DNA from: Candidatus Latescibacterota bacterium
GTDB lineage: Bacteria; Latescibacterota; UBA2968; UBA8231
Reading direction: 5' to 3'
DNA length: 64,000 bases
Assembly (NCBI GenBank): GCA_964291625.2
Contig: OZ220089.1
Span: forward strand, 2,272,001 to 2,336,000
The notes under the pieces are model-generated. The model made no database searches. It was not told where the DNA came from and saw nothing but the letters and a program-made list of their open reading frames with translations. The translations under genes and the position numbers were made by a program. This document shows positions 1-64,000 of this stretch, piece after piece (position 1 is the first letter of the stretch; each line of letters starts with the position of its first letter).

Positions 1-46
1 CGTCGGGGCCGGAGTAGCAGGGGGTCCGTGTGAAGTGTCGCATGGG

Positions 47-280
47 CTACGGAGCGTACGGGTCCTCCGCGTCGAGGATCCTGCCCAGCGTCTCCTCGTC
101 GCCGAAGCGGTTGATCTCGTCCTCGTAGGTGGCGTTCTCGGTGCGCACCTGCGCCACGTGCCAGAGGATCCACAAGGCCACGCCGACGACGAACATCAGT
201 CCTTCCAGGCCCACGAAGGGATAGAGGGGGCCGATCTCGGAGATGTTGCCGGCCCAGCTTGTCACGTTTCCAGTAGCCAT
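47..280 (-). CDS. small single-TM membrane protein downstream of ammonium transporter
   Basis: 77-aa ORF with RBS (AGGAGAG), one hydrophobic helix (GLMFVVGVALWILWHV), 28 bp downstream of amt. Confidence 0.75.
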   Translation of the reverse strand: MATGNVTSWAGNISEIGPLYPFVGLEGLMFVVGVALWILWHVAQVRTENATYEDEINRFGDEETLGRILDAEDPYAP

Positions 281-308
281 GACTCTCTCCTGTGCGTTCC
301 GAAGCGGT

Positions 309-1676
309 TCAGGCCTTGCCGAGCTCCTCGCGCTCGGCGTCGATGATGCCCTGCTCCTCTTGGGCCCGGTCGTGGGCGGTGGCGTAGTCGAGACCGGCCA
401 GCTCGATCTGGCGCGGGATGCGCAGGATGCCCGCGGCGCTGAGGATCTTCGCCGCGATCCAGCCGGGGATGAAGCCCAGCACCAGGAACATGATCAGGGC
501 GCCGGCGATCTGCCCCAGGGGATTGATGCTGGCGAAGCTCTCGTCCGGAGACGACGGATAGCCCCAGAGCACGAAACCGCAGATGACGACGCCGAAGAAG
601 CCGGCGTACCCGTGGACGGCCACGGCGCCGACCGCGTCGTCGATCCGGAACCGGCGCTCCACGAAGTAGTGGACCTTGTACATGAAGACCACGCCCAGGG
701 CGGCGATGATCATCGCCTGCACCGGGTGGTAGAGGTCGTTGCCGGCCGAGGCGGCGATGATCCCGGCCAGACCCGCCGAGTAGGTCCAGTAGGCGTCCCC
801 CCGGGAGATGATGTATCCCGCCAGAAGCCCGCCCGAGAGGGCCATGAGGAAGTTCACCGTGATCGCCGACAGGGTGGTGGGCGCCAGGTAGATGTTTGTG
901 GCGGAGTAGAAGGTGCCGTCGCCGCTCTGCACGTCCCACATGGGCACGTTGCAGGCCACGTAGAAGCCCCAGAAGCCGGTGTAGATCAGGAAGAGGCCGA
1001 TCGTCACCAGCCAGGGGTTGCGGGGGTTCAGGCTCCGCGGGGTGCCGTCGGGGGCGAACTTGCCGATGCGCGGTCCGAGAACGACCAGCACGCCGAGGGC
1101 GAAGCCGCCGGCGATGGCGTGGATCACGCCCGAGGCGTAGGCGTCGTGATAGCCGAGGACCTTCACCATCCAGCCTTCGGCGTGCCATCCCCAGGCCGCG
1201 TCGATCACCCAGAACACGGACCCGATCAGGATCGCCAGGATCCAGAAGGCCGACGAGCGGATGCGCTCGATCACCGATCCCGAGACGATGGAAGCCGCCG
1301 TCCACGAGAACAGGAGGAAGGCGGCCCAGAACACGCCGTTGATCCGGGCCCAGCCGTCCGGGTCGCCGGCGCCTCCCATGTGGGGCCCCATGAGCTGGCT
1401 CCAGGCCGTCGCGTGGGGCGCCTCCACCAGCCCGCCGGTGATGCCGGGGCCGTTGGGCAGGGCGAAGTAGATCCACCACCCGAAGAAGAAGAATGTGATC
1501 GTCACCAGGGGGATCAGCATCGTGTTCTTCATCAGGGTGTGCATGTGGTTCTTGTGGCGGGAGACCCCCACCTCGTACATGCAGAACCCCACGTGGATGA
1601 AGAACATGAGCACCACCGTGATCCAGTAGTAGAACTCGGTGAAAATGGTGGTCAGGGAACCAAGCTCGGTGGTCAT
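309..1676 (-). CDS. amt: ammonium transporter (Amt family)
   Basis: Polytopic membrane protein; GFxMYEVG..KN, IVSGSVIER, HDAYASGVIH, LGPRIGKF, IDDAVGAVAVHG (twin His); ATG 1676 with GGAGGAG RBS. Confidence 0.92.
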   Translation of the reverse strand: MTTELGSLTTIFTEFYYWITVVLMFFIHVGFCMYEVGVSRHKNHMHTLMKNTMLIPLVTITFFFFGWWIYFALPNGPGITGGLVEAPHATAWSQLMGPHMGGAGDPDGWARINGVFWAAFLLFSWTAASIVSGSVIERIRSSAFWILAILIGSVFWVIDAAWGWHAEGWMVKVLGYHDAYASGVIHAIAGGFALGVLVVLGPRIGKFAPDGTPRSLNPRNPWLVTIGLFLIYTGFWGFYVACNVPMWDVQSGDGTFYSATNIYLAPTTLSAITVNFLMALSGGLLAGYIISRGDAYWTYSAGLAGIIAASAGNDLYHPVQAMIIAALGVVFMYKVHYFVERRFRIDDAVGAVAVHGYAGFFGVVICGFVLWGYPSSPDESFASINPLGQIAGALIMFLVLGFIPGWIAAKILSAAGILRIPRQIELAGLDYATAHDRAQEEQGIIDAEREELGKA

Positions 1677-1774
1677 GCTCTCCTCCGCAGGGCTTGGGGC
1701 GGAACGGGTTGCGGCCAATAAACGGCGGGAGGAGCGGGGGGATCAAGGGAAAAGCGGGCAGGCAGGCAGCTGGA

Positions 1775-3487
1775 TCACCCTCCCGGCGAGGGAAGGTCGA
1801 TCCGCCAGATGCCGGTGGCCTGTCTCGCCATCCAACCCTGATGGGCGCGGATCTTCTCCACGGTCCAGGTATCGAAGTCCTCTGCCAGCTTGCGCGTCGT
1901 GGCAAAGCCGCTCTCCTGGTAGACCGGCCGCTTCCGGGGGTATCCCGAGTTTCCCAGATCGCGATTCGCCGCGGCCTCCAGCAAGGTCATGTTCCCGAGA
2001 CGGTAGGTGGAGGCCTCCCGCTGCTGATCGTCGAACTGTTGCCACTCGTCGCCGGGATTCTCCGGCAACACGTGCTCGATCCCGAACCTGGCGCTCTCGG
2101 ACTCGAAGCGCTGTCCCGACAGCTGCGCCTCGAGCCGCAACAGGATGAAACGCACAACCTTGTTGTTGCGGGAGCTCGTGGTTCGCAGGGTCTTGTCCGC
2201 AAAGGCTGCTCTGAACTCCGCATCTGCGGGATAGACCGGACGCAGTTCCGCGATCGCGGCCTCGGCGCCGTCAATCCTTCCTGACGAGATCCCGCGGGCG
2301 ACCTGGTTGTAGACCACCTCCTGCTCATTGCTCTGCCGGCTGCAGATCACGTTGTATCGAAACGACACCACCGCGATCGCCCGCAGGAGTCGCCTGAAGC
2401 CGGCGCGATCGCCTTCCTCGAGCCGTTCGAAGGCCGCCAGCAACACGGCCAGAGGCTGGCGCACGTTGAACATCTGCAACTGGGCCAGGCCGTCCCGTTC
2501 CTCTGCCGTCCAGAGGTCCTCCTCCGGGTTGCGCAAGGCCGCATAGACCCGGGCGCTCCGGTCCATGGCGCGGATCAGCTCGAACGCTGCTGACCGGTCG
2601 CGGATGGCGTCGCGAATGACCTTGAACAGATCCGCCTTGCGCACCAACTGGTTTCGGCTGTTCCAGAAAACCCGCAGGTACTCCGGAAGGCTCTCGCTGC
2701 CCAGCAGCCCGACGATGCCCTCCCAGCGGTCTTCCAGGGCCTTGATCTCCGATTCGTGGGCATCGCCCCGGGAGACGACGGAGAACAGGTAGTTCTTCAG
2801 CAGATCGGTGGCCGACAGACGCACGCCACGCGCGTTGAGCGTCTCGAAGACCTTGAAGGCGTTCAGTTCGTCGGTGACGGTGATGATCGTGAAGAACAGC
2901 CTGTCCACCGCGCCGTCGACGAAACGCGCCACCCCCTCGCCGTCATCGCCCGAGCGTTCCTCGATGCGCTCCCTGAACCAGAGAAAGGCCCGGCGCAGCA
3001 GACGTTCCGATGCGTTCAGCCCTCTCTGCGGCAGGTCCTCCAGGGGCACCAGGTAGTTCTGGTAGAAACGATCGTTGTGCCGGTTCAGGGTCAGCTTGGA
3101 GCGGGACACCAGGCTCACCGGATCCAGGTAGCCGATGTAGTTGCCGCGCAGCTGCTCGGCGCGCCGCCGCTGCGGGTCATCCGGATCATCGGACCGGGAC
3201 AGGTGCGTCAGATGCGCCACCGCGGCCAGCATCAGCAGGCTCAGCGTGGTCATTCGCTGCTGCCCGTCGATGATCTCGAAGGCCCTGTTGTCGGCTGATT
3301 GCAGCACGAGGTAGCCCATGTAGTGAGCCGGCTCCGGCTCCTCATCGAAGAGCGCGACGATGTCCTGCCAGAGATCGTCCCATTCGTCCGGCCCCCAGGA
3401 GTAGTCGCGCTGGAACATGGGCACGCGATAGCTCAGCCCATTGCCCATCAACTGGCGGAAAGTGTTGTTGGCGGTGTTGAAGTTCAT
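1775..3487 (-). CDS. gmrSD: GmrSD-type modification-dependent restriction endonuclease (DUF262 + DUF1524/HNH)
   Basis: PMFQRDYSW, IIDGQQRMTT and FETLNARG (DUF262); EHVLPE and LGNMTLL...NRDLGN (DUF1524). Confidence 0.88.
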   Translation of the reverse strand: MNFNTANNTFRQLMGNGLSYRVPMFQRDYSWGPDEWDDLWQDIVALFDEEPEPAHYMGYLVLQSADNRAFEIIDGQQRMTTLSLLMLAAVAHLTHLSRSDDPDDPQRRRAEQLRGNYIGYLDPVSLVSRSKLTLNRHNDRFYQNYLVPLEDLPQRGLNASERLLRRAFLWFRERIEERSGDDGEGVARFVDGAVDRLFFTIITVTDELNAFKVFETLNARGVRLSATDLLKNYLFSVVSRGDAHESEIKALEDRWEGIVGLLGSESLPEYLRVFWNSRNQLVRKADLFKVIRDAIRDRSAAFELIRAMDRSARVYAALRNPEEDLWTAEERDGLAQLQMFNVRQPLAVLLAAFERLEEGDRAGFRRLLRAIAVVSFRYNVICSRQSNEQEVVYNQVARGISSGRIDGAEAAIAELRPVYPADAEFRAAFADKTLRTTSSRNNKVVRFILLRLEAQLSGQRFESESARFGIEHVLPENPGDEWQQFDDQQREASTYRLGNMTLLEAAANRDLGNSGYPRKRPVYQESGFATTRKLAEDFDTWTVEKIRAHQGWMARQATGIWRIDLPSPGG

Positions 3488-3633
3488 GCGGTCCTCAGAC
3501 GAGCGCCTCCGCTGGGACAGAGCTTTTCGGCTGCCCGTTCTCCTCCAACTCCCAATGCCGCGACGGCCGCTCGCAGGGGAGTTGATCCCTGCTCAGGCAC
3601 AAAATCTACTGCCCGCCGCCTCCCGCCGCCGAC

Positions 3634-4443
3634 TCAATCCCAGGGATCCACCCCCGCCAGCTTCCGCCCCAGACTCGTCAGCTCGGCCGTCTTCCCCTCG
3701 CGGGCCTCGCGTTCCTCGGCGTAGCGGCCGAGCCCTGACAACCGCCGCTGCCAGAAGTCGGTGCGCTTCTGCCGCGCCTCCTCGCTGTCGCCGGCGGGAC
3801 CCATGGTGATGTACTGCGCCACCCGGGGACTGTCGCCGCGGTTGAGGCTCGCCGTGTGCGGCAGGGCGGTGCGCCAGATCACCAGGTCCCCCGCTTCGGC
3901 GCCGATGCGCCGCGTGCCCAGGGCCAGCAGGTCCTGCCCGCGGGGATCGGCCCCTTCCGGCAGCTCGTCGAGCCACCCCTCCAGGCGCTGGTGGAACCCC
4001 GGCACGCAGACGAAGGCCCCCTGCTCGGCGGGCGTGTCGTTCAGGTAGAGCACGCCCTGCACGCCGAAGGGCAGGGGACGGTTGTCCAGGGAGGCGTCCC
4101 AATGCAGGCCGTGCTCGGGGGCGTCCTTGTCCCGGGCCGGCGGACTGATGCTGGCCCGGTCGTGGCTGACCCACAGCCTGTCATTGCCCCAGACCTGGCT
4201 GAAGGCGCGGTGGACCCGGGGGGCGGTGCGGTTGTCCCACATCGTCTGGTGCTGGTAGATCTCGACCATGATGCCGCGCCGGTCCTCCGGGTACCAGGTC
4301 CCGGGATCGTCCGGGTCCATTCCGGTAAACGCCCACACCGCCCGCGCCGTACGCTCGGCCTGATCGCGGTCGATCACCTGACGAGCGACGACATACCCTT
4401 CTTCGGCAAAGGAATCGAGCTCTTCCCTGCTCAGGACATCCAT
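3634..4443 (-). CDS. phytanoyl-CoA dioxygenase (PhyH) family Fe(II)/2OG enzyme
   Basis: FAEEGYVV, LHWD, QGVLYLND, VPGFH, AGDLVIW..LPH..N..PR; ATG 4443 with RBS. Confidence 0.88.
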   Translation of the reverse strand: MDVLSREELDSFAEEGYVVARQVIDRDQAERTARAVWAFTGMDPDDPGTWYPEDRRGIMVEIYQHQTMWDNRTAPRVHRAFSQVWGNDRLWVSHDRASISPPARDKDAPEHGLHWDASLDNRPLPFGVQGVLYLNDTPAEQGAFVCVPGFHQRLEGWLDELPEGADPRGQDLLALGTRRIGAEAGDLVIWRTALPHTASLNRGDSPRVAQYITMGPAGDSEEARQKRTDFWQRRLSGLGRYAEEREAREGKTAELTSLGRKLAGVDPWD

Positions 4444-4518
4444 TGAGGTCTCCCCCTCTCGCTGGCTGGTTCGTTCAGGATGCGTCACGATGCCGTAGTT
4501 GGCGGCGAACCGCCGCCG

Positions 4519-5706
4519 CTACTCGACATGTTGTCCGAAGGTGCTGCCGAGCAGTCCCTCGAGCGTGGGTGTCACCTGCCAGAAATCCCGTAGCTCCCGG
4601 TACTCCCGGACCAGGTCCGGGTCGCCGGGCGGCAGTCCGCGCCGGGCCCGGATCAGCAGATTCTTCGCGGTATGTTCGGGATCGACGAACTCGACGACGC
4701 TGGTGCGATAGCCCATGATGCGCAGCGTCAGCGCCCGCAGGGCATCGGTCAGGATCTCGGCGGTGCGCTGCTTGAGCACGCCATGGCGCAGCACCGGCTG
4801 GAACAGCGGGGCCCGGAGTTGCGGGCGCAGCTCGTGCTGGCAGCAGGGCGCGGCCAGGATGATGCGGCTGTCCTGCAGGATCCCCTGGGCCAGGGCCTCG
4901 TCCGTGGCGGTATTGCACGCGTGCAGACTCAGCACCAGGTCCGGGGGGCGCTCCAGCACGAGATCGGAGATGGCCGCCGTCCGAAAGCTCAGGCCGGTCC
5001 AACCCAGCTCGTCCCGCAGGCGGTCGCACTTGGTCACCAGTTCGCGGTCTCGGTCGATTCCGATGACGCGGACCGGACGGCCCTGCATGTGGTGCAGGTA
5101 GTGATAGGCGGCAAAGGTGAGATAGGCGCGGCCACAGCCGAAATCGACGATCTCGAGGGGCCGATCCGATCCATCCGCTTCTTCCACCACCTGTGACACG
5201 ATCCGGAGGAACTCGTTCACCTGGCGGAACTTGCCCTGCGCGGGCGGACGCACGCGGCCGCCGGCGTCCATGATGCCAAGGGCCTGCAGGAGGATGTCCG
5301 GCGTCCCACGGGGCAGCGCATGCTCCTTCACGCGGTCATGGGCGATGGGGGGCCGGCCCGACAGCGACGGCGGCGTGCGGTCGATGAGGGGCCTGTTCCT
5401 CCTGGTGACCCGCACATAGAGGTCGCCGGAGGTCGCCTGCAGGTGGAACTGGCGGAACGGCAAGGCGAGCGCCTCGTCCAGCTTCTGCTCCAGGTGCGGG
5501 TCCGCGCAGTTCTCGGTGATGTCCCTGCGCCCATCGAACCAGGAGAACTGCATCCGCGGCTGCCCCTGAACCAGGACGGGGCGAACCACCGCCTTGTGCC
5601 ATTGGAGATCGCTGCCCTGGCGCTTGCCGCTCATCGTCAGACGGAGGAAGGTCGCGCTCTCGAGGACCGAGGCGCGCAGCATCTCTCGATAGTCGCTCTC
5701 CGTCAT
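4519..5706 (-). CDS. SAM-dependent methyltransferase (Methyltransf_32-like)
   Basis: KFRQVNEF, IVDFGCGRAYLTFA, LSLHACNTATD, APCCQHE, EFVDPEHTAKN. Confidence 0.88.
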   Translation of the reverse strand: MTESDYREMLRASVLESATFLRLTMSGKRQGSDLQWHKAVVRPVLVQGQPRMQFSWFDGRRDITENCADPHLEQKLDEALALPFRQFHLQATSGDLYVRVTRRNRPLIDRTPPSLSGRPPIAHDRVKEHALPRGTPDILLQALGIMDAGGRVRPPAQGKFRQVNEFLRIVSQVVEEADGSDRPLEIVDFGCGRAYLTFAAYHYLHHMQGRPVRVIGIDRDRELVTKCDRLRDELGWTGLSFRTAAISDLVLERPPDLVLSLHACNTATDEALAQGILQDSRIILAAPCCQHELRPQLRAPLFQPVLRHGVLKQRTAEILTDALRALTLRIMGYRTSVVEFVDPEHTAKNLLIRARRGLPPGDPDLVREYRELRDFWQVTPTLEGLLGSTFGQHVE

Positions 5707-5725
5707 GGGAGCAGGACCCGGCCGA

Positions 5726-6508
5726 TCAGCTCTCCCGCCGACGCCGCGCCGCCTCTCGTTCGCTCTCCCGCCAGGCCCGGTACGCGGGCGTGTCCACGTG
5801 ATCGTGCAGGGTCGCCCGCGCGCGGTAGGGCACGTAGCTGCCGATGTGCCACAGGGTGTTGCGGTAGAGGCAGAAGTCCCCGGCCCCGAGGTGCAGCTGC
5901 CGGGCGCCGGGCAGGGAGAGGCAGTATTCCAGGCAGGCGCGCTCCCGCTCCTCGGAGGTGAGCCCGTCCAGCTCCGGCCGAGGCACCGGCCGGTCGGGGA
6001 AGCGCGCCACCTCGCCGGGCAGGTCGGACCGCAGGTGGGACCCGGGCACGACCCACGTGGAGGAGTCCTCGTAGAGGGCGCAGTTCAACTGGTTGAAGAG
6101 CGCCGGGTCGCGGTAGTCGGCCTCCCAGCGCTCGCGGTCGAGGTCGAGGACGTTGTCGCGCCAGTCCCGGTGCCAGTGGGTGCACCAGGGCTCGTCCGCC
6201 GGCTCCAGCAGCACCCCCAGGCCGTCGCGCAGGCCGTAGGTGTGCTCCGGCGACAGGGTCCGGTGCACGGCGTCCACCAGCTCCGGCAACTCCGCGAAGT
6301 CGGTAAAGGGCCGGTGATCGAGGTCGTGCTCGAAGACCGGCTGCAGGCGCTGGGCCTGCGGACCCGAGCGCTCGCGGGCCAGCTCCCGGGCCCGCCGGCA
6401 GACGCGGCGCAGGTCGGTCAGCAGCGGCGGCGGCACGATCCCGGCGAAGACCGTGTATCCCCGCATGCCGTGCTCCTCGATGTGGCGCTCGCTCCAGGTC
6501 CAGGCCAC
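5726..6508 (-). CDS. PhyH family Fe(II)/2OG dioxygenase
   Basis: GYTVF, WHRDW, WVVPGSH, AGDFCLYRNTLWH, RATLH; GTG start adjacent to upstream stop. Confidence 0.82.
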   Translation of the reverse strand: MAWTWSERHIEEHGMRGYTVFAGIVPPPLLTDLRRVCRRARELARERSGPQAQRLQPVFEHDLDHRPFTDFAELPELVDAVHRTLSPEHTYGLRDGLGVLLEPADEPWCTHWHRDWRDNVLDLDRERWEADYRDPALFNQLNCALYEDSSTWVVPGSHLRSDLPGEVARFPDRPVPRPELDGLTSEERERACLEYCLSLPGARQLHLGAGDFCLYRNTLWHIGSYVPYRARATLHDHVDTPAYRAWRESEREAARRRRES

Positions 6509-6509
6509 G

Positions 6510-7223
6510 TCAGCCCATCTTCAGTGAGATCCAGTTGGTCACCAGCTCGACCATGGGGGCGGCATCGTCGCTGAAGACGTGGTCGGCGCCTCTCCGCGCC
6601 ACCAGCTCCGCCCGCGGGGCCCGGCCGACGATGTCCTGCGAGTCCTGCAGGGGCACCACGTCGTCCTCGGTCCCGTGATAGAGCAGCCACGGCACGGAGA
6701 TGTCGGCACCCTTGTCGGCGACCGAGCCGATGGCCGCCATGTCCCGCATGTAGGCGCCGGAGAGGGGGCAGTCGGGCTCGTCCCACATGCAGCCCTCGTC
6801 GGGGGTGACGTCGCCGAACTCGCGCTCGGCGAAGGCCCGGGTGTGGACCATGCCGGCCAGGGAGACGAGCCAGCCGATGCGGCGGTCGAAGCTGGCCCGC
6901 AGCACCCCCACGGCGGCGCCCATGCTGTGGCCCACGTAGCACAGGGGCCGCTCGCCGACGGCGGCCAGGACGCTGCCCAGGTCGTCGACCTCCTTGGAGA
7001 TGGTGCACTCGGCGAAGCGGCCCTCGGAGTCGCCGTTGCCGGCGAAGGAGAAGCGCAGGGCGTGGAGGCCGGCCGCCGACAGCCCCTCGGCCAAGGCCGC
7101 CACGAAAGGCCGGTCCTTGTTGCCGGTGACGCCGTGGCCGATGACGACGAGGCCCTCGCCGCGGCCCTCGTGCAAGGTGTAGTCGAGCCTCTCGCCCCGG
7201 GAGTTGCGGATCTCGCCGAACAT
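6510..7223 (-). CDS. alpha/beta hydrolase
   Basis: HGVTGNKD, FSFAGNGDSEG, GHSMG nucleophile elbow, HGTEDDVV, GADHVF; real start MFGEIRN at 7223. Confidence 0.88.
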   Translation of the reverse strand: MFGEIRNSRGERLDYTLHEGRGEGLVVIGHGVTGNKDRPFVAALAEGLSAAGLHALRFSFAGNGDSEGRFAECTISKEVDDLGSVLAAVGERPLCYVGHSMGAAVGVLRASFDRRIGWLVSLAGMVHTRAFAEREFGDVTPDEGCMWDEPDCPLSGAYMRDMAAIGSVADKGADISVPWLLYHGTEDDVVPLQDSQDIVGRAPRAELVARRGADHVFSDDAAPMVELVTNWISLKMG

Positions 7224-7234
7224 GGGGTTCCCCT

Positions 7235-8311
7235 TCAGCCGCTGCGCACGACGATGTCGCGGTCGGCGCCGGCCAGCGGCATCTCGACCCAGGCGCCGCC
7301 GGCGCGGTGGGAGGCGTGGAAGGCGACGATCGCCTCCAGCGTGCGCACCGCCTCGGAGGCGTCGTAGCCGAACGGTCCCGCCCCGTCGAGCCAGTCGACG
7401 ATCTCGGCCACGGCCCGGTCCATGCCGCTGTCGGGGGAGTCGTCGGGAATCAGCTCGCGGTCGTCGCCGCGCACGATCTCGATGTCGCGCTTGCGGCAGG
7501 TGGCGTAGCCCTCGGTGCCGTGGTAGCGGTGGCGGGCCGGCGCGGTGCCGTAGTCGGCGCCGTCGACCATGCAGATCAGGTCCCCGCTGGGCCCCTCGCC
7601 GTCCCCGGCAAGGTCGCGGCCGAGGCGCAGCATGCCCCAGCCTCCGGGATCGGCGAAGTCGGGGCCGCGGCAGTCGGGCTTCCCGGACAGGTCGAGGGTG
7701 CCCGCGACGGCGGTCACCGGCAGGCCGGTGACCATCTGCACGGCGTCGAACTGGTGGGTGCCCACGTTGCCGAGGCGTCCGGACGTCCACTGCACCGACG
7801 CCGAGGTCAGGGTGCCGAGGGCGCCCTCGGCGATGCGGTCCCTCAGCTGCCGGTAGCCGGGGTGGAAGCGCAGGTTGTGGTTGATCACCAGCAGGGTGCC
7901 GGACCTGGCGCAGGCGGCCAGCATCTCCTCGGCCTCGGCCAGGGTCGCCGCGATCGGCTTCTCGCAGTAGATGGCGCGCACGCCCGCTTCCGCCGCCGCC
8001 GCCGTGATCTCGGCGTGGGTGGGGGTGTAGGTGGCCACCGAGAGGATGTCCAGGGGCGCCGTCTCGCGCAGCATCTGGCCCCAGTCGGCGAAGACGGGCG
8101 CCCCGTAGGCAGCGTGGAAGCGCTCGCGGCGGCCCTCGTCGCGGCTGCTGCCGGCGACCACATCGACCCGGGGATGGCCGCGCAGGGCTGCCACGTGGGT
8201 GCCGTCGAGGTCGACCACGCGCTGGCCGACGCCGTCGCCCGACACCTGGTCCGCGCCCCCGATGAAGCCCAGCCCCACGATCGCCGAGCGGTACCTCGTC
8301 TCTTCGGACAT
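7235..8311 (-). CDS. Gfo/Idh/MocA family oxidoreductase
   Basis: IVGLGFIG Rossmann motif, CEKP, NHNLRF, GTHQFD. Confidence 0.9.
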   Translation of the reverse strand: MSEETRYRSAIVGLGFIGGADQVSGDGVGQRVVDLDGTHVAALRGHPRVDVVAGSSRDEGRRERFHAAYGAPVFADWGQMLRETAPLDILSVATYTPTHAEITAAAAEAGVRAIYCEKPIAATLAEAEEMLAACARSGTLLVINHNLRFHPGYRQLRDRIAEGALGTLTSASVQWTSGRLGNVGTHQFDAVQMVTGLPVTAVAGTLDLSGKPDCRGPDFADPGGWGMLRLGRDLAGDGEGPSGDLICMVDGADYGTAPARHRYHGTEGYATCRKRDIEIVRGDDRELIPDDSPDSGMDRAVAEIVDWLDGAGPFGYDASEAVRTLEAIVAFHASHRAGGAWVEMPLAGADRDIVVRSG

Positions 8312-8333
8312 CTCTCCTCCTTCTCTCTCGGAT

Positions 8334-9497
8334 TCAGGTTCCCATCCCGCCGCCGAGGCCGAGGACGCGGGCGCAGGCGCCGCCCATGATCGCCGCCAGG
8401 TCTTCGGCGGAGAGGAACTCGCAGTACTCCTCGATCCAGCGGCGCGACTGGCGGTAGGTGCAGAACCGGTTCTGGAAGGGCATGTCCGTGCCCCACAACA
8501 GCCGCCCCGCGCCGATGCGCTCCACCATCTGTTCCAGGGTCGGCCACAGCTCCCGGTACGGGTAGTCGAAGAGGTCGCCCAGGCGCACCGGGAAGCAGAC
8601 CTCCAGGCTCAGGCTGGGGTTGTCGAAGGGGGCCCAGACCCCCTCGGGCAGCACGACCCGCGTCGGCGAGCCGGAGGGCTCGTCGTCGAGGAACAGGCGC
8701 CACGGGAAGCCGTGGGTGAGGCTGCACGGGACCTCCGGCCAGCGCTCCATCCAGCGCGCCAGGATCCCCAGCTCGGCCAGGTAGCCGCGGCGCCGGCTCT
8801 CGAGGCCCTGGGTCACCGAGGCCTCGCCGGGGCCGGTGCCGAGGGTGAAGAACACGGGCACCCCGAGGCCGGCCACCGCCTCCCAGAACGGGCGCAGGTG
8901 CTCGCCGTCCCACGGGTCGGAGCGGTAGTAGTAGGCGTGGGGCGGGTTGAACTTGATGGCGTGCAGCCCGTGCTCTTCCACGGCGGCCACGGTCTCGGCG
9001 ATCACGGCGTCCAGCTCCCCCGCCAGGCGCCACTCGTCGACGGGGGCCATCGAACAGATCCGCTCCGGGTCCACGGCCACCGACTCCGCCTGGAAGGCCG
9101 CGCCGCGGCCGAGCATGGCGTCCACGTGGAGCAGGGCCTTGTCGACGCCGGCGTAGTCCATCTCGGCGATCAGGTTGTGCGGGGTGTATTGCAGATGCGC
9201 CAGGTTGGGCGGGTAGAACTGCTTGGTGTAGTCGTCGCCGTCGATGGTCCACACGACCCGCCCCTTGTCGTGATCGACGCGGAAATCGACGTCGGGCAGG
9301 TGGTCGAAGTCCATCGCCCCGCCGGGGGCGGCCAGCACCTCGGACGAGGCGGGGGCGCGGTCGCGGATGCGCCAGGCCGGCTGGTGGTGGGAGGCCTGCC
9401 CGCCCTGGACCCACTTGAGGTGGTCGGCGGCGGTGGCGTGGCCGGCGGGGGCGTCGCCGGGGGGAAAGCAGTAGGCGTGGGAATCGATGACGGTCAC
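8334..9497 (-). CDS. amidohydrolase_2 family protein
   Basis: IDSHAY, EMDYAGVD, LTHG, LWGTDMPF, IMGGACAR; GTG start overlapping upstream TGA (GTGA). Confidence 0.82.
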   Translation of the reverse strand: MTVIDSHAYCFPPGDAPAGHATAADHLKWVQGGQASHHQPAWRIRDRAPASSEVLAAPGGAMDFDHLPDVDFRVDHDKGRVVWTIDGDDYTKQFYPPNLAHLQYTPHNLIAEMDYAGVDKALLHVDAMLGRGAAFQAESVAVDPERICSMAPVDEWRLAGELDAVIAETVAAVEEHGLHAIKFNPPHAYYYRSDPWDGEHLRPFWEAVAGLGVPVFFTLGTGPGEASVTQGLESRRRGYLAELGILARWMERWPEVPCSLTHGFPWRLFLDDEPSGSPTRVVLPEGVWAPFDNPSLSLEVCFPVRLGDLFDYPYRELWPTLEQMVERIGAGRLLWGTDMPFQNRFCTYRQSRRWIEEYCEFLSAEDLAAIMGGACARVLGLGGGMGT

Positions 9498-10402
9498 GAC
9501 AGCTCCCGCGAGAACTCGTAGGTCCAGTCCACCACGTGGAAGCCGTGGTTGGTGTAGAACAAGAAGGCGCGGTCGTTGCTCAGGGCGGTGCTGATGGCGC
9601 CGTGGCGGTAGCCGCGCTCTCGCGCCAGGAACATGGCCTGGGCCAGCAGGAACCGCCCGAGGCCCCCGCCCTGGTGCTCCTCTCTCACGCCGAGCCAGTC
9701 GCAGAAGGCGAAGTCGTGGGCCTCGTCGGCGGACGGGGAGGAGTCGGCCCCGCTCACCAGGACGCACGTGCCCATGATCTCGTCACCCTGGAGAGCCCGA
9801 AGCCTCAGCCCGGGCAGGCGGCCCTTCCCCGGGTGCTCCTCCACGCCCAGGTCGAAGTCCAGGCCCTCGGGTTGGACCCCCGGCTCCGGCTGCATCTCCG
9901 GCCAGTCGAGGAAGACCTCGCCCCCCGACCGCGCATAGCCCCGGAAGCGCACCAGGGCCTGCACGTGATCCAGGTGGTCGGACAGGTAGGCGTGGGAGAA
10001 GCCGTAGAACGGGTAACGCCAGATCTGGGGCATGACGGTGCTGTGCCCCAGGCCTCGCTCCCGCATCCAGGACTCGGCGGCCTCCAGCAGGGCATCGCCC
10101 ACGGGGCGCTGGCCGCGGCGGTAGGCGAGAAAGCGGATCACGCCCCGCTCCTGCTCCTGGTGCTCGTCCGCCGCCTGCCGGCCCACGTGGACGAAACCGT
10201 CGCCGCCGCTGCCGGCCACGAGGACGGCCTGCTCCACGAGCCGCCTGCCGTCGTGCTCGACCTCCGCTTCACCCAGAATCCCGCCCAAGGCGGGGGCCGC
10301 CACCGGCCAGCAGTGGGGAACGCGGCCCACGAGCAGGTCGTTGTAGAGGTCGAGGACGCCCTTCAGGTCGTCCGGGCGATAGGGTCGTACCGGAATCGTC
10401 AT
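9494..10402 (-). CDS. tandem GNAT N-acetyltransferase
   Basis: Two GNAT folds; LGVREEHQGGGLG acetyl-CoA motif, NDRAFLFYTNHGF. Confidence 0.82.
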   Translation of the reverse strand: MTIPVRPYRPDDLKGVLDLYNDLLVGRVPHCWPVAAPALGGILGEAEVEHDGRRLVEQAVLVAGSGGDGFVHVGRQAADEHQEQERGVIRFLAYRRGQRPVGDALLEAAESWMRERGLGHSTVMPQIWRYPFYGFSHAYLSDHLDHVQALVRFRGYARSGGEVFLDWPEMQPEPGVQPEGLDFDLGVEEHPGKGRLPGLRLRALQGDEIMGTCVLVSGADSSPSADEAHDFAFCDWLGVREEHQGGGLGRFLLAQAMFLARERGYRHGAISTALSNDRAFLFYTNHGFHVVDWTYEFSRELS

Positions 10403-10860
10403 GGCCGTTGAGAAAGAAGACAAAGCAAGGCGTCACGCTCAACTGACAAGAGCTGCCTTCCGGGCATGGGTTCCCGGTGCAAATAATGCATCCTGGCTGC
10501 CCGTGCACGCCTGCACACACCACGTGTGCGGTAGTGAACATCTCGGCCGGGCCCGGTGGCTCCTCACCAGCCCGCCCGGCGGCCGACCCGGGCGCCTTGG
10601 AAATCTGAGACTCGTATCAGGAATTCCCTGCGGCGCAGCTCCCGCCGCCGATCATCATCGAAGAGCGGGAGAGTCCCATGGGCCTTGTCTCTATGTGATT
10701 GATTATGAAGAAGTTGAATCCGATCGGCGGCGGACCGGTCAGGGGCCCGGGGGGTGCCCAGGGGGCAGCGGACACCTCAGGAGGGGCCCCGAGAAGGAGA
10801 CCGGGCCCCCCGCCGGCCGCCCACCGGACCGGATCGACGGGACCAGGGGCCCAATACCGC

Positions 10861-10877
10861 TTGGCACGGAATTTGTA
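10861..10877 (+). promoter_or_regulatory. sigma54 (-24/-12)-like promoter
   Basis: TTGGCACGGAATTTGTA matches YTGGCACGRNNNTTGCW except C>T at -12; 50 bp upstream of ORF 10927, at the end of a ~520-bp non-coding region. Confidence 0.5.
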
Positions 10878-10926
10878 TGTGCTTTCCGCGAGACGACGAA
10901 GTGGGACGGCAGCAAGGGAGGAAGCG

Positions 10927-11163
10927 ATGTCGAACTATCGCTACATGGGCGCCAACGGCAGCGACGACGAGATCACCGTCATCGAGGACAAGAGCATGTT
11001 CGTCAAGGACGGAGACGGCAACTGGTCGCCGGGCTTCCAGTTCATCGACAGCCGAACGGTGAAGGCCCATCCCTTCATCATTGAGGTCCTGATCCAGGAC
11101 TCCGAGCGGCTGTGGTCCATGGACGAGGTCCTCGCCGAGTTGGAGAGCGAACCCGTCAACTAG
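10927..11163 (+). CDS. small acidic hypothetical protein (78 aa)
   Basis: ATG with strong GGGAGG RBS, GC3-biased codons, MSNYRYMGANG...ESEPVN. Confidence 0.75.
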   Translation: MSNYRYMGANGSDDEITVIEDKSMFVKDGDGNWSPGFQFIDSRTVKAHPFIIEVLIQDSERLWSMDEVLAELESEPVN

Positions 11164-11165
11164 AG

Positions 11166-11184
11166 TCCGGGGGCGCCCCGGACC
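11166..11184. terminator. hairpin between convergent genes
   Basis: gtccgggg-gcg-ccccggac inverted repeat right after the stop codon; no U-tract. Confidence 0.35.
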
Positions 11185-11197
11185 ACCCTGCCGCGCC

Positions 11198-12241
11198 TCA
11201 CCCCCGCTCCACCATCGGCAGCATCTTCTTCCAGGCCGGGTCCGCGTAGAACCGGTGCCCCTCGCCGCCCACCACGAGGTGGCAGCGGTCCTCGGCCCCG
11301 GCGGCCCGGTAGATCTCCTTCAGACGGCGGAAGGCCTTGCGCACCCCCTTGATGGGGAAGATGGCGTCCTCCCGCCCGGCCACGCAGACCACCGGCCGCG
11401 GCGCGAAGAGGCCCATCACGTCGGCCATCTCGGCGTCCTGCAGCAATCCCGGCACGTAGTTGTCGGCGCAGTGGTAGATCGACATGATCGAGTCGCGGAA
11501 GGTGCAGAAGTAGCAGGAAGGCATGGCGAAGCGCAGGCGCGGCAGGGTGGCGGCCGCGAAGAGGCTGATCGTGCCCCCCCCGGAGTTGCCCATGACGCCG
11601 ACGCGCTTCCAGTCGACGTCGGACCGCGTCTTCAGGTAGTCCAGCCCCCGGTCGACGTCGAAGACGCGCTCGCCGATCAGGGTCCTCCCGAGCATCAGGG
11701 CGTGCATGGCCGCGTCGTGACAGCCGTGCTGGGAAACCCTCTCCTGGTGCTGCTCCCGGCGCTCGCCGAAGGAGCGCTGCTCGATGCACAGGGCCGCGAT
11801 GCCACGGCGCATGCAGCCGAGGCCGAAGTCGCGGTCTCCGTCGACCTCCATCTCCCGGGTCTCGTCCTCCCTCTCGACCGCGATCGAGCAGTGGGCCCCC
11901 GTCGTGTGCCCCTGCACGCAGACGAACCACGGCAGCGGCCCTTCCACGCCCTCCGGCAGGCAGACGTAGGCCATCACGTCGGCCCGCGGCTCGGCGCGGA
12001 AGAGGATCTTCTCGATCGTTCCCAGCTCGTGCCGGCGCTTCCACAAGGAGCGCACCCGCAGGGGCTCACGCTCCCCCGGCGGCAGTCCGATGCGTTCGCG
12101 CACCCGGCGCCGCAGCCGGCGCTGCCAGGCCGTCACGTCGCCGCCGTCGAAGGCCAGGGCCGGCTCGGTGCGGTCCATCAGCCAGCGGTGGTGGAGAGAG
12201 GGCGAGAGCTGGGGGTCGGAAGAGCGGGTGCTCCTTGCCAT
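11198..12241 (-). CDS. alpha/beta hydrolase (Abhydrolase_7 / dienelactone hydrolase-like)
   Basis: CVQGH, GRTLIGERVFD, GNSGGG, HCADNYVPG, GREDAIFP, EGHRFY. Confidence 0.88.
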   Translation of the reverse strand: MARSTRSSDPQLSPSLHHRWLMDRTEPALAFDGGDVTAWQRRLRRRVRERIGLPPGEREPLRVRSLWKRRHELGTIEKILFRAEPRADVMAYVCLPEGVEGPLPWFVCVQGHTTGAHCSIAVEREDETREMEVDGDRDFGLGCMRRGIAALCIEQRSFGERREQHQERVSQHGCHDAAMHALMLGRTLIGERVFDVDRGLDYLKTRSDVDWKRVGVMGNSGGGTISLFAAATLPRLRFAMPSCYFCTFRDSIMSIYHCADNYVPGLLQDAEMADVMGLFAPRPVVCVAGREDAIFPIKGVRKAFRRLKEIYRAAGAEDRCHLVVGGEGHRFYADPAWKKMLPMVERG

Positions 12242-12474
12242 GGGGGATCTCCGGGTGTGGAACGCAGAAGCGGTTGGTGGCGACAGGGGCGAGCCCAGCT
12301 GCCTGGGCCTGCGGAAGGCCGCTGCCCGAGGGACACGGGGCCGTCCGCCTCAAGGTCCTGACGGCAACACCCACGAGTTGATAACTGGCCGATTGGCTTT
12401 CGACCGCGGGGTCATTATCCTTTGCGGATGATGCCCGACTGCCCCAGGGTTGCGGCCAGACTCGACCGCCTCGT

Positions 12475-12867
12475 ATGGCCCTCCAACGGGCACCCCGCGC
12501 GCCGCTAGCCCGGGCCTATCATCGGAAGGGTCACACGCTGACACAACGGCGCCGACTTGAGATGCAACTCAAGGCCTTTAACCTGGCGATGGAATCGACC
12601 GAGTGGCGACGGATGACGGACGCAATCCAAGCTGCCAAGGACCGCGGTTTATTTCCGCATGGGCGCCGTCTCTGGTTTCAACCCGGGGGACCAGAACAGA
12701 GGGCAGATTGGAAAGTGACCAGGGAGCTAAAGGTCTCAATCTCCCAGTTCCAAGTAGAATACGACCGGATCCTCAAACTTCTCAGCCGCGGGACTCGGCC
12801 GCGGGGACCGGCTTGGGGTCCGACGAATGATCCGCTCGAGGACTTCGCCAGCGACGCTGGCGACTGA
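12475..12867 (+). CDS. hypothetical protein or gene fragment, atypical low-GC composition
   Basis: Only ORF filling the gap; visibly AT-richer; start uncertain (alternative ATG 12562). Confidence 0.4.
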   Translation: MALQRAPRAPLARAYHRKGHTLTQRRRLEMQLKAFNLAMESTEWRRMTDAIQAAKDRGLFPHGRRLWFQPGGPEQRADWKVTRELKVSISQFQVEYDRILKLLSRGTRPRGPAWGPTNDPLEDFASDAGD

Positions 12868-12913
12868 TTCCTCACTCTAGAACTGGGTATTGAGCACCCC
12901 CAGCGCCCGGTCC

Positions 12914-14578
12914 CTACTTCCAGGGGGCCGGGCGCTTCTCGTTCACCATGAGAGCGCCGCCCCCGCCGCAGGCCGCGGCCACCTCGTCCGCCGACAGGGC
13001 CCGGCCGTGGACGCGCACATCGGCCAGCCATCCCCGCAGGCCGGCATGGCACCCGGCGCCGACGCGCAGCGGCACCCCGGCGTCCACGTCGTAGTCCTCC
13101 GGGGCGAAGGCCGCCGAGCGGCCGGTGGGCCTCCCGTCGACGAACAACTCCAGCCGCCCCGAGCGGCGCACGGCGGCCAGGTGGTGCCAGCCGGGGCTCA
13201 GGACGTCGTCGAAGGTGGCCATGGCGCCGGCGCGCAGGCTCCACACCCGCCCCGAGGGCAGGGTGCCCGCAAAGAGCTGGCCGTCGAACACGGACATGGA
13301 CCACACCCGCCGCAGGACCACTCCGGGAGTGGCGTCCAGGGTGCCCACGTAGGAGAAGGCATCCCCCCCTCCGTCGGCGGGGTCGTGGCGGTAGACGATG
13401 CCCATGGGCAGGCCGCCGACGTAGAGCTTCTGGTTGCAGACGGCCATGGCCATGATCTCGCGCTCGTAGCCGGGACGCGTCAGCTCCGTCCAGACGCCGT
13501 CCTCGCCGCGGCGGTGCACGGTGCCGCACGGCCAGGTGCCCACGTGCAGGCGATCGCCGTAGACCGCGGCCGAGTAGGTCTGGGTCGAGCCCTCCGGATG
13601 GCCCCAGTCCTCCCAGCTCTCGCCGCCGGCGTAGCGCAGCACCGGCCCGCCGTTGACCAGGGCCAGCAGATGCCCCTCGAAGACGGCGAAGGAGATCAGC
13701 CGCTCGTCGGGCCCCACGTAGCGCCAGTCCTTGCCGCCCTCGTACACGAAGGCGCCGCGCCGGTGGAAGCTGGTGCAGTAGAGGCGTCCCTGGAACTCGG
13801 TGAGCGCCGAGGCCTGGTCGGCCTTGCCCGTGGCGTAGCCCGCGACTTCCACCTCCTCGGGCGTGGCGTCCTCGCCGCCCGGCCGTCCGCAGTCGACCCA
13901 GGCGCCGTCGCCGTCGACGCGCCACACCGTGCCCCCCGGCCGGTTGTTGCGCACCGGCCCCAGGGCGGAACCCTGGGGCATGTAGCGCCCTGTACCGCAG
14001 TAGAGGCCGCCGTCGAAGCGGGCGACGGCGTCGACGACGCTGGACCCGTCCGGCGCCCCTCCGAGGTCGTGCCACAGGTCGCCCCCGCCGAAGCGCCACA
14101 GGTGGCCGCGCTCGTCGGCTTCCATCTCGAAGGTGCCGGCGAACAGGTCGCCTCCCGAGGTGTGCAGGGCCGCCACGTGCACGGCGGCCCCGGGGCGGCC
14201 CCGGTCGACCCACGGCGTGGGCTGCAGGAGCGGATCGGCGCACGGATCGGCGGCGTTGGGCAGCCGCCCCGCGTCGATGCCGAACTGCAGGCCCCGCAGG
14301 TTCGCCTGGCTCGTGGAGGTGACGCCGCTGTGGCTGACGCAGGAGAGGGCGAAGCCGCGGCGCGACACGGGGTCGAAGCGCGATACGAGGTCCCCCACGG
14401 TGCCGCCGTCGGCGGCGGGGTTCAGCCACAGATCGACGCTGAAGTCCCCGGTGCCGAGGGCCGGGGTGTCCGCCGACGCCAGGGTCATCCCCTCGCCGTC
14501 GAAGCGCCGGGCACGCGCCGGGCCCCCGGCCGGCGCCTCGGCGTCGTCGAGCGGCAGATGAAGAATGGGGTCACTCAT
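12914..14578 (-). CDS. LamG-like jellyroll protein with inserted beta-propeller
   Basis: N-terminal GTGDFSVDLWLNP and C-terminal GWHHLAAVR..LFVDG..LADVRVHGRALSADEV flank repeated FxGxLYxGT blades. Confidence 0.78.
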   Translation of the reverse strand: MSDPILHLPLDDAEAPAGGPARARRFDGEGMTLASADTPALGTGDFSVDLWLNPAADGGTVGDLVSRFDPVSRRGFALSCVSHSGVTSTSQANLRGLQFGIDAGRLPNAADPCADPLLQPTPWVDRGRPGAAVHVAALHTSGGDLFAGTFEMEADERGHLWRFGGGDLWHDLGGAPDGSSVVDAVARFDGGLYCGTGRYMPQGSALGPVRNNRPGGTVWRVDGDGAWVDCGRPGGEDATPEEVEVAGYATGKADQASALTEFQGRLYCTSFHRRGAFVYEGGKDWRYVGPDERLISFAVFEGHLLALVNGGPVLRYAGGESWEDWGHPEGSTQTYSAAVYGDRLHVGTWPCGTVHRRGEDGVWTELTRPGYEREIMAMAVCNQKLYVGGLPMGIVYRHDPADGGGDAFSYVGTLDATPGVVLRRVWSMSVFDGQLFAGTLPSGRVWSLRAGAMATFDDVLSPGWHHLAAVRRSGRLELFVDGRPTGRSAAFAPEDYDVDAGVPLRVGAGCHAGLRGWLADVRVHGRALSADEVAAACGGGGALMVNEKRPAPWK

Positions 14579-14620
14579 GGCGCCCCTCCCGGCCCGGGGG
14601 CCCCGGTCGCCGATCCCGCG

Positions 14621-14740
14621 CACCTGCGGCGGCGCACCTGCTCATGCTGCACCTCCTTCGGAGACGGCCGGCGGCGGCGTTACCTGCGGCGGTACGCCTG
14701 CTCGTGCCGCACCTCCCTCGGAGACGACCGCCGGCGGCTT
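14621..14740. repeat. 60-bp tandem duplication spanning the PhyH stop codon
   Basis: 14621-14680 vs 14681-14740 match at 50/60 positions; peptide PPxxVSEGGAA occurs twice. Confidence 0.85.
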
Positions 14741-15559
14741 CACCTGGGGCTCGCGGGGCAGCAGCTCCAGGGGCTGCACGATCCTGCGGCGCTCCGGCGT
14801 CAGCCGCGCCAGCAGCTCCGGCGAGGGCGCGTACCCGAGCCGGAAGTTGCCCCACGACGGCCCGTAGCGGAAGACGCACACCCGCCGCTCCCCCGGCTTG
14901 CTGCGCCGGGCCGAGCCGTGGGAGATGCCGTCCACGAAGACCAGGGCGTCGCCGGCGGCGATGTGCACCTCCACGGCGCCTTCGGTCCCCTCGACGGTGG
15001 CGCCCCCCGGCTTCATGTGGTGCCGGTGGAACTCCGGGTGCTGGAAGTTCGACTTGTGGCTGCCGGGGATCACCATGGTGCAGCCGTCGCCCTCGCCGAT
15101 ATCGGTGAGGGCGGTCAGGACGTTCACCTGGCCGCACATGAAGCGCCCGCCGTGATAGCGGAACTGGTTGCGGTGGATGGGCGGATACCCCCCCGAATGG
15201 AGGCCGATGGCCTCTCCGGGTCCGCGAAAGCTGGCGAAGCACTCGTCGATGAAGAGCGGGCCGTGGTGGTAGTCGAAGGTGCCCTCGCCGCCGACGAAGA
15301 GCTTGACGTGCTCGATCCACGAGGGGTGGTCGATGAGCCGCTCGAAGGGCTCTCCCGCCTCGTAGATCTGCTGGTAGTTGAGGCCGTCCAGTGTCCCATA
15401 GGTGTGGCCCTGCACGTGGCCGTACCACTGGCCCGGCTCCAGGCGCGGGATGGCGTCGAGGCAGGCGTTGCAGGCGAGGACCTCCTCCGGCGACAGGGCG
15501 CCGCGCAGGTGGATGTAGCCGCGCAGGTCGAAGAGGTAGGTGTCGAGATCGGGGACCAT
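14642..15559 (-). CDS. PhyH family Fe(II)/2OG enzyme with HxG motif (halogenase-like)
   Basis: FDLRGY, LHSGG, ALTDI..GDGCTMVIPGSHK, AGDALVFVDGISHG, ERR. Confidence 0.88.
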   Translation of the reverse strand: MVPDLDTYLFDLRGYIHLRGALSPEEVLACNACLDAIPRLEPGQWYGHVQGHTYGTLDGLNYQQIYEAGEPFERLIDHPSWIEHVKLFVGGEGTFDYHHGPLFIDECFASFRGPGEAIGLHSGGYPPIHRNQFRYHGGRFMCGQVNVLTALTDIGEGDGCTMVIPGSHKSNFQHPEFHRHHMKPGGATVEGTEGAVEVHIAAGDALVFVDGISHGSARRSKPGERRVCVFRYGPSWGNFRLGYAPSPELLARLTPERRRIVQPLELLPREPQVKPPAVVSEGGAARAGVPPQVTPPPAVSEGGAA

Positions 15560-15568
15560 GTCGGGCCT

Positions 15569-15955
15569 TCAGGCCGCCCGGGGCAGCTGGGGCAGCCGGT
15601 CGAAGTGGGCGTCTCGGGAGTACAGGTGGACATCGTTCTCCACGACCAGCGCGGCGATCCACAGGTCGTTGGTGGGGATCGGCGTCCCCTGGGTGCGCAG
15701 TTGCAGGAACAGCTGGGCGTACTGGCGCGTCGTGGCCGCCGTGGGGAAGAGGACCTCCACTCTCGGCGAGGAGAGGAATCGGTCGAGGACCCGCTCGTTC
15801 TGGCCGGTCCGCGCCCCGGCCAGGAATCCGGCCCGCAGCTCGCCGAGGGTGATGAAGGGCAGGAAGACGCGCTCCGCCCTCTGCACCAGGTCGAGGCAGT
15901 CGGCATCGCCCGCGCAGAAGTCCCGGTAGCGATTGGTGTCGATGGCGATCCTCAC
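15569..15955 (-). CDS. vapC: VapC PIN-domain toxin
   Basis: IAIDTN, ITLGEL, IPTNDLWIAA, SRDAHF; GTG start overlaps antitoxin stop. Confidence 0.9.
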   Translation of the reverse strand: MRIAIDTNRYRDFCAGDADCLDLVQRAERVFLPFITLGELRAGFLAGARTGQNERVLDRFLSSPRVEVLFPTAATTRQYAQLFLQLRTQGTPIPTNDLWIAALVVENDVHLYSRDAHFDRLPQLPRAA

Positions 15956-16212
15956 GACCACAGCTCTTCGTCGATCGCGTCCATCTCCTCGATCACCCGG
16001 TCGAACCCGGGGTCGTCCACCCACGTGCCAGCGAGGTGATCGAGATCGTGGAACCGTCTCTCCTCCCTCTGCAGTCCGAGCCCCTGCTCGAGGGCCTCCA
16101 GGGCGACCCGGTTCAGACTCCAGCCGTAGCTCGCCGCCCTCTCGCGGAGGGCGTGGTCGACGTGATCGGGAACGCCCCGAAGGGTGTACTGGATCGTGTG
16201 CCTTCTTTCCAT
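15952..16212 (-). CDS. vapB: antitoxin (FitA/VapB-like ribbon-helix-helix)
   Basis: QYTLRGVP..LRERA..SLN RHH motif, DLDHLAGTW; directly upstream of PIN toxin. Confidence 0.85.
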   Translation of the reverse strand: MERRHTIQYTLRGVPDHVDHALRERAASYGWSLNRVALEALEQGLGLQREERRFHDLDHLAGTWVDDPGFDRVIEEMDAIDEELWS

Positions 16213-16247
16213 GCCTGCAATGTAGGCATACAGGCGCATGCACACAA
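16211..16247 (-). promoter_or_regulatory. TA promoter (leaderless-type) with operator palindrome
   Basis: Minus strand TTGTGT-N17-TACATT-N6-ATG; inverted repeat atgcctgca-a-tgtaggcat at 16211-16229. Confidence 0.55.
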
Positions 16248-16269
16248 GGGGAGAGCTGGGAGAGCTGCT

Positions 16270-17280
16270 TCAGCCCACCCGGTACCTCTCCACGGCCGCC
16301 TTGTCCAGCTCCACCCCCAGGCCCGGCGCCGTCGGCACCTGCACCAGGCCGTCCTTGGGCGTCAGGGCCCCGCCGATGAGATCGTTCTCGCGGGTGAAGT
16401 GCAGGGAATCGGAAGGGATCGTGGCGTTGGGGATCACGGCGTGCACGTGGGTGCCGTAGGCGCCGGAGACCCCCAGGCCGAGGCCGACCACCTGCAGCCA
16501 CACCGGCAGGCCGGCGGCCCCGGCCATGCCGGCCATGACCTGGGCGCTCTCCACCGAGCCGCCCAGGTTGAAGGCGTCGGCGGCGTCGGCGCGGATGGCG
16601 CTCATCACCTGCTCGGGGTCGCCCAGGTGCGGAGCCAGGGGGATCGTCGAGTGCCGGCGGAAGTGGTGGTACTGGTGCCATCCGGGCCGGTACCGGAAGG
16701 GGTCCTCGAAGGCCTGGATGTTGTAGCCCTCCAGCTGCCGGGCGAGGCGCAGCGAGGTGGCCAGGTCCCCGAAGGAGAAGTTGGGATCGACGATGATGCC
16801 GTAGTCGGGACCGGCGGCCCGGGTCATGAGCTCCACGGTCTCGACGATGTTCCAGGGGCGGGCCTTCAGCTTGTGGGTCTTGTAGCCCAGCTTCGCCCCC
16901 TCCTCCGCCATGGCCGCGAACTCGGCCGGCTCCAGGGGCGGCGACCACCAGCCCACGGGGACCGAGCTCCAGTGTCGGGCCCCCATCAGGCGGCAGGCCG
17001 GCAAGCCGTAGGCCTTGCCGGCGATGTCGTAGCAGGCCATGGCCATGGCGCCGCCCATGTTGGGCAGATCCACGGCCAGGGGGTCCCTTCCCACCCAGGT
17101 CTCGTCGACGCCCTCCATCAGGTCGCCCCGCCCTCCCTCGCCGAGACCCGTGAGGCCCTCGTCGGTATGGACCTCGACGATGGTGATCGGATTCTCCCGG
17201 TAGTGCCCTGGGCGGCTCTTCTCGATGGAGGGGATGTGGGGAACGGCGGTGACGTAGCGGTCGATGCGGGTGATCTTCAC
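16270..17280 (-). CDS. mandelate racemase/muconate lactonizing (enolase superfamily) enzyme
   Basis: MKITRI, TDEGLTGLGE, YDIAGKA, KLK, VDPN, FEDP, PTAPGLGVELD. Confidence 0.9.
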   Translation of the reverse strand: MKITRIDRYVTAVPHIPSIEKSRPGHYRENPITIVEVHTDEGLTGLGEGGRGDLMEGVDETWVGRDPLAVDLPNMGGAMAMACYDIAGKAYGLPACRLMGARHWSSVPVGWWSPPLEPAEFAAMAEEGAKLGYKTHKLKARPWNIVETVELMTRAAGPDYGIIVDPNFSFGDLATSLRLARQLEGYNIQAFEDPFRYRPGWHQYHHFRRHSTIPLAPHLGDPEQVMSAIRADAADAFNLGGSVESAQVMAGMAGAAGLPVWLQVVGLGLGVSGAYGTHVHAVIPNATIPSDSLHFTRENDLIGGALTPKDGLVQVPTAPGLGVELDKAAVERYRVG

Positions 17281-17304
17281 GGATGGTCTCCTCGGTGGGG
17301 GTCC

Positions 17305-17802
17305 TCAGGCGGCGGCCCGGGAGCCGCTTCCGGCCTCCAGGTCCAGGAGGAAGCGCTTGATCCGCAGGCCTCCCGCGTAGCCCGTCAGGGACCCGCCGGC
17401 GCCGATGACGCGGTGGCAGGGGACGACCACGGGCAGCGGATTGCGGTGGTTGGCGCCGCCCACGGCGCGCGCCGCCCGGGGGCGGCCGAGGCGGCGGGCG
17501 ATCTCGCCGTAGGTGCTCGTGCCTCCATAGGGGATCTCCGTCAACGCCTGCCACACCCGTTGCTGGAAGGGTGTGCCGCGGGCGTCGAGGGGCAGGTCGA
17601 ACTCGACCCGCTCCCCGGAGAACCAGGCCGCCAGCTGCTCGCCGGCGCCGAAGGCCGGCTCGGCCAGGCGATGCCACTCCGCCGGCACCGGCAGCGCCGT
17701 GTCGGCGCCGTAGAACCAGATGCGGCGCAGGCCGGCGGCCGACCAGGCGACCCCGAGGCGGTCCAGGGGTGTGTCGATCACCGCGTAGTCGACAGAGCTC
17801 AC
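17305..17802 (-). CDS. ogt: methylated-DNA--protein-cysteine methyltransferase
   Basis: GTPFQQRVW, IPYG, ARAVG, PCHRV active site, LTGYAGG. Confidence 0.95.
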   Translation of the reverse strand: MSSVDYAVIDTPLDRLGVAWSAAGLRRIWFYGADTALPVPAEWHRLAEPAFGAGEQLAAWFSGERVEFDLPLDARGTPFQQRVWQALTEIPYGGTSTYGEIARRLGRPRAARAVGGANHRNPLPVVVPCHRVIGAGGSLTGYAGGLRIKRFLLDLEAGSGSRAAA

Positions 17803-18836
17803 TCGATCACCTCCCGGGCATAGCCGAAGAGCGCGGGGTTGCCGCCCGTGTGCAGGAAGACCACGGGGCCGTCCCCCTTCGTCAGCTTGCCCTGGCGCAC
17901 GTGGGCGAACAAGGCCGCCATCGCCTTGCCCGTGTAGACCGGATCGAGCAGCACCCCCTCGGTTCGGGCGGTGGTGCGCACCGCCTCGAGGCAGGCCTCG
18001 GTGGGGATCCCGTATCCCGGGCCCACGAAGGACTCCTCGTTGTCGAAGTCGTCGGCGGTCAGCTCCACCTCCAGGCCGATGCGGCGGGCGCCCTGAAGGG
18101 CGATGCGGCGCATCTCCTCCTGCCGGCGCGGCCAGCCCTCGACAGGCGTGAAGCCGCGCACGTGGATGCCGCTGCCCAGGTACTTGAGGCCGAGGACGAC
18201 CCCGGCCTGGGTGGTGTCGTGGGCGGCCACGTACAGGAACCGGGGCTCGATGCCCAGCTGCCGCGACTGCCGCACCACCTCCAGCGCCGCCTCGGCATAG
18301 GCGAGGGCGTCGAGGTCGACCGTCTCCTCCGTGCGCGGCTCGTAGACCTTGCGGCCCTCGGCGCGCAGCTGGTCCGCCTTGTCCGCGAGGGCCTCGCCGT
18401 GGGACCGGCGGCCGGAATCGTCGTGGACGGTCACATGGGCGCCGAGGAGTCGCATCAGCAGGTGGTTGCCCTGCACCTCCTCGCGGTCGATGCCGCGCAC
18501 CGGGCGCAGGACCAGGTGCAGCTCCAGGCCCAGGCGGGCGCAGGCGGCCGACATCTGCCGGCAGTAGTTGGACTGCACGGCCGAGCCGGTGACGATCACC
18601 TCGGCGCCCCGCTCCCTGGCGTCGGCGAGGGAGAACTCGAGCATGCGCGTCTTGTTGCCGCCGAAGGCCAGGCCCGTCAGGTCGTCTCGCTTGATGTAGA
18701 TGTCGGGGCCGCCGAGCTCGGCGCCGAGGCGGGTCATCGGCTCCAGGGGCGTGGGGCGCACCGAGGCCAGCCGCACCCTGGGCAGGGCGGCCAGGGCGGT
18801 CTCGAACTCGCGCTCCCGGGCTGGGGTCATGGTCAT
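17799..18836 (-). CDS. D-cysteine desulfhydrase / ACC deaminase family PLP enzyme
   Basis: PTPLE, KRDDLTG..GGNKTR, QSNY, LLDPVYTGKA, HTGG; ATGA overlap at 18833-18836. Confidence 0.9.
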   Translation of the reverse strand: MTMTPAREREFETALAALPRVRLASVRPTPLEPMTRLGAELGGPDIYIKRDDLTGLAFGGNKTRMLEFSLADARERGAEVIVTGSAVQSNYCRQMSAACARLGLELHLVLRPVRGIDREEVQGNHLLMRLLGAHVTVHDDSGRRSHGEALADKADQLRAEGRKVYEPRTEETVDLDALAYAEAALEVVRQSRQLGIEPRFLYVAAHDTTQAGVVLGLKYLGSGIHVRGFTPVEGWPRRQEEMRRIALQGARRIGLEVELTADDFDNEESFVGPGYGIPTEACLEAVRTTARTEGVLLDPVYTGKAMAALFAHVRQGKLTKGDGPVVFLHTGGNPALFGYAREVIE

Positions 18837-19948
18837 CGTCCTTTCGGCCAGCCCCTGGCCGGCAGCTTCGGCAGCTTGGCCTGGCGGTGGCACTCCTCCA
18901 TCACCGCCATCTGCACGCGCACCTGCCGTGGAGTGATCTCGAGCCGGGCGCCGCCGCGCAGAACCTCGTGGAGGTGATCGTAGAACCGCCGCGACATCCA
19001 CCGGAAGGCGTCGGCCTCGTCCTTCGACGGCGTCCAACTGTCCTCGGTGAACTCCAGCTCCTCCCGGCAGTAGGCCCGCTCGGGCAGGGGGCTGCGGATC
19101 AGCCGCTGCCTCGGCGTCCGCTTCTCATCGTACCAGCGCCACCGCAGGCCGCCGTTGCCGCCGCTCAGACCGCCCCGCGTCCCCTGGGCGTTGATCGTCT
19201 CCCCCGGCGGGTAGGCGTCGCAACTCGAGATCTCCAGGTCGATCACCGGGGCGCCCTTCTTCCGGAGCACCACCTTCACGTAGTCCTCGGCATCGCCGGA
19301 GGTGTTGGCCCGGTCCATGGCGCAGAACACCTCGTCCGGCTTGCGGAATCCCTGAAGACAGACGGCCCAGTCGAGGAAGTGAGGCCCGGTGTTGAGCAGA
19401 TTGCCGCCCTTGAACTCCTGCAGGGTCTGCCAGTCCCAGCGGCGGGCGAAGCCGTTGGCCGTGATCCGCACCTGCAGGATGCGCCCCAGCACGCCGGAGT
19501 CGATGACCTCGAGGGTCTTGCGGAACAGGGCCCGGTAGCGGGACTGCTGGAAGGGCGCCAGGACGCGGCGGGCCCTGCCGGCGGCGGCGATCATGCGGTC
19601 GAGCTGGGCCACGTTCCAGGCGGCGGGCTTCTCGCAGACCACGTGGTGGCCGGCCTTCAAGGCCTCGATCGTCACCGGCGGGTGCAGGTGCGACGGCAGG
19701 GCGTTGACCACGAGGTCGAGGTCGTCGCGGGCCAACAGATCGCGGTGCTCCCGGTAGCTGTCGCAGCCGAAGCGGCTCTCGGCCTCCCGGCGGCGGTCGG
19801 CGAGCAGATCGGCCACGGCGGCGATGCGGTACTTCCGGGGCGACTGCTCGAACCAGCGGCAGTGGATGCCGTAGCCGCTGCGGCCCTGCCCCAGGACGCC
19901 GACGCGCAGCGGGCCGGAGGTGCGGCGGCGCGGAGTGGCGGCGGACAT
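18833..19948 (-). CDS. Gfo/Idh/MocA family oxidoreductase
   Basis: VLGQGRSG, CEKP, RRWDWQT, GGNLLNTGPH. Confidence 0.9.
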   Translation of the reverse strand: MSAATPRRRTSGPLRVGVLGQGRSGYGIHCRWFEQSPRKYRIAAVADLLADRRREAESRFGCDSYREHRDLLARDDLDLVVNALPSHLHPPVTIEALKAGHHVVCEKPAAWNVAQLDRMIAAAGRARRVLAPFQQSRYRALFRKTLEVIDSGVLGRILQVRITANGFARRWDWQTLQEFKGGNLLNTGPHFLDWAVCLQGFRKPDEVFCAMDRANTSGDAEDYVKVVLRKKGAPVIDLEISSCDAYPPGETINAQGTRGGLSGGNGGLRWRWYDEKRTPRQRLIRSPLPERAYCREELEFTEDSWTPSKDEADAFRWMSRRFYDHLHEVLRGGARLEITPRQVRVQMAVMEECHRQAKLPKLPARGWPKGR

Positions 19949-20127
19949 GGAAGGCGTGCTCGACGGAAGGGGTGGTCGTTGGAGAACGCGGGCAAGACTA
20001 CGAAGGGCAGGTGACCGCAGCCACCCGGCGGGAGTCCCCCGAGGACCTCCGTCTGCCGCCGGCGCGCCACCCGCGGAGGACGCAGCTCTGCGTTGCCGCC
20101 GGTGGGTGCCGCCTTACCTTACCCGGG

Positions 20128-20862
20128 ATGATCCAACGCCTCGACGATGTCGCCCTCCCCACGGGGGAGCCCGTGGCCCTGTTCTCGGGCACCCCGCGGG
20201 AAACCCCGTGGCCGCAGCTCGACCTGATCGACCTGCCGGCCGGCGCCGTGCACGGGGCCCGCCCGGCCCCGGACGTGGAGTGCGGCTACCTGCTGTTGCG
20301 CGGGACGGCGGCCGTCGGCCCAGCCGAGGGTGCACCCGTGGCCGCGGACGCGCCCGCGGCGCTCCTGTGCGGCGTGGGTGCCGACCACCGTGTGACCGCC
20401 GGGCCCCGGGGCGCCCGCCTCATCGCCATCGGGGTCAGCGGCGCCGACCCCGGCGGCGGTCGGTTCCTGACCGAGCCCTTCACCCGCGACCGGCTGCCCT
20501 GGCGCGATGCCATCCACGGCGGCGGCGGCCGCATCGCCACCCGGCACCTGTGGGGGCCGGAGGACTTCGCCAGCAGCTGGACCTTCGTCGACCACGCCGT
20601 CCTCTCCCGGGGCAGCTCCCTGGGGCGCCACTACCACGAGCACATGGACGAGGTCTTCGTCGTCCTCTCGGGGGCCGGAGACATGACCATCGGCGACCGC
20701 ACCACGCGCATCGGTCCCGGCCACGTCACCCTGCAGCGCCCCGGCGAGGGCCACGGCCTCCTCAACCCCTGCGAGGAGCATCTCGACTTCGTGCGCGTCG
20801 CCGTGACCGAGAAGGGCAAGACCTTCACCACCATCGATCTGCACACCGGAGACCTCCCATGA
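20128..20862 (+). CDS. cupin domain protein (bicupin)
   Basis: HYHEHMDEVFVVLSG...GEGHGL metal-binding cupin motifs; start uncertain. Confidence 0.75.
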   Translation: MIQRLDDVALPTGEPVALFSGTPRETPWPQLDLIDLPAGAVHGARPAPDVECGYLLLRGTAAVGPAEGAPVAADAPAALLCGVGADHRVTAGPRGARLIAIGVSGADPGGGRFLTEPFTRDRLPWRDAIHGGGGRIATRHLWGPEDFASSWTFVDHAVLSRGSSLGRHYHEHMDEVFVVLSGAGDMTIGDRTTRIGPGHVTLQRPGEGHGLLNPCEEHLDFVRVAVTEKGKTFTTIDLHTGDLP

Positions 20863-21827
20863 CGAGCGCCACCGACACCTCCCGCCGCATGGCCGACGCC
20901 GCCCTCGCCTTCGTCGACGCTCTCGACGAGGCCCAGCGCAACCAGGCGCGCCTCGACTTCGGCGACGACGCCGAGCGCACCAACTGGCACTACATCCCCC
21001 GCGAGCGCGCCGGCCTGCCGATCAAGGAGATGGACGCCGCCCAGCGGGCCCGGGCGCTGGATCTCGTGGCCACCGGGCTGAGCGCGCCGGCCCACCAGCG
21101 GGCGCAGACGATCATGGCCCTGGAGGCGGTGCTGGCCGAGGTCGAGGGGCGCGGCCGCCGCTGGGCCCGCGACGAGGAGCTCTACTACGTGAGCCTCTTC
21201 GGCGAGATCGGCGGCGAGGGGCCCTGGGGCTGGCGCTTCGAGGGCCATCACATCTCGCTGAACAACACCATCCTCGGGGACCGGGTCTCGGCGGCGCCCC
21301 TGTTCTTCGGCGCCAACCCCGCCGAGGTCCGCCACGGCGAGAGCGAGGGGCTGCGGGCCCTGGCCGCCGAGGAGGACCTGGCCCGCGACCTGCTCTCCCA
21401 GCTCGACGGCGAGCAGCGGGCGCAGGCGGTGATCTCCGCCCAGGCGCCGGACGACATCCTCACCCGCAACGTGCCGCGCGTCGGCGGCGAGGTCGCCCCC
21501 GAGGGGCTGGCCGGCGGCGACATGAGCCCCGGCCAGCGCGAGCTGCTGGAGGCCCTGGTGCGCGTCTACGTCGAGCGCCAGCCGGAGGCCCTGGCCGAGA
21601 GCCAGATGCGGAGGCTGCGGCAGCGGGACCTCGAAGCCGCCCACTTCGCCTGGGCCGGCTCGGACCGCCGCGGCGAGGGCCACTACTACCGGGTCCTGGC
21701 GCCCGGCTTCCTGGCCGAGTACGACAACACCCAGAACGACGCCAACCACATCCACGCCGTGTGGCGCGATCTCGCCGACGACTTCGGCGGAGATCTCCTG
21801 CAACGGCACTACGCGCGGAGCCACTGA
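20859..21827 (+). CDS. DUF3500 family protein
   Basis: WHYIP..RAG, WGWRFEGHHISLN, FFGANP, YYRV, EYDNTQNDANHIHAVWRD. Confidence 0.9.
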   Translation: MTSATDTSRRMADAALAFVDALDEAQRNQARLDFGDDAERTNWHYIPRERAGLPIKEMDAAQRARALDLVATGLSAPAHQRAQTIMALEAVLAEVEGRGRRWARDEELYYVSLFGEIGGEGPWGWRFEGHHISLNNTILGDRVSAAPLFFGANPAEVRHGESEGLRALAAEEDLARDLLSQLDGEQRAQAVISAQAPDDILTRNVPRVGGEVAPEGLAGGDMSPGQRELLEALVRVYVERQPEALAESQMRRLRQRDLEAAHFAWAGSDRRGEGHYYRVLAPGFLAEYDNTQNDANHIHAVWRDLADDFGGDLLQRHYARSH

Positions 21828-21829
21828 CC

Positions 21830-22642
21830 ATGAGCACGATCGGCGCCATCCACCACAACTGGCCGGGGTACGACCTCGAAGGCTTCGCCCGGCGGGCCAG
21901 CGAGATCGGCTACGAGTCCTGCGAGCTGCACATCCGCGATCTCTGGGACGAGGCCGACGACGACGGCGGCCGCCGCGCCGAGGAGGTGCGGGCCACGTTC
22001 GAGGGCCTCGGCCTGAAGATCTCGGCGGTCTCCGCGGGCAACGATTTCATCCAGGCCGACCGGGACGACTTCGAGGTCCAGATCCGCCGCTACCGCCGGG
22101 TCTGCGAGATCATACCCAGGGCCGGCACCGACATCGTGCGCTCCGACGGCGGCTGGGACCGCGGCGGAAGGGTGCCCCAGGAGCGCTGGGACGGCATGAT
22201 GCTGGAGGCCTTCCAGCGCTGCGCCGGGTTCCTCGAGGAGCTCGACGTGCGCATCGCCCTCGACAACCACGGGGTCTCCACCAACGACGGCGACTGGCAG
22301 CTGCACCTGATCGAGCGCGTCGGCTCCGACCGCCTCGGGGTCAACCTCGACACCATGAACTACCGCTGGTTCGGCCACGACCTCGACCGCATCGACCACT
22401 TCTACGAGATCCTCGCCCCCCACACCTTCCACACCCACATCAAGGACGGCACCGGCTCCCGCTCCGAGTACAAGGGCGCCGCCCTCGGGGAGGGTGAGAT
22501 CCACCTCGACCACGCGATCCAGTGCCTGCGGAACGCCGGGTACTCCGGCGCCTGGACCGTGGAGTACGAGGGCCCCGAGGGCGAGGGCGGGATCGGCTAC
22601 GAGAAGTGCTACCGGTGGCTGCGGGATAACGTGCCGGAGTAA
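21830..22642 (+). CDS. sugar phosphate isomerase/epimerase (xylose isomerase-like TIM barrel)
   Basis: ALDNHG, VNLDTMN, HTHIKD, LGEG, VEYEG. Confidence 0.88.
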   Translation: MSTIGAIHHNWPGYDLEGFARRASEIGYESCELHIRDLWDEADDDGGRRAEEVRATFEGLGLKISAVSAGNDFIQADRDDFEVQIRRYRRVCEIIPRAGTDIVRSDGGWDRGGRVPQERWDGMMLEAFQRCAGFLEELDVRIALDNHGVSTNDGDWQLHLIERVGSDRLGVNLDTMNYRWFGHDLDRIDHFYEILAPHTFHTHIKDGTGSRSEYKGAALGEGEIHLDHAIQCLRNAGYSGAWTVEYEGPEGEGGIGYEKCYRWLRDNVPE

Positions 22643-22662
22643 GGGACCAGGCGGCGGGGGCG

Positions 22663-25600
22663 TCAGTCCGCCTTCGCCACCTCCTCGATCGCCCGCTCCA
22701 GCCGCGCCGCGGAGACGCGCTCCGCCGTCCCCAGCTCCTGGGCGAAGACCGAGACCCGGAACTCCTCCACCAGCCAGCGCAGGGTCTCGGCCCGCCGGCG
22801 CCGCTCCGGCGAGGCCCCGTCGAGGCCTTCCCGGATCTGCCCCCAGGCGCGGGCGAAGGGCTCCACCTGGGCGGCCTTGCCCGCGTCGCGGCCGCGGTCG
22901 GCCTGGAAGCGGTCGGCGCGCACTGCCATGGCCTTCAGGTAGCGCACGAGGTGGGGCAGGCGGTCGAACTCCAGTCCATCCAGGAAGTCCGCCGGCAGCA
23001 GGCGCCGCAGGTCCTCCTTCAGGCCCGGGTAGGGCCGCGGCTGGGCGCTCAGCCGGGACCTGAGCTCCAGGATCTCCCCCATCAGGTTGAGGAAGCGCCG
23101 CGACAGGCCCTCGAGCCGCTCCCGGGACCGGGCCACCCGGGCCTCGAAGCGCTCCCGGGTCAGGGGGAAGACCCCGCCCTCCAAAAACAGGTAGCGGGCC
23201 AGGTGCTCGTACGCCTGTGCCTCGAACTCGCCCGGATCCCCCGCCAGCCCGTCGGCGGCCAGCGACCGCAGGTCCATCAGCTCCCGCTGGAGCCATACCG
23301 CCTCGTCCTTCAGGGCCAGCTCGCAGAGCCGCTGAAAACCCGCGGGCGTGGCGGCGCGGGCCTCCTCGCGGTCGTGGAAGAGGCGCAGGTGGACCGCGTT
23401 CCCCTCGAGCACCAGGCCCGGGAAGGCGAAGACGGGCACCCCCGAGACCCTGGTCACCTCGAGGCGCTCGGGCAGGTCCCCGAAGTCGAAGCCGGTCACG
23501 TCCTCCCGCTCCCAGCGGCGAGCGGCCTCCCCCCAGGCCTCGAGGTTGACCGCCCCGGCCCCCGCCGGCCGGTCGAGCTGCCCTGAGAGGGCGGCCAGGT
23601 CGCGCCCGGCGGCCAGGGTGGCGCCCTCGCCCTCGATCTCCACCCGCAGGCGCAGGTGTTCGGGGACCGCCTCCAGGTCCCAGTCGGCGCGGCGCACCTG
23701 CACCCGCCAGTGCTCCTCGATGTAGCGCTCCAGGGCGTCGAGGAAGGTGCCGTCCCCGTGGGTGGGCTTCAGGTCGGCGGCGATCCTCCGGGCCGCGGAC
23801 GGCACCGGCACGAAGCGCTTGCGCAGGGCCTTGGGCAGTGACCGCAGCAGCGCCGTGACCCGCTCCTCCACCAGCCCCGGGACGAGCCAGTCGAGGACCT
23901 CCGGCCGCACCGCGTCCAGCAGCCGGTACGGCAGTTGCAGGGTGATGCCGTCGGCCTCCTGGCCCGGCTCGTACCGGTAGGAGAGCCCCAGCCGCACCCC
24001 GTCGATGTCGACCGCCTCGGGGAAGGCCTCGGCGTCGACGCCGGCGGCGCCTCCGAGGAGCCGGGCCTCGTCGGCGAGGAGGAAGTCGTCGCGCCCCCCG
24101 TGGTCGCGGATGACGCGGTTGAGGTCGTGTACCGAAGCCGTGCCCTCCGGCAGCAGCCCGGCGTAGAAGTCGTGGAAGGCGTCGTCGAGGTCGACGGGAG
24201 ATGCCCCGCGCCGGCGGCTCTGCCAGACCTCGAGGCGCTGGTGCAGGCGGCGGTTGTGGTCGAGGAAGCCGTGGCCGGCGCCGTCGATCTCGCCGGCGAT
24301 CAGACCCTCGCGCACGAAGATGTCCCGAGCCTCTCGCGGGGCGATGCGGCCGTAGCCGACGCGGCCCTCGGAGACCACGAGCCCGTGGAGGCGGATGGTC
24401 TCGTGCGCGAGGACGCGTCCGGCCGACCGGCTCCAGTGCGGGTCCCGGTGGCTCATGCGGCACAGGTGCTTCCCCAGGTCCAGGATCCACTCCGGCCGGA
24501 TGGCGGCGCAGGTGCGCGCGTAGAGGCGGTTCGTCTCCACCATCTCCGCGGCCACCACCCACTCCGCCCCCTCGGCCACGGGGCCCGCCCCGTCCCGCCC
24601 ATCCGCCGCCGGCGTCTGGGGCCCGCGCTTCCTCGGCTCGGGGCGCTGGAACAGCCCCGAGCCCGGAAAGAGCATCGCCTTCCGCCCGCGGGGCGCTGCG
24701 TAGAGGTTGCGGTCCTCGCGCCGCCCCACGTGGCTCAGGAGCCCGGTGAGCAGGCAGCGGTGCACGGCGTCGTACGCGGCCTCGCCCCCGGAGGCTTCCG
24801 GCTCGAGCCGGAAGCCGCTCAGCTCCCGCAGGTTGGCCCGCAGCTGGGCGTGGATGTCCCGCCACTCGCGCATGCGCAGGTAGGAGAGGTAGTGCCGCTT
24901 GCAGAACCGGCGCAGCTGCGACTGCGTGCCCTCCTCCATGCGGTCGTGGAAGGCGGTCCAGATGTTGAGCAGGGTGAGGAAATCGGAGCGCGGGTGGACG
25001 AAGCGCCGGTGGGCGAGATCGGCCTTCTCCTCCTCCTCGGCCGGGCGCTCCCGCGGGTCCTGGACGGAGATGGCGGCGGCGATGACCAGGACCTCCGCCA
25101 GGGAGCCCTCGTCGCGGGCCTGCAGGACCATGCGCGACACCGCCGGCGAGATCGGCATGCGCGCCATGTCCCGCCCCATGGGGGTGAGGCGGCGGTCGCC
25201 GTCGATCGCGCCGAGCTCCTCGAGCAACTGGTAGCCGGCGCGGACCGCGGCCTCGGAGGGCGGATCGAGGAAGGGGAAGCTCTCCACCCGCCCAAGCTCC
25301 AGGTCGAGCATCCGCAGGATCACCTCGGCGAGGTTGGCGCGCTGCATCTCCGGCGGGGTGTGCTCGGGCCGCGCCTGCAGGTCCTCCTCGCCGTAGAGGC
25401 GCACGCAGGTCCCGTCCTCGACGCGGCCGCAGCGCCCCTTGCGCTGCTCCGCCGAGGCGCGGCTGATCTCCTCGATCGGCAGCCTCTGAGTCTGGCTCCG
25501 GGGGTTGTAGCGCGAGATCCGCGCCAGGCCGGTGTCGACGACGTAGCGGATGCCGGGGATGGTCAGCGAGGTTTCGGCGATGTTGGTGGCGATGACGATC

Positions 25601-26679
25601 CGCCGCCCCGAGTGGGGTCCGAAGACGCGCTGCTGCTCGGCGGCGCCGAGGCGCGAGAACAGGGGCAGGACCTCCACCCCGCCGGCGCCCTGGCGCCGCT
25701 GCGCCAGCCTGACGGCCAGCAGGTCGCGGGTCTCGCGGATGTCGCGCTCCGACGGCATGAAGACGAGCACGTCGCCGCGGGTCGACGCGGCCAGCAGCCG
25801 CTCGCAGGCGGCCACGGCCCCGTCGGTGTAGGAGAGCCCGCCCTCCTCCCCCTCCAGCAGCTCCTCCAGCGGCCAGTGCCGGACCTCGACCGGGTAGACG
25901 CGGCCCGACACCTGGACGACGGGCGCCCCGTCGAAGGCGCGGGAGAACCTCTCGGTGTCGATGGTGGCCGAGGTGACGACGATCCGCAGGTCGGGGCGGC
26001 GGGACCGAAGGGTGCGCACGTAGCCGAGGAGGAAGTCGATGTTCAGGGAGCGCTCGTGGGCCTCGTCGATGATCAGGGTGTCGTACTCCAGCAGGTCGCG
26101 GTCCGAGCGGACCTCGGCGAGCAGCAGGCCGTCGGTGACGAACTTGATCAGCGTCTCGGGCGAGGTGTGGTCCCGGAAGCGGATCTTCGCGCCCACCTCC
26201 CGCCCCCACTCGACGCCCAGCTCCTCGGCCAGCCGGCGCGAGAGCGACGTGGCCGCCACACGGCGGGGCTGGGTGACGGCGATGCGGGCGTCCCTCCCGC
26301 GGCCGGCGAGGAGGCAGATCTTGGGGATCTGGGTGGTCTTGCCCGAGCCGGTGTCCCCGGCGACGATGACCACGGGATGGGCGCGGATGGCGGCCTGGAT
26401 CTCGTCGGCGCGCTGGCTCACCGGCAGCTCCGCCGGGAAGCCGAGGGTCATCGCCTCCAGGGCCTGCCGGCGCAGGGCGCGGGTCCGCCGCGAGCGGCGG
26501 GCCCGCTCGGCGATGTGGTCGAGGTCCTGCACCAGGCGCCGGGGCGGCCGGCCGCTGGTCAGGGCTTCCCGCAGGCGGCGGAGCCGGCGGCCGAGGCGCA
26601 CGCGGTCCGACATCATGCAGCCGTCAAGGCGGCGCTCGAGGTCGACCAGTCTTGCGTCGGGGGGGGCGGCGGTGCTCAT
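22663..26679 (-). CDS. hrpA: ATP-dependent RNA helicase HrpA
   Basis: GDTGSGKTTQ, DEAHERSLNID, SAT, QRKGRCGR, DUF3418-type C-terminus WLVEEFRVSVFAQELGT. Confidence 0.96.
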   Translation of the reverse strand: MSTAAPPDARLVDLERRLDGCMMSDRVRLGRRLRRLREALTSGRPPRRLVQDLDHIAERARRSRRTRALRRQALEAMTLGFPAELPVSQRADEIQAAIRAHPVVIVAGDTGSGKTTQIPKICLLAGRGRDARIAVTQPRRVAATSLSRRLAEELGVEWGREVGAKIRFRDHTSPETLIKFVTDGLLLAEVRSDRDLLEYDTLIIDEAHERSLNIDFLLGYVRTLRSRRPDLRIVVTSATIDTERFSRAFDGAPVVQVSGRVYPVEVRHWPLEELLEGEEGGLSYTDGAVAACERLLAASTRGDVLVFMPSERDIRETRDLLAVRLAQRRQGAGGVEVLPLFSRLGAAEQQRVFGPHSGRRIVIATNIAETSLTIPGIRYVVDTGLARISRYNPRSQTQRLPIEEISRASAEQRKGRCGRVEDGTCVRLYGEEDLQARPEHTPPEMQRANLAEVILRMLDLELGRVESFPFLDPPSEAAVRAGYQLLEELGAIDGDRRLTPMGRDMARMPISPAVSRMVLQARDEGSLAEVLVIAAAISVQDPRERPAEEEEKADLAHRRFVHPRSDFLTLLNIWTAFHDRMEEGTQSQLRRFCKRHYLSYLRMREWRDIHAQLRANLRELSGFRLEPEASGGEAAYDAVHRCLLTGLLSHVGRREDRNLYAAPRGRKAMLFPGSGLFQRPEPRKRGPQTPAADGRDGAGPVAEGAEWVVAAEMVETNRLYARTCAAIRPEWILDLGKHLCRMSHRDPHWSRSAGRVLAHETIRLHGLVVSEGRVGYGRIAPREARDIFVREGLIAGEIDGAGHGFLDHNRRLHQRLEVWQSRRRGASPVDLDDAFHDFYAGLLPEGTASVHDLNRVIRDHGGRDDFLLADEARLLGGAAGVDAEAFPEAVDIDGVRLGLSYRYEPGQEADGITLQLPYRLLDAVRPEVLDWLVPGLVEERVTALLRSLPKALRKRFVPVPSAARRIAADLKPTHGDGTFLDALERYIEEHWRVQVRRADWDLEAVPEHLRLRVEIEGEGATLAAGRDLAALSGQLDRPAGAGAVNLEAWGEAARRWEREDVTGFDFGDLPERLEVTRVSGVPVFAFPGLVLEGNAVHLRLFHDREEARAATPAGFQRLCELALKDEAVWLQRELMDLRSLAADGLAGDPGEFEAQAYEHLARYLFLEGGVFPLTRERFEARVARSRERLEGLSRRFLNLMGEILELRSRLSAQPRPYPGLKEDLRRLLPADFLDGLEFDRLPHLVRYLKAMAVRADRFQADRGRDAGKAAQVEPFARAWGQIREGLDGASPERRRRAETLRWLVEEFRVSVFAQELGTAERVSAARLERAIEEVAKAD

Positions 26680-26741
26680 CCGATGGAAGGTACGGGCCGT
26701 TCGCGACGGTGTGAACGGCGGGGCCTTCGTACCTTACGGGC

Positions 26742-27980
26742 ATGCATGAATTCATGGACACGCTGGGGGCGTGGTTCGCCGAGCACCCCTTTGAGCGCCA
26801 GGCGGCCCACACCGCCGGTCTCATTCTGCTTGCGTGGGCAACCCACCTGCTGGGCCGCAAGGTCCTGCTGCGCTCCATGACGGTCCTGATCCGGGCGAGC
26901 AGCACCAGGATGGACGACGTGCTGCTCGACCGGGGCGTGCTGAACCGCGCCGCCCTGCTGCTGCCGGTGCTCGTCTTCTACTACGGCGCCGACGGTCTGC
27001 CGGGATCGAGAGAGACGGTCCTGCAGGTGGTCAACGCCGGCCTGCTCATGGTGGTGCTGCTCGTGGCCGGGGCCGTGATCGGAGCCCTGCAGGAGGCGCT
27101 GGCCGACTACGACGCGCGCACCGAGGTGCCGATCAAGAGCTATGCCCAGATCGTGAAGATCGCCCTCTACGTCATCGGCGGTCTCATGACGGTGGCGGTC
27201 CTGACGGGGCGGTCGCCCTGGGTGCTGCTCTCGGGCGTCGGCGCCCTGATGGCCGTGGTCATCCTCATCTTCCGCGACACCCTCCTGTCGCTGACGGCCA
27301 GCTTCACCATCGCCTCCAACCGGCTCGTCAAGGTGGGCGACTGGATCGAGGTCCCCACTTTCGGAGCCGACGGAGACGTCATCGAGATCGCCCTGCACAC
27401 GGTGAAGGTGCAGAACTGGGACAAGACGATCACCACCATTCCCACCCACAAGCTGGTGGACGTCTCCTTCAAGAACTGGCGCGGCATGCAGGACAGCGGA
27501 GGCCGCCGGATCAAGCGCGCCATCCACATCGACATGAACTCGATCCGGTTCTGCGACGCGGAGATGCTGCAGCGCTTTCAACATTTCGAGCTGATCCGTG
27601 ACTACCTGGCCTCCCGTCAGAAGGAAGTGGAGGAGCACAACGCCGAATCCCGGGTCGACGCCTCCGAACTGGTCAACGGCCGGCGCCTGACCAACGTGGG
27701 CACCTTCCGGGCCTACGTGGCCGCCTACCTGCGCAGCCACCCGCTCATCCGCCAGGACATGACCTTCCTGATCCGTCAGCTGGCGCCGACGGGGCAGGGC
27801 CTGCCCCTCGAGATCTACGTCTTCACCAGCACCACCGTGTGGGCCGACTACGAGGGGATCCAGTCCGACATCTTCGACCATCTGCTGGCGGTGGTGCCGC
27901 GCTTCGAGCTGCGCGTCTTCCAGGAGCCCGCAGGGTCGGACTTCGCGGCCGCCTTGCACGCGCCGGCGCCGCGGCCATAA
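26742..27980 (+). CDS. ybdG: mechanosensitive channel MscS family (YbdG/MscM-like)
   Basis: GDWIEVP..GADGDV, VQNWDKTITTIPT, FKNWRGM..SGGRRIKR, LTNVGTFRAY, YEGIQSDIFDH. Confidence 0.9.
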   Translation: MHEFMDTLGAWFAEHPFERQAAHTAGLILLAWATHLLGRKVLLRSMTVLIRASSTRMDDVLLDRGVLNRAALLLPVLVFYYGADGLPGSRETVLQVVNAGLLMVVLLVAGAVIGALQEALADYDARTEVPIKSYAQIVKIALYVIGGLMTVAVLTGRSPWVLLSGVGALMAVVILIFRDTLLSLTASFTIASNRLVKVGDWIEVPTFGADGDVIEIALHTVKVQNWDKTITTIPTHKLVDVSFKNWRGMQDSGGRRIKRAIHIDMNSIRFCDAEMLQRFQHFELIRDYLASRQKEVEEHNAESRVDASELVNGRRLTNVGTFRAYVAAYLRSHPLIRQDMTFLIRQLAPTGQGLPLEIYVFTSTTVWADYEGIQSDIFDHLLAVVPRFELRVFQEPAGSDFAAALHAPAPRP

Positions 27981-28004
27981 GGTAGAGCCGGGGAGGATGA
28001 GAAG

Positions 28005-28571
28005 ATGAGCAGGAGCGACCGCAAGACCCTCGCGGCCATGGTCCGAATGGCGCTGATCCTGCCGGCCTTCGGCCTCGTGCTCCTTCCTCCGGCGCCTGCC
28101 GGGGCGGCGACCCGATCGCAGTTCACCCTGCCGTCCCTCGACGGCAAGGAGTTCTCGCTGCAGAAGGCGCTGGAAGAGGGCCCGGTGATCCTCGATTTCT
28201 GGGCCACCTGGTGCAAGCCCTGCATCAAGGGGCTGCCCGCGGTGCAGAAGATCGCCAAGGAGTTCGAGGATCGCGGTGTGGGGGTCTACGCCGTCAATGT
28301 CGACGGTCCGCGCAATCAGCCCAAAGTGAGGCCCTTCCTCAAGCGCCACCGCCTGGAGCTGCCGGTCCTCCTCGACCATTCGCGGCAGGTGATGAAGCAG
28401 TTCCAGCTGCCCGCGGTGCCGGCGTCGATGATCATCTCCACGGAGGGCGAGGTGGTGTACAAGCACTTCGGGTACAAGCCGGGAGACGAGGTCCGCCTGC
28501 GCGCCCGACTGATGGAGTTGCTGGGAGAGGCCGTTCCCGATTCAACGAAAGGGGAAGCCGATGAGAGCTAG
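28005..28571 (+). CDS. TlpA family thiol-disulfide oxidoreductase (exported)
   Basis: Signal peptide; DFWATWCKPC; cis-Pro AVP; HFGYKPGDE. Confidence 0.92.
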   Translation: MSRSDRKTLAAMVRMALILPAFGLVLLPPAPAGAATRSQFTLPSLDGKEFSLQKALEEGPVILDFWATWCKPCIKGLPAVQKIAKEFEDRGVGVYAVNVDGPRNQPKVRPFLKRHRLELPVLLDHSRQVMKQFQLPAVPASMIISTEGEVVYKHFGYKPGDEVRLRARLMELLGEAVPDSTKGEADES

Positions 28572-29445
28572 AAGCGTCCTGCGGAAGGGACCGTTCGCCT
28601 GCGCGGCGATCGCCCTCACCGCTCTCCACGTGGCCGGAGCCGGGGAGGCCGAGGCCCAGGCGGCCGGCGATCCGGCCCCCACCTTCGAGCTCGAGACCGT
28701 GGACGGGGAGCTCGTGTCGCTGGGCGACTTCCTCGACGAGAAGGTCGTCTACATCAACTTCCTCGGGAACACCTGACCGTACTGCGTCGCGGAGGCCGCG
28801 AGTTCCGAGGCAATCTGGCAGGACTACGGGGGCGATCAGCTCATCGCCCTCGGAATCGATATCTGGGACGGACGGGCATCGAGCGTCAAGTCCATCTGGG
28901 TAGACGACGGTCTGGCGACCTACCCGATACTGGTCAACGGTTCGGGGGTGGCCCGGGACTACGGCGTGGTCCAGGACTACTACATCGTCATCGACCACGA
29001 GGGGGTTATCCGCTACCGGTCGCCCGACGCCAGGCTCGGCCAGCGCTACAACGACGGCGAGATCCGCGAGGCCATCGACGCCGCCCTGGCCGATCTGGCC
29101 GCCGCCCTGGAAGAAGTGGAGGAGGAGCCGGAGGAAGTGATCACGGCGGTCTCCACCCCTCCCCGGGTGCCCGCCGGCTTCGCCCTGGAGGCCTGGCCGA
29201 ATCCCTTCAACGCCGAGACCACTCTCTCCTTCACGGTGACCGCGGCAGGTCCCGTGGCCCTGACCATATTCGATCTGCAGGGGCGGGTCCTGCGCGGCTG
29301 GTCCGGACACTACGGTGCGGGGACCCACTCCCTGACCTGGGACGGGCGCGACGAAGGCGGTGAAGCGGTCGCCTCCGGCGTCTACATCGCTTCCGCGCGC
29401 CAGGGGGGCGCGGCCATCGCCCGGAAGGTCACTCTGCTGAAGTAG
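28561..29445 (+). CDS. putative selenoprotein: exported redoxin (UPYC) fused to FlgD-Ig/T9SS-type C-terminal domain, 294 aa, TGA 28774-28776 read as Sec
   Basis: ORFs 28561-28776 and 28948-29445 are in the same frame with no other stop; reads APTFELETVDG..VSLGDF..KVVYINFLGNT-U-PYC..LIALGID..YPIL..YIVIDHEGVIRY; C-terminal WPNPFN..IFDLQG..WDGRD..VASGVY..KVTLLK. Confidence 0.85.
28787..28801 (+). promoter_or_regulatory. candidate bacterial SECIS hairpin
   Basis: tcgcgg-agg-ccgcga stem-loop starting at the 11th nt after the in-frame TGA, G-containing apical loop. Confidence 0.55.
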
Positions 29446-29468
29446 GGGGCGGCCGGCTCCCCCGCCCC
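29446..29468. terminator. hairpin between convergent genes
   Basis: ggggcgg...ccgcccc inverted repeat filling the intergenic gap. Confidence 0.35.
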
Positions 29469-30995
29469 TTACAGCACCTCGCTGGTGAGGCGCAGCTCGA
29501 TGCCCTCGAAGCCCAGCACCTCGTAGCAGCTGCCGCCGGTGCAGGCCAGCCCCGTCCTGCGCCGGCCCCCGAAGACGTCCAGCGTGTGGGTGTCGCGGAA
29601 CCGCCAGCTGGCGCCCAGGGCCCACCAGTACGTCGCACCCGACTCCGAGGCCCCCGCCTCCAGGGGATCGTTGGACCTCTGCAGCTGCAGGGACCAGGTC
29701 CATGCCGGATAGCGGCTGAGCTCCACCGTTCCCAGCAGGTTCTCGTAGGGGAAGTCGCTGCGGCCGAAGCGCCGGTCCACATCCTGCACCTGCAGGTCGG
29801 CGCTCGCGGCGTGGCGTCCGCCGGCGGACCAGTCCCAGCGCGTGCCTGCCGTCAGGCGGCGCTCGTTCTCGAGGATGCGGTTGCGCGTGTAATCGAGGAA
29901 CAGCTGCCCGTGCAGCGCCTCTCCCACCGGGGAGTCCAGCTGCAGGAAGTACTCGCGCAGGGACTTCTCGTCCCCCGGGTCCGATCCCCGGCGAGTGGCC
30001 AGGTTCCAGGCGGCGGTCAGTCCGATGCCGCGGGGCAGGGCCCAGGTCAGCTCGGCCTGCACTCCGGCCTCGTCGTCGGCGAGCAGGGCGTGGGTCTCGC
30101 GGTTGAGGAGGAAGGCCTCGTGCTCCCGGATCAGCGTCGGCGGGTTGTTGAGGCTCGGGAAGGCGAAGTCCTGGTAGTCCTTCAGCTCCAGGCTCAGCCC
30201 CCAGGTCCCGCCGGTCAGGGTGCCGGCCAGGTAGAGCGCCCTCGGGTGGTCGCGCTCCAGGGAGAGCCAGGGTCCGGGGGCGGGGTCGATCCGGGCGTAC
30301 TCGCCGTAGAGATCCCCGTACCAGCCGCCCAGTCCGAGCCTCTCGAGGAGGGAGCCGAAGCGCAGTTCCCCATGGGTGGTGGCGCCGAGCTCCTCCTCCC
30401 CGCCGAAGGAGAACTCGATCAGTCCCGCCCCCACCTCGATGTCGCCGCTCACCCTGGCCCGGACGGCGCCCCCGGAGACCCGGCCCTGGCGCCGGTCGAG
30501 ACCCTTCAGCCCGGGGGCCAGCTCGCTGTTCACGGGCACGCCGTGCAGCGCCAGCACTTCCACCTGCCGCCACCGTCCCCTCACCCGCGCGCCGTCGAGG
30601 TCGCGTACGATCTGGTAACGCTGGCGGGAGACGCGGTCCTCGGTGATGACGCCCGGAAGCTCGAAGGCGTGCAGCAGCACACCGCGTCCCACCAGGGCGT
30701 AGAAGTGCCCCGCCGTGGCCTCGAGACCGCCGCGGCGCCAGGAGAGGGACCGCTGGGCGAGATGGAGATAGCCGCGGTCCTCGCCGCTGGAGCGGAAGGC
30801 CTCGCTGCGGGCGCTGGCCAGGAACCCCGCGGACTCGAAGCCGAGGCTCACCTGCTGGTACAGGGCCCGCAGGTCGGCCGGTTCGGCGTCGGGCAGGTTT
30901 CCGAGCTGGTACTCGTGGAGGGCGGTGACCCGCACCTGGGCGTCGAGGGGAGCGGCGGCCGTCAGGACGACGGCCAGCAGAGCGAGAAGGATCAT
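29469..30995 (-). CDS. outer-membrane beta-barrel protein, DUF6029-like, with C-terminal CxxxxC
   Basis: Signal peptide, GHFYALVGRGVLL, amphipathic beta-strands, C-terminus GRRRTGLACTGGSCYEVLGFEGIELRLTS. Confidence 0.7.
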   Translation of the reverse strand: MILLALLAVVLTAAAPLDAQVRVTALHEYQLGNLPDAEPADLRALYQQVSLGFESAGFLASARSEAFRSSGEDRGYLHLAQRSLSWRRGGLEATAGHFYALVGRGVLLHAFELPGVITEDRVSRQRYQIVRDLDGARVRGRWRQVEVLALHGVPVNSELAPGLKGLDRRQGRVSGGAVRARVSGDIEVGAGLIEFSFGGEEELGATTHGELRFGSLLERLGLGGWYGDLYGEYARIDPAPGPWLSLERDHPRALYLAGTLTGGTWGLSLELKDYQDFAFPSLNNPPTLIREHEAFLLNRETHALLADDEAGVQAELTWALPRGIGLTAAWNLATRRGSDPGDEKSLREYFLQLDSPVGEALHGQLFLDYTRNRILENERRLTAGTRWDWSAGGRHAASADLQVQDVDRRFGRSDFPYENLLGTVELSRYPAWTWSLQLQRSNDPLEAGASESGATYWWALGASWRFRDTHTLDVFGGRRRTGLACTGGSCYEVLGFEGIELRLTSEVL

Positions 30996-31010
30996 CCGAG
31001 GGACCTCGTC

Positions 31011-31364
31011 TCAGCCCTTCCGGAACTCGCCGACGGCCGCGGCCTGAGACTCATAGATCGGGATGACCTCATCGAAGCCGCTGGCGGTGAAGACCTCGCG
31101 CACCGGATCGCAGAGGGAGCAGATGCCGAAGTGCATGCCATGCCTGTTGAACCTCCTGCCAACCCTCAGGCCGGCCCGGAGGCCGGCGCTGCTGATGAAG
31201 GAGACCTGCTCGAAGTCCAGGATCAGGGCCTGATCGGCGGCATCGATCCCGGAATCCAGCTCCGCCTGGAGCTTCTCGGCGTTGCTGCCGTCGACCCGGC
31301 CGAGAATCCTGGCAACAGCGATTCCCTTCTTGCGCTCCCACGTGATGTCGAACGCCGATTTCAT
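31011..31364 (-). CDS. STAS domain anti-sigma factor antagonist
   Basis: GRVDGSNA, LDFEQVSFISSAGLR, VREVF..SGF. Confidence 0.9.
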   Translation of the reverse strand: MKSAFDITWERKKGIAVARILGRVDGSNAEKLQAELDSGIDAADQALILDFEQVSFISSAGLRAGLRVGRRFNRHGMHFGICSLCDPVREVFTASGFDEVIPIYESQAAAVGEFRKG

Positions 31365-31625
31365 CAGCCTCCTGCTTCAGGTCGGGCCGGTCGCGACCCC
31401 CTCGGGACTCCACGGAGATCCGGGAAGTTCAAAGAGCCCTTCGCCGGCAGTCAAGGCAGGGCGCTCTTCCTCGGGATAGCAGCAACTGTAGATGGTGTCC
31501 GCTGAGCCTTTGTCCATACTAAAGAGCCTTGTCTTTCTCGCGTCCATAAGTAAATTTGGCGCCGATGCTTTCATTGGATGGCCCGCTACGCAAAGAACTT
31601 GCACAAGCGCGCGCACCGGAGGGCA

Positions 31626-32819
31626 ATGATGTACCGCGGTCCGACCGGCGAATACGCAGCCACGCTGCATGGCGATGAAGAGGTCCGGGCATTCGTGCCC
31701 CGGCCGCTGCCCCCGACCCCCCCGCTCCAGATGGAGGGCCGCCTGCAGGTGCTGCTCGAGGAGGCGACCCATGCCCTCGGCCGGCTGGACGGTGCAGCCA
31801 CGCTCCTGCCTGATCCCGGCCTCTTCATCTACAGCTACGTGCGCAAGGAGGCCGTCCTGTCCTCCCAGATCGAGGGCACGCAGTCGTCCCTGTCAGACCT
31901 CCTGCGCTTCGAGTCAGCCCATGCTCCGGGCGCTCCGGTCCAGGATGTCCTCGAGGTATCGAGGTATGTGAAGGCCGTGGACCACGCGACCGCCCAACTC
32001 TCCGCCGAAGAGGGTTTGCCTCTATGCAACCGCCTGCTCCGGGAGGCGCATCGGATTCTTCTGACGGGCGCCCGGGGCGGCGACATGCAGCCGGGAGAGT
32101 TCCGCCGATCACAGAGCTGGATCGGCGGGACTCGCCCGGGAAACGCCGCCTTCGTGCCCCCTCCTCCGGCCGAGGTGGGGGCGGCCATGTCGGACCTCGA
32201 GCGGTTCGTCCACGCGTCCGGGGACGGCCTGCCCGCCCTGGTGAGGGCCGGACTCGCCCATGTCCAGTTCGAGACCATCCATCCCTTTTTGGATGGCAAC
32301 GGCCGCGCGGGCAGGATGCTGATCATCCTCATGCTGATCGACCGTGGGCTCCTCTCGTCGCCCGTTCTGTACCTCAGCCTGCACTTCAAGCAGCACCGCG
32401 ACCACTACTACGAGCTGCTCGACGCCGTTCGGCGCACCGGGGACTGGGAAACCTGGCTCGAGTTCTTTCTCGAGGGAGTCGGGGCCGTGGCCAACTCCGC
32501 TCGCGAGACCGCCCGGCGCCTGACGGCCATGGCCTCGGCGGACCGGTCGAGGATTGCGGCCGGCGGCCGTGGCGCGAACTCCCTTCTGCGGGTCCACGAG
32601 GCGCTCACCGCGGGCGTCATCGTCAACGTTGCCGAAGTCGTGGATCGCACCGGACTCTCCGCACCCACGGTCGGCAACGGCCTGAGACGGCTGTGTGCTC
32701 TGAACATTGCCGAAGAGATCACCGGAGGACGCCGGAACAGGGTCTTCGTGTATGGCGAGTACCTCGAGGTACTCGCCGAGGGCACTGAACCTCTGGCCCC
32801 GTCCGCCAGCCGAGCATGA
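31626..32819 (+). CDS. Fic family protein (Fic_N + Fic + HTH)
   Basis: EAVLSSQIEGT inhibitory motif, HPFLDGNGRAGR catalytic motif; GGAGG RBS before ATG 31626/31629. Confidence 0.92.
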   Translation: MMYRGPTGEYAATLHGDEEVRAFVPRPLPPTPPLQMEGRLQVLLEEATHALGRLDGAATLLPDPGLFIYSYVRKEAVLSSQIEGTQSSLSDLLRFESAHAPGAPVQDVLEVSRYVKAVDHATAQLSAEEGLPLCNRLLREAHRILLTGARGGDMQPGEFRRSQSWIGGTRPGNAAFVPPPPAEVGAAMSDLERFVHASGDGLPALVRAGLAHVQFETIHPFLDGNGRAGRMLIILMLIDRGLLSSPVLYLSLHFKQHRDHYYELLDAVRRTGDWETWLEFFLEGVGAVANSARETARRLTAMASADRSRIAAGGRGANSLLRVHEALTAGVIVNVAEVVDRTGLSAPTVGNGLRRLCALNIAEEITGGRRNRVFVYGEYLEVLAEGTEPLAPSASRA

Positions 32820-32874
32820 CGGCGGCGGATGCCGCACCGGGTCCTTCGCACCCCCCGACAGACCGGATCCCGTC

Positions 32875-34014
32875 ATGTTCGTGCTGATCTTCCTGGCCCT
32901 CCTCGGCTCCGTCTATGCCTATTCGGGCTGGCGGCTCCTCCCCTATCTGCCCTCCCCGGCGGATTGGGCCGCGGCATCGGTCCTGCTCCTCCTCCTGTTC
33001 CTGCCCCTGCTGCTCTTTCGCCTGCGGTCCCGGCCGCGCCTGGCCTGGTTGGCGGATCCCCTGGCCTGGATCGCCTACCTCTCCATGGGCTTCTTCACCG
33101 TCTGCTCCACCTTGCTGGCCGTGCGCGATCTGGGCGGCCTGCTCCTGGGCCTGGTCCACCCCGTCGGAGCGGGACTCGAGGCCCGCATCGATCTGGGGGC
33201 CTTCGCTCTCGCCCTGGCCGTGACCGGCTACGGCTTCTACCAGGCCCGGCGCACGCCGGCGGTACGCCGGGTCGAGATCCCCATCCAGAACCTGCCGCCC
33301 GCCCTGGCGGGTCTGCGCATCGTGCAGATCAGCGATCTCCACGTGGGCCCCACCATCAAGGGCGCCTTCGTGGAGCGCATCGTCGCCCGGGTCCGCGGGC
33401 TGCAACCCGACCTGATCGTCTTCACCGGGGACCTCGCCGACGGGGCCGTCGAACAACTCGCGCCTCACACGGCCGCCCTGGCCCGGCTCACGGCTCCCCT
33501 CGGGCTCTACTTCTGCACCGGCAACCACGAGTACTACTCGGACCTGGAGAGGTGGACCGGGCAGGCCCGCCGCCTGGGCTTCGACGTCCTGATCAACGAG
33601 GCGCGCCAGATCGAGTACCGCGGCGCCCGCATCGCCCTGGCCGGAGCCACCGACTTCAGCGCCGGGGAGCTGGCCCCCGACCACGCGTCGGACCCGGCCC
33701 GGGCCCTTGCCGCGAGCGACGGCGCCGATGTGCGCATCCTGCTCGCCCACCAGCCGCGCAGCGTCGAGGCCGCCGCCGACGCCGGTTGCCACCTGCAGCT
33801 GTCGGGTCACACCCACGGCGGCCAGTTCGTTCCGTGGAAGTACGCGGTGCTGCTGCAACAGCCCTTCATCGCCGGACTGCACAAGGTTCGGGATACCTGG
33901 ATCTACGTCCACCGGGGCACCGGCTACTGGGGTCCCCCGCTGCGGCTCGGCGCCCCTTCCGAGATCGCCCTGCTCACCCTGACCCGGGCGCCGGATGGCG
34001 TTCACCTTCCTTGA
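32875..34014 (+). CDS. membrane-anchored metallophosphoesterase (YkuE-like)
   Basis: N-terminal TM helices; SDLH, GDLAD, GNHEY, LAHQP, SGHTHGGQ, WGPPLRLG. Confidence 0.92.
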   Translation: MFVLIFLALLGSVYAYSGWRLLPYLPSPADWAAASVLLLLLFLPLLLFRLRSRPRLAWLADPLAWIAYLSMGFFTVCSTLLAVRDLGGLLLGLVHPVGAGLEARIDLGAFALALAVTGYGFYQARRTPAVRRVEIPIQNLPPALAGLRIVQISDLHVGPTIKGAFVERIVARVRGLQPDLIVFTGDLADGAVEQLAPHTAALARLTAPLGLYFCTGNHEYYSDLERWTGQARRLGFDVLINEARQIEYRGARIALAGATDFSAGELAPDHASDPARALAASDGADVRILLAHQPRSVEAAADAGCHLQLSGHTHGGQFVPWKYAVLLQQPFIAGLHKVRDTWIYVHRGTGYWGPPLRLGAPSEIALLTLTRAPDGVHLP

Positions 34015-34029
34015 CAAGGGAGATCATCC

Positions 34030-34596
34030 ATGAATCGACTGGGTCTCATCGCGCTGATCCTCTCCCTCGTCCGCCCCTCCTTCGCGGTTGACGATGTAAC
34101 CGAGGCACTGGCCGACTCGTCCGGCAAGCCAGGACTCCCGTCTCAGGATCGGATTGCTCTCAAGTTGCTGGGCGGCACCGTTGCGGGAGTAGGTACTGCT
34201 ACGGCGCTCATTCTTGGGACCTATACTCTCGCCTTCTGTATTGAGTGCCCAGAAGATCCGGACGAAGATCGGTGGTCAGACAGATTGCAGGCAGGATTGC
34301 TGGTGTCGTCCATCCCGATAGGCATGGCTGCCGGCGTGAGTGCCTTCGATAGACACGACCGCCCCATCTATCCACTGGCCGCAAGCCTGTTGGGCTTTGG
34401 GGCAGGATTGGCCCTCGACATAGCATCGGCAGAGATAGGTGGCTCCATTCTGGGAGCTACCCTATGGCTGCCCGTCATCGCGGCAACCGTTGCCTCCGAG
34501 TGGTCTCGCGATCAACCCGAGTCCCGCCACTCGATTGGCTTGAGGCCGGAACCGGGCGGAGGATTATCTGCGGTCGTCTCGCTGCGATTCCAATAG
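34030..34596 (+). CDS. hypothetical membrane protein, atypical composition
   Basis: Signal peptide plus several Gly-rich hydrophobic helices, C-terminal SLRF; lower GC3. Confidence 0.65.
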   Translation: MNRLGLIALILSLVRPSFAVDDVTEALADSSGKPGLPSQDRIALKLLGGTVAGVGTATALILGTYTLAFCIECPEDPDEDRWSDRLQAGLLVSSIPIGMAAGVSAFDRHDRPIYPLAASLLGFGAGLALDIASAEIGGSILGATLWLPVIAATVASEWSRDQPESRHSIGLRPEPGGGLSAVVSLRFQ

Positions 34597-34667
34597 ATGG
34601 ACGGTCCAGGTGGTGCGTATCCACCAGCTACCGGGGAACATCGGCCGGCGGGGCGGCGATCGAGGAG

Positions 34668-35405
34668 TCAGCCGCCCGCCCGCTCTCCCGTCCAGTGGCG
34701 CAGGGCGGCGTCCAGCGCCACCCGGTGCACGGCCGCCCGTTTCTCCAGCGGCCACTTCGTCGGCGTCTCGAAGATGCAGGCGCGGGAAGCGTGTCCGTGC
34801 AGGACATAGGGCCCCAGCCCCTGTCGTCCCCAGGACGGGGAGATCTCGTACACCCCCCGCGACACCGGCTCGCTGTCCTCGCCGCTGTCCGGATCGATGG
34901 AGGCCCGTTCCTCCACCGCGGCTATGACCTCGGGTCCCACGGCGCGGCCTTGGCGCGGTCCCTCGTACATGTAGAAGCCGTCAGCCTCCCAGTCCTCGTG
35001 GCAGTCGACGAAGGCGTCGACCCGGCATCCCTCCAGCGCCCCCTTGAGCAGTTGCACCTCGGGCACGTCGTGGCTCCCGAAGGAGCGGTTCACATCCGAT
35101 CCCGCCCCGTTCTCGCGGGTGTCGAGGCCGTAGCCCACGGGATTGACGCAGGGTATGACCGTGAACGCCACCTGCCCGAGCCAGGAGCCCAGGTCCTCCT
35201 CGACGAAGCGCAGGACCGCCTCCACCCCGGCCGGCTCGTCGCCGTGGACACCACCGGTCAGCAGGAGACGCAACCTTCGCGGGGTGCCCGCACGGATACA
35301 GTGGACCGGATGGCCCTCGACCGTCCCGATGGTCTCCACCGTCCGGCCCTGGCTCGCCAGAGCCTCCACCCGGCGCACGACCTGCCCGTAGCAACGCCCT
35401 GTCAT
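34668..35405 (-). CDS. M14 family metallocarboxypeptidase / succinylglutamate desuccinylase-like
   Basis: GGVHGDEPAG, CVNPVG, RENG..DVNRSF, DCHED, FETP. Confidence 0.85.
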   Translation of the reverse strand: MTGRCYGQVVRRVEALASQGRTVETIGTVEGHPVHCIRAGTPRRLRLLLTGGVHGDEPAGVEAVLRFVEEDLGSWLGQVAFTVIPCVNPVGYGLDTRENGAGSDVNRSFGSHDVPEVQLLKGALEGCRVDAFVDCHEDWEADGFYMYEGPRQGRAVGPEVIAAVEERASIDPDSGEDSEPVSRGVYEISPSWGRQGLGPYVLHGHASRACIFETPTKWPLEKRAAVHRVALDAALRHWTGERAGG

Positions 35406-35470
35406 CGCTGCCCTTCTTTCCCTGCGGACGACCCCCATCCACATTCTCCCCGGAGGAGAGAGGTCCACGG

Positions 35471-35869
35471 ATGAGCGACTGGTTGAGAGACGCGGCGGTG
35501 GTCGGCCTGGGCGGGTTCTTCGGCTCCGCCGGGAGGTTTCTCCTTGGCGGATGGGTCGCGGCCCACGCCGGGTCCTTCCCCTACGGCACGTTGACGGTGA
35601 ACGTCATCGGCTCCCTGGCGATCGGCTTCCTGGCGCCGGTTCTCGCCGACCGGGTGATCGCCGCCCCCGCCGTGCGGTTGCTGGTGATGGCAGGCTTCCT
35701 CGGTGGATTCACCACGTTCTCAGCCTTCGGCTACGAGTCGCTCCAGCTGTGGCACGAGGGGCGCTGGACCGCCATGCTGGCCAACATCGGCCTGAGCGTC
35801 GGCGGCTGCCTGCTGGCGGCCGCCGCCGGGATGGCGGCCTCTCGGGCGCTGATGGCGGGGGAGTCCTGA
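35471..35869 (+). CDS. crcB: fluoride efflux channel CrcB/Fluc
   Basis: GGFFGSAGR, FPYGTLTVN, GFLGGFTTFSAF. Confidence 0.93.
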   Translation: MSDWLRDAAVVGLGGFFGSAGRFLLGGWVAAHAGSFPYGTLTVNVIGSLAIGFLAPVLADRVIAAPAVRLLVMAGFLGGFTTFSAFGYESLQLWHEGRWTAMLANIGLSVGGCLLAAAAGMAASRALMAGES

Positions 35870-35927
35870 GAAGCCTGGGGTTCGGGCTCAGGTCCTGCCG
35901 GGGCCTTCGATGCGGTGCACCTGGCCG

Positions 35928-37322
35928 CTACCCCGCCACCTCCGTCCGGTTGAAGGCCCACAGGGCGAAGAAGAAGGCCAGGGCCGTCTCCAGCACCAGG
36001 ATCAGGATCGGCGCCAGGCCGGCGGCGAGGCTCTCACTCAGCGGCAGGGGGACCGCCTCGAAGCGCGGGATGTGGCGCGGGTCCAGCTTCTCCTGCGACA
36101 TGTAGCCCACCAGGAACAGCACGTGGGGCGAGTCCGGGTCGGCCGCGTCGCGGGCCCTCAGGAACTCGCGCAGGGTCCCGCGGTAGTCCCAGCCCTGGCG
36201 GGTGAAGCTGCGGAAGCGCTCGATGCCGTTGCGCAGCAGCGCCTCCAGGGAGTACTGGAAGGCGAACCCGGGGGAGAGCATGTTCACGCTCCGGGCCACC
36301 TCGAACTGCCGGATCTCCTGGTCCAGCGCCTCCAGGCGGATGCGGTCCTTGCCCTTCTCCATCTCCCGGATGCGCTGCGCGTAGCGCTTCTCCAGGGCGT
36401 AGTCGTCGACCCGGGCCAGCTCCGGGGGCCGCGGCTCGACCCCCTCCCGCTGCAGGGCCGTGCGCACCTCCCTCTCGTGGGTGTCGATCTGCTGCCAGAT
36501 CCCGCCCGGGGACTTGACCGCGGTCACCGCTGCCAGGTACGAGGTCTGCGGGATGACCACCATGAGCACGGTCCAGGCGGTGACCAGCAGCACCAGCGAC
36601 GAGGCCGAGCTGCGGGCCAGGGCGGAGATGCCCGTGGCCAGAAGCAGGAAGAAGGTGATGAAGACGGTGGTGCCCAGCAGGAAGAAGGCGTAGCTCAGCC
36701 ACACCCCGCCGTCCGGCTCGAGCACCCCTCCGAGGACGAGGATGAGCAGACTGAGCAGGCTGCCCGCCAAGGTGGCGGCCAGCAGGGTGGCCAGGTGGGC
36801 GCCGACCTTGGCCAGCAGGAAACGGCCGCGGGAGAGGGAGTTGGTCAGCACCAGCAACAGGGTGCCGTTCTCGCGCTCTCCGCAGACGGCGTTGTAGGCC
36901 AGGACGACGCACAGGAAGGAGAGCACGTAGCGAACGATGACGGCCCAGTCGACGACCTCGAAGCGGCGCATCCAGCGGTTGGTGGTGCGCGAGCTGGCGA
37001 ACCCGGGGATCTCGCCGGAACCCGGGTTGACGTACATGGCGTAGCGGAACCAGTCGGAGCCGGCCTCGGCCATGAACTCGGTGCCCACTTCGGCGCAGCG
37101 GATCTTGTAGCTGGTGGAGGCCGCATCCGCCGTGGTCTCCACGCGCCCGTAGCGCTCTTCGTTGAGGCGGGTGATGCGGGTCACCTCGTCGGCCAGGTTG
37201 CCCGTCTTCATCGTGTAGATGACGCCGTTGGCCCCGAAGAACAGCAGCAGGATGACCAGGCTGATCTGGAAGCGCAGCGACTGCAGGTTGTCGCGAAGTT
37301 GATGCAGGAAGATCGCTGCCAT
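35928..37322 (-). CDS. ABC-2 type transporter permease subunit (DUF3526-like)
   Basis: NAVCGERENGTL..LTNSLSR..LLAK, multiple TM helices, LSPGF. Confidence 0.85.
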   Translation of the reverse strand: MAAIFLHQLRDNLQSLRFQISLVILLLFFGANGVIYTMKTGNLADEVTRITRLNEERYGRVETTADAASTSYKIRCAEVGTEFMAEAGSDWFRYAMYVNPGSGEIPGFASSRTTNRWMRRFEVVDWAVIVRYVLSFLCVVLAYNAVCGERENGTLLLVLTNSLSRGRFLLAKVGAHLATLLAATLAGSLLSLLILVLGGVLEPDGGVWLSYAFFLLGTTVFITFFLLLATGISALARSSASSLVLLVTAWTVLMVVIPQTSYLAAVTAVKSPGGIWQQIDTHEREVRTALQREGVEPRPPELARVDDYALEKRYAQRIREMEKGKDRIRLEALDQEIRQFEVARSVNMLSPGFAFQYSLEALLRNGIERFRSFTRQGWDYRGTLREFLRARDAADPDSPHVLFLVGYMSQEKLDPRHIPRFEAVPLPLSESLAAGLAPILILVLETALAFFFALWAFNRTEVAG

Positions 37323-37337
37323 GGGACTACTCCCGAC

Positions 37338-38900
37338 TCAGCGCGGATCGTAGCGCAGGAAACGCGCGATGGTGACCATCACCGCCAGGCCGAAGCTCAG
37401 CACCAGGATGGCGAGGCCCGGCATCATCACCCCGAAGGAGGCGCCCAGGGACCGCTGCCACGGTCCGCCGAAGCGGGGCATGTCGGTGAGGTCCAGCCCC
37501 ACCGCGCCGGCGGACCGGCTCTCTTCCCGGGCCTCCGCCCAGGCCATGCGCTCCCTCATGAACGGCGTGTCGGCGGCCAGCATCGCACCGGTCACCGACG
37601 CCGGATCGGCGATCATCGGCTCCTGGCCCTCGGGATCGTCGCTGAACCAGCGGCGGCTGGCAAACGCATCCTTGCCGCGCAGGTACTCGATCCAGGTCCG
37701 GCGGTAGTCGCGGCCCTCCTCGACGAGGTGGAAGCGGTCATCCAGGGTGGTGCGCGCCAGCAGGTAGGAGAGCACCTGGTAGTTGGTGAAGGGCGACAGG
37801 ATCGACCACTCGTCGACGACGTAGCTCATCCGCGCCAGGGGCTCCCAGTTGGCCCAGTGGTAGCGGTAGCGGCGGTCGGCCAGCTCCAGGCGCCTGTCCA
37901 TGGCGGCGGCGTTCCTCCGCTGCATCCACTCGTAGCCCACGGGATGGGCGTAACGCAGCACGCGGCCTCTCTCCAGGCCCTTGAGATAGGCGGGCGGCGG
38001 CGGGGGATTCCTCTCGTCCCACTCCTCCATCGTCCTCTCGAACTCGTTCCAGAGCTGCCGGTTCTGGTCGCGGAACTCGTCGGCGGGCGGAGCCTTCACC
38101 CCGTAGCGGCTCAGCGAGGGCAGGACGTTGATGTATCCCACGCCGCCCACCAGCCAGGCGAAGAGGCAGATGATCAGGGCCGTGTCGGTGCCGCGGACCA
38201 GGGAGGAGACCATCAGGCTCAGGGCGAAGACCTGGCCGAGGAACAGGCAGGAGAGGACGAAGAAGACGCCCAGGCGCACCCAGTCGCCGCCGGCCAGGTG
38301 CACGTCGGGGTGGGCCACCAGGATGAGCAGGGAGAGGACGAAGGCCAGGGCGAAGGGGATCCACAGGGAGATCATGCCGCCCAGCAGCTTGGCCAGGACC
38401 ACGTGGGCCCGGGGAACCGGGTTGACCAGGAGCTGCTTGAGGGTGCCCCTCTCGCGCTCCCCGCAGATGCCGTCGAAGCCGAGGACGACGGCCAGGAAGC
38501 TGAGCAGCAGGGCCACCACCGTGGCGAAGTCGATCTGCACCAGGATCCTCATGAAGTTGCTGTCGAAGCTCTCCGCCAGCTCCCAGGCCGAGACCGGCAC
38601 CTGGTCGAGGCTGATCCAGATCGACTGTCCCGCCGTGCTCACCACGCCCCGGCAGAGGATGGCCAGGGGCTGGGGCGGTACGATGACCCGCGGGCCGATC
38701 TGCGAGTAGATGGTCACCTCTTCCAGACGCTCTTCGGTCTCCCGGATCTCGCGTTCGTACACGTCCACGTTGCGGGCGTAATCCACGGTGCCGATGAAGG
38801 TGGTCAGCACCGACAGGACGACGCTGAAGATCACCGCCACGCCAAGACGCAAGGTGAGCAGGTTGGTCAGCAGCTCCTTGCGTACGAGGGTCCCGATCAT
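37338..38900 (-). CDS. ABC-2 type transporter permease subunit
   Basis: LVRKELL, DGICGERERGTLKQLLVNPVPR..LAK, C-terminal FLRYDPR. Confidence 0.87.
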   Translation of the reverse strand: MIGTLVRKELLTNLLTLRLGVAVIFSVVLSVLTTFIGTVDYARNVDVYEREIRETEERLEEVTIYSQIGPRVIVPPQPLAILCRGVVSTAGQSIWISLDQVPVSAWELAESFDSNFMRILVQIDFATVVALLLSFLAVVLGFDGICGERERGTLKQLLVNPVPRAHVVLAKLLGGMISLWIPFALAFVLSLLILVAHPDVHLAGGDWVRLGVFFVLSCLFLGQVFALSLMVSSLVRGTDTALIICLFAWLVGGVGYINVLPSLSRYGVKAPPADEFRDQNRQLWNEFERTMEEWDERNPPPPPAYLKGLERGRVLRYAHPVGYEWMQRRNAAAMDRRLELADRRYRYHWANWEPLARMSYVVDEWSILSPFTNYQVLSYLLARTTLDDRFHLVEEGRDYRRTWIEYLRGKDAFASRRWFSDDPEGQEPMIADPASVTGAMLAADTPFMRERMAWAEAREESRSAGAVGLDLTDMPRFGGPWQRSLGASFGVMMPGLAILVLSFGLAVMVTIARFLRYDPR

Positions 38901-38983
38901 GCGGCTCTTTCCGGACGGCGCGGCGCTTCCGCCCCGGGTCCGTTGCGCCGGGAAGCCTGGCTCCGGCGATCAGGGGTCATTCA

Positions 38984-41155
38984 CTACTCGATGTACAGCA
39001 GCCGCCGGCCGTGCACGGCGCCGGGGTGGATCAGCCGCGCGAGGTAGACGCCCGCCGCCACCGCCGCCCCGCTCCGGTCGCGGGCGTCCCAGTGGACCCG
39101 GTAGGCTCCGGCGGCCTGGAACTCGTCCACCAGGACGCGCACCCGCTGGCCGAGCATGTTGCAGATCTCCAGGCGCACGTGTCCCGGGGCGGCCAGGCGG
39201 TAGGGAATCCAGGTGGATGTGTTGAAGGGGTTGGGGACGTTGGGCTCGAGGCCGCTGGAGGGAGCCGCCTCTCGAGGGGCCGCCTCCCTGGCCGCACCGG
39301 GCCTGATCCTGCCCCTGAGGGCCTGCACCTCGGAGGCCGTCAGAGCCCTGTCGTATATCCAGAGGTCGTCCAGCGACCCCTGAAATGCCTGGCTCGAGTC
39401 GAACCCTCCGCCCAGCCGGTCCTGGTCCTGGCCGAGGACCAGGCCCCCGTCCTCGACCGACAGGGCCCTGTACTCGAGATGCCCGCAGAGACCGGTCTGG
39501 CCTCGGCCGTCCACGTAGAAATCGGAGTATCCCTCGGCGGCGTTGCGGACCCAGGCGACGTGATGCCAGCGCCCGTCGGCGATCGGCTCGACGTCCACGG
39601 CGCATTCGAACTGGAGCTGACCGGCTCTCCCATGAGAGAACAGGATGAACTGCTCTTCCCTCGGCAGGTAGAGGAGATGCTCGTTGTCGTTGCTCCGGTT
39701 GGCTCCGCTGAGGATGGACTGGGTGCCGGACTTGGCGGTCTTCAGCCACAAGGAGATGCTCACGTCGCGCAGGCCGTCGAGCACCTTGTGGGGCAGATCG
39801 ATGCGGTCCCTCGTCCCCCGGAAGAGCAAGGCGCCGGCCTGGTTCCCGAATCGATCCTCGCCGGCCTGCGTACCCCTCTGGATTCCGTGATGCCCGTTGC
39901 CGCTGGCATCCCGGGCATCCCCGTTCATGGGGTAGTAGGCGACCAGCGGGGTCGTCCGCTCTGCGGAAGGCTCCTCCGCTTCCATGTCGAAGAGCGCCCG
40001 GACCTCGGCCGAGGAGAGCACCTTGTCGTATATCCTCAGGTCGTCCAGGGTCCCGTCCAGGACCTGGTTGGGGTCGAAGTCGCCGCCCAGCCGGTCCTGC
40101 TCCTGGCCGAGGATCAGCCCGCCCTCGTCGACCGTCAGCGCTCCGTACTCGAGGTTGCCGCAGCGATCGGTCCGGCCGGCGCCGTCCACGTAGAAGGCGG
40201 CGTTCCCCTCGGCGGCGTTGCGGATCACGACGATGTGATGCCACCGCCCGTCGGCGATCGGCGGGATGCCTACTACGCAGTTCCTGCTCTGGTGACTGTG
40301 CCTCCCGTGCGAGAGGAAATGGATGGTCCTCTGGTCCCACAGGTAGACGATATGCTCGTTGTCGTTGCTCCGGTTGGCGGCGCTCAGGACGGCCTGACTG
40401 CCGGGCTTGGTGGTCTTGAGCCAGAAGGAGATGCTCACGTCCCGCAGGCCGTCCAGCACCTCGTGGGGCAGATCGATGCGGTCCTGCGTCCCCTGGAAGA
40501 ACAGCGCCCCGGACTCGTTGCCGAAGCGGTCCTCCCCGGGCTCAACGCCCGACGGGGTGCCGTGATAGGCGTTGCCGCTCGCGTCCCTGGCGTCTCCGTC
40601 GAGCCGGTAGTGGGCTACCAGCCCTGCCTCCGGCGCCGGCAGGCGGCGCACCCCGCCCGAGCCCAGTGCAAGTTCCAGCCCCTGGCGGCGCCCGCGGTCG
40701 ACGGGGATGCGGCGCCACTGGCCAACCACCTCGCCGTAGAGGTTGACGGCCCTCGCCTGGTAGTCACCGCTGACCAGGGACTGGTCGGTGGCGGGGATGG
40801 TGAGCACCAGCCGGCCGGAGATGTCGGTGACCCCGCTCCAGGTGTAGTCGGGCCGGCGCCCCTGGATCGATCGCGCGAACTCGACGACCAGGCCCCAGGC
40901 TTCGCCGCCCTGGAGGGTTGCCTCGATCACCGTGGATCCCTCGTCGGCCATCGACTCCGTCCATGCCGGACCGGTGACCAGCAAGGCGGCCACCAGAGAG
41001 AGCCGGATTCCTGGCCCGCCTGCTGGTTGCGCCCGGGTCGGCGAAGCATCCCCGGCAGGGGATCGCGCACGGGCCAGCCCTGCGGCATGCAGAACCCGCC
41101 AGCCCCCCTCGCACGAGGCCTCCCCGCAAGGCGTCCTGGCCTGGCACTCATGCAT
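38984..41155 (-). CDS. secreted protein with two pentraxin/LamG domains and FlgD-Ig/T9SS-type C-terminal domain
   Basis: Two ~225-aa LamG repeats (DGRWHH, LGQEQD/LGQDQD, LDDLxIYDxxL); NVPNPFN..WDARD..VAAGVY CTD; start uncertain. Confidence 0.8.
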   Translation of the reverse strand: MHECQARTPCGEASCEGGWRVLHAAGLARARSPAGDASPTRAQPAGGPGIRLSLVAALLVTGPAWTESMADEGSTVIEATLQGGEAWGLVVEFARSIQGRRPDYTWSGVTDISGRLVLTIPATDQSLVSGDYQARAVNLYGEVVGQWRRIPVDRGRRQGLELALGSGGVRRLPAPEAGLVAHYRLDGDARDASGNAYHGTPSGVEPGEDRFGNESGALFFQGTQDRIDLPHEVLDGLRDVSISFWLKTTKPGSQAVLSAANRSNDNEHIVYLWDQRTIHFLSHGRHSHQSRNCVVGIPPIADGRWHHIVVIRNAAEGNAAFYVDGAGRTDRCGNLEYGALTVDEGGLILGQEQDRLGGDFDPNQVLDGTLDDLRIYDKVLSSAEVRALFDMEAEEPSAERTTPLVAYYPMNGDARDASGNGHHGIQRGTQAGEDRFGNQAGALLFRGTRDRIDLPHKVLDGLRDVSISLWLKTAKSGTQSILSGANRSNDNEHLLYLPREEQFILFSHGRAGQLQFECAVDVEPIADGRWHHVAWVRNAAEGYSDFYVDGRGQTGLCGHLEYRALSVEDGGLVLGQDQDRLGGGFDSSQAFQGSLDDLWIYDRALTASEVQALRGRIRPGAAREAAPREAAPSSGLEPNVPNPFNTSTWIPYRLAAPGHVRLEICNMLGQRVRVLVDEFQAAGAYRVHWDARDRSGAAVAAGVYLARLIHPGAVHGRRLLYIE
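39315..40621 (-). repeat. intragenic tandem duplication of pentraxin/LamG domain (675-bp period)
   Basis: Long identical stretches recur at 675-bp offset (e.g. tcgtatatcc at 39351 and 40026). Confidence 0.85.
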
Positions 41156-41184
41156 CGTCGGATGCCCTGGTTCCTTGCTGCGAG

Positions 41185-41829
41185 TCAACTCGACCCCGCC
41201 CACCTCACGCCCTGGATCATGAGCCGCTGCATGGCGGGGCGGCGGAAGGTGTCGGCCGTGTGGCCCAGGGTGGTGTAGAACACGCGGCCCTCCTCGTAGG
41301 ACCGGACCCAGGCCATGGGATGCTGCTTGCCGCTCCACTCGGCGGTGGCCAGGATCCGCAGGCCGGGGTCCCAGGCGGACATGTAGATCTCGTCCTCCAC
41401 CTCGAAGTCGGAGAGGCCCCGGGTCACGGGATGGGACGAGTCCTCGATGTTCACCGTGAAGGTCAGTCCCGGCGGGTGCCAGTTGGCGTGGCCTCCGAGG
41501 AGGGTGACGGCGCGGGCGTCCACCCACCAGGCGGTGCCGTGGACGCCGGCCAGGCCCCTGCCGCCGGCGACGTAGTCGAAGAGCCCGTCCTCCTGGTCCG
41601 GTGTGAGGTCGCGCTCGCGGACGACCTCGCCGTCCGGGCCTACGACGGCGCGGGTGAACCCGGTTCCGAAGAGAAGGACATCGAACTCGCGCAGGGACGG
41701 GGAGGTGAGGACGTCCTTGTCGCTGTCGAGTCGAACCTCCAGGTCATCGGCCGAATCGAGAAACCCGTGGATCACCGCGGCGCTCTTGTCGAAGCCGTGG
41801 TTCTCGCCTGACAGAATGAGAACTCGCAT
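41185..41829 (-). CDS. ThuA-like domain protein
   Basis: GGRGLAGVH, LLGGH..HPP, HPVTRGLSDFEVEDEIY, GRVFYTTLGH. Confidence 0.88.
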   Translation of the reverse strand: MRVLILSGENHGFDKSAAVIHGFLDSADDLEVRLDSDKDVLTSPSLREFDVLLFGTGFTRAVVGPDGEVVRERDLTPDQEDGLFDYVAGGRGLAGVHGTAWWVDARAVTLLGGHANWHPPGLTFTVNIEDSSHPVTRGLSDFEVEDEIYMSAWDPGLRILATAEWSGKQHPMAWVRSYEEGRVFYTTLGHTADTFRRPAMQRLMIQGVRWAGSS

Positions 41830-41905
41830 CTTCTCTCTCCTTTGACCGGGCCGTCGCCCGGAACCTAAAATCCGCGCCCGACAATCGCCAGAAGGAATTG
41901 TCTTC

Positions 41906-43369
41906 ATGTCCAACGACCCGCCAGCCCCACTCCCGCGGGAGCAGGCCGACCAGTTCGCCGACCTGGCCTGCCTGGCCTACTTCGGCGTCGATCACGTCAG
42001 CCGCCGCGAGCAGGCGGCGCGGATCCTCGCCGAGACACCGGAGATCACCGCCGCCAGCTGCCATGCCGCGGCCGCCGCCTTCGACGTGAAGGCCCTGAGG
42101 GAGCACCTGTCGGCGGACAGTTCCGCCGCCGGCGCCGCCGGCGGTCCCCGGAACTGGCCGCCCCTGCTCTACGTCTGCTACAGCCGGATACCGGAGGACC
42201 CCCCGGAGCGCGACGCCGTGGCTGCCCTCGAGGTGCTGCTCGCCGCAGGCGCCGACGGCACCGCCTTCCTGGTCTCCAGGGAGCTGGGCGGCTGGCGCTG
42301 GTCGGGACTCACCGGGGCCATGGGCGAAGGCGAGGAGGGCCTCCTGCAGCAGCCGCCCCACGCGAGGGCCCGCGAGCTGGTCGAGATCCTGCTCGGCGCC
42401 GGCGCCGACCCGAACGATTCCCAGGGTCTCTACAACACCATGTTCACGCCGGATGACGAGTGGCTGGAGCTGCTGCTGGCGCACGGGCTGAAGGCCTCGG
42501 ACGTGGTCGACCCCGACGGGGACCCGCCGATCCGGACCCTCGACTACCAGCTCTGCCAGGCGGTGAAGATGGGCATGGCGCAACGGGTGTCGCTGCTGCT
42601 CGACCACGGCGCCGACGTCCATGCGGCCGACATCTACAACGGCCGCTCGAACTACGCCAACGCCCTGCTCCGCGGCCATCCGGAGATCGCGGCCCTGCTG
42701 GTCGAGCGCGGCGCCGAGATCCGGGAGCTGTCCCTCGAGGACCGGTTCGCCGCCGCCGTGATGGGCGGCGACGAGAACGCCGCCCGACAGCTGCTGGAGG
42801 CCGAGCCCGGCCTGATCGAGAACCCGGAGCTGCTGCAGGAAGCGGTCGACAAACCGGATACGACCCGGCTGCTGCTGGAGCTGGGCGCCGATCCGAACGC
42901 GCCCAACGAGAAGGGCCGCGTCCCCCTCCATTGGGCGGCCTGGGCCAACAACACCGAGGTCGTCGGGCTCCTTCTGGCCCGCGGCGGCAACTGCGAGATC
43001 CGCGAACACGAGCACAACGCCACGCCGGTGGGATTCGCCAACCACGCCGGCCACTTCGAGTTGCGGGATCTGCTGCTCGATCACAGCCGCAACGCATTCG
43101 ACCTGGCAGCCTTCGGCCGGACGGAGCAGCTGGCCGAAGTCCTGGCGACCGACCCGGAGCAGGCCAAGGCTCGCGGCGCTGGCGGACACACCCTCTTCCA
43201 CGCCGTCCCGGCAGGCTCCTCCTGCGAGCAGATGCTCGACCTCCTCGCCGCCCACGGCGCCGACATCGACGCCGCCGCCAACGACGGCGCCACGCCCCTC
43301 TCCGCCGCCGTCGAGCGAGGAGACGAGCAGCTCGCGGCGATGCTGCGGGCTCGCGGCGCCCGCGAGTGA
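41906..43369 (+). CDS. ankyrin repeat protein
   Basis: Repeated LLxxGAD(P/V) units, PLHWAA, TPVGFA, TPLSAA. Confidence 0.88.
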   Translation: MSNDPPAPLPREQADQFADLACLAYFGVDHVSRREQAARILAETPEITAASCHAAAAAFDVKALREHLSADSSAAGAAGGPRNWPPLLYVCYSRIPEDPPERDAVAALEVLLAAGADGTAFLVSRELGGWRWSGLTGAMGEGEEGLLQQPPHARARELVEILLGAGADPNDSQGLYNTMFTPDDEWLELLLAHGLKASDVVDPDGDPPIRTLDYQLCQAVKMGMAQRVSLLLDHGADVHAADIYNGRSNYANALLRGHPEIAALLVERGAEIRELSLEDRFAAAVMGGDENAARQLLEAEPGLIENPELLQEAVDKPDTTRLLLELGADPNAPNEKGRVPLHWAAWANNTEVVGLLLARGGNCEIREHEHNATPVGFANHAGHFELRDLLLDHSRNAFDLAAFGRTEQLAEVLATDPEQAKARGAGGHTLFHAVPAGSSCEQMLDLLAAHGADIDAAANDGATPLSAAVERGDEQLAAMLRARGARE

Positions 43370-43415
43370 GCCCTCATTCGGCCGGCCGACACGGCGGCCC
43401 ATCCGGAGAACCGAC

Positions 43416-44291
43416 ATGGCCAAGCGCGACGTGAATTACGATGCCGCCGAAGAGATCGGATTCATGAACATCGACGAGACCGACTACGCGTCGATGACCC
43501 TGGGCGAGAAGATGCGCCACCTCGAGGTCGAGGGGTACGTGGTCCTCCCGGACGCGCTCGACGCCGCCCACATGGACCGGATCAACGCAGAGATGGCGGA
43601 CGCGCCCATGGGGACCAAGGACTACAGCGACTGCCAGACCTTCCACAAGGAGCCCCAGTGGCACAGCCCGGCGTTGGCGGAGGTGATCGCCAATCCCCCG
43701 GTTGTCGAGTTCCTCGAGGCCCTCTGCGGGGAGGAGATCGTCTTCACCCGCGGGCTCTTCACCCGCACCCTGGCCGGTTCGCCCCCCATCTCGCTGCACA
43801 CCGACGGCCAGCCCTTCGGCTCCTCGATCTTCGGGTACGAGGGCAGCTCCCCCCGGCTGCTGCGCGTCCTCTACTATCTCGACGACCTCACCCCGGACCG
43901 GGCGCCCCTGCGCGTCCTGCCGCGCTCCCATCTCTCCTTCCACGCCGACGCCAACCCGTACGTCCGCTACACGTCGCACCCGGGCGAGGTGACCATCTGC
44001 GCGAAAGCCGGGACCGCCGTCGTCTTCCCCGTCAACATCTTCCACGGCACCCACCCCAACCGGGACGACTCGCTGCGCACGCTGATCCAACTGGGCTACC
44101 GCCCCGCCTGGGCCGGTCCCATCCAGCCGATGGAGGAGTGGGATCCCGAGCTGGTGGCGGCGGCGCCGGCCGTGGCGCGACGCTTCCTGCAGAGCCTCAA
44201 CACATCCGGCGTCGACTGGGAGCAGCCCCACAAGCCGCTGGGCATGAAGTCGGACGCGCCGGCCATCGCTCCCGAGCGCTGGGACCGCTGA
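43416..44291 (+). CDS. PhyH family Fe(II)/2OG dioxygenase
   Basis: EGYVV, LHTDG, LYYLDD, LPRSH, FHGTHPN..R. Confidence 0.88.
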   Translation: MAKRDVNYDAAEEIGFMNIDETDYASMTLGEKMRHLEVEGYVVLPDALDAAHMDRINAEMADAPMGTKDYSDCQTFHKEPQWHSPALAEVIANPPVVEFLEALCGEEIVFTRGLFTRTLAGSPPISLHTDGQPFGSSIFGYEGSSPRLLRVLYYLDDLTPDRAPLRVLPRSHLSFHADANPYVRYTSHPGEVTICAKAGTAVVFPVNIFHGTHPNRDDSLRTLIQLGYRPAWAGPIQPMEEWDPELVAAAPAVARRFLQSLNTSGVDWEQPHKPLGMKSDAPAIAPERWDR

Positions 44292-44350
44292 GCCGTCGGC
44301 ACGGCCGCCCTCTCGAGCTGAACGGACCCTGAAGCGACCCGCCGGCGCCG

Positions 44351-45322
44351 ATGCTCCGAGTGGCCCTCATCGGTTGCGGCGCCAAGGCCGGCCCCTACCT
44401 CACGGCGGCGCGGCACCTCCCCGGCGTGGAGATCGCGGCCGTCGTAGACCCGGACTCCGATCGGGTGGCCCGGGCGGCCCTCCCGGCAGGTGTCCAGCTC
44501 CAGGCCGCCTCCCTCGACGAGCTGCTCGACGCCGCCGCCGAAGCCTTCGACGCCGTCATCGTCACCACCCCTGCCTCGACACGGGCTTCCCTGATCGAGC
44601 AGGCGGCCGAAGCCGGGAAGCACGTCCTCGTCGAGCCTCCCCTGGCGGGGACCGCCAGCGAGGCGGAACACGCCGCCGCCTGCGCACGCGCCTCCGGAGT
44701 GCGGCTCATGCCCGCCCACGGGGACCGCTTCCGGGCCGACTCCCGCACCGTCAGGGCCAGCCTCGACCAGGGTGAGCTGGGGCGGCCGGGGCTGCTTCGC
44801 ATCCACGATTGGTCCCCGGCCGCTGAGGGCGGCCACAGCGATCCCGCTGGCCTGGCCGCCCTGGACCTGGCCCTCTGGATGTTCGACGGCCCGCCCATCT
44901 GCGTCTACGCCGGGGGGCGGCCTCCCCGGGCGGGTCTCGGAGAAGCGGAGTACCTCCAGGTCCACCTCGGCTTCGAGGGGGGCGGCATGGCCCTCATCGA
45001 CGTGGCCCGCTGTCTGCCGGCCGGCGACGGGTACCGTTCCCTCGCCCTGATCGGCTCCCTCGGAGCCGCCCACTCCGACGACCACCACAACGTGCAACTG
45101 CTCTACGGCGGAGGACGGGCGCAGGCGGTGCTCACCGAAGCCGATGAATCCGTGCCGGCCCTGGTGCTGTCGGAATTCGCCGCGGCCGTCGGCGGGGGGC
45201 GGGAACCCGCCGTGAGCGGCGAGGACGGTGCGGCGGTGCTCAGGGTCGCCGAGGCGGCGGCCTCCTCTTGGGCCGCCGACGCGGCCTTCCGGATGTGGGG
45301 AGGGCGGTATGAGCGCGCCTGA
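44351..45322 (+). CDS. Gfo/Idh/MocA family oxidoreductase
   Basis: LRVALIGCG, AGKHVLVEPP (EKP variant), GELGRPG. Confidence 0.85.
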   Translation: MLRVALIGCGAKAGPYLTAARHLPGVEIAAVVDPDSDRVARAALPAGVQLQAASLDELLDAAAEAFDAVIVTTPASTRASLIEQAAEAGKHVLVEPPLAGTASEAEHAAACARASGVRLMPAHGDRFRADSRTVRASLDQGELGRPGLLRIHDWSPAAEGGHSDPAGLAALDLALWMFDGPPICVYAGGRPPRAGLGEAEYLQVHLGFEGGGMALIDVARCLPAGDGYRSLALIGSLGAAHSDDHHNVQLLYGGGRAQAVLTEADESVPALVLSEFAAAVGGGREPAVSGEDGAAVLRVAEAAASSWAADAAFRMWGGRYERA

Positions 45323-46364
45323 GGTGCTGCCCGTACTGGTCCTGGGCGGGGTGAAGCACCTGTACATCGTGCAGGGGGTGGCGGCCCATCCCCGCTTCGA
45401 GCTGGTGGCCCTGGCCGACGAGGAAGAGGCGCCGGACTGGGTGCACGAACGCAACGAGACCGCGGCCTCCGCCTTCGGCTGCCCGTACGTGCGCGGGGTG
45501 TCCGCGGCCCTGGATCGGTACCGGCCCCGCGTCGCCTGCGTCACCCCCGAGACCGGACGCCATGCGCGGCTGAGCGCGATCGCCGCCGAGGCCGGCCTGC
45601 ACATCGTCCAGGACAAGCCGATGGCGCTGACCCTGGCCGAGTGCGACCGCATCGTCGCGGCCGTGGAAGAGGCCGGCGTGCGGTTCCTCATGTGGAACCG
45701 CAACACCTTCCCCTCCATCCTGCAGGCGCGGGAGGTCCTCGCCGGCGGCGGCCTCGGCGATCCGCTCGCCATGCACGTGGACTTCTTCTTCGCCAAGGAC
45801 GCCGGCCCGCTCGTCGGCTCCGGAGAGCCGGAGGAGATCCCCGCCGGCCACGAAGTCCTGGGGGAGCTGACCGTCGAGGGGATCTACCCCCTGGCCTACT
45901 TCCACGCGCTCCTAGGCGTCCCCGTGCGGCGCGTCTTCGCCCGGACGACCGCCCACTTCTTCCAGCGCCACGCCGACCGCGGCGTGGAGGACCTGGCTTC
46001 GGTCACGCTCGAGATGGAGGACGGGACCCCTGGCTCCCTGTGCATCGGCCGCATCGGGGAGCCTTCCCACCCCAACATCGGCGAGTTGCGGCTCCATATC
46101 CTCGGGACCCGGGGGGCCTTCGTCACCGCCGAGCCGCGGCCCGAGGTCTCGGTCCATGCCAGGTCCCTGAAGCCGGAGGACCACCGCCAGCGGCGCGTCG
46201 GCGTCGACTACGAGCGGCGCCTGCTGGACGACTTCGCCCGGGCCATCGACTCGGGGACCGACACCCTGTTGGGCGCGCGGGACAGCCGGGCGATCGCCGC
46301 CACGGTGTTTGCTGCGGTGGAGTCGGGGCGGACCGGGCGGGTCGTGGACGTGGGGAAGGGTTGA
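45309..46364 (+). CDS. Gfo/Idh/MocA family oxidoreductase
   Basis: AGLHIVQDKPMA, GELTVEGIY, VEDLAS, AVESGRTG. Confidence 0.85.
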   Translation: MSAPEVLPVLVLGGVKHLYIVQGVAAHPRFELVALADEEEAPDWVHERNETAASAFGCPYVRGVSAALDRYRPRVACVTPETGRHARLSAIAAEAGLHIVQDKPMALTLAECDRIVAAVEEAGVRFLMWNRNTFPSILQAREVLAGGGLGDPLAMHVDFFFAKDAGPLVGSGEPEEIPAGHEVLGELTVEGIYPLAYFHALLGVPVRRVFARTTAHFFQRHADRGVEDLASVTLEMEDGTPGSLCIGRIGEPSHPNIGELRLHILGTRGAFVTAEPRPEVSVHARSLKPEDHRQRRVGVDYERRLLDDFARAIDSGTDTLLGARDSRAIAATVFAAVESGRTGRVVDVGKG

Positions 46365-46373
46365 CTGCAAAGG

Positions 46374-46407
46374 GTATGTGTATTACGTATACACATACGC
46401 ATAGAAT
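46374..46407 (+). promoter_or_regulatory. vapBC operator inverted repeat and -10 box
   Basis: Perfect 10-bp IR gtatgtgtat-N5-atacacatac (46374-46398) followed by TAGAAT (46402-46407). Confidence 0.65.
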
Positions 46408-46418
46408 AGGCGGAGACA

Positions 46419-46694
46419 ATGGCAAGGGTTCAGCTCGTGATGCCCGACGAGGATCGGGACCGCTTCGTCCATCAGGCGCGGACGGAAGGCATGACTCTGA
46501 GCGCATGGCTCAGGAGCGCTGCCCGCCGGCGTCTGGAGGAGCAGCAGCAATCCCGCACCTTCGAGTCTCCGGACGATCTCGAGAGATTCTTCCGCGCCTG
46601 CGACGCGCTGGAAGGCCCCGGGGTGGAACCGGACTGGGAGGAGCACCTCACCGTCATCGACGAATCGAGAAAGCGGGGCTCCTCCAGCACGTGA
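46419..46694 (+). CDS. vapB: antitoxin (VapB-like RHH)
   Basis: RVQLVMPD..ARTEGMTLSAWLR; overlaps downstream PIN gene. Confidence 0.82.
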   Translation: MARVQLVMPDEDRDRFVHQARTEGMTLSAWLRSAARRRLEEQQQSRTFESPDDLERFFRACDALEGPGVEPDWEEHLTVIDESRKRGSSST

Positions 46695-47089
46695 TCTTCG
46701 TCGATACCAACATCTTCATGTACGCCGTAGGCCGGGCGCATCCGCTCCGCGATCCGGCGCGGGGGTTCTTCGCCGACTGCATCCGCTCCCGAACGCCCTT
46801 GTGCACCTCGGCCGAGGTGCTGCAGGAGCTGGCCCACGCCTACCTGCCCGTCGGGCGGAAGCAGACCCTCGACGCCGCCCTGTCGCTGGTCACCAGGTCC
46901 CGCGTGGAAGTGTGGCCTCTGGAACAGGAGGATGTCGTCCTGGCGCGCCAGCTCCACGAGCAGCATCCGGCCCTGGGCGCCCGGGACCTCTGCCACCTGG
47001 CCAGCTGCAGGCGCCGCGGAGTCAGGGAGGTTCGGACTTTCGATCAGGGACTGGCCGCCGCCGCCGGAGGGGCTGGACCGAACCCCTGA
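46691..47089 (+). CDS. vapC: VapC PIN-domain toxin
   Basis: IFVDTNIFMYAVG, SAEVLQE, ARDLCHLA, TFD; GTGA overlap. Confidence 0.9.
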   Translation: MIFVDTNIFMYAVGRAHPLRDPARGFFADCIRSRTPLCTSAEVLQELAHAYLPVGRKQTLDAALSLVTRSRVEVWPLEQEDVVLARQLHEQHPALGARDLCHLASCRRRGVREVRTFDQGLAAAAGGAGPNP

Positions 47090-47231
47090 AGGCCATCGGC
47101 CGGTGAGGCTCGGGGTAGAGAAAGGGCAGCCACGAATCCCAGCACGGGCTGCCCTCTTGGATAACCAGGGGGTTATGGACTTTAGGTAAGGAAACCTACC
47201 TAAGCCGAAACCAGCATGTTGCGCTGATAAG

Positions 47232-47307
47232 TGGTGGAGCTGAGGGGAATCGAACCCCTGACCTCCTGAATGCCATTCAGGCGCTCTCCCAACTGAGCTA
47301 CAGCCCC
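47232..47307 (-). tRNA. tRNA-Ala (GGC)
   Basis: GGGGCTGTAGCTCAGTTGGGAGAGCG-CCTGA-ATGGCAT-TCAGG-AGGTCAGGGGTTCGATTCCCCT-CAGCTCCACCA; G3:U70 pair, encoded CCA. Confidence 0.97.
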
Positions 47308-47376
47308 CCAGGAAGGCCTCAGAACGTAACCCCCGGCCGTCATATCGTCAACGGCCGCAGGCACCTGCGCCAACCG

Positions 47377-47949
47377 CTAGGGCTTGAGGGTGATCCCCAC
47401 GCCCAAGTCGGAGTCGTACTCGTCGCGCTCGCTGGAGCTGGGTCCGAGGGACAGGCTGGTGAGGACCAGCCGGACCTCGCTGGAGGCGTCGTACCCGGAG
47501 GCGGTGCGGACCCGCATCGTCGCCAGGATCTGGCTGCCGCTGACCGAGGTGGTCAGGCTGGCTCCCAGGACCCGCACTTCGGCGCCGCTCACCACCAGTC
47601 CGTTGGGGGCTGGCGTGACGAAGGGCGTCTCCAGGGTGGCCTCGGCGTTCTCCAGGTCGAAGGCGGCCGCAGGCTCGGCCTCCAGCTTGATGTCGAACTG
47701 ACGCAGCTGGTCGGCGCCGTCGACCTCGAAGATGAGGCTGATCTCCTGCCCGGCCCCGGTGATGTCGAGACCGTCGCCGACGATGCGGAAACGCTCGGCG
47801 AAGGAGCCGGACAGGTCGGCCAGCTGGCGCAGGCCCCCCTCGTCCACCGGGGCGACGACCCCGTCGGTGCCGGGAGGATTGACCACCGAGTCCGACTCAG
47901 CGCAGGCGGACAGGCCGGCGAGGGATGCGAGGGCGATGCGAAGCAGCAT
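47377..47949 (-). CDS. hypothetical lipoprotein (beta-sandwich/cohesin-like)
   Basis: AAGGAG RBS; MLLRIALASLAGLSAC lipobox; acidic beta-rich body. Confidence 0.65.
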   Translation of the reverse strand: MLLRIALASLAGLSACAESDSVVNPPGTDGVVAPVDEGGLRQLADLSGSFAERFRIVGDGLDITGAGQEISLIFEVDGADQLRQFDIKLEAEPAAAFDLENAEATLETPFVTPAPNGLVVSGAEVRVLGASLTTSVSGSQILATMRVRTASGYDASSEVRLVLTSLSLGPSSSERDEYDSDLGVGITLKP

Positions 47950-48017
47950 GGGGGACTCCTTTCCTGGTCCAGCGTCCTGGAGAGAGAAGATCGCCCGCCC
48001 CCGCCCACTCCGCAAAG

Positions 48018-48803
48018 TCAGCGGCAGGCCCTGCCGGCCGACCACGAAGGCGTGGCACCGAGCTGGTGGTGGGACCGCAGGTGCACCCCCATGCGCAGGC
48101 TGCGCGCCCCGGCCTCCACCCCCAGGCCGTACTGGCGCGGACGGTCGAGCCCGTCGAGGGTCATCGCCGCCGGCCCCCCGAGGGGCAGGGACAGGCGCAT
48201 CTCGGGCCGCAGGGCCGGCCCCCGCCAGGCAACCCCGAGGGAGAGGGTTGCTTCCGGCCCTTCGCGGCGCAGCCGCACGGAACCCCTCCGCTCCAGCAGG
48301 CCCCCCGCGCCGCCCTGCCACCACCCCTCCACCTGCCATCGGCGGAGGAGATCCGCGCGCGCCCCCAGGATCGGCACCCGCCCACGCCAGACCGGCTGAC
48401 CGCTCCACTGCAGGCGCGCCTCCAGCAGGGCGGCGCCGAGATCCAGCCCCCCTGTCAGCGAGACCGCGACCGCAGCCAGCACCGCCTGCTCCCGGTGCCG
48501 CGGGGGCCCGCGCACCGCCAGCCCGAACCCTCCCCGCAACATGCCGAGGCGGGGCGCCGCCAGCAGCAGGTGCTGCCCCGCCAGCTCGTGCAGCCCGAAG
48601 GGCCGGTCGTGGACGAGATGGCCGCAGAGGGAGGCGGTGACCGACGCGAGGCGGGCGGGGTTGGCGCCCAGCCGGTCCGGCGCCGGCAGCGGGTCGGCGA
48701 AGGGTCCCCGCTCGAAGGCGGCGACGGCCGCTCCCGCGGTGGCGAGCAGCAGCAGGGCGGCGACCAGCGGAAGCCGGGTGGAGGTGCCAGGGCGGGAGTC
48801 CAC
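48018..48803 (-). CDS. hypothetical exported protein, possibly small outer-membrane beta-barrel
   Basis: Signal peptide (LVAALLLLATAGAAVAA), NPARLA, RPFGLHEL, amphipathic strands. Confidence 0.5.
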   Translation of the reverse strand: MDSRPGTSTRLPLVAALLLLATAGAAVAAFERGPFADPLPAPDRLGANPARLASVTASLCGHLVHDRPFGLHELAGQHLLLAAPRLGMLRGGFGLAVRGPPRHREQAVLAAVAVSLTGGLDLGAALLEARLQWSGQPVWRGRVPILGARADLLRRWQVEGWWQGGAGGLLERRGSVRLRREGPEATLSLGVAWRGPALRPEMRLSLPLGGPAAMTLDGLDRPRQYGLGVEAGARSLRMGVHLRSHHQLGATPSWSAGRACR

Positions 48804-48917
48804 GGGAAAGACAACGCAACTCCGGGACCACCGATGGTCCCCGGGGCTTCTGGGCGGCCCCCGGGGCGATGGATGTCACCCGGGGCACACGGCCCCGGGT
48901 TCCCTGGTGGCACGCCC

Positions 48918-49676
48918 TCAGGCCGGGACGGCCCTCCGGACGGTCCAGCGGTCCTCGTACTCGCCGCGGCGGAAGCGCTCCAGGTCCAGGCCGCCGGGCA
49001 CGTAGTGCCAGGCCGTGGAGTAGCGGGTGCGGGCCGGGTCCTCGTTGTCGGCGGTGCCGTGCAGGAGGTTGGCCGAGAACAGGACCACCGTCCCCGGCGC
49101 GACGGCCACGTCCACGGCGCGGGACTCCTCGACCTGGGTCCAGGACCCGTGCATGCCCTGCTCCCGCTGGTGGTCGACGATCACCCCGTCGTGGTGGCTG
49201 CCGGGGACGACCCGCAGGCAGCCGTTGCGGCGGTCGGCCTCCTGCAGGTAGACGCCGCAGGACAGGATCCGCCGCGAGTTGGTGCCGAAGTAGAAGTTGT
49301 CCTGGTGCCAGTGCGTGGACGTGCCGCCGCCCGGAAGCTTGGGGAAGAACTTGGTGCCGAAGACGTCCACTTCCTCGCAGCCGAGCAGCTCCGCCGCCCT
49401 GTCGACGATGGCGGGCTCCCGGGCGAGGTCCAGGATCCTGGAGTCGACGACGCACACGCCCTGCACCTTGTGCAGCAGCCCGGGCACAGGCTGGCCGTCG
49501 GCGCCGAGTTCGAGGCTGAAGTGTCCCTCCGGCTCGCTCAGAGCGCGGCCTCGTTCGACCAGCTCGTCGAGGGCCGACAGGTAGTGGGCGAGGCGGGCGC
49601 CCCCCAGCACGCCCTCGAAGACCAGGTACCCGCGGTCGTCAAACTCCTGCCTATGCGCATCGGTGAGCATCGGCAT
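48918..49676 (-). CDS. PhyH family Fe(II)/2OG dioxygenase
   Basis: FDDRGYL, KFFPK, WHQDN, NGCLRVVPGSH, LLHG..N..R. Confidence 0.9.
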   Translation of the reverse strand: MPMLTDAHRQEFDDRGYLVFEGVLGGARLAHYLSALDELVERGRALSEPEGHFSLELGADGQPVPGLLHKVQGVCVVDSRILDLAREPAIVDRAAELLGCEEVDVFGTKFFPKLPGGGTSTHWHQDNFYFGTNSRRILSCGVYLQEADRRNGCLRVVPGSHHDGVIVDHQREQGMHGSWTQVEESRAVDVAVAPGTVVLFSANLLHGTADNEDPARTRYSTAWHYVPGGLDLERFRRGEYEDRWTVRRAVPA

Positions 49677-49690
49677 CTTTCCCTCCTTTC

Positions 49691-50248
49691 CTATGGACCC
49701 CATCGGATGGTCAGCCGGACCCCGGACGACTCCAGGTTCCCGGCGTCGAGGTCGAAGTCCTCCAGATGGGCGTCGACGTAGGCGTCCACGGCGGACAAGG
49801 TAGCGGTCAAGAGATAGAGCAGGACCCGCGTGTTGCGCCGGGCCGCGCGGTCTTCGTGCTCCTGCGGCGTCGGTGCGTCGGCCACGCGGGAGCTCTCGAC
49901 CACGGCGGACGTCAACCAGCCGGCGCCGGCGCCGGCGAAGAGCAACGCCTTCACCCAGTGCCCGCCGGCGGCCTGGCCCCATCCCGGCAGGACAGCGGAG
50001 CGCACCAGGGCTGCCCGAGGGGACAGCCGCCCGCCCGCCTGCACCGGGTCGGCCACCGCTGGCTCCGCGGGTCCGGATGGCTGGGTCAGGCGGGGCAACG
50101 GGGGATCCTCGGTCCGCCCCGCGGAATCGGCCTCGACCTGCACGCTGGGTGCGGACTCCGGGGCAGCCGCTGCCGGGCCCGTGACCAGCACGACCAGCAG
50201 GCCGGCGAGCCCCCAGGCCCCGGGCTCAGCCCTGGTCACCGCTCTCAC
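49691..50248 (-). CDS. DUF5683-like protein
   Basis: SPRAALVRSAVLPGWGQ and VDAYVDAHL motifs. Confidence 0.75.
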   Translation of the reverse strand: MRAVTRAEPGAWGLAGLLVVLVTGPAAAAPESAPSVQVEADSAGRTEDPPLPRLTQPSGPAEPAVADPVQAGGRLSPRAALVRSAVLPGWGQAAGGHWVKALLFAGAGAGWLTSAVVESSRVADAPTPQEHEDRAARRNTRVLLYLLTATLSAVDAYVDAHLEDFDLDAGNLESSGVRLTIRWGP

Positions 50249-51179
50249 CGCCTAGGCGGTCCCCCGGACGCAACGGATAGCCCCGGGCAAAGGCCCCGCC
50301 CGACATCCGCTCTCGGCCGGCCGGCTGCACCTCGCCGAGACGCACGGCCCCGTCGGCGCAGGCCACGACCACTCCGTCCTCCGAGCCGCAGCGGAGCACC
50401 TCGCCCGGGCCCGCCGCTCGGGCGGCCGGCTCCACCCGCTCGACCCGATGCACCTTGAGCACGCCTCCCGCCCACTCGGTGAAGGCACCCGGCCACGGGT
50501 TGGCGCCGCGCACCCGGTTGCGCACCCGCTCGGCCGGCCAGCTCCAGTCGATGCGGCCGTCCTCGCGCGTCAGCTTCGGGGCCCGCGACACCCCCTCTTG
50601 CGGCTGGGGCCTCGGGCGCAGGCTGCCGTCCTCCATCCCGTCGAGGGACCGGATCAGCAGCCGGGCGCCGTCCTCGGCCAGCCGCGCCTCCAGCTCTCCG
50701 GCGGTCTCGTCGCCGCCGACGGTCACCTTCTCCTGGAGCAGGATGTCGCCCGCATCGACCCGCCGGTTCAGCAGAAAGGTGGTGACCCCCGTCTCGGTGC
50801 ACCCGTCGAACAGGGCCCACACGATGGGCGCCGCCCCCCGGTAGGCGGGCAGCAGGGACGGGTGCACGTTGACCGAGCCCAGGCGGGGCACGCGGAGCAG
50901 ACGCTCCGGAAGGATGGAGTAGGCGACCACCCCGAGGGCGTCCGGGGCCAGGGCCTTCAGCTGCTCTGCCAGGGCCGGGTCGCGCGGGGAATCGGGCTGG
51001 AGGACGGGGAGGCCGAGAGCGGCGGCGGCGGCCTTGACCGGCGGGGGCCGGAGCTGGCGGCCGCGGCCGGCGGCGCGGTCGGGATTGGTGACCACGGCGG
51101 CCACCTCGTGCCGGCTGGCGGCGAGGCGGCGCAGGGAGGGTACCGCGAAGTCGGGGTTGCCGAGGAGGACGACCTTCAG
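50226..51179 (-). CDS. fmt: methionyl-tRNA formyltransferase (apparent CTG start)
   Basis: LKVVLLGNPDFAVPSL, VVTNPDR, NVHPSLLPAYRGAAP, DAGD, APKL..IDW; conserved N-terminus begins at CTG 51179. Confidence 0.93.
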   Translation of the reverse strand: MKVVLLGNPDFAVPSLRRLAASRHEVAAVVTNPDRAAGRGRQLRPPPVKAAAAALGLPVLQPDSPRDPALAEQLKALAPDALGVVAYSILPERLLRVPRLGSVNVHPSLLPAYRGAAPIVWALFDGCTETGVTTFLLNRRVDAGDILLQEKVTVGGDETAGELEARLAEDGARLLIRSLDGMEDGSLRPRPQPQEGVSRAPKLTREDGRIDWSWPAERVRNRVRGANPWPGAFTEWAGGVLKVHRVERVEPAARAAGPGEVLRCGSEDGVVVACADGAVRLGEVQPAGRERMSGGAFARGYPLRPGDRLGGESGDQG

Positions 51180-51514
51180 GACTTGGACTCGCCCTCGTCG
51201 CGGACTCGCGACACGGCGGAGCGGGACATCTCGACGCGGACGTTCTCGGCGATCTTCACCGTGATCACCTCGTCCTTCAGGTTGAGGATCACCCCGTGGA
51301 GGCCGCCGCTGGTGACGATCTTGTCCCCCTTCTTCAACTCGGAGATCATCTTCTGCTGCGACTTCTGCTTCTTGATCTGCGGCCTCAGGATCAGGAAGTA
51401 GAGGACGACGAACATCAGGACGTACGGCAGGATGACCAGGGGCGTGCCGCCCTGGCCTTCGCCGCCGCCGCCCATGGCGTGGGCGGGCTCCGCAAGGAGG
51501 AAGAGCAGGGTCAC
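51176..51514 (-). CDS. yajC: preprotein translocase subunit YajC
   Basis: YFLILRPQIKKQK, LKKGDKIVTSGGLHG; follows tgt. Confidence 0.93.
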   Translation of the reverse strand: MTLLFLLAEPAHAMGGGGEGQGGTPLVILPYVLMFVVLYFLILRPQIKKQKSQQKMISELKKGDKIVTSGGLHGVILNLKDEVITVKIAENVRVEMSRSAVSRVRDEGESKS

Positions 51515-51560
51515 ATCGGGCCTTTCGTGAGGGAGGATCGACCCGGAAAAATAGGCGCTC

Positions 51561-54262
<2,702 letters not shown>

Positions 54263-54277
54263 GGGTCTTCCCTCCTG

Positions 54278-55036
54278 CTACTGCGCGAACTCGCCCCGCA
54301 ACTCGGTGAGGGTGCGTTCGGAGGACGGCTCGCGAAAGTCCTGCCAGCGACGGATGGACCAGGTGGGATTCTCGTCGCTCGTCGTCACCAGGTCGATCTG
54401 CATGCGCCCTCGCACCTCGAAGATGCGCGCCTCCTGCTCGTCGCCGGGCTGGGTGGTGAAGTCGATGATGTACGGGAAAATATACGTCTCCAGCCGGGGA
54501 TCGTCCGGGTACAGCCTCTGCTCGTCCTCCTTCGCATCGAACCAGCGGCTGATGTTGATGCGCTGGAAGTTGCTGCGGTCGAGTAGATTGAAGGCGAAGC
54601 GGCGCTCGTCCTCGCGGGTCCACAGGGTGTCGGTGTCGGGGGGGTCGGGATGGTACCCGGGGGGCAGGTCGAAGACCTCCCCGAAGGGCTCCACCCCGGC
54701 GAGCTCGGGCGCGAAGAGGAAGTCCTCCGAGAGCTGGTCCATGTACTGGGTGGGGCTGAAGCCCTCGATGGAGTCTTCGAGGTTGAAGACGACCGCCTCC
54801 GACATGGTCGGGTCCCGAAGAAAGAGGAGGTCGCCGCTCGGACACTCCGGCAGGCGCGTCGACAACGGGCTCGACACACCGGAGTCGGCCTCGATGGCGG
54901 CGTCCCTGCACCGCGGGAAGGCGGTGAGATCCGTGTCCTTCGCGCAACGGCACTCGACCTCCGTGCCCTCCTCGAGTCCGCAGGCGGCCAGGAGCCACAG
55001 GGCCGGGGGCAGCAGGTAGCGAAGCCTGGAACTCAT
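54278..55036 (-). CDS. hypothetical lipoprotein (NTF2/SnoaL-like), paralog of 53600-54262
   Basis: Lipobox LAAC, NLEDSI..Y..LSEDFLF, WTREDE, WSIRRWQD; ATGA overlap. Confidence 0.75.
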   Translation of the reverse strand: MSSRLRYLLPPALWLLAACGLEEGTEVECRCAKDTDLTAFPRCRDAAIEADSGVSSPLSTRLPECPSGDLLFLRDPTMSEAVVFNLEDSIEGFSPTQYMDQLSEDFLFAPELAGVEPFGEVFDLPPGYHPDPPDTDTLWTREDERRFAFNLLDRSNFQRINISRWFDAKEDEQRLYPDDPRLETYIFPYIIDFTTQPGDEQEARIFEVRGRMQIDLVTTSDENPTWSIRRWQDFREPSSERTLTELRGEFAQ

Positions 55037-56076
55037 CCCGCCATCTCGGAGAGCGGCACCAGGGTGAAGCACAGGACCAGGAGGACGAAGCACAGGACCG
55101 CGATCGCCCGGCGGCGGCCGTCCAGGGGGATCGCGGCATGGTACGGAGGCGGGTGGCGGCGGCCGACGAGGGCCAGCAGCAGGGCGATCAGCAGCCACCC
55201 GGGCCACCCCCGCGGCAGGTCCCAGAGGACCGACATCACCCCGTAGAGGCCCATGGCCAGCAGGGTGGCGAAACACAGCCGGCTGACGGCGTGATGGCGG
55301 TCGCCGAGGAGGGCATAGGCGATGTGTCCGCCGTCGAGCTGGCCCACGGGCAGCAGGTTGAAGGCGGTGATCACCAGGCCCACCCACCCGGCGAAGGCGA
55401 CCGGGCTCAGGAGGACGATGCTGTCGTCGGCGGCGGGAAGCAGCCACGCCGAGAGCCCCTCGAACAACAGCGGCGAGCCCAGTTGCAGGACCCCGGGCCG
55501 CATGCTCTCCGGCAGCTCCAGCAAGTAGCCGGGCTCCACCACCTTGGACATGGGCAGCCCAACCAGGCAGGCGGCGACGGCCACAACCAGACCCGCCAGC
55601 GGGCCCGAGGCGCCGATGTCGAGAAGGGCGCGCTTGTGCGGGATCGGCGAGCGGATGCGGATCACGGCGCCGAGGGTGCCCAGCGGGGACAGGTAGGGCA
55701 GGGGGATGAAGTAGGGCAGGGAGGCCTTCACCCCCCACCTGCGGGCGGCGAAGTAGTGGCCGAACTCGTGCACCGTCAGAATGCCGAGGAGGGTGGCCGC
55801 GAAGGGCCAGCCCTCCACGAGGTGAACGAGCTGGCCGAGCTCCATCAGGGGGTCGACGCCCTGCTGCATGGCGCCGGCCACCATCATGGAGAACAGGGTC
55901 ATCAGGAACAGCAGCAGGTGGGTGGAGGGCCGCGGCGCCGTGGACGGCGGCGGGCGTCGGGCCTCGGACCAGGCCCCCTCGACTCCATACCTGGGTGAGT
56001 ACGGAGAGGATCCGTCCCAGTCCTCGAGGGGCTCCGTCGGGCGGAGCGGCATCCGTTGCCTCCGCCACCACTTCAT
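55033..56076 (-). CDS. site-2 protease (M50 family)
   Basis: HEFGH, PYFIP, GTLGAVI, DIGASGP, NLLPVGQLDGGH. Confidence 0.92.
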   Translation of the reverse strand: MKWWRRQRMPLRPTEPLEDWDGSSPYSPRYGVEGAWSEARRPPPSTAPRPSTHLLLFLMTLFSMMVAGAMQQGVDPLMELGQLVHLVEGWPFAATLLGILTVHEFGHYFAARRWGVKASLPYFIPLPYLSPLGTLGAVIRIRSPIPHKRALLDIGASGPLAGLVVAVAACLVGLPMSKVVEPGYLLELPESMRPGVLQLGSPLLFEGLSAWLLPAADDSIVLLSPVAFAGWVGLVITAFNLLPVGQLDGGHIAYALLGDRHHAVSRLCFATLLAMGLYGVMSVLWDLPRGWPGWLLIALLLALVGRRHPPPYHAAIPLDGRRRAIAVLCFVLLVLCFTLVPLSEMAG

Positions 56077-56077
56077 C

Positions 56078-56998
56078 TCAGGCCCCCCGCATGACCAGAC
56101 TCACCCGGTGGCCGGCACCGAGTCCGTCCCCGAAGGGCAGGAAGGCGTAGTCCAGCTGCCAGGGGCGGGCCGTCAGGCCCAGCCCGAAGGCCGGACTCCC
56201 GGAGGCGGGAGTGCCGTACCCGGTGCGCACCACCAGGCGCGGCGACAGACGCCACTCCGCCCCCAGGTGCAGGCTCGGGCCGGTGCCCCGGCTCGCGCCC
56301 ACGTCGGCGGCGGCGGTCAGGGCGCCCCGCGCCAGGACCGCGCCGAGGCGGGCCTGCAAGGGCAGCTCGGTGGCCTCCCGGTCGAGGGCGTTCATCCGCC
56401 CCAGGTTGCGCACCGCCGCCCCGAGCCTCCAGGGGCCGCTCCCGTAGAGCAGCCCCAGGTCGGCGGCCAGTCCCGCGGAAGCCTCCACGTCGATCGACTG
56501 GCGCACCACCTTGGCGCCGATTCCCGTCCGCAGGCGCTCCCCCCAGGGGCGGGACCAGGCGGCGCCCGCCGTCCACTCGTAGAGGCCGAACTCCCCCAGG
56601 GGATCCCGGGTCGGGCCCAGACGGCGCTCCAGCCCTCCCGCATGGGCCAGGCGCACGTCGACAGCCAACACGTCGCCCGCCGCTCCCGTCCACAAGGCCG
56701 CGGCCTGCTCGTGGCGCATGCCGCCGATCCACTCCGTATGGCTGAGCACGGCCGAGGCGCCCGGGGCCAGGGCCGCCGGATTGAGGCTGGCCGCCGACGG
56801 ATCGGCGAGGGCCGTCGCCGCTCCCCCCAGGGCCGCGGACCGGGCCCCGGCGTCCTGGCGCAGGAATCCGAGACCGGTGTCGGCGTCGATGCCGCCGGGC
56901 CTCCAGCAGGCCCAAAGCGCGATCAGGACCGCCGGCAGAACCCGCCGCGGCCGGATGGGTTCCGGCCTTCGCACGGCCCCGGGCGCGCGGACCTTCAT
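56078..56998 (-). CDS. PorV/PorQ family outer-membrane beta-barrel
   Basis: FL..AGARSAALGGA, NPAAL, SHTEWI, ADLG, NLG, LDYAF..LGAGHRVSL. Confidence 0.78.
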   Translation of the reverse strand: MKVRAPGAVRRPEPIRPRRVLPAVLIALWACWRPGGIDADTGLGFLRQDAGARSAALGGAATALADPSAASLNPAALAPGASAVLSHTEWIGGMRHEQAAALWTGAAGDVLAVDVRLAHAGGLERRLGPTRDPLGEFGLYEWTAGAAWSRPWGERLRTGIGAKVVRQSIDVEASAGLAADLGLLYGSGPWRLGAAVRNLGRMNALDREATELPLQARLGAVLARGALTAAADVGASRGTGPSLHLGAEWRLSPRLVVRTGYGTPASGSPAFGLGLTARPWQLDYAFLPFGDGLGAGHRVSLVMRGA

Positions 56999-57948
56999 GG
57001 CAGTCGACCCGCAAGGCTGAAGACGGTGCGGGCGCCGGCGCCGATCTCGTCCGCCACGTACGCGTAGTGAACCTCGAAGGCCTCGACGCGCATGGGCCGG
57101 ACGGTGACACCGAAGGTGGGCCGGCCCACGCCCTCCCCCGCACCGGCGCGGTGCAGTCCTCCGCGCAGGGTCAACAGGTCGCCCAGCCTCCACTCGAGAC
57201 CGAGATGCCCGCGCAGCTCGCGGTCCCCCGCCGGGTCGAGGACCTCCGCCTCCACGGCGGCCATGGCCCCCGGGCGGAGGACGTGCGAGACCCCCACGGA
57301 GAGGGCGGATCGCAGGGCCTCCTCGGTGACGCTGGTCTGGTCGGAGAGCCGCTGCACCTTCCACGACAGCTTGTCGAGCAGGTTGCGCGCCGTTACCCCC
57401 AGGGCGGTCCGGGAGGACAGGCTCCAGCGAACCCCCAGATCGGCGCCGCGGCCGGTGGCCGTCGAGGCGCCGCTCACCGGCACCTCGATGCGATGCCGGA
57501 GGATCTTCAGGCTGGCGCCGATCTGCAGACGCACCGCGGGACGAAGGCCGAGGCCGAAGATCACGGCATCCTCGGCGCTCCCCAGGTCGCCGGTGGCCTC
57601 GCCCGAGCCGCTGCGCCCCCGCAGGCCGCCCACCCCGGCGTGCAGCCAGGCCAGGCCGAAGGCCAGGTCTCCCCTGGGGTTGATGGCCACCGCCAGTCCG
57701 GACCGCGTGCGGTCGAGGGACATGGGCTGGTACGAGGCCAGCATTCCCTTGCCGGTCGAGGTGGCCAGTCCCGCGGGGTTGTAGAGCACGGCGGCGGGCC
57801 CCTCGGCGGAGGCCGCCTGAGCGCCGCCCAGACCGAGGGCCCGGGCGCCGAGGCCGGTCTCGAGATAGGCGCCGCCGAGGCGCCCGGCAGCGGCCGGAGA
57901 CGCCGCCTGCCACACGATCAGGGCCGCGAGGGCGAGGGTGCGCCGCAT
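56995..57948 (-). CDS. PorV/PorQ family outer-membrane beta-barrel
   Basis: Signal peptide, GLGARALGLGGA, YNPAGL, DLG, GLEW..LRGG, YAY. Confidence 0.78.
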   Translation of the reverse strand: MRRTLALAALIVWQAASPAAAGRLGGAYLETGLGARALGLGGAQAASAEGPAAVLYNPAGLATSTGKGMLASYQPMSLDRTRSGLAVAINPRGDLAFGLAWLHAGVGGLRGRSGSGEATGDLGSAEDAVIFGLGLRPAVRLQIGASLKILRHRIEVPVSGASTATGRGADLGVRWSLSSRTALGVTARNLLDKLSWKVQRLSDQTSVTEEALRSALSVGVSHVLRPGAMAAVEAEVLDPAGDRELRGHLGLEWRLGDLLTLRGGLHRAGAGEGVGRPTFGVTVRPMRVEAFEVHYAYVADEIGAGARTVFSLAGRLP

Positions 57949-59576
57949 CAGTCCAGGACCACCACGTTGCCGAAGGCCCGGCTGCCGGACGCGGTCTCGA
58001 CGCGGAAGAAGTAGACGCCGTTGGCCACCTGGCCGCCGCCGTCGTCCAGGCCGTCCCAGGACTCGCGGTGGTGGCGGCCCCCCGGGCGGCTCTCGCCGTC
58101 CACGAGGGTGCGCACCTTGCGGCTCGAGAAATCGTAGATGTCGACGCTCACCTCGTCCGCCTCGGCCAGGCTGTACACGACCATGCAGCGCTGTCCCCGG
58201 GACGGCGCGAAGGGGCTCGGGGCGGCATAGGTCTTGGCCCCCCGGGCGTCGACCAGCCCCTCCCCCTCGATCATCCGGCCGGTGTCGATGGCCCGCACGC
58301 GCACCGGGAAGCTGAGGACCGTCCAGGTCCGGCCACCGTCCAGGGAACGGCCCAGGCCGTTGTCGGCACCGGCCCACAGGGCGACGCGCCCGTCGGGCAG
58401 GGAGAACCGCTCGACCCCGATGAAGGGGGCCCGCAGGAGATCCTGGTTCAGGATGTCCTGCACCGGCACCTCGACCCAGCTCTGCCCGTGGTCCGGGCTC
58501 AGGAGCAGACCCTCTTCGGTGCCCGCCCACACCGAGTCGGCGGCAAAGGCGAAATCCCAGGCGAAGGTGGGACCCGAGGAGGTCCAGGTGGCGCCGTCGT
58601 CCTCGGTGCGGTGGATGGACCGAACCTGCCCGGGGGGGTCGTCGGTGACGTCGGTACCGACCCAGACGACGGATCTCCCGTCGGGCCGGATCTGCCGCTC
58701 CACCGCCACCCCCCAGTTGGCGGAGAGGTGGCCCGGAAGAGCCTGGCCGGACTCGTCCCGCCGCGACCGGTGCACGGTCCAGGTGCGGCCGAAGTCGAAG
58801 CTGGAGGCCACGCCGAGGGCGGTGCCGATCCACACGGTGTCGCCGTAGGCGGCGACGGAGAAGGTGCGGTGGAGATAGCTCAGGGCGTCGACACTGTCGG
58901 CTTCGGCCTGCGCCCGGGCGATGACGTCCTCGGCAGCACCAGCCCTCTCGAGGCTGTCGACGCGGATCCGTTCGGTCTTGTCGTTGTAGACGATCCTGTC
59001 CGCCCCGCCCGGCAGCACCCGCTCCCAGGTCCGGCCGAAGTCGGTGGAGCGCACCGCCGAGCCGGCGAAGAACGTGGCCCACACGGTGTCGCCCTCGACG
59101 GCCAGCCCGAAACAGGCGTTCTCCACCGGACTCCATGGGCCGTCCTCGAACTCGGGGCGCAGCGTGTCGAAGAGGGCCTCGTTGGAGATCCGCTGCCAAC
59201 GGGCGCCGGCGTCGGTGGACCAGGAGATCCCGCTGCCGACCTGCCGGCTGCGATTGCCCACGGTCAGGGAATCGAAGAGGGTGGCCGCCCAGACCGTGTC
59301 TCCGTGGGCGGCCAGGGCGCTGACCGCACCCCGGCCCAGGCCGTTCTCTTCCGTGAAGGTGACCCAGTCGCCGGCCTCGAAGCCTTCCCCCCGTGAGCGA
59401 TCCAGGCGGGCCAGGCCCCGTTCCGTGGAGACCCACAGGTAGCGGCCGCTCCATACGACATCGGTGATGCTGGAGCCGAGCATGCCCGGCGTCGGGGGTG
59501 ACTCGGCATCCTGCAGAATCCGGTTGGAACGGCGCCGCGGCCGGGTGTCGAGGCCAGGAGCACGGCCACCAGACAC
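57948..59576 (-). CDS. secreted beta-propeller (BNR/Asp-box) protein with FlgD-Ig C-terminal domain; N-terminus probably frameshifted
   Basis: Repeated SxDxGxTW Asp-boxes; YAAPSPFAP..IYD..WDG..VANGVYF CTD; signal-peptide-like segment lies in another frame from ATG 59632. Confidence 0.78.
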   Translation of the reverse strand: MSGGRAPGLDTRPRRRSNRILQDAESPPTPGMLGSSITDVVWSGRYLWVSTERGLARLDRSRGEGFEAGDWVTFTEENGLGRGAVSALAAHGDTVWAATLFDSLTVGNRSRQVGSGISWSTDAGARWQRISNEALFDTLRPEFEDGPWSPVENACFGLAVEGDTVWATFFAGSAVRSTDFGRTWERVLPGGADRIVYNDKTERIRVDSLERAGAAEDVIARAQAEADSVDALSYLHRTFSVAAYGDTVWIGTALGVASSFDFGRTWTVHRSRRDESGQALPGHLSANWGVAVERQIRPDGRSVVWVGTDVTDDPPGQVRSIHRTEDDGATWTSSGPTFAWDFAFAADSVWAGTEEGLLLSPDHGQSWVEVPVQDILNQDLLRAPFIGVERFSLPDGRVALWAGADNGLGRSLDGGRTWTVLSFPVRVRAIDTGRMIEGEGLVDARGAKTYAAPSPFAPSRGQRCMVVYSLAEADEVSVDIYDFSSRKVRTLVDGESRPGGRHHRESWDGLDDGGGQVANGVYFFRVETASGSRAFGNVVVLD

Positions 59577-59624
59577 GGGAGCCCGCCGTATCGAAGGAAG
59601 GGGACGGATGCCGCCGATCGCGCC

Positions 59625-60455
59625 TCAGGCATAGGTGGCGGCGCGCTCGTTCAGCGCCTCCACGGCCTCGCAGCCGATGCCGCAGTCGCCGACCCGCGGG
59701 CCCTCGGGTTCGCCGTGGCTGTCGGAGCCGCCGGACATGAGAAGGCCGTAGCGCCTGGAGATGCTCTGGTAGTGCTCGATCTGGGGCGGCTTGTGGGAGG
59801 GGTGGTAGACCTCGACACCGTCGAGGCCGGCGTCGACGAGCTCGGCGATCACCGTCTCCGAGACGGCCAGACCGGGATGAGCGAGAACGATGACGCCGCC
59901 GAGCTCGTGGACCAGACCGATGACCTCGGCCGCCGGGCTGCGCGGCTTCGGCACGTCGGCGGGCCGGCGGTCGCCGATGAAACGGTGGAAGGCCTCCTCC
60001 TTCGTCGGCACCGCCCCGATGGCGACCATGGCCGCGGCGATGTGGGGGCGTCCCAGGGGCCCGCCGGCGGCCCTCACCAGCACCTCCTCGAGGCTGACTC
60101 CGACACCGAGCTGATTGAGGCGGTGCACGATCGCCTCCCCGCGGTCGCGGCGGCGCTGGTGGAGAAGCTCGACGTAGGAGTCCAGGCGGCGGTCCTCGTA
60201 GTCGATGAAGTAGGCGAGCAGATGCAGTTCGCGGTCGTTGACGTGGGCGCTGAGCTCGGTGCCCGGAACCGTCACCACGCCGAACTCCCGTCCGGCGGCC
60301 GTCGCCTCCGCCACCCCCTCCACGGTGTCGTGGTCGGTCAGGCTCAGGACGCGGACCCCGGCGGAGGCCGCCTCCTCCACCACCTCTCGGGGTGTGCGCT
60401 GGCCGTCGGAGCAGGTCGAATGGGAATGCAGGTCGGCGAGATTGTACTGGGCCAC
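59625..60455 (-). CDS. PHP domain phosphoesterase (TrpH/YciV-like)
   Basis: DLHSHSTCSDG, TDHD, GTELS, GRPHIA, AHP, GGSDSHG. Confidence 0.92.
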   Translation of the reverse strand: MAQYNLADLHSHSTCSDGQRTPREVVEEAASAGVRVLSLTDHDTVEGVAEATAAGREFGVVTVPGTELSAHVNDRELHLLAYFIDYEDRRLDSYVELLHQRRRDRGEAIVHRLNQLGVGVSLEEVLVRAAGGPLGRPHIAAAMVAIGAVPTKEEAFHRFIGDRRPADVPKPRSPAAEVIGLVHELGGVIVLAHPGLAVSETVIAELVDAGLDGVEVYHPSHKPPQIEHYQSISRRYGLLMSGGSDSHGEPEGPRVGDCGIGCEAVEALNERAATYA

Positions 60456-60613
60456 CGGGGGCTTCCTTCAGTCTGGAAATCGAGCGCAACGGAGACGGAA
60501 GTCTCCCGCGGGCGAACAGGGGAAGATAGTGCCCTGCCGGAATCCGCGCGCAGTGCCGTCTCCGACACCGACTACCCCGGCCACGGTTCGGTTCCCCGTT
60601 CCCCGAACCGCGG

Positions 60614-62458
60614 CTAGCTCGCGGCGCCCTCCTGCAGCGGCAGCACGATGTGCGACGGGTGCCCCGGACTGTGGAGGATCGTCTGGTGGGCGATCTCCCA
60701 GCGGCTCTCGAGGCCGAGAGGCCCCCCGGTGTTGGGGTTGACGTCGAAGCGCGGCCAGTTGCTGCTGCTGATGTCCAGGCGGATGCGGTGGCCGCGGCGG
60801 AAGATATTGGATGTCGGATAGAGGTGGAACACGAACTCGTAGGGCGTCCCCGGCTCCATCAGCTCCGGCTGCGTCCAGCCGTTGCGGTAGCGGGCGCGGA
60901 GGATGGAGTCGGTGACGTTCATGGCGAATCCGTCCGGGTAGTCGGCCGACGGCGGATGGACGTCGATGAGCTTGGCGGTGAAGTCGGTGTCCCGCGCCGA
61001 CGAAGCCGCCCACAGATGCATGACGATGTGGCCGGTGACCTCCGTGTCCTCCTCCAGCTCCGGCGTCTGGAAGGTGAGGATGTCGCGGCGGCTGTTCAGC
61101 GGCAGCTCGTCGACGCAGCCGTAGAAGTCGGGCCGGCCCCGCTGGTCGAAGGCGCCGGGCGGGATGATGGTGTCGGCGGCCGAGATGCCACCCCCCATGG
61201 TGGGCACGGGATCCCGGGGGTCGAAGGTGTAGCCGGTGGACTGCGCCTCATCCGCCGCGGGCTCCTCGCGGGTGAGGCCGCCGCCGGCCCGCAGGTACCA
61301 GGACGACTCCACCGTGCCCGGCAGGGGCCAGTCGGGCTCGCTGCGCCAGTAGCCGCCGTGGTCGAGGCGGCGGTCGTAGTCGTGCTTGTTCATCCGCTGG
61401 CTGCCGGTGCCCATGGTGAAGATGCGCACCGGCGACCAGTCGGCGAACTCCGTCTCCATGCCCTTGAGGTAGTGGTCGAACCAGGCCAGCCGCAGGTCGT
61501 TCTGGTTGATGTGCGAGTGGGTCCCGAAGTCGACGTCCCCGGCGTGGGTCACCTCGTAGCCGCCGTGCGTCCAGGGCCCCATGAGCAGGACCTGCGGCGA
61601 CTGCTTGATGTCGCTGAGCTTGCGGTAGCTCGTGGGGGTGTTGCGGGCGTAGGAGTCGTACCAGCCGCCGAGATACAAGGTCGGCACGTCGGCGTGCTCG
61701 TCGTAGTACTCGTCGATGGCGTAGCCCCGCTGCTTCCAGTAGTCGTCGAACTCCCCGTGGGTCAGGATGTCGATGGCCCACTGCTCGTAGGACGGCAGCC
61801 GGCGCAGCACCGTGGCCCCCTTCCGCAGCGGGAACCGGCGCACGATGTCGGGCATGTCCTGGGTGAAGGCCTTCATGATTTCGGCCTGCAGGCCGGGGTC
61901 GGCCATGGCCTCCTTGCTCGTCATGGCCATGCGGAAGACGTATACGTGGAAGCGCTGCTCCAGGGCGCCGTTCTGGCGCATCGAGCCGTGGTAGTAGTTG
62001 GATGCGCCCACGGCCACGACCATGGTCCTCAGGTGCGAGGGCGCCAGAGTCGCGAGGGCGCTCTGGTCGCTGCCGGCGTACGAGCCTCCCATGGTGCCGA
62101 CCTCGCCGTTGCTCCACTCCTGGCCCCCGAGCCACTGGACCGTGTCGAAGCCGTCCGGCGCCTCCCGGGCGAAGGCGTACCACTCCCCCTCGGAGGCGAA
62201 GCGGCCGCGGACGTCCTGGATGACGGTCGCGTACCCCCGCCGGGCGAAGTACTCCGCATTGGTCACCTGCCGCGGCGCCGCCTTGTCGTACGGGGTCCGC
62301 TCGAGGATGACGGGAAAACGGCCGGCCGCGGGATCTTCCCCCACCGCGGGGAGGTAGACGTCGGCGGCGAGCCCCACGCCGTCGCGCATGGGGACCATGA
62401 CGTTCTTCCGGCAGATCACGTCGTAGGCGATGGGGGAACCATCGTATGGAGCCGTCAC
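60614..62458 (-). CDS. CocE/NonD family hydrolase
   Basis: MRDGV, ERTPYDK, QDVRGRFASEG, GGSYAG, GWYD, GPWTH, SSNWPRF; GTG start with AGGAG RBS. Confidence 0.93.
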   Translation of the reverse strand: MTAPYDGSPIAYDVICRKNVMVPMRDGVGLAADVYLPAVGEDPAAGRFPVILERTPYDKAAPRQVTNAEYFARRGYATVIQDVRGRFASEGEWYAFAREAPDGFDTVQWLGGQEWSNGEVGTMGGSYAGSDQSALATLAPSHLRTMVVAVGASNYYHGSMRQNGALEQRFHVYVFRMAMTSKEAMADPGLQAEIMKAFTQDMPDIVRRFPLRKGATVLRRLPSYEQWAIDILTHGEFDDYWKQRGYAIDEYYDEHADVPTLYLGGWYDSYARNTPTSYRKLSDIKQSPQVLLMGPWTHGGYEVTHAGDVDFGTHSHINQNDLRLAWFDHYLKGMETEFADWSPVRIFTMGTGSQRMNKHDYDRRLDHGGYWRSEPDWPLPGTVESSWYLRAGGGLTREEPAADEAQSTGYTFDPRDPVPTMGGGISAADTIIPPGAFDQRGRPDFYGCVDELPLNSRRDILTFQTPELEEDTEVTGHIVMHLWAASSARDTDFTAKLIDVHPPSADYPDGFAMNVTDSILRARYRNGWTQPELMEPGTPYEFVFHLYPTSNIFRRGHRIRLDISSSNWPRFDVNPNTGGPLGLESRWEIAHQTILHSPGHPSHIVLPLQEGAAS

Positions 62459-62531
62459 TCGTGCTCTCCTTGTGGAGGGATTGTCCCGGCCGGGAGCCCC
62501 CGCGCGGACCGGGAGTAGGTCCTTTCCGCGA

Positions 62532-64000
62532 TCAGCTTTCGGAGGCCGGGGAGTCGGGCAGCAGCCCGCGGAACCGGCCGTAGGCCTCCTCCCAGCGGCC
62601 GGCGTCGCCGGAGGGGGTGAAGGTCCGGGGCTCGAAGGAGGCGCGGACCACGGCACGGATATCGCCGACGGAGGCGAGGCGGCCCAAGCCGAGGGCCTGC
62701 ACCAGCAGGTTGCCGATCGCCGTGGCTTCCGCCGGCCCGGCGACGACCGGACGGCTGGTGGCGTCGGCGGTGAGCTGGCAGAGCAGGGTGTTGCGGATGC
62801 CGCCGCCGACGACGTGGATCGGCTCCAGGCGCCGGCCCAGAACCTCCTCGAGGCGCTCGAGGACCCAGCGGTACTTCAGGGCCAGGCTCTCCAGCAGACA
62901 GCGGATCACGGCGCCCTCGCCGGCGGGCTCGGGCTGTCCGGTGTCGCGGCAGAAGGCGGCCACCCGGCCGGGCATGTCCCCCGGAGGCAGGAAGCGCCCG
63001 TCGTCGGGGTCCACGAGGGGACCGAAACCGGGGGCCTCCGCCGCGGCCCGGGTGAGCTCGTCGTAGGAGAGGTCGCGGCCGGCCGCCGCCCAGGTCCGGC
63101 GGCACTCCTGCACCAGCCACAGACCCATGATGTTCTTCAGAAAGCGGAAGGTGCCGCCCACGCCGCCCTCGTTGGTGAAGTTGTACCTCAGGGCGCCGTC
63201 CGAGAGATCCGGGGCCTGCAGCTCGGCGCCCATGAGCGACCACGTTCCGGAGCTGATGTAGGCGAAGTCGGCGCCCTCGGCGGGCACGGCGGCCACGGCG
63301 GCGCCGGTGTCGTGGGTGGCCGGCGCCACCACCGGGATCCCGGAGGCCAGTCCGCAATCGCGGGACACGCTCTCCAGAAGCGGTCCGATCCGCGTGCCCG
63401 GCGGGACGATCTCGGGCAGGATGCCGTGCGGCAGGCCGAAGGCCTCGAGGAGCTCCCTCGACCAGCGCCCCTGCCGCGGATCGTAGAACTGGGTGGTGGT
63501 GGCGTTGGTGAACTCGCAGACCTGCTCCCCCGTGAGGAAGTAGTGCAGCAGGTCGGCCATCATCAGCAGCCGGTGGGCGGCGCCCAGTTGGGGAGCGGAC
63601 TGCTCCTGCATGGACAGCAGTTGGAAGAGGGTGTTGATCGGCAGGAGCTGCACCCCCGTTGCGGCGAACACGCGCTCCCGGGAGACGCGCTCCAGGGCCC
63701 GGTCCAGCACGCCCTCGGTTCGCGGGTCCCGGTAGTGGCGGGGGTTGTCGACGAGAGATCCATCGGCGGCCAGCAGGCCGAAGTCCACCCCCCAGGTGTC
63801 GACCCCCACGGAGGCGATCCCGGCCCCGGCAGCCGCCCGCAGCCCCTGCTTGATCCCGTCGTGCAGGCGCAGCACGTCCCAGTAGAGCCGGTCGAGGACC
63901 GCCGTGCCTCCCGTGGGGAACCGGTGCAGCTCCTCCAGCTCCAGGCGCTCGCCGTCGAAGCGGCCGAGAATGGCGCGGCCGCTCTCGGCGCCGAGGTCGA
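62532..64000 (-). CDS. rhaB: rhamnulokinase (FGGY family), 5'-truncated by window edge
   Basis: DLGAESGR at the window end, DTWGVDF, HDT, SSGTWSL, TNEGG, KNIMGLW, EATAIGN. Confidence 0.88.
   Translation of the reverse strand, partial: DLGAESGRAILGRFDGERLELEELHRFPTGGTAVLDRLYWDVLRLHDGIKQGLRAAAGAGIASVGVDTWGVDFGLLAADGSLVDNPRHYRDPRTEGVLDRALERVSRERVFAATGVQLLPINTLFQLLSMQEQSAPQLGAAHRLLMMADLLHYFLTGEQVCEFTNATTTQFYDPRQGRWSRELLEAFGLPHGILPEIVPPGTRIGPLLESVSRDCGLASGIPVVAPATHDTGAAVAAVPAEGADFAYISSGTWSLMGAELQAPDLSDGALRYNFTNEGGVGGTFRFLKNIMGLWLVQECRRTWAAAGRDLSYDELTRAAAEAPGFGPLVDPDDGRFLPPGDMPGRVAAFCRDTGQPEPAGEGAVIRCLLESLALKYRWVLERLEEVLGRRLEPIHVVGGGIRNTLLCQLTADATSRPVVAGPAEATAIGNLLVQALGLGRLASVGDIRAVVRASFEPRTFTPSGDAGRWEEAYGRFRGLLPDSPASES

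What the first reader, a model, noticed from the sequence alone, without database searches (positions are those of the whole stretch)
28005..30995. Candidate trans-envelope thiol/selenol redox system: TlpA + Sec-redoxin-CTD + DUF6029-like barrel with CxxxxC
Seen: three adjacent exported proteins each carry a redox-type pair. TlpA (WCKPC) overlaps the selenoprotein gene (UPYC) by 11 nt, and a convergent beta-barrel ends in GLACTGGSCYEV. My recollection, to be checked, is that DUF6029 barrels cluster with TlpA and Omp28-related proteins in Bacteroidota. Inference: an uncharacterised relay could pass electrons from a periplasmic TlpA, through the barrel's dithiol loop, to a surface selenoprotein. 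It could reduce extracellular disulfides or oxidants, or mature secreted proteins.
Basis: inference. Interest (0 to 1): 0.82.

Follow-up and report, generated by a model that had tools for sequence, protein, structure and literature searches.

The report
Thioredoxin-plugged outer-membrane barrel relay
Three neighbouring genes encode a periplasmic disulfide reductase, a large outer-membrane pore that a structure model predicts it plugs into, and a surface-sorted selenium protein; together they may carry thiol chemistry across the outer membrane, which I found described in no paper.

Summary
The window holds a TlpA-like reductase (WCKPC), an overlapping Sec-redoxin (TGA read as Sec, SECIS-like stem, T9SS tail) and a convergent DUF6029 barrel of about 24 strands with an invariant CxxxxC.

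Across 168 genomes of the phylum, this TlpA subfamily occurs in 101 of 102 barrel genomes and 0 of 66 others. The redoxin occurs in 99 of 102. In 80 loci from named, mostly Bacteroidota genomes, 76 hold all three genes, mostly in the Cys form. Seven gene orders occur overall.

A complex model scored ipSAE 0.75 (best control 0.01; that mark is reached by 116 of 157 solved and 2 of 215 mismatched pairs). It seats TlpA inside the periplasmic half of the lumen, active-site face on the loop carrying Cys466.

In genomes without DUF6029, the same redoxins flank an unrelated barrel with a C-terminal Cys-Cys tail and, in two genomes, a Sec-TlpA.

Best reading (0.55): DsbD → TlpA → barrel dithiol → surface redoxin. 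Redoxin-barrel contact and electron flow are untested. The redoxin lacks the cis-Pro, so a metal(loid) relay is a live rival.

The parts
28005..28571 (+). Periplasmic TlpA/ResA-like reductase of a DUF6029-dedicated subfamily (WCKPC = C70/C73; cis-Pro kept; subfamily motifs DGPRN and HxGYxPGDE); signal peptide, no lipobox, no tail
   Evidence: closest solved sequence relative PDB 2m72
28212..28223 (+). TlpA CKPC active-site codons
   Evidence: sequence; invariant in 95 of 95 aligned relatives
28561..29445 (+). Exported selenocysteine redoxin: signal peptide, ResA-like domain with UPYC (U72/C75) and Asp in place of the cis-Pro, acidic linker, T9SS type A C-terminal domain
28774..28776 (+). In-frame TGA read as selenocysteine
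   Evidence: aligns to Cys in relatives; tRNA-Sec and selA in genome
28787..28801 (+). SECIS-like hairpin, starting 11 nt after the TGA
   Evidence: 84% of cells paired, covariation 0.48 against 0.19 in shuffles (0 of 500 reached it) and at most 0.18 when slid
29194..29442 (+). T9SS type A / FlgD-Ig-like C-terminal sorting domain of the redoxin
   Evidence: TIGR04183 above cut-off; separate all-beta domain in AF2 model
29469..30995 (-). DUF6029-family outer-membrane beta-barrel, about 24 strands, no built-in plug domain; loops L3 (GRG), L7 (NNPPT..LLNR) and L12 predicted to reach into the lumen
29526..29543 (-). CxxxxC (C485/C490; mature C466/C471) in a hairpin of the last outer loop L12; C466-G469 touch TlpA in the predicted complex

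Best explanation
A thiol relay across the outer membrane. (1) A DsbD/ScsB-type inner-membrane protein elsewhere in the genome reduces the soluble periplasmic TlpA (inferred from the family). (2) TlpA enters the barrel from the periplasm, fills the inner half of the lumen and attacks the L12 disulfide at C466 (modelled, not shown). (3) The CxxxxC hairpin, reachable from both faces, passes the electrons outward, as the DsbD membrane domain does at the inner membrane (inferred). (4) A surface-anchored Sec/Cys redoxin, sorted by T9SS tail here and by lipoprotein signal in other relatives, is re-reduced from outside (inferred; no model). It then spends the electrons on an extracellular substrate. 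Because it has no cis-Pro, that substrate is more likely a small oxidant, sulfur/selenium compound or oxidised thiol than a generic protein disulfide (guess).
For: Obligate pairing: the TlpA subfamily is in 101 of 102 barrel genomes and 0 of 66 others, with copy numbers matching in G042, G066 and G071. The redoxin is in 99 of 102 barrel genomes, also where it is unlinked. Seven gene orders occur, and no other neighbour recurs in more than 21 of 140 loci. CxxxxC is present in 96 of 99 full-length 50%-identity representatives. Complex model: ipSAE 0.75, best control 0.01; the mark was reached by 116 of 157 solved and 2 of 215 mismatched pairs; runs agree in at least 89% of contacts; partner pLDDT at least 83. 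All 45 strand contacts lie in the periplasmic half, over 19 of 24 strands. L12 C466-G469 is in the interface, as are TlpA A32-W34, K36 and the cis-Pro loop 95-103. The redoxin carries two independent surface signals in relatives: 34 long-tailed and 44 short, lipoprotein-type, and 48 of 48 tails tested hit TIGR04183. The genome encodes SprA, PorV, PorU-like and DsbD-like proteins. A parallel design exists: in DUF6029-less G037 and G039 the same redoxins precede an unrelated PF13557 barrel ending in Cys-Cys and then a Sec-TlpA.
Against: No test of redoxin-barrel contact. TlpA's nucleophilic Cys (C35 in model numbering) is not itself in the contact list, the 25 best-resolved pairs lie mostly on the barrel wall and none involves the CxxxxC loop, and no coordinates were returned, so the S-S distance is unknown. 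The controls were unrelated proteins, not a non-cognate thioredoxin. Paired mutual information showed no signal. The redoxin lacks the cis-Pro: Asp in 71 of 86, Pro in 2 of 86. It occurs in 10 genomes without a detected DUF6029; 5 of these were re-searched with the barrel profile and 3 with PF19494, without a hit. It lies away from the barrel in 14 to 16 of 60 phylum loci. CC-tailed barrels also sit with HMA and zf-CopZ genes.
Confidence: 0.55

Rival explanations
1. Thiophilic metal or metalloid relay running inward. The surface Sec/Cys protein captures Cu, Hg, As or Se species and hands them to the barrel CxxxxC. TlpA either keeps these thiols reduced or strips the ligand, much like MerP to MerT but at the outer membrane.
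For: The redoxin lacks the cis-Pro, which PMC2757866 (passages) says may prevent metal binding at CxxC. CC-tailed PF13557 barrels sit beside HMA and zf-CopZ genes in L220, and in G066 contig C452 the order is CC-barrel, zf-CopZ, TlpA, DUF6029. A znuA-like gene recurs in 11 Bacteroidota loci.
Against: TlpA keeps the cis-Pro in 95 of 95. No HMA or zf-CopZ family is among the 45 commonest neighbour clusters of the 140 barrel loci (only three of those clusters were named by Pfam). The znuA link is confined to 11 loci and may be plain synteny.
Confidence: 0.17
2. TlpA and barrel are a self-contained unit: a thiol-gated or thiol-lined pore whose L12 pair reduces small molecules entering the vestibule or controls permeability. 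The redoxin is a functionally related but physically separate surface enzyme.
For: TlpA-barrel pairing is tighter (101 of 102, 0 of 66) than the redoxin link (99 of 102, 10 of 66). The partner is interchangeable: Omp28 lipoproteins in canonical loci. The model has TlpA plugging the lumen.
Against: A surface-sorted CxxC/UxxC protein is kept beside the pair through repeated rearrangements and across phyla. It is present elsewhere in the genome where unlinked. It recurs beside an unrelated Cys-bearing barrel.
Confidence: 0.16
3. The CxxxxC is a structural disulfide. TlpA is a dedicated assembly factor or isomerase that binds the lumen during biogenesis, and the barrel is a receptor, exporter or anchor for the surface thioredoxin-fold protein, or a polysaccharide porin as suggested for DUF6029-like barrels.
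For: A disulfide closing a beta-hairpin is a common structural device (general knowledge). PMC9603273 (passages) reports Wzi-barrel homologues near OPX genes resembling DUF6029. The best fold matches are protein-translocating ushers.
Against: A structural disulfide needs no dedicated, co-retained reductase. Wzi ranks only 12th (Z 15.2). The redoxin has its own export signals. An unrelated barrel gained a free C-terminal Cys-Cys tail in the same gene context.
Confidence: 0.12

Closest known systems
Bacteroidota TlpA-DUF6029-Omp28 gene trio (e.g. two canonical loci in Ancylomarina sp. DW003; P. gingivalis PG2175/PG2174/PG2173 per earlier scan notes)
   Same: Homologous barrel over about 410 columns (hhalign 99.6%) with the same C-terminal CxxxxC. 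Similar TlpA upstream; PDB 2m72 is the top solved relative. A CxxC surface-type partner nearby.
   Different: The partner here is a ResA-like Sec/Cys redoxin without cis-Pro, not Omp28: 1 of 86 members hits NF033782, weakly. The barrel is a divergent subfamily (54 bits against 620-670 for canonical ones). The trio itself has no described function in the papers searched.
DsbD/ScsB/CcdA to TlpA/ResA/CcmG periplasmic reducing pathways (Caulobacter ScsB-TlpA-PprX; PMC5403849, passages)
   Same: TlpA-type CxxC reductase with cis-Pro; a DsbD-like source in the genome; a membrane-embedded Cys pair as shuttle.
   Different: Known routes end in the periplasm. Here the next membrane protein is an outer-membrane barrel and the final partner is surface-sorted.
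Porin-cytochrome conduit MtrAB (PDB 6r2q)
   Same: A large barrel housing a redox protein in its lumen (MtrA in MtrB is recalled knowledge); MtrB appears at Z 13.8 in the fold search.
   Different: Mtr uses haem chains and one-electron hops, and the barrel is passive. Here no haem proteins occur and the barrel itself carries the redox pair. The Z score reflects only general barrel likeness.
HBP35 of Porphyromonas gingivalis (PMC2907840, abstract)
   Same: Thioredoxin-active protein with a C-terminal sorting domain displayed on the cell surface: precedent for a T9SS-exported thioredoxin.
   Different: Cys-only and hemin-binding. The abstract names no reducing partner, and I did not test its relation to this redoxin.
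Prx-like / Trx-like UxxC selenoproteins and GOS_C (PMC2398784, passages)
   Same: pfam00578 fold with UxxC and Cys homologues is a known selenoprotein class.
   Different: The passages seen mention no export, sorting tail or barrel link. The Omp28-related selenoprotein model NF045500 did not hit this protein at E <= 0.1.

Membership tests
DUF6029 (PF19494) | Profile score above the gathering cut-off | tested here: met
   54.1 bits against 27; full-length hhalign to a canonical member, probability 99.6%
DUF6029 (PF19494) | Outer-membrane beta-barrel with C-terminal CxxxxC before the last strand | tested here: met
   AF2 pLDDT 96.8, pTM 0.92; both Cys present in 96 of 99 full-length representatives
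Bacterial selenoprotein | In-frame TGA aligned to conserved Cys in homologues | tested here: met
Bacterial selenoprotein | SECIS-like hairpin downstream and Sec machinery in the genome | tested here: met
   Covarying stem; tRNA-Sec; selA above cut-off. The single-sequence fold was unremarkable, z -1.08. selB and selD were not searched.
Bacterial selenoprotein | Selenium incorporation in the protein | not testable with these tools
   needs 75Se labelling or mass spectrometry
T9SS type A cargo | Signal peptide plus C-terminal TIGR04183 domain; T9SS core in the genome | tested here: met
   SprA, PorV and C25/PorU-like genes. PorK/L/M/N were not searched. The signal peptide was judged by eye.
Omp28 / GOS_C (NF033782, NF045500) | Family profile match for the surface partner | tested here: not met
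   Window protein 12.9 bits against cut-off 150; 1 of 86 members at E <= 0.001; true Omp28-like neighbours of canonical barrels scored 58-72 bits
TlpA/ResA reductases (for the 28005 gene) | WCxxC, cis-Pro, ResA-like profile | tested here: met
   Below the whole-protein cut-offs of the named NCBIfam models, so subfamily-level likeness only.
TlpA/ResA reductases (for the redoxin) | cis-Pro before strand 3 | tested here: not met
   Asp 71, Pro 2 of 86
Peroxiredoxins (for the redoxin) | Arg at the cis-Pro position and a TxxC motif | tested here: not met
   Asp at that column, Arg one residue later in 57 of 86, U/CxxC motif. Fold hits to AhpE and ResA are near-tied.
Porin-cytochrome conduits (MtrAB) | Multihaem cytochrome housed in the barrel | tested here: not met
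   The partners are thioredoxin-fold, with no CxxCH in the three proteins. It may work like one but is not a member.
Fimbrial ushers / Wzi / other solved barrels | Sequence or clear structural homology | tested here: inconclusive
   No PDB sequence hit at E <= 1; best Z 18.6, rmsd 4.7, 361 aligned to FimD, 10% identity

The most novel reading that the evidence does not exclude
Diderm bacteria of the FCB group and others extend the DsbD reducing pathway to the cell surface. A soluble thioredoxin docks inside an outer-membrane barrel, reduces a cysteine pair carried by the barrel itself, and so recharges surface Sec/Cys redoxins. The design evolved at least twice: DUF6029 barrels with a loop CxxxxC, and PF13557 barrels with a C-terminal Cys-Cys arm.
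Probability: 0.5. Interest if true: 0.92.

Novelty: categorically new. Interest (0 to 1): 0.82.

Why it matters
Described bacterial thiol-reducing pathways stop in the periplasm, and described electron conduits through the outer membrane use haems (general knowledge; my literature searches found no thiol-based one). Surface thioredoxins such as HBP35 have no reducing partner named in what I read. A thioredoxin-plugged barrel with its own cysteine pair would answer how they are recharged. It would give a function to DUF6029 and define a new class of outer-membrane machine. It is directly testable: Cys-form triads lie in cultured environmental strains (Reichenbachiella agariperforans DSM 26134, Flavobacterium glaciei DSM 19728), and the model names the residues to mutate. 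Even under the rivals, a thioredoxin docked in a barrel lumen matches no solved structure found here.

Tried and rejected
Paired mutual-information test of barrel against TlpA (137 loci, about 90 effective): no enrichment of predicted interface pairs (1, 2, 4 of the top 20, 50, 100 against 1.2, 3.1, 6.1 expected). It is underpowered and neither supports nor refutes. Searches were the same test with wrong residue offsets and are discarded, and the barrel-redoxin list is not used.

Single-sequence folding of the SECIS region was not significant; only the alignment test is used. The promoter/terminator scan found nothing at the locus. No solved sequence relative of the barrel was found. Fold searches gave only generic large barrels; absence of a family there excludes nothing.

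The search for Omp28 in this genome rang nowhere, controls included, so it is uninformative. The idea that the redoxin is lost with the Sec machinery was rejected: genomes whose barrel has no adjacent redoxin still have selA and an unlinked redoxin. A phylum-wide survey of canonical DUF6029 in Bacteroidota was not obtained; only 5 genomes were searched.

Literature searches that found no description of the system: (DUF6029; one paper, on polysaccharide porins). The library lacks most subscription papers, and no supplements were read.
Full report
OBSERVATION. TlpA is 28005-28571 (+). The redoxin is 28561-29445 (+), with an in-frame TGA at 28774-28776 and an 11-nt overlap. The barrel is 29469-30995 (-), with only two Cys, C485 and C490 (mature C466/C471). 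Pfam gives AhpC-TSA/Redoxin for both thioredoxin folds, FlgD_ig for the redoxin tail, and DUF6029 (54.1 bits, cut-off 27) for the barrel. The tail passes TIGR04183.

SELENOCYSTEINE. The genome has tRNA-Sec and selA about 2 kb from it. The TGA column is U or C in all 86 aligned domains. In 45 distinct sequences after the TGA, a 5-bp stem is 84% paired, with two-sided changes at all 5 pairs and covariation 0.48 against 0.19 in shuffles (0 of 500) and at most 0.18 when slid. I read the stem off the window sequence, the sequences are related, and one clade uses a shifted register, so this supports but does not prove a SECIS.

BARREL. CxxxxC is present in 81 of 90 close proteins, the query included; the other 9 look truncated or frameshifted. 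It is present in 96 of 99 full-length 50%-identity representatives. The 115-row alignment in which both Cys are invariant was chosen for the motif and is not independent. AlphaFold2 gives pLDDT 96.8 and pTM 0.92. Merging the DSSP segments by hand gives 24 strands and no plug domain, with long loops after odd strands and short turns after even ones. The Cys pair lies in a hairpin of the last outer loop, L12. No PDB sequence matches. The best structural matches are the FimD and PapC usher pores (Z 18.6 and 18.1, rmsd 4.7-5.0, about 360 aligned); Wzi scores 15.2 and MtrB 13.8. This is generic barrel likeness. The family is homologous to canonical DUF6029 over 410 columns.

CO-OCCURRENCE. Of 168 genomes of the phylum, 102 have the barrel. 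The TlpA subfamily profile (E <= 1e-38, my cut-off) hits 101, all barrel genomes. The one miss, G153, has its barrel at a contig end. None of the 66 barrel-less genomes has it, and G042, G066 and G071 have two of each. The redoxin profile (E <= 1e-22, my cut-off) hits 99 of 102 barrel genomes and 10 of 66 others. Both profiles were built from barrel-adjacent genes, and kin are not independent. I fetched 60 barrel loci from 58 of the 102 genomes: TlpA is adjacent in 59 and the redoxin in 44, all with a Sec form and 3 also with a Cys copy; two more carry a frameshifted copy. In 80 of 216 loci from named genomes, mostly Bacteroidota and selected by a CxxGxC pattern, TlpA is adjacent in 77 (78 with a partial one), the redoxin in 78 (75 Cys, 3 Sec) and both in 76. 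Three misses are at contig ends and one is the partial TlpA. Seven orders and orientations of the triad occur. No other neighbour family recurs in more than 21 of 140 loci.

LOCATION. TlpA relatives have signal-peptide-like N-termini; 2 of 137 have a lipobox-like match and none has a tail over 22 residues (pattern rules, no SignalP). That indicates a soluble periplasmic protein. The redoxins from the named-genome loci are either long-tailed (34) or short, lipoprotein-type (44). Of the latter, 31 of 44 have an acidic stretch after the Cys by my rule, with about 4 Cys mis-picked. That resembles the Bacteroidetes lipoprotein export signal (PMC5080379, abstract). All 48 tails aligned, chosen by tail motif, hit TIGR04183. 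Other families of the phylum use a dockerin-like or a short SWGxIK tail, whose sorting role is not known to me. This genome has SprA, PorV, C25/PorU-like and DsbD-like genes. HBP35 is a precedent for a surface thioredoxin with a C-terminal domain (PMC2907840, abstract).

COMPLEX MODEL. Barrel plus TlpA scored ipSAE 0.75 (runs 0.86, 0.75, 0.73) against a best control of 0.01. This mark was reached by 116 of 157 solved and 2 of 215 mismatched pairs (counts hold only roughly with my alignments). Runs agree in at least 89% of contacts and partner pLDDT is at least 83. The model supports binding; it does not show it. Of 81 barrel contacts, 45 are on strands, all in the periplasmic half and spread over 19 of 24 strands. 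Twelve are at periplasmic turns or ends, and 24 are on loops L3, L7 and L12, including C466-G469. On TlpA the contacts include A32-W34 and K36 flanking the nucleophile, the cis-Pro loop and the subfamily motif DGPR. TlpA thus sits like a plug with its active-site face on the Cys loop. Limits: C35 is not listed, the best-resolved pairs are mostly on the wall, no coordinates were available, no non-cognate thioredoxin control was run, and mutual information added nothing.

THE REDOXIN IS NOT A STANDARD REDUCTASE. It folds as a thioredoxin-like domain plus a separate beta domain, with AhpE and ResA near-tied as fold matches and PDB 2ls5 the closest sequence. It is not Omp28, the partner found at canonical loci. 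The cis-Pro position holds Asp in 71 and Pro in 2 of 86, whereas TlpA has Pro in 95 of 95. PMC2757866 (passages) links that Pro to substrate binding and to excluding metals. Its chemistry is open.

A SECOND BARREL. G037 and G039 have redoxins but no DUF6029 by two searches. There, two redoxin genes are followed by a 302-aa PF13557 barrel with a tail ending SCCRIQ or ACCRIQ, and then a periplasmic-type TlpA with ASWUGxC. The query and 15 of its 16 homologues end in this Cys-Cys. Nineteen distant paralogues examined lack the tail and had no thioredoxin hit nearby. Of 5 metagenome loci, 3 have redoxins upstream (one appears to be the G039 sequence), 1 is too short, and 1 lies among HMA and zf-CopZ genes. 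In G066 the order is CC-barrel, zf-CopZ, TlpA, DUF6029. The same three-part logic with an unrelated barrel argues that the barrel's Cys pair is functional. The metal genes feed the main rival. This rests on few loci.

MECHANISM AND VERDICT. Shown: the genes, their conservation, the Sec/Cys exchange and the sorting signals. Modelled: TlpA in the lumen on the Cys loop. Inferred: DsbD as source, outward flow, redoxin docking and substrate. I give 0.55 to an outward thiol relay, 0.17 to a metal(loid) relay, 0.16 to a self-contained thiol pore and 0.12 to a structural disulfide with an assembly factor. Known reducing pathways such as ScsB-TlpA-PprX end in the periplasm (PMC5403849, passages). The only paper naming DUF6029 in the library suggests polysaccharide export for look-alike barrels (PMC9603273, passages). 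PMC13744359 (passages) lists PG2173 and PG2175 in vesicle proteomes without a function. PMC2398784 (passages) covers UxxC Prx-like and GOS_C selenoproteins. Other papers were seen only as search listings, and searches returned none. No supplements were read and subscription papers are mostly absent, so a prior description cannot be excluded. Earlier notes of this scan describe the same trio; they are leads, not support.

Noticed in passing
L190:9352-10844, L191:2429-4900, L218, L222 (G037, G039, metagenome loci): PF13557 (Phenol_MetA_deg) barrel subfamily with an added C-terminal tail ending in Cys-Cys, flanked by Sec-redoxins and, where the contig extends, a Sec-TlpA; a possible convergent version of the module.
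   Followed up: partly
L220 and L200 (G066 contig C452): CC-tailed barrels beside HMA and zf-CopZ genes; L220 has two such barrels and a TlpA-like protein with an N-terminal CC; in G066, TlpA and DUF6029 follow directly.
   Followed up: partly
window 29446-29468: GC-rich inverted repeat (GGGGCGG...CCGCCCC) between the convergent stops, without a U-tract; seen by eye, not listed by the terminator scan.
   Followed up: no
G000 whole genome: 146 tblastn hits to the T9SS-like tail and 14 PorV-family matches (5 above cut-off), two of them in this window near 56093-57867; an expanded T9SS repertoire in a probable Latescibacterota genome.
   Followed up: no
G000:C1:4518917: A second AhpC/TSA-type candidate selenoprotein (VFYRGFF-TGA-GFC).
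   Followed up: no
L039, L060-L082: The redoxin's tail is swapped among a T9SS type A domain, a dockerin-like repeat and a short SWGxIK peptide, suggesting these are alternative surface-sorting signals in this phylum.
   Followed up: no
L057:9531-10106 and 10 related loci: msrA lies near the triad in 11 loci of this phylum.
   Followed up: partly
window 26742-27980, 31011-31364, 31578-32819, 22663-26679: Flanking genes: MscS channel and STAS protein (Pfam); a Fic-like protein and an HrpA-like helicase (recognised from motifs, not tested). None appeared among the commonest neighbours of the barrel in relatives.
   Followed up: partly
G171 (Ancylomarina sp. DW003), L144, L188, L189: One genome carries two canonical TlpA-DUF6029 loci with Omp28-like genes nearby and one locus of the redoxin type, implying separate roles or substrates.
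   Followed up: partly
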